A stretch of 32,000 bases of DNA from Caedibacter taeniospiralis. Its GTDB lineage: Bacteria; Pseudomonadota; Gammaproteobacteria; Francisellales; Francisellaceae. The notes under the pieces were generated by a model. It was not told where the DNA came from and ran no database searches. It saw only the letters and a list, made by a program, of their open reading frames with translations. This document shows positions 1 to 32,000 of the stretch, piece by piece. The first letter of the stretch is position 1. Each line of letters starts with the position of its first letter. The position numbers and the translations under genes were made by a program. Where the stretch lies: contig NZ_PGGB02000002.1 in NCBI RefSeq assembly GCF_002803295.2, forward strand, positions 1-32,000, in the 5' to 3' direction.

Positions 1-41
1 ATTGTATTGAATATAAACAAATATAAATAGGAGAAACAGAA

Positions 42-557
42 ATGTCTACTCGACAAAGTTTAAATTATGCAGGTGCCCCAATGGTGTCTTTCCCTTGGGG
101 GTACACAAAAGAGCGTGCCAAGCATTATCTGTACAGTGAGGCGATTTACACCGAGCCGACCTATATTTGGGTTCTTACGATTAACAAAGGGAAATATCCT
201 GGTTTTGAAGAGCTGGAAGGAGGTGAAGTCTGCATTCCACAAGGTTATGGTGCTTTTGGTGAAATGCAGGCAATGCTCAATCAAAAAAAAGTGACACGAA
301 TAACAGCACTAACGATGCAGGATTGTTTTAACCAGCTAAAGAATAATCGTGTTGTGGCAGTGTATGCAAGCGAAGATGCGACTGACAACATCGCCCATAT
401 AACAGGTGGTGAGACACTTTTTACCAGGGCATTTATAGCTGATATGCTTACCTATTATCTGATTGCGGGTAAAAATCAGCCATACTCAGGACAGTTGATC
501 AAATCCTTTAACAAAGGCTTGAAACAATTTAAATTTAACCCTGCTAACGATTGCTGA
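42..557 (+). CDS. hypothetical protein, 171 aa, function not recognised; vague resemblance to a truncated solute-binding-type domain, no signal peptide
   Basis: Complete ORF. AGGAG at 29-33 lies 8 nt upstream of the ATG. No competing ORF of comparable quality. No diagnostic motif recognised. Confidence 0.5.
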   Translation: MSTRQSLNYAGAPMVSFPWGYTKERAKHYLYSEAIYTEPTYIWVLTINKGKYPGFEELEGGEVCIPQGYGAFGEMQAMLNQKKVTRITALTMQDCFNQLKNNRVVAVYASEDATDNIAHITGGETLFTRAFIADMLTYYLIAGKNQPYSGQLIKSFNKGLKQFKFNPANDC

Positions 558-751
558 TTTGGCTTAGGGTGAATATGGGGCATTTATCAATATCTGCTAA
601 ATCACAATTGTGAAGCAGTATTTTTTTATGCTAAGGTTGGGCTTGATAAGTGTGTGCAAAATTTTGTTGTGAAGCCATCGCGACAAGATAAGCAATCCAC
701 TATAATGCCTAACCACAATAAGCTACCGAAAGTGGCATATTACAAATTGGA

Positions 752-1040
752 GTTACGCACTTTTGCATTTTTGAACACCCTGCCTCGCAAGCCTGACCAC
801 TCCAGCGTGGTCAGGCTTGCGAGGCACCCCTCTTGGAAAGAGGGGAATTTTTCCGACAAATTGTTGCTAGATCCCCCTCTTTTCAAGAGGGGGGGTGAAA
901 AGCGCCCGAAAGAAGCAAACAGTTTTGCTTCTTTAGCTTTGAACGCCACAAGCTCTGCGCGTGTGGCTGACGGGTCTGACCACTCCAGAGTGGTCAGACG
1001 GGGTGTTTTCTAAACTACAAAGTTTGTGAGAGTGCGCAAC
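752..1040. repeat. composite hairpin-rich MITE/REP-like element (copy A)
   Basis: Imperfect terminal inverted repeat: GTTACGCACTTTTGCA at 752-767 versus AGTGCGCAAC at 1031-1040. Internal perfect hairpins: 783-800/807-824 (18 bp), 827-834/838-845, 873-881/885-893, 909-919/924-934 (11 bp), 974-983/990-999. Modules recur at 9081-9242 and 23629-23740. Confidence 0.8.
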
Positions 1041-1090
1041 CCCAGTTACAAAGGTTAAAACCAAGCGAAATCAATAGGAATTACATTTAC

Positions 1091-2995
1091 ATGAAAAAAA
1101 ATGAGTTCTTGCGAAATGCACTATTCTGGGGGCTAATTGCTGTCGGGTTAGTGTTTATTTTTAGCAATATGAGCACAAAAATAGAACCGTCAGCGATGAT
1201 GAAATACTCGAATTTTGTACGGCAATTAAATAGTGGCAATATTCAATCGGTAACTGTGGATGGGCGAACGTTTACAGGAACAACAGATGCAGGTGAGAAA
1301 TTTACAACCTATGCTCCACTTTTAGATCAAGGCATAGTTGACCAAATGCTGACTAAAAATACGGAAGTTTCGGCTAAGGCACCGGAGAAGCCAAGTTTAT
1401 TACTGGCGTTTTTATTTAACTGGCTGCCGCTATTATTGATTGCAGGCTTCTTTATTTTTCTAATGATGCGTGCAGGTGGCGGTAGAGGTGGTGCTTTCTC
1501 TTTTGGCAAAAGCAAGGCCAAGTTATTGGGTGAGGATCAAATTAAGGTTACGCTTGCGGATGTGGCAGGTGTCGATGAAGCTAAGGAAGAGGTGGGTGAA
1601 ATCGTTGATTTTCTTAAAAACCCCGCTAAATACGAAAAAATCGGCGGAAAAATTCCAAAGGGCGTGCTCATGGTAGGTCCCCCTGGGACGGGTAAGACGC
1701 TGTTGGCGCGAGCGATTGCAGGTGAGGCAAAAGTGCCTTTTTTCTCCATTTCGGGTTCTGATTTTGTTGAGATGTTTGTGGGCGTTGGGGCATCACGTGT
1801 CAGAGATATGTTTGAACAAGCGAAGCGTCGAGCACCTTGTATTATCTTTATTGATGAAATTGATGCCGTTGGGCGCCACCGCGGTGCGGGTCTAGGTGGT
1901 GGGCATGATGAGCGTGAGCAAACCTTAAACCAGATGCTGGTTGAGATGGATGGCTTTGCCGACAATGAAGGTGTTATTGTTATTGCGGCAACTAATCGCC
2001 CCGATGTGCTGGATCCTGCACTTTTGCGTCCAGGACGTTTTGATAGACAAGTAACGGTTGGTCTTCCAAGTGTTAAAGGTCGTGAACAGATTTTAAAAGT
2101 TCACATGCGTAAGATTGCCGTGGCAGATGAGGTTAGAGTGGATTGGATTGCGCGAGGCACCCCAGGATTCTCAGGAGCAGAGCTTGCCAATTTAGTGAAT
2201 GAAGCCGCATTGTTTGCTGCAAGAGTGAATAGAGAAATCGTTGGCATGGAAGAGTTTGAAAAAGCCAAAGATAAAATTTTAATGGGTGCTGAGCGTCGCT
2301 CAATGGCGATGACGGATGAGCAGAAGCGTCTCACAGCCTACCACGAAGCAGGGCACGCGATCGTTGGGCGGCTGGTACCTGATCATGATCCTGTATATAA
2401 GGTGAGCATTATTCCAAGAGGACGCGCCTTAGGAGTCACAATGTACTTACCAGATGGTGATCAAGTCAGCCAATCACGTGAGCAGCTGCTAAGCCGTTTA
2501 TCGAGTATTTTTGGCGGTCGCATCGCAGAAGTGCTTATTTTCGGTTATGACAAGGTGACTACTGGGGCATCAAATGATATTCAGGTAGCAACCAGCATTG
2601 CCAGAAGCATGGTTACCAAGTGGGGGCTGTCTGACAAAATGGGACCAATTTTGTTTGATGAGGATGATCAGCAGCCATTTTTAGGGCAGAGCATGGGTAA
2701 AACTCCTAAGCATTTCTCTGATAAAACTGCGGTGGATATTGATAGCGAAGTACGGCGTTTAATCGATGAAAATTACAAAAGAGCTGAAAAGATTCTAAAA
2801 GAGAATATGGACATTCTGCATGCTATGGCTGAAGCGTTAATGAAGTATGAAACGATAGACTCAATGCAGGTCGATGACCTGATGGCGCGTCGCGAGGTCA
2901 GGGAGCCTGGTGATTGGGGTGATAGTTATATCCCCAAGGAGGAAAAAGAAGGAAACTCAAAATCCGTGTCTAAAAACGTCAGTCAGCCAGGTTAA
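1091..2995 (+). CDS. ftsH: ATP-dependent zinc metalloprotease FtsH
   Basis: 634 aa with an N-terminal TM segment, Walker [12 protein letters not shown] second region of homology, and zinc site HEAGHA. Full-length collinearity with FtsH. Confidence 0.97.
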
Positions 2996-3059
2996 AAGAA
3001 GCTGGTGCCATATAACTACTATAACTACCACCTGATGAAAAAAGGAGTGCGCAATGGAG

Positions 3060-3608
3060 TTAATTCAAGTGAGTTCCCAACTCATTGAGGATTTGTCTTC
3101 TATGAGTGAAAGCACCTTTTTTTCTAAACCAAAGCGCTTCATTAATGTCTTCGACAGTTGTGGCGTGCTCAATAATCTGGTGATCTTTGATTTTACCCTG
3201 CCGATAAAACCATTCAGCGACGGCACTCCAGCGCCATAAAGGACTCTTGTTATGTATTTTCAAAATCGGTTTGGGAAAATCGTTATTACCTCTTTTGCCC
3301 AATATATAGAGAGATAGTGCCTGCTTACTCAGTGACACCCTGTCGGCAATATCGGATGAGCTTACAAGATGCTCTGGTGCAACACTGGTGACTGACGCAT
3401 TTATGTTCGCTGATTCAATATCTTTAATGGCTGAGATAATAGCTTGTTCAAAGTCATCACCCTCTCTGTCAAAATCCAAGTATACGGTACCGTTTTTAAA
3501 ATTGATTATAGCGTCATCACAACCTGCTTCAAACAGTGAATCCTCCAAATTTGGGGTGTTTAGATCAACATTTTGAAGAATAAGTGTAAATTGCTGCGTT
3601 TTACTCAT
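3060..3608 (-). CDS. DNA-binding (HTH) protein, putative antitoxin of a two-gene TA-like module
   Basis: Start taken at internal Met72 of the 253-aa track ORF (ATG at 3608). AAGGAG (complement of 3615-3620) lies 6 nt upstream. The start overlaps the upstream gene stop as ATGAGTAA. The N-terminal domain (EDSLFEAGCDDAIINFKNGTVYLDFDRE) is followed by an HTH-like segment (SSSDIADRVSLSKQALSLYILGKRG). Confidence 0.7.
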   Translation of the reverse strand: MSKTQQFTLILQNVDLNTPNLEDSLFEAGCDDAIINFKNGTVYLDFDREGDDFEQAIISAIKDIESANINASVTSVAPEHLVSSSDIADRVSLSKQALSLYILGKRGNNDFPKPILKIHNKSPLWRWSAVAEWFYRQGKIKDHQIIEHATTVEDINEALWFRKKGAFTHRRQILNELGTHLN

Positions 3609-3849
3609 TTCTATCTCCTTGGTGTTCGCAATTATCAACGACTCGTTTAATTTGTTTCGCGTGATTCTCAGTACTGCGCGGCGTTGACCATATACTGACT
3701 GAATGACCATCTCGATCTTCAAATGGGCATAGTAATCGACCCCAGGCATGAGCAGAATTTCCGCTGGATTGGTAACGGTAACGCCATCCTTTTGCTTCAG
3801 CGTATTTGATAGCTTTCTCAATGTCTTTATTTGGGTGCTTGGGTCGCAT
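3601..3849 (-). CDS. small basic protein (82 aa), possible HicA-like toxin; family not securely recognised
   Basis: ORF lies directly downstream of a consensus sigma70 promoter. Its stop overlaps the start of the next gene. The KDIEKAIKYAEAKGWR...SAHAWG pattern loosely resembles the HicA N-terminal GW...GSH pattern. Confidence 0.6.
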   Translation of the reverse strand: MRPKHPNKDIEKAIKYAEAKGWRYRYQSSGNSAHAWGRLLCPFEDRDGHSVSIWSTPRSTENHAKQIKRVVDNCEHQGDRNE

Positions 3850-3880
3850 ACAGCTTCTTAACCACGATTAATTATGTTGG

Positions 3881-3910
3881 ATTATAGACTGGTGTTGACT
3901 TATGTCAACA
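3881..3910 (-). promoter_or_regulatory. sigma70 consensus promoter with overlapping palindromic operator for the 3849..3060 operon
   Basis: On the minus strand: TTGACA (3908..3903), 16-nt spacer, TATAAT (3886..3881). A perfect inverted repeat TGTTGAC-N4-GTCAACA at 3893-3910 overlaps the -35. Confidence 0.65.
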
Positions 3911-3936
3911 ATAAGGGGTGGGTTTAAGCAAATTTT

Positions 3937-3966
3937 CCCTTGAAATATATTTTTTAACTCCCACTT
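3937..3966 (+). promoter_or_regulatory. sigma32-type heat-shock promoter candidate for htpG
   Basis: CCCTTGAAA (3937-3945), 14-nt spacer, CCCACTT (3960-3966). Compare the sigma32 consensus CCCTTGAA-N13-15-CCCCATNT. Located about 50 nt upstream of the htpG ATG. Confidence 0.5.
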
Positions 3967-4014
3967 GCTTGCGGTTGAATTTTGAATTAAACGCAAATCT
4001 AAATAGGAGCTAAT

Positions 4015-5907
4015 ATGTCTGAAAAACAAGTTTATGATTTTCAAACCGAGGTGAAACAACTGCTGCACCTTGTCATCCATTCACTGTATTCAAACCGTGA
4101 AATTTTCTTAAGAGAGCTGATTTCTAATGCCTCAGATGCGGCAGAGAAACTGCGTTTTGAAGCATTGAGTAATGCTGACATTTTTGAGAACGATGCAGAT
4201 CTGAAAGTACGCATTTCTTTCGATAAGGATGCAAAAACCATCACAATTTCAGACAACGGTATCGGTATGACGCGTGATGAGGCGATTGAACATTTAGGGA
4301 CGATTGCAAAATCAGGAACTAAAAAATTCTTAGAAGCGCTAAGTGGTGATCAAAGCAAAGACTCGCAGCTGATTGGTCAGTTTGGCGTTGGCTTTTATTC
4401 ATCTTATATTGTGGCAGACAAAGTCACAGTGAATACACGTAAGGCAGGAGCTGCGGCATCCCAGGGTGTTCGTTGGGAATCAAAAGCGGATGCCTCGTTC
4501 ACAGTCGAAGATATTACTAAGGAAAGCCGTGGCACTGAGATTATTCTCCATTTAAAGGATGAGGAAAAGGACTTATTAGATGACTGGAAATTGCGTCAAA
4601 TCGTTAAAAAATATTCCGATCATATTTCTCTGCCAATTCAAATGTTGAAGACGGAATATGATGAAGAGGGTAATGCAAAGGAAACTCAGGAATGGGAAAC
4701 CATCAATAAAGCCAAAGCCTTGTGGACACGTTCAAAAGCGGATATTACGGATGATGAGTATAAAGAGTTTTATAAACATATTTCGCATGATTTTACCGAT
4801 CCATTAACCTGGTCACACAATAAAGTTGAAGGCAATTTAGAGTATACAAGCCTGTTGTATTTGCCTGAGCGCGCGCCTTTTGATCTATGGGATCGTGAGC
4901 GTAAATCGGGTTTGCAGCTTTATGTGCAGCGTGTATTTATCATGGAAAACGAACATTTATTGCCGTCCTATTTGCGTTTTGTTAAAGGAGTGATTGATTC
5001 TAATGACTTACCTTTAAACATTTCACGTGAAATTTTACAGCACAATAAAGTGATTGATAAAATCAAAAAAGCGACCGCCAAGAAAGTCCTCGATATGCTG
5101 GCGAAAATGGCAGAAGATGAAAAAGAGCAGTATGGCAAGTTTTGGAAGGCGTTTGGTCAAGTGCTAAAAGAAGCGCCAGCCGAAGATCATGAAAACAAAG
5201 AGAAAATTGCCCAGTTATTGCGTTTTGCCTCCACACATAAAAATACGGCTGAGCAGGATGTTTCTCTCGTGGACTATGTCTCACGCATGAAGGAAGATCA
5301 GAAGTTTATCTATTACGTAACCGCGGAGAGTTTTAATGCAGCGAAAAACAATCCACAATTGGAGGTTTTCCGCAAAAAAGGTATTGAAGTTCTGTTGTTA
5401 AGCGATCGCGTGGATGAGTGGATGACCTCGCATTTATCTGAGTTTGAAGGTAAAACCCTGAAGTCAGTTGCCAAAGGTGATTTGGATTTGGGTAGTTTAG
5501 ATTCAGAGGATGAGAAAAAACATCAGGAAGAAACTCAAAAAGCGTTTGAAACCATTATCAAGCAAATGAAAGAAGTGTTGAAAGCCCACGTTGATGAGGT
5601 TCGTATTTCTAAGCGCTTAACCAACTCCCCAAGTTGCATTGTGGTGAACGATTATGGCATGAGTATGCACTTGCAAAAAATGATGGCAGACGCAGGACAG
5701 ATGATGATGCCTGGCATGGGGGGTAAACCGATTCTTGAAATCAATGCTGAACATAAGCTGGTTAAACATTTGCAGCAAGAACAGGACGATGCACAATTTG
5801 CCGACTGGACAAATCTTTTATATCAGCAGGCGCTGCTTGTTGAAGGGGCGCAGCTTGAGGACCCCGCAAGCTTTGTGAGTCTAATGAATAGGTATCTGGC
5901 GGTATAA
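4015..5907 (+). CDS. htpG: molecular chaperone HtpG (Hsp90)
   Basis: 630 aa. N-terminal GHKL ATPase motifs ([28 protein letters not shown]). AGGAG upstream. Full-length HtpG collinearity. Confidence 0.97.
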
Positions 5908-5956
5908 CTGCGAATTTTAATGCCTATAGCTCTGAGGATGAATAAGAAGACAAACT

Positions 5957-6295
5957 TTAGAGAGCTTCTTGATTCATCTCTCCCGTACGGATACGGATAA
6001 CTTCTTCTAAGTGGGTGATGGTGATTTTCCCTGCGCCTATTTTATCTGTTTGATTAACGCTGATGATGGCATTAACAAAATCCTTTTTTTGTTCATCACA
6101 GCAAATAACTTCTACTTTTATTTTAGGCAGGAAATCAACAGCGTATTCAGCGCCACGATAGAGTTCAGTGTGCCCTAGCTGGCGACCAAAGCCTTTGACC
6201 TCAGTGATAGTGATACCCGTTGCTCCGACATTCAACAACTCTTCACGAGTGCGATCAAGTAGATAAGGTTTAATGTAAGCAGTAATTAGCTTCAT
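5957..6295 (-). CDS. glnB: nitrogen regulatory protein P-II
   Basis: 112 aa with T-loop GRQLGHTELYRGAEY (Tyr51 conserved) and DFLPKIKVEV. No amtB adjacent, so the glnB versus glnK assignment is uncertain. Confidence 0.9.
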   Translation of the reverse strand: MKLITAYIKPYLLDRTREELLNVGATGITITEVKGFGRQLGHTELYRGAEYAVDFLPKIKVEVICCDEQKKDFVNAIISVNQTDKIGAGKITITHLEEVIRIRTGEMNQEAL

Positions 6296-6373
6296 GCGTG
6301 AACTGATTGGTCAATTTGGCTGTCTATGCTACATTATGCACTATCTGTTAGTAAAGCAATTAAGTGGTAGTGT

Positions 6374-6628
6374 ATGAAACTTAACAATAAACTCATTGAT
6401 GATGTGGCTAGTAAAATTTCAAGTGGGATCCCAGATAGTCTAAAGACGATTGCCAGTGAGCTTGAAAGTAATTGTAAGAGTGTTCTTAGGGCAAGTTTTG
6501 AGAAACTTGATCTGGTTACGCGCGAGGAGTTTGATATTCAAAAGGAAGTGCTGGTGAAAACCCGTCTAAAACTTGAGCAACTTGAAAAAAAAGTAGACGC
6601 GCTTATTGCCAAATGTGATGAGCAATAG
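6374..6628 (+). CDS. ubiK: ubiquinone biosynthesis accessory factor UbiK (YqiC/BMFP family)
   Basis: 84-aa coiled-coil protein. LDLVTREEFDIQKEVLVKTRLKLEQLEKKV matches the conserved UbiK core LDLVSREEFDVQ. Confidence 0.85.
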   Translation: MKLNNKLIDDVASKISSGIPDSLKTIASELESNCKSVLRASFEKLDLVTREEFDIQKEVLVKTRLKLEQLEKKVDALIAKCDEQ

Positions 6629-6636
6629 GCTCAAAA

Positions 6637-8145
6637 ATGTCATTAGCTACGGTTTATAGCCGCGCCCAGCTTGGCGTTGACGCTCCTCAAGTGACGGTTG
6701 AGGTACATTTATCGCATGGATTGCCAAGCTTATCTATCGTTGGTTTGCCAGAAGCTGCTGTGAAAGAGAGCAAAGATCGCGTGAGAAGTGCGATTATTAA
6801 TTCAGGTTTTCAGTTCCCAAATAAACGCATTACGATTAATCTTGCGCCTGCGGATTTACCAAAGGAAGGTGGGCGATACGATTTGCCGATTGCCATTGGT
6901 GTTTTGATTGCATCCCAGCAGATTATTGCCCCTGATGTCCTTGAATATGAATTTGCTGCTGAGCTCTCATTATCTGGTAAACTTAGACCCATTAAAGGTA
7001 TTTTGCCTTTTGCGATTCAAAGTTTAAAACATCAAAGATGTCTTATGATTGCGCCTAAAAATCAGTCAGAGGTAACGCTTTTGCCCAAGCTATGCGCCTA
7101 TGCGGCAAATAACCTGCAAGAGGTTGTTTTGCACTTGTCAAAAACTCAATTTTTAAATGAGGCAGTACCAGATCAAACGGAGAAGACAAATCTGTTCCCG
7201 TTGTTGGATCTGTCCGAGGTAAAGGGTCAGTTTCAGGCGAAACGTGCGCTTGAGATTGCGGCAGCTGGAGGGCACAATGTATTGTTTATTGGTCCTCCTG
7301 GAACGGGTAAAACGATGCTGGCTTCCCGCTTTCACACAATACTCCCTAAGCTGACTATGGAAGAAGCGTTAGGCAGTGCAATGATTGCGTCTATCAAGGG
7401 AGTAAGTGATATTGCCACACATTTTTATGATCGACCATTTCGAGCTCCACATCACACCTCATCAGCAGTGGCACTCGTTGGTGGTGGCTCAAATCCCAAG
7501 CCTGGGGAGATTTCACTGGCGCATAATGGCGTTTTATTTTTAGATGAACTCCCTGAATTTGATCGCAGAGTTTTGGAGGTGCTAAGAGAGCCGCTAGAGT
7601 CAGGAAGAATTGTTATATCTCGAGCAAGCGCGCAGGTGGAGTATCCTGCTAAGTTTCAATTGATTGCAGCAATGAATCCTTGTCCTTGCGGGTTTTTAGG
7701 ATCACAAGTGAAACTCTGTAAAGATACAGATGCCCAAATCAAACACTATCAACAAAAACTGTCAGGACCATTACTGGATCGCATTGATCTGCAGGTTGAG
7801 GTGTTGGAAATAGACCATCAGACGCTGACGGGAAAAGCGGAAGGTGAAGCAAGTCAAGCTATTAAAAAGCGCGTTTGTGCAGCAAGAGTCTTACAAGTCA
7901 AACGGCAGGGGAAAATTAATGCTGAACTGCAAGGTAAGGAAATTGATCAATTCTGCGTTTTAGGGGATAATGAGCGCCTGTTGTTGACTGAGGCTATCCA
8001 AAAATTAGGTTTATCTGCCAGGGCTTATCATCGCATCCTGAAAATTTCGCGGACAATTGCTGATTTGGTAGGGCAAACAATAATTGATAAGCACCATATT
8101 CAAGAGGCTTTGAGTTATCGTAAGCTTGAGCGTTTTCAGCAGTAA
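6637..8145 (+). CDS. comM: YifB/ComM family Mg-chelatase-like ATPase
   Basis: 502 aa. N-terminal Lon-protease-like domain, Walker [18 protein letters not shown], and a CPCG zinc-like motif. The glnK/ubiK/comM neighbourhood is also seen in Pseudomonas. Confidence 0.93.
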   Translation: MSLATVYSRAQLGVDAPQVTVEVHLSHGLPSLSIVGLPEAAVKESKDRVRSAIINSGFQFPNKRITINLAPADLPKEGGRYDLPIAIGVLIASQQIIAPDVLEYEFAAELSLSGKLRPIKGILPFAIQSLKHQRCLMIAPKNQSEVTLLPKLCAYAANNLQEVVLHLSKTQFLNEAVPDQTEKTNLFPLLDLSEVKGQFQAKRALEIAAAGGHNVLFIGPPGTGKTMLASRFHTILPKLTMEEALGSAMIASIKGVSDIATHFYDRPFRAPHHTSSAVALVGGGSNPKPGEISLAHNGVLFLDELPEFDRRVLEVLREPLESGRIVISRASAQVEYPAKFQLIAAMNPCPCGFLGSQVKLCKDTDAQIKHYQQKLSGPLLDRIDLQVEVLEIDHQTLTGKAEGEASQAIKKRVCAARVLQVKRQGKINAELQGKEIDQFCVLGDNERLLLTEAIQKLGLSARAYHRILKISRTIADLVGQTIIDKHHIQEALSYRKLERFQQ

Positions 8146-8171
8146 CAATCGATAAGTAACACGGTAAAAAG

Positions 8172-9074
8172 ATGAAAAAAATAGGCTCGCAAGTTTTAGT
8201 TTTAGTCTTGTATTTATGGGGGAAATTAAGTTTTAGCGTGGTGCAACGGCTTGGTTGGTTTATTGGCACGCTGTTTTTTTACCTTAATAGCGATATGCGC
8301 CGCGTTGCACGTATCAACATTGACAAATGCTTTCCTGAGCTTAGTGAATACCACAAAAAAAAGCTATTGAAAGGGACGCTGCAGCAGACCTGTATGACAG
8401 GCGCCGAAATGCCAGGGATATTATTTAAAAGCCCTCAGAAATTGTTGCAGCAGATTCAGGTGTGTTATGGTGAAAAACTGATGCAAGAGCTCTATGAACA
8501 AGGTAGAGGGGTTTTGCTAGTAGCGCCTCATTTGGGAAGTTATGAAATAGCGTCGATGTATATTTCAAGTAAATATCCTTCGGCGATGTTGTATACGCCC
8601 CCTAAAATTAAAGTTCTGGATCGGCTGATTCTTCAAGCGCGCTCACGCTTGTGCAAAAATATGTCGCCAGCAAATCATAAGGGCGTGAAGATAATCTTCA
8701 AGGCGCTTGCTAATAAAGAGGTCATTGCGATGCTGACTGACCAGGTTCCAGTGGATGCAGGTGGTAGTTATATTGATTTCTTTGGACATCCAGCTAAAAC
8801 GATGAATTTTCCCGATAAACTGTATAAGCGCTACAAGCCCGCGGTTGTGTTAAGCTATGCGGTACGTAATTCCATTGGTAAGGGGTTGACTTTGTATATC
8901 GAAGATCTGGAACCACTAATCAAGCAATATCAAGCGATAGAGGGAATGAAAGATCCAGTAGCTTACGCATTTACCAGGCGCTTTGAGGAAATCATTCGCC
9001 AGTATCCCTCGCAATATCAGTGGGCATACAAACGCTTTAAATATCACCCGCAAGGTGTTGATTTTTATAAATAA
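8172..9074 (+). CDS. lipid A biosynthesis late acyltransferase (LpxL/LpxM/HtrB family)
   Basis: 300 aa with an N-terminal TM helix, an H-x4-E acyltransferase motif (APHLGSYE), and the C-terminal PSQYQWAYKRFK motif typical of the family. Confidence 0.88.
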   Translation: MKKIGSQVLVLVLYLWGKLSFSVVQRLGWFIGTLFFYLNSDMRRVARINIDKCFPELSEYHKKKLLKGTLQQTCMTGAEMPGILFKSPQKLLQQIQVCYGEKLMQELYEQGRGVLLVAPHLGSYEIASMYISSKYPSAMLYTPPKIKVLDRLILQARSRLCKNMSPANHKGVKIIFKALANKEVIAMLTDQVPVDAGGSYIDFFGHPAKTMNFPDKLYKRYKPAVVLSYAVRNSIGKGLTLYIEDLEPLIKQYQAIEGMKDPVAYAFTRRFEEIIRQYPSQYQWAYKRFKYHPQGVDFYK

Positions 9075-9080
9075 TTGGGG

Positions 9081-9242
9081 GTTACGAACTTTTGCTGCAC
9101 TACCCCGCCTCGCAGGCTCGGCACCCCTTCACTTGTGAAGGGGAATTTTTGAGAAGCCCCTGTCCTGCAATTCCCCTTCGTTAGCGAAGGGGTGGCTGCG
9201 AAGCAGACGGGGTAGTCTTCAAGCTCAGCAAAAGTTCGTAAC
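9081..9242. mobile_element. 162-bp MITE (copy B of the hairpin repeat family)
   Basis: Perfect 17-bp terminal inverted repeats: GTTACGAACTTTTGCTG (9081-9097) and CAGCAAAAGTTCGTAAC (9226-9242). Internal hairpins at 9124-9131/9136-9143 and 9173-9180/9185-9192. No coding capacity. Confidence 0.85.
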
Positions 9243-9290
9243 TTCAGTAAATAACTGAAGTAGGTAACTTCTCTAAACTGAGGATAAAAA

Positions 9291-10340
9291 ATGAGAACAT
9301 TATTTTTGGATGCCTTACAAGGCAAGCCTGTTTCGCAAACTCCTGTGTGGATTATGCGCCAGGCTGGGCGTTATTTGCCTGAGTATCGGCAAACGCGCTC
9401 GAAGTTTAGTGATTTTATGGCAATGTGTAGAAATGCTGAAGCCTGCTCTGAGGTCGCTTTGCAGCCTTTAGATCGTTATGATTTAGATGCCGCGATTGTC
9501 TTTTCGGATATTTTAACCGTTCCTGAAGCAATGGGAATGAAGTTGCAATTTATCAGTGATAAAGGACCAGTATTTGAAAAACCGCTGAGAACTTTGCAGG
9601 ATATTAAGATGCTGGATTGCAAATATGCGATGGAAAAGCTGCAGTATGTGATGGATGCAGTTTCGACGACTAAAAAAGCGCTTATCAATCGCGTCCCTTT
9701 AATTGGCTTTAGCGGGAGTCCATGGACTTTAGCTGCCTATATGGTTGAAGGGCAGGGTTCTAAACAATTCACCCAGTTACGTAAAATGCTTTATAGTACT
9801 CCTGGGCTTTTGCATCAATTGTTAGCTGATTTAAGTAGGGTCATTGTCGATTACCTGGATCAGCAGGTCAAAGCAGGTGCAGATGCGGTGATGCTTTTTG
9901 ATACCTGGGGAGGCATGCTTTCCGAGAAAAATTATGCTCCATTTTCATTAAATTATATGCGGCAAATAACTAGTTTGCTTAAAGCGCGTCACCCACAAGT
10001 TCCAGTAACCTTATTTACCAAGGGCGGTGGATTATGGTTGGATCAATTAGCAAAAACAGGCTGTGATGGTATTGGTATTGATTGGAGTATAGATATTTAT
10101 CGCGCACGCGAAATTGTTAAAGATAGGCTCACCCTGCAGGGAAATCTGGATCCAGCGGCATTATATGGAAGCGATGAGAGCATAACTGAACAAGTGAAAT
10201 ATATACTTCAAAGTCAGAAAGAATATGGTCGCTTTGTGTTTAATTTGGGACATGGGGTGTATCCAGATATTTTGCCTGAGAAAGTAAAGGTAATGATTGA
10301 TGCCGTGCGCAAGTTTGGCAAAAAGCAAATAGAAAATTAA
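9291..10340 (+). CDS. hemE: uroporphyrinogen decarboxylase
   Basis: 349 aa with the N-terminal signature PVWIMRQAGRYLPEYR and full-length HemE collinearity. Confidence 0.96.
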   Translation: MRTLFLDALQGKPVSQTPVWIMRQAGRYLPEYRQTRSKFSDFMAMCRNAEACSEVALQPLDRYDLDAAIVFSDILTVPEAMGMKLQFISDKGPVFEKPLRTLQDIKMLDCKYAMEKLQYVMDAVSTTKKALINRVPLIGFSGSPWTLAAYMVEGQGSKQFTQLRKMLYSTPGLLHQLLADLSRVIVDYLDQQVKAGADAVMLFDTWGGMLSEKNYAPFSLNYMRQITSLLKARHPQVPVTLFTKGGGLWLDQLAKTGCDGIGIDWSIDIYRAREIVKDRLTLQGNLDPAALYGSDESITEQVKYILQSQKEYGRFVFNLGHGVYPDILPEKVKVMIDAVRKFGKKQIEN

Positions 10341-10350
10341 GTGAACTTGT

Positions 10351-12059
10351 ATGATAAAAAGAACAAAGCGATTTGAGTTTAAACGCAACCCTGAAACCAA
10401 TGAAATGTGGGTTGAAACAGATTTGCAGGGTAAAAATTTACTGACGCTTGCCTCCTTAAATAAAGGGACGGCATTTAGTGAACGCGAGCGAGAAGAGTTT
10501 GGCTTGCTTGGCAAACTGCCATTTCAGATTGAATCTATTGAGGAACAAAAGACGCGCGCATACCAGCAGTATAAATCCTTTAGAAGTAATATTGGACGCT
10601 ATAGTTTTTTAAAGAACCTGCACAATATCAACGAAACGCTTTTTTATCGTTTGGTGCGTGATAATTTAAATGAAATGCTGCCTGTCATATATACCCCCAC
10701 GGTTGGGGAAGCGGTGATGCGTTATAGTGAGCAGTTCTTGTCACCTCGTGGGCTTTATATCGCCTATCCTGATCGGCATAAAATGCGTGACATTTTACGC
10801 AATCGGACCAATTCAGACATTGATATTATCGTCGTCAGTGATGCAGAAGGGGTGCTTGGAATTGGTGACCAAGGGGTCGGGGGCATTGAGATTCCCGTGG
10901 CTAAGCTTATGGTTTATACGCTTTGCGCAGGTATCAACCCCGGGCGCTATTTGCCCGTATTTTTAGATGCAGGAACAAATAATAAGAAATTACTCGAAGA
11001 CCCTTTGTACCTTGGTTGGCGGCATGAGCGCGTGTGCGCGGTAAAGAATATGATGAAATGGTTCAGTTGTTTATTGAAGCCGTCAAAGAAGAAATGCCAG
11101 AAACTTTTCTACATTGGGAAGACTTTGGTCGTGATAATGCACGTAAAAATTTGCTTAAATATCAGAACGAAATCTGCAGCTTCAATCATGATGTGCAGGG
11201 AACGGCAGCGGTTGCCCTGGCAGCGCTTATTTCAGCGGCTAAGCGCATAGGAGTGAAGTTTAACACGCAAAAATTCGTGGTCTTTGGAGCAGGCACGGCA
11301 GGTCTTGGCATTGCCGATGAAATTGTTTCAGCCCTGGTACACTCTGGATTAACTAAAGAACAGGCTTATCAACGGTTTTGGTGCATTGATAAAGATGGTT
11401 TGTTGATTGTCGATCAGGAAATGATGGATTTCCAGAGACCTTATGCGTGTACGCGTGAGTCAGTTAAGGGTTGGGTGGCTGATGAGGCTGGACGAATTTC
11501 TCTCGTAGAAGTTGTCAAACAAGCTAAGCCTACAACCTTAATTGGTTGCTCAGGTGTCGCCAATGCTTTTACTGATGAGGTGATTATAGAGATGGCACGT
11601 AATAATCAGCATCCGATTATTTTTACCTTATCCAACCCAACAAGTCGCTGTGAGCGTGTGCCTGAAGATGTCATTCGCCTGACTAATGGGCAGGCTTTAG
11701 TTGCAACGGGAAGTCCATTTGAGGATGTGGGTTATAAAGGCAAAGTCTATCGCATTGCACAGTCAAATAATGCGCTGGTGTTTCCAGGTATTGGTCTGGG
11801 TATCGTTGCCATTGGTGCTAAGAGATTTACGGATAACATGTTATGGGCGGCGTGTAAAGCGTTAGCCAATTATTCAACGCAGGACGATGCCTTATTACCA
11901 AAGTTGAGTGAGGCATATAGCGTGAGTCGTCAAGTAGCGTTTGCCGTTGCCAGACAGGCGATTGCGGATGGGGTTGCTGAGGATGTTGATGATATTTGGC
12001 GCAAGATTGACCAGGTAATCTGGGAGCCAAAATATTACCCTTACTATCTTAAAAAGTGA
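10351..12059 (+). pseudogene. maeA: NAD(P)-dependent malic enzyme, frameshifted
   Basis: Two ORFs (10351..11250 in frame 1, 11034..12059 in frame 3) together are collinear with malic enzyme. Frame 1 gives ...LGWRHERV and frame 3 continues RGKEYDEMV. The sequence is CGC GTG [TG] CGC GGT AAA at 11029-11043, i.e. an extra TG in a GTGTG run at about 11035-11036. Confidence 0.85.
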
Positions 12060-12079
12060 CCGAAGGTATTGTGTATGCC

Positions 12080-13483
12080 TTACTTTCCTAGGTCTTTAAG
12101 TGCAACGCCGTTTTCTAAATTCTTTTCAATATGTTCCAGGCTGACACCTTTAGTTTCAGGCACGAAGAACTTCAGGAAGATCATGGAAAGAATACAAAAT
12201 CCGCCAAAAACAAAGAATATTGAGGCGTTACCATAGGCTTTCATAAAGCTTAAGGCATTTGCCATCACAGCACCCGCGAATGTCCAGTTGACCATGGTGG
12301 TGACAGTCATGCCGATTTCACGTCCCTTCAATGGGAAAATCTCTGCGCAAATCACCCATGCAACGGGTCCCCATGAGCAGGCAAAGCCAAATATATAAAC
12401 AATCGCGGAGATTAATAGAACTGCTTTAGGAAGTTCGCCAGGTGTCACACTACCTGAAATGGATAGGAAGGCAAAGCCCGCGGCAAACATTGAAACCATC
12501 ATCACGATGGCGCCAACATAAAGCAGTTTTTTTCTGCCCCATTTTTCAATCCATTTGATCGCAGGGAAGGTAAATAACATGTTGACCGTTGGGATGGCTA
12601 AGAGGGCAATAAGACCCGTCATGCCAGCATAACCGAAGATTGTCGGCGCGTAGTAAATCATCATGTTGATTCCAACTAATTGTTGGAACATTTGTAGGAT
12701 AACACCAATGATAAGGATTCTCCAAAAGAAACCCTTGGAAAGCATATTAAATCCAACCCCTTTATTGGCAACAATACTTTCTTTAATTTCTTTGATTTCC
12801 TCTTCAATTTCTTGCTGTGAAGCACGGACTTTTTTAAGCACAGACAGGGCTTTTTGATCCTGGTTTTTAAGTAGTAGCCAACGAGGGCTTTCTGGCAGAA
12901 ACAAGCTACCAAAGAACATGACCGCCGCGAAGACGACAATTACGCAAAACATTAAAGTCAGTGAAATACTCACGTGCCCCAAAGCCTTAGCAATAAACAC
13001 ATTGGTAACAGCAATCAGGAAAATACCGATGGTGATCATCAGCTGAAAGAGTGTTGCCATGCCGCCCCTAATGGATTTTGGTGCCGTTTCAGAAAGATAC
13101 AAAGGCACTGTAAATGAGGCAATTCCAACGGCAAATCCTAAGCCAAAGCGGCAGGCTGTTAATATGCCAAGTGGTGGCAGAAACGCAGAGATTAATGAGA
13201 AGGCAGAAAATAAAAACCCCGCTAGAACAAGCACTCTTTTTCGTCCTAATGCGCGCGCAAACAGTCCGCTGACTAGGGCACCCACAATTCCGCCCCAGGC
13301 TAAGACAGCAGAGTAATGTTCTCCTTGCTGTGTGGTGAGTCCATAGACGTTGTCAATGGTTGATAAGGAATTTGCTATAAATCCCTGATCCAAACCAAAC
13401 AAAAGTCCACCAAGTGCCCCGATCAAGCACACCATATAGATAAGCTTCTGGTACTCTTTTTTTGCGTCGATATTTGCTGTCAT
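12080..13483 (-). CDS. MFS sugar porter (sugar:H+ symporter family)
   Basis: Multi-TM protein with sugar-porter signatures GRKRVL, PESPRWL and PETKG. Start chosen at Met9 (ATG 13483) because GGAG lies 7 nt upstream. The track start at 13507 has no SD. Confidence 0.9.
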   Translation of the reverse strand: MTANIDAKKEYQKLIYMVCLIGALGGLLFGLDQGFIANSLSTIDNVYGLTTQQGEHYSAVLAWGGIVGALVSGLFARALGRKRVLVLAGFLFSAFSLISAFLPPLGILTACRFGLGFAVGIASFTVPLYLSETAPKSIRGGMATLFQLMITIGIFLIAVTNVFIAKALGHVSISLTLMFCVIVVFAAVMFFGSLFLPESPRWLLLKNQDQKALSVLKKVRASQQEIEEEIKEIKESIVANKGVGFNMLSKGFFWRILIIGVILQMFQQLVGINMMIYYAPTIFGYAGMTGLIALLAIPTVNMLFTFPAIKWIEKWGRKKLLYVGAIVMMVSMFAAGFAFLSISGSVTPGELPKAVLLISAIVYIFGFACSWGPVAWVICAEIFPLKGREIGMTVTTMVNWTFAGAVMANALSFMKAYGNASIFFVFGGFCILSMIFLKFFVPETKGVSLEHIEKNLENGVALKDLGK

Positions 13484-13617
13484 TTTTTTTCTCCTGACCT
13501 TAGTCATTATCTAGAGTTTATAATTCCAGGCGCTATTGCAGCAATAATTGCATTTCATGTCAATAAATTACGTTATTTAAATGGGAAAAGAGTTCCAGGG
13601 CTTGCTGATTCCAAAGT

Positions 13618-13645
13618 TTGACATTTATGACTCTAAGCGTATATT
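13618..13645 (+). promoter_or_regulatory. sigma70 promoter candidate for the ROK kinase / PMI genes
   Basis: TTGACA (13618-13623), 16-nt spacer, TATATT (13640-13645), about 40 nt upstream of the ATG at 13684. Confidence 0.5.
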
Positions 13646-13683
13646 GGCGACAGGTTTTTTCGGTCATGAGGCAAATTGATAAG

Positions 13684-14582
13684 ATGCGTAAATTTTTAGG
13701 GGCAATAGAGGCGGGAGGTACTAAATTTGTATGTGCCATTGGCACGGATCAAGGGGAAATATTGGATCGTGTGCGTTTTGCAACAAAGACTCCTGAGCAA
13801 ACGATGGCAGAAGTGGTTGAGTTTTTCCATCAGCATATGACTCAATACTCAATCAGTGCGATTGGTTGTGGTTCTTTTGGTCCTATTGACCCTGATAAGT
13901 CCTCTGATACATACGGACACATTACGCATACGCCAAAGCTTGCCTGGCGAAATTATAATATTGTCAAAACATTGGAAGATGCTTTAAGTGTTTACCCGTG
14001 GCATTTGATACAGATGTTAATGCTGCAGCTTTAGGTGAGTATCACTGGGGAGCGGGCAAAGGCTTAAGCGATCTTGTTTATCTTACCGTTGGGACGGGGA
14101 TTGGTGGAGGTATTATAGTCAATCATCAATTAGTTCATGGTAGCGCACATCCTGAGATGGGGCATATTTATGTTCCTGTGGATTTAACCAAAGATGACTT
14201 CAAAGGTGTTTGCCCCTCACATGGTAATTGTTTCGAGGGACTTGCATCGGGTCCTGCATTAAAAGCACGTTGGCAGGTAAAATCCGCACTTGATTTGCCA
14301 AATGATCATAAGGCCTGGGATATTGAAGCGGACTATTTATCTTATGCCTTAGTGAATTACATCATGTGTTTTATGCCAAAGCGCATTATCTTAGGTGGTG
14401 GGGTGATGAAACAAACCCATCTTTTTGAGAAAATCCGCAAAGCAGTGCGACAAAAAATCAATGGTTATTTAAATCAGGTCTATTGTGATCGTTTGGAAAC
14501 CATTATTGTGCCACCTGCTCTGGCAGACAATGCAGGCATTATGGGTGCATTGGCTTTGGCGAATACGCTCACAATTGAATAG
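13684..14582 (+). pseudogene. ROK-family fructokinase/mannokinase, frameshifted
   Basis: N-terminal half (MRKFLGAIEAGGTKF...GSFGPID) is in frame 1. The C-terminal half (PVAFDTDVNAAALGE...CPSHGNCFEGL) is in frame 3. The switch occurs at the GTTT run around 13990-13993, consistent with loss of one T (expected ...ALSVLPVAFDTD). Confidence 0.85.
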
Positions 14583-14635
14583 CACTACTGCAAGTGGCTT
14601 GAGAATAAACAGTCTAATAAAGAAGGTACACAAAA

Positions 14636-14992
14636 ATGAATATCAATGAAGTTGGAAAGGTATATGAAAGACCCTGGGGAACCTACCGCACGATTGAGCT
14701 CGCAACAGGCTATCAGGTTAAAGTAATTACGGTAAACCCAGGGGGGCAGTTGTCGCTACAAAAACACTTCAAGCGGGCTGAGCATTGGGTGGTGGTCAAA
14801 GGCTCGCCAACATTTACCATTAGTGAGAGTAAAAAGACTTATCTGGTTAACGAACATGTTTACATCGAAAAGGAAGAAGTACATCGTATGGAAAATAATA
14901 CCGATCTGCCTTGTGAAATTGTTGAAGTCCAAATCGGCAATTATCTCGGTGAGGACGACATTGTTCGGCTAGAGGATATTTATAACCGTTAA
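14636..14992 (+). CDS. cupin-type mannose-6-phosphate isomerase (type II PMI C-terminal domain-like)
   Basis: 118 aa with PWGTY...YQVKVITVNPGGQLSLQKHFKRAEHWVVVKG...H, a cupin metal-binding pattern as in ManC/PMI cupin domains. GAAGG-type SD upstream. Confidence 0.85.
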   Translation: MNINEVGKVYERPWGTYRTIELATGYQVKVITVNPGGQLSLQKHFKRAEHWVVVKGSPTFTISESKKTYLVNEHVYIEKEEVHRMENNTDLPCEIVEVQIGNYLGEDDIVRLEDIYNR

Positions 14993-14994
14993 AT

Positions 14995-15024
14995 ATGTAC
15001 TTATATGAGTACTTGCTCTATAAT
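14995..15024 (+). promoter_or_regulatory. yefM-yoeB promoter with GTAC-core palindromic operator candidate
   Basis: Imperfect 20-bp palindrome ATGTACTTATATGAGTACTT (14995-15014, 16 of 20 self-complementary) with two GTAC cores. Immediately followed by TATAAT (15019-15024). The E. coli yefM operator also uses TGTACA-core repeats. Confidence 0.55.
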
Positions 15025-15058
15025 CCAGGCATCCTGATTTTAAGTGAAAAGATTTTTT

Positions 15059-15316
15059 ATGCATACCGTCAACTATAGTAATTTTGGCAACCAGCTTGCA
15101 GCTTCCATGGATAAGGTTGTAATGGATCATCAACCAATGATTGTTACCAGAGGCAGCGATAAATCTGCGGTGGTGGTGATGTCTTTGGAGGACTTCAAAT
15201 CGTATGAAGAGACTGCTTATTTGATGTCAAGCTATGTAAATGCAAGCCGTTTAAATGCAGCGATTAAGGAAATCAATAACCAGCAAGTGCAACGACATGG
15301 AATAATTGAGGAATGA
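15059..15316 (+). CDS. yefM: type II antitoxin YefM (Phd/YefM family)
   Basis: MHTVNYSNF...VVMSLEDFKSYEETAYL aligns from residue 1 with E. coli YefM (MRTISYSEA...LMSLEEYNSLEETAYL). I prefer ATG 15059 over the track GTG at 15044. Confidence 0.92.
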   Translation: MHTVNYSNFGNQLAASMDKVVMDHQPMIVTRGSDKSAVVVMSLEDFKSYEETAYLMSSYVNASRLNAAIKEINNQQVQRHGIIEE

Positions 15317-15570
15317 TCCTGGCTTGGTCAACGTGTGCTTGGGAAGATTATCTTTTTTGGCAGGAAAATGATAAAAAGAAGCTAAAGCGCATCAATCAGT
15401 TGATCAAAGACATTAAGCGAACGCCTTTTTCTGGTCTGGGTGATCCTGAACCTTTGCGTTATAATTGGGCAGGTTTCTGGTCGCGGCGCATTGATCGTGA
15501 ACACCGCTTGGTCTATCAATATGAAAATAATACCATCACCATTGCCCAATGTCGTTTTCACTACGGCTAA
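15313..15570 (+). CDS. yoeB: type II toxin YoeB (ribosome-dependent mRNA interferase)
   Basis: 85 aa with an ATGA overlap with yefM. WEDYLFWQENDKK...GFWSRRIDREHRLVY...CRFHY retains the YoeB catalytic-type residues (E, R, H-Y). Confidence 0.93.
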   Translation: MILAWSTCAWEDYLFWQENDKKKLKRINQLIKDIKRTPFSGLGDPEPLRYNWAGFWSRRIDREHRLVYQYENNTITIAQCRFHYG

Positions 15571-15587
15571 CTCTCCTAAAATAAAAA

Positions 15588-15615
15588 CTTGTAATTTTGG
15601 GCTCCAGCGCAATCT
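15588..15615 (+). promoter_or_regulatory. weak sigma32-like promoter candidate for hslVU
   Basis: CTTGTAA (15588-15594), 13-nt spacer, CGCAATCT (15608-15615). This is only a partial match to CTTGAAA-N13-15-CCCCATNT. Confidence 0.3.
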
Positions 15616-15662
15616 ATAGCGATTATGTTTTTTACCAACCCAACAATTAAGCAGGGAAATGT

Positions 15663-16217
15663 ATGTTAGAAATGAAAGGCACTACGATTTTATGCGTGCG
15701 CCGTGGTGATGAAGTAGTGATTGGTGGTGATGGTCAAGCGACTCTAGGCAATACGGTGGCTAAGGATAATATTGTTAAAGTGCGTAAATTAAGTAATGGC
15801 AAGGTGTTGACAGGTTTTGCAGGTTCAACCGCAGATGCGTTTACGTTGTTTGAAAAATTTGAGCAAAAGCTCGATTTTTATCAGGGAAATTTAGAGCGTG
15901 CGTCGGTTGAAATGGTACGTGAATGGCGTTTGGATCGAATGATGAGTAAATTGGAGGCGATGATTATTGTAGCTGATGAAAATAAATCACTCCTTATCTC
16001 TGGCGTTGGAGATGTCATGGCAGCCGATGAAAGAGGTATCTTGTCGATTGGTTCAGGTTCGGCCTTTGCAAAAGCCGCAGCTCACGCTTTGGTCGATAAC
16101 ACGGATTTGCCAGCCTACGAAATCGTGCAAAAAAGCTTAAATATCGCTGCAGATATTTGTATTTACACCAATCATAATTTAACCATTGAAAAATTACCCA
16201 ACAAGGCAAAAGCATAA
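15663..16217 (+). CDS. hslV: ATP-dependent protease subunit HslV
   Basis: 184 aa. GTTILCVRR...[12 protein letters not shown]...[17 protein letters not shown] is collinear with HslV. AGGGA lies 5 nt upstream. The catalytic Thr is preceded by a short leader (MLEMKG). Confidence 0.95.
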
Positions 16218-16241
16218 GCCATTTTTGTTAAGGAAGAGACT

Positions 16242-17591
16242 ATGTCGCAAATGACACCTAAAGAAATTGTAAGTGAATTAGATCGTTTTATCATTGGTCA
16301 GAAAGCTGCTAAAAAAGCCGTGGCCATTGCCCTTAGAAACCGCTGGCGCAGAATGCAATTAGAAGAAGGAATGCGCCAGGAGGTAACCCCTAAAAATATT
16401 TTAATGATCGGACCCACAGGGGTTGGTAAAACTGAAATTGCGCGACGCTTGGCAAAACTTGCTAATGCCCCATTTATCAAGATTGAGGCAACAAAATTTA
16501 CGGAAGTTGGTTATGTGGGTAAGGATGTAGATTCTATCATTCGTGATCTGGCTGATATTGCGATTAAAATGTACCGTGAGCAGGAGAAAACAAAAGTATC
16601 CGTGCGTGCGGATGTGCTTGCCAGAGAGCGTATCCTCGATGCGCTATTACCTCCAGCAAGAGAAAGTAAGGTTGGTTTCGCTAATGAGCCTATTGAGATG
16701 GAGCAAAAAAGCGAAAGCACCACACGCCAGTTATTTAGAAAAAAACTGGAGGCTGGCGAGCTGAATGACAAAGAAATTGAAATTGATATTGCAATGGCAC
16801 CGCAGCAGATGAATATCATGGGACCTCCAGGCATGGAGGATATGACCGATCAGCTGCAAAACCTGTTTTCTGCCATGGGGAACGAACGTAGAAAACGCAG
16901 AAAAATTAAAGTTAAAGATGCCCTGAAGTTATTGCAAGATGAAGAAGCAGGCAAGCTTGTTAATGAAGATGACGTTAAGCTTAAAGCGATTGAGGCGGTT
17001 GAACAGAACGGGATTGTGTTTATTGATGAGATTGACAAGGTATGTAAAAGATCAGAACAGCGCGGAGGTGATGTCTCACGCGAAGGTGTGCAGCGTGATT
17101 TGTTGCCATTGGTTGAAGGCTCAACCGTAAGTACCAAATATGGCATGATAAAAACCGATCATATATTATTTATTGCCTCAGGGGCATTTCATGTGGCTAA
17201 ACCATCCGACTTAATTCCTGAACTGCAAGGTCGTTTACCAATTCGTGTTGAGCTTAGATCTCTTGAGGTAGAAGACTTTGTGCGTATTCTTAGCGAGCCT
17301 GATTATTCGCTAATTAAACAATATATTGCGTTATTAGCTACGGAAGCGCTTAATGTGACTTTTGACAACGATGCGGTGAGGCGTGTCGCTGAGATTGCAT
17401 ATCGGGTTAATGAAGAAGTTGAAAACATTGGTGCAAGGCGCTTACATACGGTATTGGAGCGATTGTTGGAAGAAGTATCTTTTGATGCGTCAGATCGGAC
17501 TGAAAAAAGCTTCAACATAAGCGCGGATTATGTTAATGAAAAACTAGGTGATTTGGTCAAGGATCGTGACTTAAGCCAGTATATTCTTTAG
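16242..17591 (+). CDS. hslU: ATP-dependent protease ATPase subunit HslU
   Basis: 449 aa. [17 protein letters not shown], Walker A GPTGVGKT, Walker B VFIDEIDK, and C-terminal LSQYIL. Confidence 0.97.
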
Positions 17592-17649
17592 TACATTTAA
17601 GCAGCTAAATAAAATTCGGTGATAACCATAGAAAACTCAAAAAATGCAA

Positions 17650-17677
17650 TTGACTTTGGGGCTTTAGCCCTTATAAT
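17650..17677 (+). promoter_or_regulatory. near-consensus sigma70 promoter of the tRNA operon
   Basis: TTGACT (17650-17655), 16-nt spacer, TATAAT (17672-17677), 13 nt upstream of tRNA-Gly. Confidence 0.7.
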
Positions 17678-17690
17678 CTGTCCCTGTTCT

Positions 17691-17765
17691 GCGGGAATAG
17701 CTCAGCGGTAGAGCACAACCTTGCCAAGGTTGGGGTCGCGAGTTCGAACCTCGTTTCCCGCTCCA
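17691..17765 (+). tRNA. glyW: tRNA-Gly (anticodon GCC)
   Basis: Near-identical to E. coli tRNA-Gly(GCC): GCGGGAATAGCTCAG...CCTTGCCAAGG...GGTTCGA-type T arm. Ends in an encoded CCA. Confidence 0.95.
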
Positions 17766-17768
17766 GAT

Positions 17769-17842
17769 GGCTGGGTAGCAAAATGGTTATGCAGAGGCCT
17801 GCAAAGCCTTGGACACCGGTTCGATTCCGGTCTCAGCCTCCA
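17769..17842 (+). tRNA. cysT: tRNA-Cys (anticodon GCA)
   Basis: 74 nt. Acceptor GGCTGGG/TCTCAGCC, anticodon loop CTGCAAA, T arm CCGGTTCGATTCCGG, encoded CCA. Confidence 0.93.
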
Positions 17843-17857
17843 GAACAAAGTTTTAGT

Positions 17858-17946
17858 GCCTGGGTGGTGAAATAGGTAGACACAAGGGACTTAAAATCCC
17901 TCGAGACTTAACTCTCGTGCCGGTTCGACTCCGGCCCCAGGCACCA
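17858..17946 (+). tRNA. leuZ: tRNA-Leu (anticodon TAA), long variable arm
   Basis: 89 nt. Acceptor GCCTGGG/CCCAGGC, anticodon loop CTTAAAA, variable arm CGAGACTTAACTCTCG, encoded CCA. Same Gly-Cys-Leu order as the E. coli glyW-cysT-leuZ operon. Confidence 0.93.
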
Positions 17947-18060
17947 TGTCTACGTTCATTTTCATGGCGACAGATTTTTGCAATGCGAGAGCGCTTGCTT
18001 GTCCTTTCAACTTAGACTAGACTGCTGTGCTTCGAAAATAGACAAATCAACATAATTACA

Positions 18061-18405
18061 ATGGAAACAAAGCAAATTTTAGATTTAGCCGTGAATGCCC
18101 TTGAGGATATCAAAGCCGAAAATATCACCGTTATGAATGTTGAGCATTTAACTGAGCTTATGAGCTACGTGGTTGTGTGTACGGCTAACTCTGGCACGCA
18201 CGCAAAGGCACTTGCCAGTCATCTTGAGCTGACGGCAAAAAGAAATATGCTGACCATACTCGGTGTTGAGGGTGAAGCCAAAAGTGATTGGGTATTGGTT
18301 GATCTAGGCGATGTCGTCGTCCATATTATGCGCGAAGAAACCAGACAGTTTTATCAGTTAGAAAAACTTTGGGATATCAAACCAAATTCACCAAAAGCGC
18401 TTTAA
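18061..18405 (+). CDS. rsfS: ribosome silencing factor RsfS (Iojap family)
   Basis: 114 aa. ...VVCTANSGTHAKALASHL...GVEGEAKSDWVLVDLGDVVVHIMREETRQFYQLEKLW is collinear with E. coli RsfS. Confidence 0.93.
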   Translation: METKQILDLAVNALEDIKAENITVMNVEHLTELMSYVVVCTANSGTHAKALASHLELTAKRNMLTILGVEGEAKSDWVLVDLGDVVVHIMREETRQFYQLEKLWDIKPNSPKAL

Positions 18406-18477
18406 TAACATGCAAAAAACAGCGTCAAACTTATGGGTAGTTATTTGAGATAAATATGCCAGAAAAATAACCGTTTT

Positions 18478-18747
18478 TTAGGCAGTGCTGAGTAGCAGTT
18501 TCATTTCTTCAGGGGAGACAAATCCGGCTAAACGTCTGGTGGCCTTACGAATTTCAGAGATGGGCAATACCACCTGGCATAATCGATTAAGAAAAACAGT
18601 ACCTGACTTACAACCACGCGCTGCCGCTAGATTTATAATATAGCGCATACGCTCAAGTGTTCTTTTATCTTTGGTCACTGATTGATTAAATGATTGTAAA
18701 TAATTAACCACCCAATCAAAAGTTAGCAAGAACTTTCCTTTCAACAT
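18478..18747 (-). CDS. hypothetical protein, 89 aa
   Basis: AGGAG lies 6 nt upstream of the ATG (complement of 18754-18758). No family recognised. The C-terminal ...FVSPEEMKLLLSTA resembles the linker motif that follows the N-terminal domain of tyrosine recombinases, but this is a weak impression. Confidence 0.5.
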   Translation of the reverse strand: MLKGKFLLTFDWVVNYLQSFNQSVTKDKRTLERMRYIINLAAARGCKSGTVFLNRLCQVVLPISEIRKATRRLAGFVSPEEMKLLLSTA

Positions 18748-18993
18748 GCGGAACTCCTATTTAGCTTTGGCTGCTTGCACGCAATGATGACAGGCAAGGT
18801 GATTTATTTCAAGTTTCGGCAAGCAAATAATTGCTGTTTCCACGCCTGAAAGCGATGACTGATCAAGCGTGATTACAAAACAAAATACTTGTTTTTGCAA
18901 TCTGCATCCGAGCCTAAAAAACACTTTATATTTTCAAAAATTTGGGTATATTCTCTAAACAAAATTCAAGCAATAGCATTTTAGGATAACTCC

Positions 18994-19944
18994 ATGTCGG
19001 ATTTAATGCTTTTTAGTGGTCGCGCAAGTAGTGCGCTGACCGAAGAAATTTCCCATTTTTTGGGTGTACAACTTGGCAGAGCAACTGTTTCAACATTCAG
19101 TGATGGGGAATCACATATTGAGATTATCGACAATGTCAGAGGGCGCGATGTCTTTATCGTCCAATCCACGTGCCCGCCAAGTAATGACTACATCATGGAG
19201 CTCATGTTTTTAACTGACGCACTACGTCGCTCATCAGCTGGGCGCATTACTGCAGTCATTCCCTACTTTGGTTACGCGCGCCAGGATCGTCGCGTGCGTT
19301 CATCACGCGTACCCATCTCTGCCCGTGTAGTGGCTGACATGCTAACAGGCGTCGGCATTGATCGTCTGCTTACGGTAGATATTCACGCAGAGCAGATTCA
19401 GGGTTTTTTCAATATACCCCTGGATAACGTTTACGGCACACCAATTCTTTTGGATTACATCCGTGCACGTCACCTGGAAAACCCTATCGTCGTCTCTCCT
19501 GATATCGGGGGAGTTGTCCGCGCACGCGCCATGGCAAAAGCCTTAAATACAGACTTGGCGATTATTGATAAGCGTCGTCAAAAAGCGAATGAATCAGAAG
19601 TAATGAATATTATTGGGGATATCACCGATCGCCATTGCTTGATCGTCGATGACATTGTCGATACAGCAGGCACTTTGTGCAAAGCTGCTCAAGCGTTGAT
19701 TGAGCACGGAGCAGATAAGGTTTCTGCCTACTGTGTTCACCCTGTGTTATCAGGAAATGCAATTGCAAACATTGAAAGCTCGGTATTAGAAGAACTTGTT
19801 GTTACCAATTCCATTCCGCTTCATACCAATGCACTTAAGTGTAAAAAAATCAAAACCCTTTCATTAGCGCCTATGTTGTCCGAAGCCATTCGTCGAACTA
19901 ACAATGAAGAGTCGATCAGTTTAATGTTTTGTGACTTAATTTAA
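18994..19944 (+). CDS. prs: ribose-phosphate pyrophosphokinase
   Basis: 316 aa with [10 protein letters not shown] and the PRPP-binding loop [13 protein letters not shown]. Full-length Prs collinearity. Confidence 0.97.
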
Positions 19945-20055
19945 ATCTTAACTTTTCTCTTTACTTCTGTTACAATCTCGCGGCTTTCTGATCAGGGTCG
20001 CATGGTCTGAAAGTGGTTTAAAACTAACTTTAATCACAAATTTAAGGAATTAAAA

Positions 20056-20346
20056 ATGACTGAATTTACATTCCAGGCGGAATTAAAAACTGAAACAGGT
20101 ACGGGTGCGAGCCGCCGCCTACGTAAAACAGGTAAAATCCCTGCAATTATCTATGGCAATGGCGCAGAAGCAATTTCAATCTCACTTGATCACAACAAGA
20201 TATTCCACGCTTTAGAAAACAAGGACTTCTACAGTGCAACCGTCAGCATTAACATTGACGGCAAAACTGAAAGCGTTAAAATCAAAGCATTACAACGTCA
20301 TCCATTTAAGCCGAAAATCCTCCACGCCGATTTCATCCGCGCATAA
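20056..20346 (+). CDS. rplY: 50S ribosomal protein L25 (short form)
   Basis: 96 aa. GTGASRRLRKTGKIPAIIYG...LQRHPFKPKILHADF. AAGGA SD upstream. Confidence 0.95.
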   Translation: MTEFTFQAELKTETGTGASRRLRKTGKIPAIIYGNGAEAISISLDHNKIFHALENKDFYSATVSINIDGKTESVKIKALQRHPFKPKILHADFIRA

Positions 20347-20673
20347 ATACTCAATAAGCTTTCAGTACGTGACATCAAAACCTCTTGGCTGATGTCGCGG
20401 TTAATAAGTCTTTAAGTACTTTACTTTCAATATTTGATTATTTTTAACTCATTATAATTACAGGTTCGCAGACGGAACGACGTCAAAGCCGTGATGAATC
20501 ACATTCCCAAATGCACCCTTTAACTTAGTGCCATTGCCCTTTAACTTCGTTTAAGGGGGTGCTTATCCCTTTTGGGCAAAGATCTGACTGGTCATTAATG
20601 CTTAGGTTTTTACTGCTTTTGCTCGTTATTCTCGTTAAAATGTGTAGCTAATGAAAAATAATGAAATACGCTG

Positions 20674-22746
20674 ATGTTAGATAAACTCGACTTATTATTT
20701 GAACTAGGCACGGAAGAGCTGCCACCAAAAGCCCTCAAACAAATGGCACAAAATCTGTTAGATCAGGTGTGCAAGCAGTTAGATGATTTAGACATTGACT
20801 ATCAAGACAAATCGTTTTATGCGTCACCGCGGCGTTTAGCGTTTATCATCAGAAACATTCAAACCATGCAAAAGGATCGCTTAATCGACAAAGAGGGTCC
20901 TTTTATCGATAAAGCTTATGATGATAAAGGTGTGCCAACAAAAGCTGCATTGGGATTTGCACAAGCCTGTGGCGTGGGGTTTGATAAGCTCTCAACCATT
21001 GAGCATCAAAAGGGCAAGCGACTTTTTTATCAGGTTCAGCAACAAGGTCTTAGAACCAAAGACATCATTGGCGAAATCATTGATGGCGCACTCAAAAGAT
21101 TACCCATTCCAAAGATGATGCGCTGGGGAAATGAGGATCATCAATTTGTACGCCCTGTGCACTGGGCGGTGCTATTGCTTGGTGATGGGCTGATTGTGCA
21201 TTCATTCTATGGTTGTAAAACATCTCATATCAGCTATGGTCACCGTTTCCATCACCCTGATGCGATTCATATTAATTCTTCGGCAGAATATGTTGCAAAA
21301 CTAAAAAATGCTCATGTTCTTGTTGATTGGGAAATGCGTAAGTCTACGGTGATTCAGTCTGCAAAGGCTTTGGCTAAATCTCAAGACGCTCATGTAATCC
21401 TAAATGATGAGTTAGTTGAGGAGGTTACGGCTATTGTCGAGTACCCGCATGCACTATTGTGTGACTTTGACCAAAGCTTTCTGCGAGTACCACAAGAGGC
21501 ACTTAGTTCGGCGATGGAAGGTCATCAGAAGTGTTTTGCACTGGTGGATAAAAACAATAAGCTGGTCAATCATTTTATTACCATGAGTAATATCGACAGT
21601 CATGCTCCGCAAACGGTGATTAAGGGAAATAACAAAGTGATGGCTGCACGCTTATCAGATGCGGCATTTTTCTATGATACAGATGTTAAAAAACCGTTAG
21701 ACACCTATATTGAAAAGCTTAAAGTGGTGACGTTTCAGAAGGAGCTAGGTTCGGTTTATGACCGCACACAGCGTATTGCGCTTCTGGCAAAGTCGATCGC
21801 AGGACATATTGGTGCGGATGAAGCGCTCGCCCATCGCGCAGGGCTTCTCAGTAAAGCAGATTTAATGACTGGTATGGTTTATGAGTTTACTGACTTGCAA
21901 GGCATTATGGGTAAATATTACGCACGTGCTCATGGCGAAAATGAAGCCGTATGTGAGGCAATTGAGCAGCAATATTGGCCAAAATATGCAGGTGATCGCC
22001 TGCCAAATGGAAAAGTTGCTCAAGCACTAGCTTTGGCAGAGAAATTAGATACGCTGGTTGGAATTTTTGGCATAGGGCAAAAACCGACAGGTGATAAAGA
22101 TCCATTTGCATTGAGACGTGCCGCGATTGGTGTGCTGCGAATTTTAAAAGAATGCCATGTAAAAATTGCATTATCAACCCTGGTTCAGTTATCGATAGAA
22201 AGCTTCGCACATGATCAGCTTCAAAATATTAACGGGTTGAAAGAAGCCTTAATGCAATTTTTTGTTGATCGCCTAAAAGTTATTTACAAAGAAGAGGGCG
22301 TTGCAGCTGAAATTTTTGAAGCAGTAAGAGCCGTTGCGCATACGGATGTTACTGACTTTGACGCGCGCATCAGTGCTGTAATTGAGTTTAAGACCCATCC
22401 CGCATGTGAGCGTTTAGCACAAAGCAATAAGCGTGTTGCGAATATCCTTAACAAAAATAATGTCAATCAGGTGTTAAGTATCAATAAAGCATTGTTGCAA
22501 GAGCCTGCTGAGTTTACCTTGTTTGAAGCTTTAACCAATACCAAAGCGCGATTAGAATCTATTCTTGCTAATACAGAATATAAAACTGCACTTATGGTGC
22601 TTTCGCAGTTGGATCAACCGATTGCAGATTTTTTTGAGCATATAATGGTCATAGCGGAAGATGAAAGCGTTAAAAATAATCGCTTGGCATTGTTGCAGCA
22701 GTTATCGGTTTTATTTAAACAAGTTGCTGATTTGGCTGTTTTATAG
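20674..22746 (+). CDS. glyS: glycine--tRNA ligase beta subunit
   Basis: 690 aa. N-terminus LLFELGTEELPPKAL, MRWG...FVRPVHW, GDKDPFALRR. Full-length collinearity with E. coli GlyS. No glyQ upstream in this window. Confidence 0.96.
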   Translation: MLDKLDLLFELGTEELPPKALKQMAQNLLDQVCKQLDDLDIDYQDKSFYASPRRLAFIIRNIQTMQKDRLIDKEGPFIDKAYDDKGVPTKAALGFAQACGVGFDKLSTIEHQKGKRLFYQVQQQGLRTKDIIGEIIDGALKRLPIPKMMRWGNEDHQFVRPVHWAVLLLGDGLIVHSFYGCKTSHISYGHRFHHPDAIHINSSAEYVAKLKNAHVLVDWEMRKSTVIQSAKALAKSQDAHVILNDELVEEVTAIVEYPHALLCDFDQSFLRVPQEALSSAMEGHQKCFALVDKNNKLVNHFITMSNIDSHAPQTVIKGNNKVMAARLSDAAFFYDTDVKKPLDTYIEKLKVVTFQKELGSVYDRTQRIALLAKSIAGHIGADEALAHRAGLLSKADLMTGMVYEFTDLQGIMGKYYARAHGENEAVCEAIEQQYWPKYAGDRLPNGKVAQALALAEKLDTLVGIFGIGQKPTGDKDPFALRRAAIGVLRILKECHVKIALSTLVQLSIESFAHDQLQNINGLKEALMQFFVDRLKVIYKEEGVAAEIFEAVRAVAHTDVTDFDARISAVIEFKTHPACERLAQSNKRVANILNKNNVNQVLSINKALLQEPAEFTLFEALTNTKARLESILANTEYKTALMVLSQLDQPIADFFEHIMVIAEDESVKNNRLALLQQLSVLFKQVADLAVL

Positions 22747-22759
22747 TGCATGGGCGTAT

Positions 22760-22815
22760 TGCTACACCCTACGGGTGAGAGTAGTAGGGTGGATAAGCCA
22801 AAGGCGCATCCACGC
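22760..22815. repeat. REP-like palindromic element (different family from the MITEs)
   Basis: Overlapping hairpins CACCCTAC (22765-22772)/GTAGGGTG (22784-22791) and GTGGAT (22789-22794)/ATCCAC (22808-22813). Sits directly after the glyS stop. The GTAGGGTGGATAAGC...GCGCATCCAC type is common among gammaproteobacterial REPs. Confidence 0.6.
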
Positions 22816-22915
22816 GGGAAAGCAAAAGCGCAAAACGGACGGAGTAGTCATTCCATTTGCATCATTTTATCTTTGAGGGAGAAGGATCAGGTTTCAGTCT
22901 GGATGGCTGGCGAGA

Positions 22916-23251
22916 TCATGACAAAATCACTTTTGAAATTTTTAAGACTTGCTCGATGCATGCTCTGGGGCATATTTCTATCTTCTCTGCATTTCGTGAC
23001 TGGAAATCTGTTGATCGTATTTGAAAGGTTATTATACTCCCCTGAGTTTTGCAGTTATCAGGGAGAATAACTTCAAATTTATTGCCACGCTGAGTACTTG
23101 TAATTGCGGCAACAAAGGCAAAACCAGTGTGTTCATTAAAAACCGATTTTGTTAGCACCAAAGCGGGTCTTCGTTTCATTATTTCGCGTCCAGAACTGGG
23201 ATCAAAGTCAAGCCAGATAATATCGCCTTGATTCGGAATGTACTTTTTCAA
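22916..23251 (-). CDS. mazF: type II toxin, MazF/PemK family endoribonuclease
   Basis: 111 aa. YIPNQGDIIWLDFDPSSGREIMKRRPALVL...FEVIL is collinear with E. coli MazF (YVPDMGDLIWVDFDPTKGSEQAGHRPAVVL). Confidence 0.92.
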   Translation of the reverse strand: MKKYIPNQGDIIWLDFDPSSGREIMKRRPALVLTKSVFNEHTGFAFVAAITSTQRGNKFEVILPDNCKTQGSIITFQIRSTDFQSRNAEKIEICPRACIEQVLKISKVILS

Positions 23252-23502
23252 AGCTCTTTTCCTTTAGAGTTGTCGTGCATCCATTCTTTATCCTCATCTA
23301 AAAGCTTAAAGCTTGATTTTGGACTTGCAGCAAGCATTTGCTCCAGGCTTAACTCCTCCATTTTAGGTGTTAAAACTATTTTGTTATCTTCGACACTAAT
23401 GTCGAGTTTGTCTCCAGTGTGAAGATTGAGTATCTGAAGTATTTTCTTAGGAATGCTTACAATATTGGCACCACCTGATTGTCTGAGAGATAATGATGAC
23501 AT
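23248..23502 (-). CDS. mazE: type II antitoxin, MazE/AbrB-SpoVT family
   Basis: 84 aa. Has an AbrB-like swapped-hairpin N-terminus (GANIVSIPKKILQILNLHTGDKLDISVEDNKIVLTP) and an acidic C-terminal tail. 4-nt overlap with mazF. Confidence 0.88.
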   Translation of the reverse strand: MSSLSLRQSGGANIVSIPKKILQILNLHTGDKLDISVEDNKIVLTPKMEELSLEQMLAASPKSSFKLLDEDKEWMHDNSKGKEL

Positions 23503-23523
23503 TTTAATGCTCCATTTTATTAA

Positions 23524-23541
23524 GTTATATAAAAGTATAAC
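23524..23541 (-). promoter_or_regulatory. candidate mazEF operator palindrome
   Basis: Perfect inverted repeat GTTATA-N6-TATAAC (23524-23529 / 23536-23541), 22-40 nt upstream of the mazE start on the minus strand. Confidence 0.4.
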
Positions 23542-23628
23542 ATGACCAAGCGAAAATATAGCATTTAATTTAGCGGATCATGAATCACAATGCCTTTATA
23601 AGACCATAATACCCTGCCAGCTTCACGT

Positions 23629-23740
23629 GCAGAGCTTGTGGCATTCAAAGCTAAAAAGCAAAGCTGTTTGCTTCTTTCGGGCGCTTTTCACCTCCTTCAC
23701 TTGTGAAGGGGTGGCAGCCGTAGGCTGACGGGGTGGTTTT
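23629..23740. repeat. partial copy (C) of the hairpin MITE/REP family
   Basis: 23629-23694 is the reverse complement of 895-960 with only a few mismatches. It is followed by hairpin CCTTCAC-TTG-TGAAGG and by GGTGGCAGCCGTAGGCTGACGGGGTGG, which parallels 9191-9214 in copy B. Confidence 0.8.
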
Positions 23741-23783
23741 GGCGCGAAAAATCACTAAGGTAGCGGCATTGGAATTATACCCC

Positions 23784-26700
23784 TCAGCCAACAAATTTTG
23801 AATGCGCTTCTGCCTGTTTTGTTTTTAAATAAAGCGTATCAATAAAATCATGTACAAAGGCAATACGCTCTTTGGCTTGTGGTAATGCCTTTTTGATCAT
23901 AAGTTTCTGATCCTGACCTAATTGAAAGTCCTGAGGCTTCATTTGCACAAGCTTAATCAAATGAATGGGATCAAAAGTAAGTGGCGTGACAAAAATGATT
24001 TTTCCACCTGCTGAGTGCATTTCAATTTTTTGAATACCCACAAGGGTGGCGCTAAGCTTTAAGTGGGTAATATCAAATAAATATTGCGCATATTCAGGCA
24101 ACAAGCCAAAACGATCGATGACTTCAATTTTGATAGTATCAAGCTCATTGTGCGTTTGCGCGCTTGAAATTCGCTTATAAAGTCCTAAGCGCACATGTAC
24201 GTCAAAGATATATTCCTCGGGGAAAAGGGTGGGGATACGTAGCTCAATCTGGGCATCAGTTTGGAATGACTGGTTTATTTTAGTTGCATCAAAGCTTTCA
24301 CCTCTTTGTAACGCTGAAATGGTTTTTTGCAGCAAGTCCATATAGAGGTTGAAACCAATGCCTTGCATATTGCCGCTTTGCTCTTTTCCAAGCATTTCTC
24401 CAGCCCCTCTGATTTCTAAATCATGATTGGCCAGCAGATAACCACCCCCTAAAGATGCGGTTTCTAAAATAGCCTCCAAACGCTTTTTAGCATCTTTAGC
24501 CAGAGAGGCTTCTGGTGGAGTTAATAAGTACGCATACGCTTGATGATGTGAGCGACCAACACGACCGCGTAATTGATGCAGTTGCGCAAGACCAAAACTA
24601 TCCGCGCGTTCAATAACGATGGTATTGACGTTAGCAATATCAATGCCTGTTTCAATGATCGTGGTGCAAAGCAGGATTTGGTAGCGATTCTGTTGAAACT
24701 CAAACATGATTTTCTCAAGTTCGCGTTCGCGCATTTGCCCATGTGCTACGGCGATATTAATCTCAGGAAAAATCTGGCGTAACTGTTCTGCTTTATCATA
24801 AATGGTACTGACACTGTTATGCAGATAATACACTTGTCCGCCACGAAGCATCTCCCGCATTACCGCTTCTTTGATAATGCTATTGTTGTATTGCTTGACA
24901 AAAGTTTTTACAGAAAGTCGCTTAGCTGGTGGGGTTGCAATGATTGATAAGTCACGAATATTGGAAAATGCCATATTCAAGGTGCGTGGGATTGGTGTTG
25001 CTGTCATGGTGAGAATATCGATGTTAGTCCGCATAGCCTTCATTTTTTCTTTGTGTGTAACACCAAAACGGTGTTCCTCATCGATAATCAGAAGTCCTAA
25101 GTTATGGAATTTGATTTTATCGGACAAGAGTTTATGCGTACCGATCACTATATCAATCGTTCCATTATTAATCCGCGTGATCGCTTCATTTTGTTCTTTG
25201 CTGGTCTTAAAGCGCGATAAGACCTCAACACTGGCCCCCATTTCATTAAAGCGGTCACTAAAATTATCAAAATGCTGTTGTGCCAAGAGTGTTGTTGGCG
25301 CAAGGACGGCAACTTGTTTGTTGTTGCTTACCGCAATAAACGCCGCACGCATAGCAACTTCTGTTTTCCCAAAGCCAACATCGCCGCAAACCAGGCGATC
25401 CATGGGCTTTTCAGCAATCATGTCTTTGATGACATCATTAATGGCAAGCGCTTGATCAGGGGTTTCTTCAAAGGGAAAACCTTCACAAAAACCGAGGTAT
25501 TCCTTCTCATTGAAAATATTGCCATAGCCTTTTTTAAGCGCACGTTGTGCGTAAATAGCAAGAAGATCAGCCGCAACATCATTGATTTTTCTGGCAGCTT
25601 TTTCCTTTTCCTTTTCCCAGGTATCGCTGCCAAGTTTGCTGACAGGTGCATGCTCAAGCTCAGTACCACTATAACGACTGACAAGGTGAAGCGCGTAAAT
25701 AGGCACATAAAGTTTCTCATCATTTTTAAACAAAAGTGTTAAGAACTCGGTTTCCTGGGTTCCAAGATCAAGCCTGGTCAAGCCATCAAAGCGTGCAATG
25801 CCATGTTCAATATGAACAACAGGGCTTCCCAGGCTAAGCTCAGATAAATCTTTGAGTGCAACAGTGGGAAGCGCTTCATGGACCTCCTTTTTATGCGTGC
25901 GCAGAGGTAATGCGCTGTGATTAGCAAAGAGATCAAACTCGGTAATAATCAGCTGATCCTCATTAACAATAATCCCCTGGGAGAAAGGCGCTATGGTGAT
26001 TGCGATGCGATGTTTTGATGTGACTGCCTCGCTGAAATGGCTAAAGCTTTGCGCTGTGAGTTTCAGCTTGTTGAGATTTTCATGGAGTAATGCTTTTCTG
26101 CCCGCGCTTTCGGAGCAGAAAATTATTTTTTTAAAGGAGCTCTTAGCAAGTAAATCCAGTAATTTTTGATAAGGTTCTTTATATTGGTAGTGAACATGAA
26201 GATCGGGCAAGTTTTTGACATTAAGCGTATTTGCCTTTGATTTTTCTTGTGCTAACCATTTGATATGACTGAAGTTTTTGGTTGCAGCATTAAATTCTAT
26301 CGGAGATAAAAAGACGCATTGTGGGGGTAAAATTGGACGCTCGGGATCATGTGCAAGCTGATCGTGGCGTGTCATGATGTCCCGATAATAAAGCTCTACA
26401 GTATGCTGGCAATCATAGATATTATGCACGATAGTACCACTATTTAAGTAATCAAATATCGTGCTGAGCTTCGGATAAAATAAAGGCAGATAAAATTCAA
26501 TGCCATTAATGGTTCTACCTTTGATAATTTGTTGGTATATCAGATTTTGCGTATCTGTTTGGGGTAGCAGCTCAAGCCAGTTTTGCGCAAAACAATCGAG
26601 TGTTTGCTTATCAAGGATGAACTCCTGTGTTGGCAATATTTCGACTTTGTCAATGCGGTTATGAGAGCGTTGCGTTTCCAGATCAATGCTGCGAATACTG

Positions 26701-27251
26701 TCGACTTCATCATCGAACAAATCAATGCGATAAGCCTCATCTGATCCCATGGGAAAAATATCTAAAATGCTGCCACGTACACTAAACTCACCACGCGAAA
26801 TCACCTGAGAAACATTTTGATAGCCCGCTAACTCCAATTGGCGTTTTTTCTCTGTAAGCTCAAGCTTATCTCCTTTTTGAATCATAAACGCATGAGAGAC
26901 TAAAAAGCTTGGTGGCGGAAGGTATTTTAATATGGTGTTAGCGCTAGCGATAACTACGGCATTAGGGTGATTTTGCAACTGATTAAGGGTATTTAAACGC
27001 GAAGAAATGATATCTTCACTTGCGGAGAAGTGGTCAAATGGCAGAATTTCAAGATCGGCAAAATGAAGTATCGTCTGGTTTCGGAGTAGAAAGCCAAGTT
27101 CATTATGCAGTTGAAGCGCTAATTGGGCATTTTCACAAATGAGCAGATGAGTTTGTGTATGCTGTGATATATATTCACTTAGGACTAAAGAAAGGGCGGT
27201 TGGAATAGCATTGGCATAAATATCGCGTACGCCTTGTGGCAAAATTTGCAT
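23784..27251 (-). CDS. mfd: transcription-repair coupling factor Mfd
   Basis: 1155 aa. UvrB-homology N-terminus, RNAP-interacting domain, superfamily 2 helicase motifs (GDVGFGKTEVA, DEEHRFG, TATPIPRT, QLHQLRGRVGR), and TRG motif region. Confidence 0.97.
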   Translation of the reverse strand: MQILPQGVRDIYANAIPTALSLVLSEYISQHTQTHLLICENAQLALQLHNELGFLLRNQTILHFADLEILPFDHFSASEDIISSRLNTLNQLQNHPNAVVIASANTILKYLPPPSFLVSHAFMIQKGDKLELTEKKRQLELAGYQNVSQVISRGEFSVRGSILDIFPMGSDEAYRIDLFDDEVDSIRSIDLETQRSHNRIDKVEILPTQEFILDKQTLDCFAQNWLELLPQTDTQNLIYQQIIKGRTINGIEFYLPLFYPKLSTIFDYLNSGTIVHNIYDCQHTVELYYRDIMTRHDQLAHDPERPILPPQCVFLSPIEFNAATKNFSHIKWLAQEKSKANTLNVKNLPDLHVHYQYKEPYQKLLDLLAKSSFKKIIFCSESAGRKALLHENLNKLKLTAQSFSHFSEAVTSKHRIAITIAPFSQGIIVNEDQLIITEFDLFANHSALPLRTHKKEVHEALPTVALKDLSELSLGSPVVHIEHGIARFDGLTRLDLGTQETEFLTLLFKNDEKLYVPIYALHLVSRYSGTELEHAPVSKLGSDTWEKEKEKAARKINDVAADLLAIYAQRALKKGYGNIFNEKEYLGFCEGFPFEETPDQALAINDVIKDMIAEKPMDRLVCGDVGFGKTEVAMRAAFIAVSNNKQVAVLAPTTLLAQQHFDNFSDRFNEMGASVEVLSRFKTSKEQNEAITRINNGTIDIVIGTHKLLSDKIKFHNLGLLIIDEEHRFGVTHKEKMKAMRTNIDILTMTATPIPRTLNMAFSNIRDLSIIATPPAKRLSVKTFVKQYNNSIIKEAVMREMLRGGQVYYLHNSVSTIYDKAEQLRQIFPEINIAVAHGQMRERELEKIMFEFQQNRYQILLCTTIIETGIDIANVNTIVIERADSFGLAQLHQLRGRVGRSHHQAYAYLLTPPEASLAKDAKKRLEAILETASLGGGYLLANHDLEIRGAGEMLGKEQSGNMQGIGFNLYMDLLQKTISALQRGESFDATKINQSFQTDAQIELRIPTLFPEEYIFDVHVRLGLYKRISSAQTHNELDTIKIEVIDRFGLLPEYAQYLFDITHLKLSATLVGIQKIEMHSAGGKIIFVTPLTFDPIHLIKLVQMKPQDFQLGQDQKLMIKKALPQAKERIAFVHDFIDTLYLKTKQAEAHSKFVG

Positions 27252-27314
27252 AAGGGTTAGTGAAAGCTTAATTATCGTGTGCCTAGTCTATACCACTGAA
27301 TTAACAGATTCTAG

Positions 27315-27374
27315 TCATTGTGCCGTGTATCCGCCATCGATGGCAATCTGACTGCCTAGAATAACTGGAGTTAC
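27315..27374 (-). pseudogene. relic of the 3' end of a short-chain dehydrogenase/reductase gene
   Basis: Minus-strand translation gives VTPVILGSQIAIDGGYTAQ-stop (stop at 27317..27315), preceded by an in-frame TAG. This matches the canonical SDR C-terminus (...ITGxxIxVDGGYTA). Another frame just upstream reads ...LGNSSY, which fits the preceding SDR segment, suggesting frameshifts in a degraded gene. Confidence 0.45.
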
Positions 27375-27544
27375 CTAAATGTGTATTGTTTGCCAAATTC
27401 ATCTTAAATCCAGTGACGTTAGGCAATGCAGCTTAGTCAAGTCCTTGCATGAAAATATTCAGGCAAAAAAATGCCGCCTTTGACAAAAAATGCCGTTAGA
27501 ATGACGGCTATATTTTGATGATTTTTGAGTAACAAGGGGCAAAA

Positions 27545-29680
27545 ATGTCTTTGACAGAAGCAACACAAGAAATAGCTTTGCAAGCGGCATCGTTAGATAT
27601 CTGGGATAGTAAGTATCGCTTAAAAACGCGCTTGGGCGAAGCGGTTGATGGAAAAATTGATGATGCCTATAAACGCGTGGCAAAGGCGCTTTCTGAAGTT
27701 GAAAAAACAAAAGAATTACAGCAAAAATCTTATCAAGAGTTTCTATGGGCATTAAGAAATGGAGCTATTCCTGCAGGAAGAATTATTTCCAATGCAGGTG
27801 CTTTGGAACATAAACCTGCCACCTCAACGATTAACTGCACTGTTTCTGGTACTATTTATGACTCTATGGATAACATCTTGCAAAGAGTTCATGAGTCAGG
27901 ACTTACCCTTAAAGCAGGGTGTGGTATTGGCTATGAGTTTTCGACCTTAAGACCAAAAGGCGCCTTTGTTGCAGGTGCGGGGGCGCATACCTCAGGTCCC
28001 ATGTCCTTTATGGATATTTATGACAAGATGTGCTTTACCGTGGCATCAGCTGGAGGCAGGCGCGGAGCACAAATGGGAACCTTTGACGTGGGGCATCCTG
28101 ATGTATTGGATTTTATTCGCGCAAAACGCGAGGATGGGCGCTTGCGCCAGTTCAATCTTTCGCTGTTGATTACCAAAGATTTTATGCACGCAGTTGAGAA
28201 TGATCAGATATGGTCACTGGCTTTCCCAATGTCAGCTGCTGAACAACAAGCACACAATATTGATTTAAACGACTCTACGCAGGTTCTATGGCGTGATTGG
28301 CCGATCAAAGAGGGCTATATTACCGATCCATCAGGACTTGTTGCGTGCAAAATTTACAACACGATCAAGGCGCGTAGATTGTGGGATATGATCATGTCCT
28401 CAACCTATGATTATGCTGAACCTGGGTTCATTTTGATCGACAAAGTTAATGATGACAATAACAACTGGTTTTGTGAAACTATTCGCGCCACAAATCCTTG
28501 TGGGGAGCAGCCATTACCACCTTATGGTTCTTGCCTGTTAGGCTCGGTTAATTTAACGCAATTTATTGAAAATCCATTTACAGATAGCGCAAGTTTTAAT
28601 TGGGAAAAATATCGTAAGGTTGTGCGCATTTTTACGCGCATGCTCGATAACGTCGTTGAGATTAATGGCTTACCATTGAGCGAGCAACGTCATGAGATTG
28701 AGTCAAAACGTCGCCATGGCATGGGGTTTTTGGGCTTGGGGTCTGCTATTACCATGCTTAAAATGAAATATGGTAGTGAGACTTCCGTGGCGTTTACCGA
28801 AAAAGTTGCTAAAGAGATGGCACTGGAAGGTTGGCGCGAAGGCGTGAGGCTCTCGAAAGAAAAAGGCAGCGCTCCAGTGCTTGAGAAAGACTATACGGTG
28901 GCTCATGAGTTTTTACGCTTGCGCCCTGAAATGGCTGCTGACGGTATTAAAGCGGGTGATGTTATTAAAGGGCGTCTCTTACACGCGAAATATAGTCGTT
29001 ACATGCAGCGCATTGCACAAGAGGATATTTCAATTATTGATGCCATTTGTGAGTATGGTTGTCGTTTTACGCATCATACCTCCATTGCGCCGACGGGTAC
29101 GATTTCGTTGTCTTTGGCTAATAACGTCAGTAACGGCATTGAGCCAAGTTTTGCCCATCATTATGCGCGTAATGTTATTCGTTCGGGTAAAAAAACCAAA
29201 GAAAAAGTAGATGTATTCTCATATGAGCTACTAGCCTATCGCCATTTAGTGAATAAAGAAGCGATGCCATTTGCCAAGGAGGAAGCACATAAGCTGCCTG
29301 ATTATTTTATCAGTGCCGATAATGTGTCTCCAAAAGAGCATGTGGATATTCAGGCTGCCGCACAAAGATGGGTGGATTCAAGTATTTCCAAAACGGCTAA
29401 TGTACCTACAGATTTCCCCTTTGCTGATTTTAAAGACATCTACCTTTATGCCTATCATCAGGGACTTAAAGGCTGCACGACGTTTAGGTTTAACCCTGAA
29501 GTTTTCCAAGGTGTGCTGGTTAAAGATGAGGATCTTGAGAAAACACTTTATCGTTTCACCCTTGAGGATGGCTCAATAGTTGAGTTAAAAGGTAATGAAA
29601 TGATTGAATACGATGGTGAAGAGCACAGCGCTGCAAATCTCTATGATGCCTTGAAAGAGGGGTATTATGGGAAATTTTAA
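27545..29680 (+). CDS. nrdJa: class II (adenosylcobalamin-dependent) ribonucleotide reductase, large N-terminal polypeptide NrdJa
   Basis: 711 aa with active-site segment ATNPCGEQPLPPYGSCLLGS and class II RNR collinearity. Ends ...AANLYDALKEGYYGKF, as expected for the a-part of a split NrdJ. Confidence 0.93.
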   Translation: MSLTEATQEIALQAASLDIWDSKYRLKTRLGEAVDGKIDDAYKRVAKALSEVEKTKELQQKSYQEFLWALRNGAIPAGRIISNAGALEHKPATSTINCTVSGTIYDSMDNILQRVHESGLTLKAGCGIGYEFSTLRPKGAFVAGAGAHTSGPMSFMDIYDKMCFTVASAGGRRGAQMGTFDVGHPDVLDFIRAKREDGRLRQFNLSLLITKDFMHAVENDQIWSLAFPMSAAEQQAHNIDLNDSTQVLWRDWPIKEGYITDPSGLVACKIYNTIKARRLWDMIMSSTYDYAEPGFILIDKVNDDNNNWFCETIRATNPCGEQPLPPYGSCLLGSVNLTQFIENPFTDSASFNWEKYRKVVRIFTRMLDNVVEINGLPLSEQRHEIESKRRHGMGFLGLGSAITMLKMKYGSETSVAFTEKVAKEMALEGWREGVRLSKEKGSAPVLEKDYTVAHEFLRLRPEMAADGIKAGDVIKGRLLHAKYSRYMQRIAQEDISIIDAICEYGCRFTHHTSIAPTGTISLSLANNVSNGIEPSFAHHYARNVIRSGKKTKEKVDVFSYELLAYRHLVNKEAMPFAKEEAHKLPDYFISADNVSPKEHVDIQAAAQRWVDSSISKTANVPTDFPFADFKDIYLYAYHQGLKGCTTFRFNPEVFQGVLVKDEDLEKTLYRFTLEDGSIVELKGNEMIEYDGEEHSAANLYDALKEGYYGKF

Positions 29681-29691
29681 GGAATACAAAA

Positions 29692-30282
29692 GTGGGTATT
29701 AATGTATTACCTGAATATGTTCGCAGGCACTACGAAATCTATGAATATAAACATGCTTGTGCGATTCTCAAAGAGGACTTTCCAAATGAGTGGGCAGATA
29801 TAGTTTCGTTGCTGGAAGCCTTTAGGTTAAAGAAGAGCTGGATTATTCAATCTGGAGGGCGTAAATCAAAGGTTGCTGAGTATATTGACAACTATTTGTA
29901 CGCCATGGGGTGGGTTGAAAAACAATTTAGCACCCAAGTAATTGTAGATGATGTGACTTATAATTCTCCGACTCACAAGGTTGACTGCTTCAAAAATAGG
30001 GTTGCATTGGAAATAGAGTGGAATAATAAAGACCCTTTTTATGATCGATATTTAAATAACTTCAGATTGTTGTTTGATCTTAAGGCTGTTAGTGTTGGAA
30101 TTATTATCACTCGTTCGGACGAGTTACAGACAATATTCAATGATCTTGGGCGCGGACAATCTTATGGTGCTTCAACGACACATCTTGGCAAGCTCTTACC
30201 AAGGATTGAGGGAGGTGGGGGTGCTGGTTGTCCGTTGCTTGTGTTTGGTATGAAAAGTAATTTGTTTGAAGAGGATATTTAG
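29692..30282 (+). CDS. type II restriction endonuclease, BamHI/BglII-like fold
   Basis: 196 aa. GTG start with AAGGA 8 nt upstream. VDCFKNRVALEIEWNN gives D98-x8-E107-x-E109 (nt 29983-30018), arranged like BglII D84-x8-E93-x-Q95 and the BamHI ExE. VGIIITR follows, as with BamHI LAIILMP. Adjacent to a DNA methyltransferase. Confidence 0.7.
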   Translation: MGINVLPEYVRRHYEIYEYKHACAILKEDFPNEWADIVSLLEAFRLKKSWIIQSGGRKSKVAEYIDNYLYAMGWVEKQFSTQVIVDDVTYNSPTHKVDCFKNRVALEIEWNNKDPFYDRYLNNFRLLFDLKAVSVGIIITRSDELQTIFNDLGRGQSYGASTTHLGKLLPRIEGGGGAGCPLLVFGMKSNLFEEDI

Positions 30283-30903
30283 GTGGGTGCTAAAGAAGAT
30301 TTTATGAATGAACTAAAGGGGCGAAAGTTTAAAACCATTTTAGCCGATCCTCCCTGGCAGTTTCACAATCGAACAGGTAAGGTGGCGCCAGAGCATAAAA
30401 GATTAACTCGATATCCGACTTTGGTTTTGGATGAAATTAAGAAACTTCCTGTCGTAGAGATCGCAGATGAGACTGCACATTTGTATCTATGGGTACCCAA
30501 TGCGTTGCTGGCTGAGGGACTTGAAGTCATGCAAGCCTGGGGATTTACTTATAAAACCAATTTGGTGTGGTATAAGGTGCGCAAAGATGGGGGTCCTGAT
30601 CGTAGGGGCGTCGGTTTTTATTTTAGGAATGTTACGGAAGTAATATTGTTTGGTACGCGCGGAAAAAATGCACGGACTTTGCCTCCTGGGAGGAGTCAGG
30701 AAAATATTGTGTTATCAAGAAAACGCGAGCATAGTAGGAAACCTGATGAACAATATGATTTGATTGAGTCCTGCAGTGCGGGTCCTTATTTAGAGTTATT
30801 TGCTAGGGGGGCTCGAGAGAATTGGTGTGCCTGGGGAAATCAGGTAGAAAACTACAAACCTGATTGGGATACCTATGCCAATCATTCACAGGCATCAAGG
30901 TAA
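30283..30903 (+). CDS. MT-A70 family DNA methyltransferase (beta-class, probable N6-adenine)
   Basis: 206 aa. DPPW catalytic motif at residues 22-25 (nt 30346-30357). C-terminal ELFARGARENWCAWGNQ is typical of MT-A70 enzymes. The GTG start abuts the nuclease stop (TAGGTG) with GAGGA upstream. An alternative ATG lies at 30304. Confidence 0.85.
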   Translation: MGAKEDFMNELKGRKFKTILADPPWQFHNRTGKVAPEHKRLTRYPTLVLDEIKKLPVVEIADETAHLYLWVPNALLAEGLEVMQAWGFTYKTNLVWYKVRKDGGPDRRGVGFYFRNVTEVILFGTRGKNARTLPPGRSQENIVLSRKREHSRKPDEQYDLIESCSAGPYLELFARGARENWCAWGNQVENYKPDWDTYANHSQASR

Positions 30904-30918
30904 CTTTGGGAGAATAAA

Positions 30919-31611
30919 ATGGCAGTAAAGATAGAGAAAAAGATCACTGGGTTTAATATTGTAAAAGCGAATGAGAAGTTGCTGGATGCCGCAACAAAGC
31001 CAGTTAAAAAAGAAAAAACGCATCTACAGATGAGTGAGAGTGTTAAGCGCCCTGAGTCACTTACGGGAGAAACCTATAAAATTAAGCCGCCTCAGGCTGA
31101 GCATGCTTTATATGTGACTATTAATGATATTGTATTAAATGAGGGAACTGAGCATGAGGTGCGTCGACCTTTTGAGATTTTCTTAAGCTCAAAAAATATG
31201 GAGCACTTTCAGTGGACCATTGCTTTAACACTCATTATTTCAGCGGTGTTTCGCAAAGGCGGCGATGTTACTTTCCTGGTTGAAGAGTTAAGATCAGTAT
31301 TTGATCCAAATGGTGGTTATTTAAGGCGTGGTGGTAAATACGTCCCCTCGCTTGTTTCAGAAATAGGGGATGTGATCGAAAAGCATCTTAAAAAGATTGG
31401 CATGTTACCACAGGATGACTTGGATGAAACACAAAAACTCTATATTGCAGCTAAGCGTCAAGAGCTTGATGAGCGTCAACAGCCAAGTAATGATACAAGC
31501 AATAGTTTTCCGCTTGAGTCACAATTATGTGTCAAATGTAGCACCAAAGCCATGGTGAGAATGGATAACTGTTTGACCTGTCTTAATTGCGGTTATTCCA
31601 AGTGCGGTTGA
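30919..31611 (+). CDS. nrdJb: class II ribonucleotide reductase C-terminal polypeptide NrdJb (TSCPD domain)
   Basis: 230 aa. RPESLTGETYKIKPP...ALYVTINDI...RPFEIFLSSKN is typical of the TSCPD domain. C-terminal Cys cluster CVKCSTKAMVRMDNCLTCLNCGYSKCG. GGGAG lies 6 nt upstream of the ATG. Confidence 0.88.
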   Translation: MAVKIEKKITGFNIVKANEKLLDAATKPVKKEKTHLQMSESVKRPESLTGETYKIKPPQAEHALYVTINDIVLNEGTEHEVRRPFEIFLSSKNMEHFQWTIALTLIISAVFRKGGDVTFLVEELRSVFDPNGGYLRRGGKYVPSLVSEIGDVIEKHLKKIGMLPQDDLDETQKLYIAAKRQELDERQQPSNDTSNSFPLESQLCVKCSTKAMVRMDNCLTCLNCGYSKCG

Positions 31612-31768
31612 GTTTTTAGCTATTAGGACTCTAGGTTGGAGTGATAACTCCAGTAATAAATTGGCTGTAAAGCGCTAAAAACCATGATATTTTTGATTGA
31701 CGATTAGGCGTTGTTTTGCGATGATGCCCACTTATTTTGCATATCAATACCCGAAAAAAGTTAAATTC

Positions 31769-32000
31769 ATGAAATGCTATGTGTTATGTGCTGCTTTACT
31801 GGCTGCCAGCAGCTTAAGTCCTGCCTACGCTGATAATTCGCAGGATGCCGTTATTGGTCCTGAATCTTCAAAAAATCAAGCAACCGTTACGAACGCCTCA
31901 GCAGCAGGCACGGCAGAAGAGCAAAAAAAAAATCAGAGTTTTTGGCAGTTTTTAGAAGGAACACAGCCTGAAAATGCGGTTTACTTAGGGATGCTAACCT
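31769..32000 (+). CDS. secreted/outer-membrane protein, 5' partial (runs off the window); possibly PagP-like
   Basis: Open frame from ATG 31769 to the window end. Signal peptide MKCYVLCAALLAASSLSPAYA|DN. ...TQPENAVYLGMLT loosely resembles the PagP segment QQPEHYDLYIPAITWH. Not in the ORF track because no stop is reached. Confidence 0.45.
   Translation, partial: MKCYVLCAALLAASSLSPAYADNSQDAVIGPESSKNQATVTNASAAGTAEEQKKNQSFWQFLEGTQPENAVYLGMLT

Follow-up and report, generated by a model that had tools for sequence, protein, structure and literature searches.

Chromosomal defence-system hotspots lie between conserved core genes. Restriction-modification (R-M) units are known to insert into operon-like gene clusters (PMC2993543), and in Neisseria meningitidis the NmeDI R-M system lies between pheS and pheT (PMC7973814). 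In phage Aeh1, the nrdA gene is split by mobE, a free-standing homing endonuclease gene, and the enzyme is still functional (PMC3045599). In Pseudomonas aeruginosa, nrdJa is reported to share one operon with nrdJb, which is required in vivo (Crona et al., 2015, PMC4520616).

Here we describe an R-M pair, endonuclease R and methyltransferase M, located between the genes for the two parts of a split class II ribonucleotide reductase in a window of 32,000 nt (the whole stretch of DNA analysed). Like NmeDI, it is a type II pair placed on the same strand between two subunit genes of one housekeeping enzyme, with no linked mobility gene and with empty sites in relatives; unlike NmeDI, its site also hosts other types of cargo, and intermediates of swap, decay and deletion were recovered. 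The empty site, the co-oriented genes and the lack of a mobility gene or long repeats place it in the Kobayashi group's category of R-M insertion into an operon-like cluster. The original prediction had taken the arrangement to be undescribed, which stands for nrdJ, where we found no paper, but not for R-M insertion into operon-like clusters, which is already published (PMC2993543; PMC7973814). As in Aeh1, a ribonucleotide reductase large-subunit gene is in two pieces with a selfish nuclease gene in between; however, the Aeh1 insert is a homing endonuclease gene whose insertion made the split, whereas the nrdJ insert is an R-M pair and, as split genes with an empty site are common, the nrdJ split came before the cassette. 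P. aeruginosa NrdJa/NrdJb have the same split point and the same domains (catalytic NrdJa, Cys-rich NrdJb), but in the window the two genes are parted by 1,238 nt, made up of the two foreign genes and their spacers. The variable defence and addiction cargo between conserved flanks, swapped among strains with near-identical flanks, resembles that of defence hotspots; unlike those, the nrdJ site is tiny (1-2 genes), intra-operon and promoterless, has no integrase or mobile backbone, and falls between the halves of one enzyme. We consider it likely that the locus is a compact type II R-M cassette, acquired horizontally, that sits in an exchangeable nrdJa-nrdJb spacer and is expressed by read-through, with an R that is perhaps weakened.

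Open reading frame calls and the sequence itself reproduced exactly the predicted order nrdJa-R-M-nrdJb, on one strand and with spacers of 11, 0 and 15 nt (Table 1), the GTG start of M abutting the TAG stop of R. The cassette lies precisely in the nrdJa-nrdJb spacer, also as predicted, and leaves nrdJa, nrdJb and the Shine-Dalgarno sequence of nrdJb intact, the last of these reading GGGAGAATAAA in the window versus TGGAGAAAAA in the empty Facilibium site in the junction alignment. NrdJa is 84-89% identical to the NrdJa of Facilibium and Cysteiniphilum, and NrdJb aligns over its full length with NrdJb of relatives at 80-87% identity. Both are intact, and together they show the make-up of a split class II enzyme, with a catalytic NrdJa and a separate NrdJb that has a TSCPD domain and a C-terminal Cys cluster. 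The GTG start of R is backed by homologues that open with MGI or MSI, and that of M by the Cysteiniphilum M, which has ATG at the equivalent position. The sequence surrounding the cassette in the window consists of core housekeeping genes, and an Rfam search matched three tRNAs only, with neither a cobalamin riboswitch nor any further element ahead of nrdJa.

Table 1. Features of the nrdJa-R-M-nrdJb locus, in window coordinates.
Feature	Position	Strand	Basis
nrdJa	27545..29680	+	TIGR02504 NrdJ_Z, 571 bits (cut-off 400); Pfam Ribonuc_red_lgC, 2.2e-125
Left junction, 11-nt spacer	29681..29691	+	R Shine-Dalgarno AAGGAA, overlapping the nrdJa stop; seen in the sequence and in an alignment of the junction to empty sites
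R, BglII/BstYI-family type II restriction endonuclease, 196 aa, GTG start	29692..30282	+	Pfam PF09195, 9.6e-43
R segment (335 bp) deleted with frameshift in Fastidiosibacter lacustris GCA_003428155 (L092)	29916..30250	+	Pairwise alignment
R codon TAT, Y120	30049..30051	+	Asp in 73/73 homologues (conserved-column test and alignments)
M, circularly permuted DNA methyltransferase of the MT-A70 family, 206 aa, GTG start	30283..30903	+	Pfam PF05063, 5.9e-32
3'-terminal 22 nt of M (codons HSQASR and stop)	30882..30903	+	Deletion scar between nrdJa and nrdJb in close relative L176
Right junction, 15-nt spacer with native nrdJb Shine-Dalgarno	30904..30918	+	Junction alignments
nrdJb, Cys-rich C-terminal domain half, 230 aa, intact	30919..31611	+	Pfam TSCPD, 29.4 bits (cut-off 22.8); C-terminus of NF006417 matched

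By consensus scan, the plus strand has no promoter-like site from 29458 to 31697, and all three junctions lack a terminator-like site, upholding the earlier view that the junctions contain neither. The same scan returned two weak terminator-like hairpins inside M and a weak promoter-like site in the 3' end of nrdJa (29429-29458, 9/12 matches). As the cassette lacks its own promoter and terminator, it is most probably co-transcribed with nrdJ, on transcripts that start at the nrdJ promoter and read through; each gene would then be translated from its own Shine-Dalgarno sequence, with M translationally coupled to R through the TAG-GTG junction. Less probably, the weak site in the 3' end of nrdJa, or a non-sigma-70 promoter, could drive the cassette.

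Profile searches match R to the BglII family and M to the MT-A70 family, in agreement with the nuclease/methylase pair that had been proposed. R scores 146 bits against Pfam Endonuc-BglII (PF09195, cut-off 26), and its putative catalytic residues D98 (29983-29985), E107 (30010-30012) and E109 (30016-30018) are all intact, in a D-X8-E-X-E motif conserved in homologue alignments. More than 7,998 R homologues were found at about 72% identity, always partnered by an MT-A70 gene. In a Foldseek search with the AlphaFold model of R, which is of moderate quality only (pLDDT 61, pTM 0.66), the top three PDB matches were BstYI (probability 0.60-0.95). Sequence searches of the PDB with R as a single sequence or as a 20-sequence profile gave no BglII, BstYI or BamHI match, so the link of R to BglII/BstYI comes only from Pfam and the fold comparison. 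A single GAT to TAT change suffices to produce the Tyr at residue 120 (D120Y), which lies in a stretch modelled with pLDDT <50 (residues 112-131); this substitution may have impaired or changed R. A palindrome-avoidance test on 32-70 kb gave no recognition site: GAATTC occurs 0 times in the window versus 4.3 expected, a deficit that is not consistent across carriers, and GATC-core hexamers are not depleted.

M scores 111 bits against Pfam MT-A70 (PF05063, cut-off 23.9) and matches PADLOC MTase_II (4.7e-88), and the PDB entries nearest to it are ciliate MTA1 and METTL3, in an alignment that covers the catalytic domain. Because its motif IV is DPPW (residues 22-25, at 30346-30357), M is predicted to methylate the N6 of adenine. 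In this the window pair departs from BglII/BstYI-type systems (M.BglII is an N4-cytosine enzyme), as it does in having an R that lacks a PDB sequence match and carries D120Y. By the Ser-versus-Asp rule (Iyer et al., 2016, PMC4738411), permuted N6-adenine methyltransferases have a motif IV of the form (D/N)PP(Y/F/W) rather than SPP. In its domain pair, its R-then-M order, its D-X8-E-X-E/Q signature and its permuted M with an N-terminal motif IV, the window pair is like BglII/BstYI-type R-M systems with an MT-A70-clade methyltransferase (PF09195, PF05063; PMC4738411). The layout is that of a type II system, with R and M separate, adjacent and of one domain each and with no specificity subunit, ATPase or helicase, and the pair recurs in 80 of 80 metagenome loci and in L082-L086.

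The AGG count given in the original prediction proved exact, AGG making up 10 of the 27 Arg codons of the cassette (37%; 4/10 in R and 6/17 in M) compared to 18/389 (4.6%) in the other 18 ORFs of the window (Fisher p=1.4e-6). GC content was rejected as a sign of foreignness in the present host, as the cassette shows no contrast (0.415 versus 0.422); elsewhere the R-M family usually has a lower GC content than the sequence on either side, both over 80 unrelated metagenome contexts and in GC-richer hosts. Comparison of the nrdJa-nrdJb locus among relatives, which the original prediction had proposed as a check, found short empty sites in five related genomes, with spacers of 15-31 nt in Facilibium (L001), Thiotrichales 19S3/19S9 (L002, L003), an ENA MAG (L093) and Fangia (L177, L178). 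Compared to F. lacustris L092, the window cassette is 97.1-97.3% identical in nucleotide sequence, whereas nrdJa is 76.4% and nrdJb 75.6% identical, and this difference of 97% for the cassette versus 76% for the flanks shows that the cassette was transferred horizontally, and recently, into one and the same site. Together with the AGG bias and the empty sites, it bears out the proposed horizontal acquisition. The cassette of Cysteiniphilum QT6929 is 74.5% identical to that of the window, although its nrdJa is nonetheless the closest (79% nucleotide, 89% amino acid), and the cassette tree is at odds with the host tree. The R-M family is very widespread and mobile, with members on chromosomes, 13 plasmids and phages of Nitratiruptor and Mesorhizobium.

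Over the final ~350 nt of nrdJa, identity between cassette-bearing lineages is about 10 points higher than their identity to empty-site genomes, which is suggestive of a trace of older co-transfer. A recombination tract specific to L092 was rejected as the source of this raised identity, since the cassette-free L091 is equally elevated. Protein conservation could partly underlie the identity in this part of nrdJa.

The description of the cassette as a selfish R-M module is borne out as far as the R-M pair goes, but it presumes an active nuclease. A lesser but real possibility is that there is no working R-M or addiction system here, R being inactive or attenuated along the usual path of R-M decay, and that the locus is a solitary adenine methyltransferase on nrdJ transcription. 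The conserved-column test that gave Y120 in R, against Asp in 73 of 73 homologues, gave deviations at 0 of 95 columns in M. The 97%-identical F. lacustris copy in L092 has lost R through the 335-bp frameshifting deletion and keeps M intact; in the window, the corresponding segment is bounded by direct TGAAAA repeats (29916-29921 and 30251-30256). Between the window and L092, the surviving 5' part of R shows 3 nonsynonymous to 3 synonymous differences, compared to mostly synonymous differences in M (2/16 nonsynonymous over the first ~520 nt); purifying selection acts on M, which is probably active. However, the R reading frame of the window is full length and keeps D98, E107 and E109, a single substitution need not destroy activity, and the signal of relaxed selection could stem wholly from the F. 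lacustris side, where R was already dead. We retain as the preferred reading an R-M cassette with a perhaps weakened R.

The same site in relatives documents exchange and loss of its contents. Two F. lacustris genomes have nrdJa and nrdJb that are ~100% identical to each other's and carry different cargo, ΔR-M in L092 and a gene for a 602-aa OLD/ATPase-Toprim-like protein in L091. Their divergence starts ~35 nt before the nrdJa stop and stops 16 nt before the nrdJb ATG, and because these breakpoints fall near the nrdJa end and the nrdJb ATG, the cargo was probably exchanged through the flanks. In L176 the deletion is nearly clean and spares nrdJb together with its Shine-Dalgarno sequence, and the scar left between the genes (Table 1) can be attributed to M because M-family proteins from unrelated hosts share the conserved NHSQ tail. 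In Cysteiniphilum, nrdJb forms a separate locus ~380 kb from nrdJa-R-M, and no M scar is recognisable upstream of the relocated gene.

These observations contradict the original prediction that the cassette would be hard to delete without polar damage. They also make improbable the broader view of a selfish R-M unit stabilised by lodging in an important operon, where its deletion would harm nrdJb expression. Tight same-strand packing without promoter or terminator would suit that view, as would the in vivo need for nrdJb and the single operon that it forms with nrdJa (Crona et al., 2015, PMC4520616) and the occurrence of the cassette or a remnant at the nrdJ site in no fewer than four lineages, namely those of the window, QT6929 and F. 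lacustris and, as a scar, that of L176. It is, however, already contradicted by the comparative data: L176 has deleted the cassette almost cleanly, L091 and L092 differ by a clean gene swap between identical flanks, L092 has lost R alone, the Cysteiniphilum nrdJb functions as its own locus, and the site is empty in many relatives.

The spacer takes other cargo as well. At least 300 nt are inserted in 35 of the 76 nrdJa-nrdJb loci, a count that covers this spacer alone, and the inserts other than R-M include DUF4160/DUF2442 pairs, MqsR/MqsA, DUF3800, a DUF6161/AbiZ-like gene and an H1-like gene. Toxin-antitoxin pairs, the AbiZ-like gene and the histone-H1-like gene are the cargo of other gammaproteobacteria, and ORFs without assigned function occur as well. 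Pfam and PADLOC gave no match for two giant Cysteiniphilum ORFs or for the Xanthomonadales gap ORF, the latter being by composition a Lys/Ala-rich gene on the plus strand. We call the spacer a hotspot in the sense that unrelated cargo occurs between conserved flanks, also within F. lacustris, irrespective of its frequency relative to other spacers. In relatives, small defence and addiction genes have entered this spacer, been exchanged and been lost again several times over, so that the cassette is best seen as a replaceable passenger rather than as locked in.

We give little credence to an adaptive linkage, by which a place in the nrdJ operon would switch on defence and addiction genes along with the B12-dependent reductase, for instance when replication is under stress, when oxygen is low or when phages raise the demand for dNTPs. 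Unrelated defence-type cargo does recur in the spacer (R-M, the OLD-like ATPase, the AbiZ-like gene, toxin-antitoxin pairs), and in a Lysobacterales MAG (L076), the only other nrdJ-linked case, nrdJb is immediately followed by another BglII/MT-A70 pair, which is distantly related. However, none of the 80 metagenome loci of the R-M family adjoins nrdJ, the cargo also comprises the histone-H1-like gene and ORFs of no known function, and a permissive spacer with very conserved flanks is the simpler account. A site-specific mobile element (integron cassette, transposon or homing-type) aimed at the nrdJ split site is very improbable and largely refuted: two cassette alleles (97% and 74.5% identical to the window copy) do occupy one site in different lineages, but terminal inverted repeats and target duplications are absent (repeats around the cassette are short chance matches only, in flanks of just 11 and 15 nt), 15 nt is too short for an attC site, neither the window nor L081 contains an integrase or transposase, the cassette has BglII and MT-A70 as its only Pfam domains and no HNH, GIY-YIG or LAGLIDADG domain, homologues sit in many unrelated contexts without common non-coding ends, and the swap breakpoints fall within nrdJa on one side and at the Shine-Dalgarno sequence of nrdJb on the other.

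The preferred reading of a horizontally acquired cassette in an exchangeable spacer can be set out as follows. The host, a Cysteiniphilum-like member of the Fastidiosibacteraceae, gained the cassette horizontally, and the breakpoints in two genome pairs suggest that both arrival and exchange proceeded by homologous recombination in the highly conserved nrdJ flanks, without a transposase or integrase. The spacer would act as a small recombination hotspot whose cargo varies by genome and is easily swapped, degraded or lost. In its present state, M would probably be active and R perhaps weakened by D120Y. A wider generalisation, which we offer as conjecture and think rather unlikely to hold as a whole, is that the gammaproteobacterial nrdJ split is a conserved, integrase-free, intra-operon landing pad for defence and addiction genes, filled by flank recombination with nrdJ hitch-hiking, and that the split itself was perhaps made by an insertion, as with mobE and nrdA in Aeh1.

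By itself, the cassette is one more R-M unit inserted in an operon. At this one short site, nearly all stages of the R-M life cycle can be seen, namely the empty site, the intact cassette, recent transfer, R loss, replacement, scar and chromosomal rearrangement, and the spacer of a split essential-type enzyme is found to tolerate cargo and to collect it repeatedly. For annotators, this means that nrdJa and nrdJb need not be adjacent. The locus offers a natural system for the flank-mediated spread of promoterless defence and addiction genes, for expression that would track the regulation of dNTP supply, and for the way in which selfish insertions may create split genes.

The gene order nrdJa-R-M-nrdJb and its coordinates match the original prediction exactly, and profile searches and fold matches support, on sequence grounds, its assignment of R and M to a nuclease/methylase pair. 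R matched Pfam Endonuc-BglII (9.6e-43); at the sequence level it had no match in the PDB, and Foldseek with an AlphaFold model (pLDDT 61, pTM 0.66) returned three BstYI entries as top matches. The R signature D98-X8-E107-X-E109 is kept across the family. M matched Pfam MT-A70 (5.9e-32) and PADLOC MTase_II (4.7e-88), can be aligned to ciliate MTA1 and METTL3, and carries the adenine-type motif IV DPPW, where N4-cytosine methyltransferases have Ser (PMC4738411). The pairing is canonical because the MT-A70 clade falls within the prokaryotic methyltransferases that belong to BglII-type R-M systems (PMC4738411). NrdJa scored 571 bits against TIGR02504 (NrdJ_Z, cut-off 400), and NrdJb has the TSCPD domain and a C-terminal Cys cluster. 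The gene NrS3_08 of Nitratiruptor phage NrS-3 (LC545444.1), an R homologue with 65% identity, is labelled 'methyltransferase' in GenBank but is a BglII-family endonuclease; the methyltransferase proper is encoded by the gene after it.

Coordinates of features in the window and in comparison loci (L-numbers)
Feature	Sequence	Position	Strand	Details
nrdJa	window	27545-29680	+	711 aa
R	window	29692-30282	+	196 aa, GTG start
M	window	30283-30903	+	206 aa, GTG start straight after the TAG of R
nrdJb	window	30919-31611	+	230 aa
TTGACA hexamer	window	27481-27486
Segment deleted in L092	window	29916-30250		335 bp
tRNA gene cluster	window	17691-17943		three tRNAs
L25-like ORF and glyS	window	20056-22746
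glyS	window	20674-22746
ORF past nrdJb	window	31770		start position; secreted-protein-like
ATPase-Toprim/OLD-like gene	L091	3092-4900		602 aa
nrdJa-R-M locus	L082 (QT6929, CP103983.1)	23-36 kb
nrdJb locus	L180 (QT6929, CP103983.1)	403-421 kb
Conserved ORF after nrdJb	L094	10701-11192		example
Toxin-antitoxin-type pairs, methanotroph nrdJ spacers		L005:8127-8672, L012:8155-8690, L016:8294-8542, L033:3644-4626		DUF4160+DUF2442, MqsR+MqsA
nrdJa-nrdJb inserts (3.9 kb, 4.2 kb)		L038:8164-11903, L047:3908-7700		DUF3800 gene, DUF6161/AbiZ-like gene, several ORFs without family match
Histone-H1-like gene		L028:8220-8750, L077:8366-8887	+	examples
Distant R and M	L076	9762-11337	same as nrdJb
NrS3_08	L175	2501-3088

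Gaps of 11, 0 and 15 nt (nrdJa/R, R/M and M/nrdJb) and a purine-rich Shine-Dalgarno-like stretch ahead of each of the four genes were borne out by the sequence, and a consensus scan agreed with the original prediction in finding no + strand promoter-like site across 29458-31697 and no terminator-like site at the three junctions. Upstream of nrdJa lies a TTGACA hexamer without a properly spaced -10 element, and Rfam elements, the cobalamin riboswitch included, are absent from the region 27252-27544. Both GTG starts are backed by homologues: R relatives start MGI/MSI, and the M of Cysteiniphilum has its ATG at the corresponding position, where it overlaps the stop of R. That the R and M genes abut or overlap is a trait of the family. 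The cassette would be transcribed by read-through from the nrdJ promoter, with each gene probably translated from its own Shine-Dalgarno sequence and M coupled to R.

Comparison of loci demonstrates insertion into a formerly short spacer and recent horizontal transfer of the cassette; the original prediction had argued for horizontal acquisition from a hand count of AGG codons that proved exact. AGG makes up 10/27 Arg codons in R and M versus 18/389 in the other 18 ORFs of the window (Fisher p=1.4e-6); GC content does not mark the cassette in this host (0.415 versus 0.422). Judged by its sequence, the host belongs to Fastidiosibacteraceae and resembles Cysteiniphilum: its NrdJa shares 89% identity with Cysteiniphilum sp. 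QT6929, 86% with Fastidiosibacter lacustris and 84% with Facilibium, and its NrdJb 87% with Cysteiniphilum. Empty sites, proposed as a check on the insertion, were found with nrdJa-nrdJb gaps of 15-31 nt in Facilibium subflavum, two Thiotrichales isolates, an ENA MAG and Fangia hongkongensis, and alignment with the empty Facilibium site shows that the insert is essentially the two ORFs alone, with the native nrdJb Shine-Dalgarno kept at the right. F. lacustris GCA_003428155 (L092) carries the cassette at the same site, with 97.3% nucleotide identity to the window in the surviving R, 97.1% in the first 518 nt of M and 84.5% in its last 103 nt, versus 76.4% in nrdJa and 75.6% in nrdJb. Although QT6929 has the closest nrdJa, its cassette shares just 74.5% identity with that of the window, so cassette and host phylogenies conflict.

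The cassette family is very large and strongly conserved. Homologues of R number over 7,998, with identity of about 72% (Desulfobacterota, Competibacteraceae and others), always with M next in the family loci examined; the family is carried by 13 plasmids and by Nitratiruptor and Mesorhizobium phages, and its GC is usually below that of the flanks in GC-rich hosts. The genes surrounding the locus in the window are those of an ordinary core chromosome (ftsH, htpG, hemE, hslU, prs, glyS and mfd), with no mobility genes among them. A tRNA gene cluster lies downstream of hslU, and a ribosomal-protein-L25-like ORF, not glyQ, precedes glyS (glycyl-tRNA synthetase beta subunit). Because the window has no glyQ-sized ORF upstream of glyS, this may be another two-subunit enzyme with non-adjacent genes here.

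Genome comparison also shows exchange and loss at the nrdJa-nrdJb site, contradicting the expectation that the cassette would be hard to remove. In L092, a frameshifting deletion has removed part of R, corresponding to a window segment flanked by direct TGAAAA repeats, and M is intact; differences between M of the window and M of F. lacustris are overwhelmingly synonymous. At columns at least 95% conserved among 73 homologues, R of the window departs from consensus at 3/80 (W19Y, R131K and D120Y), and M departs at 0/95 of its own columns with such conservation. The first two R changes are common to QT6929; D120Y occurs only in the window, with Asp in every other sequence, and may have weakened the predicted endonuclease. 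A second F. lacustris genome (GCA_024208055, L091), whose nrdJa and nrdJb are ~100% identical to those of L092, instead has between them an ATPase-Toprim/OLD-like gene (matches to AAA_21 and to PADLOC ATPase-Toprim_I-B, PtuA, AriA and GajA). Divergence between these two loci begins about 35 nt ahead of the nrdJa stop and ends 16 nt ahead of the nrdJb ATG, the pattern left when recombination in the flanking genes exchanges what lies between them.

In the very close relative L176 (98% nucleotide identity to the window in the nrdJa tail, 94% in nrdJb), the nrdJa stop is followed by 6 nt, then TCATTCACAGGCATCAAAGTAA, the final six codons and stop of M, and then the spacer and nrdJb. Because the NHSQ tail is kept in M homologues of unrelated hosts, this is a deletion scar, and an ancestral spacer is ruled out. 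The operon of QT6929 breaks off at the cassette's right edge: unrelated genes follow nrdJa-R-M, and nrdJb is found about 380 kb from them, on the opposite strand of that chromosome; nrdJb is likewise detached in other Cysteiniphilum genomes. Ahead of nrdJb, QT6929 and the 6C5 group have two very large ORFs (1,918/1,919 and 1,018/1,027 aa) without a match in Pfam or PADLOC, and GCA_008711525 has histidine-utilisation genes. About 8 nt past nrdJb, most Fastidiosibacteraceae loci (L089-L093, L177, L179 and L180 among them) have a conserved 160-166-aa ORF without a Pfam match; the next ORF in the window, about 160 nt downstream, instead resembles a secreted protein. Among relatives, the cassette would spread through homologous recombination in the flanking nrdJ genes, whose proteins share 72-89% identity across the class.

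Cargo of other kinds has landed in the spacer repeatedly, and the comparison hints that the nrdJ split point is a small hotspot where genes for defence and addiction collect without an integrase. Among 76 gammaproteobacterial loci recovered with both nrdJ halves, the spacer is shorter than 300 nt in 41, and 35 have at least 300 nt inserted. Methylomonas-type loci contain DUF4160+DUF2442 pairs in the spacer, and one Methylobacter MAG has the toxin-antitoxin pair MqsR/MqsA there. Roughly 30 Xanthomonadales loci (among L019-L077) share, also between nrdJa and nrdJb, a conserved Lys/Ala-rich histone-H1-like gene with AKKA repeats, high GC3 and no Pfam match, absent from at least two Lysobacteraceae loci (L037 and L067). 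Directly downstream of nrdJb, a Lysobacterales MAG (L076) carries a distant BglII-family R with 26% identity and, with 67% identity, an MT-A70 M to which an HTH_58 domain is fused at the C-terminus. None of 80 metagenomic loci of the cassette's R-M family adjoins nrdJ, which argues that the association is a property of the site, not of the cassette.

Ribonucleotide reductase genes are well-known targets of selfish elements. In phage Aeh1, nrdA is split by mobE (PMC3045599). Split nrdJ has been described as a pair of genes in one operon, with a specific split site, in almost all gammaproteobacteria with the enzyme (PMC4520616). The closest precedents for the nrdJ cassette are R-M units inserted into operon-like gene clusters, an established category (PMC2993543), and, in meningococci, the NmeDI system located between pheS and pheT (PMC7973814). 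The claim of an undescribed arrangement thus holds for the nrdJ spacer, for which we found no paper on cargo or on a hotspot, but not for R-M insertion into such clusters. The original observation is confirmed and its interpretation partly supported; what the analysis adds is comparative, with one short site seen empty in some genomes and filled in others, and showing recent transfer, decay, swapping, scarring and rearrangement as well.
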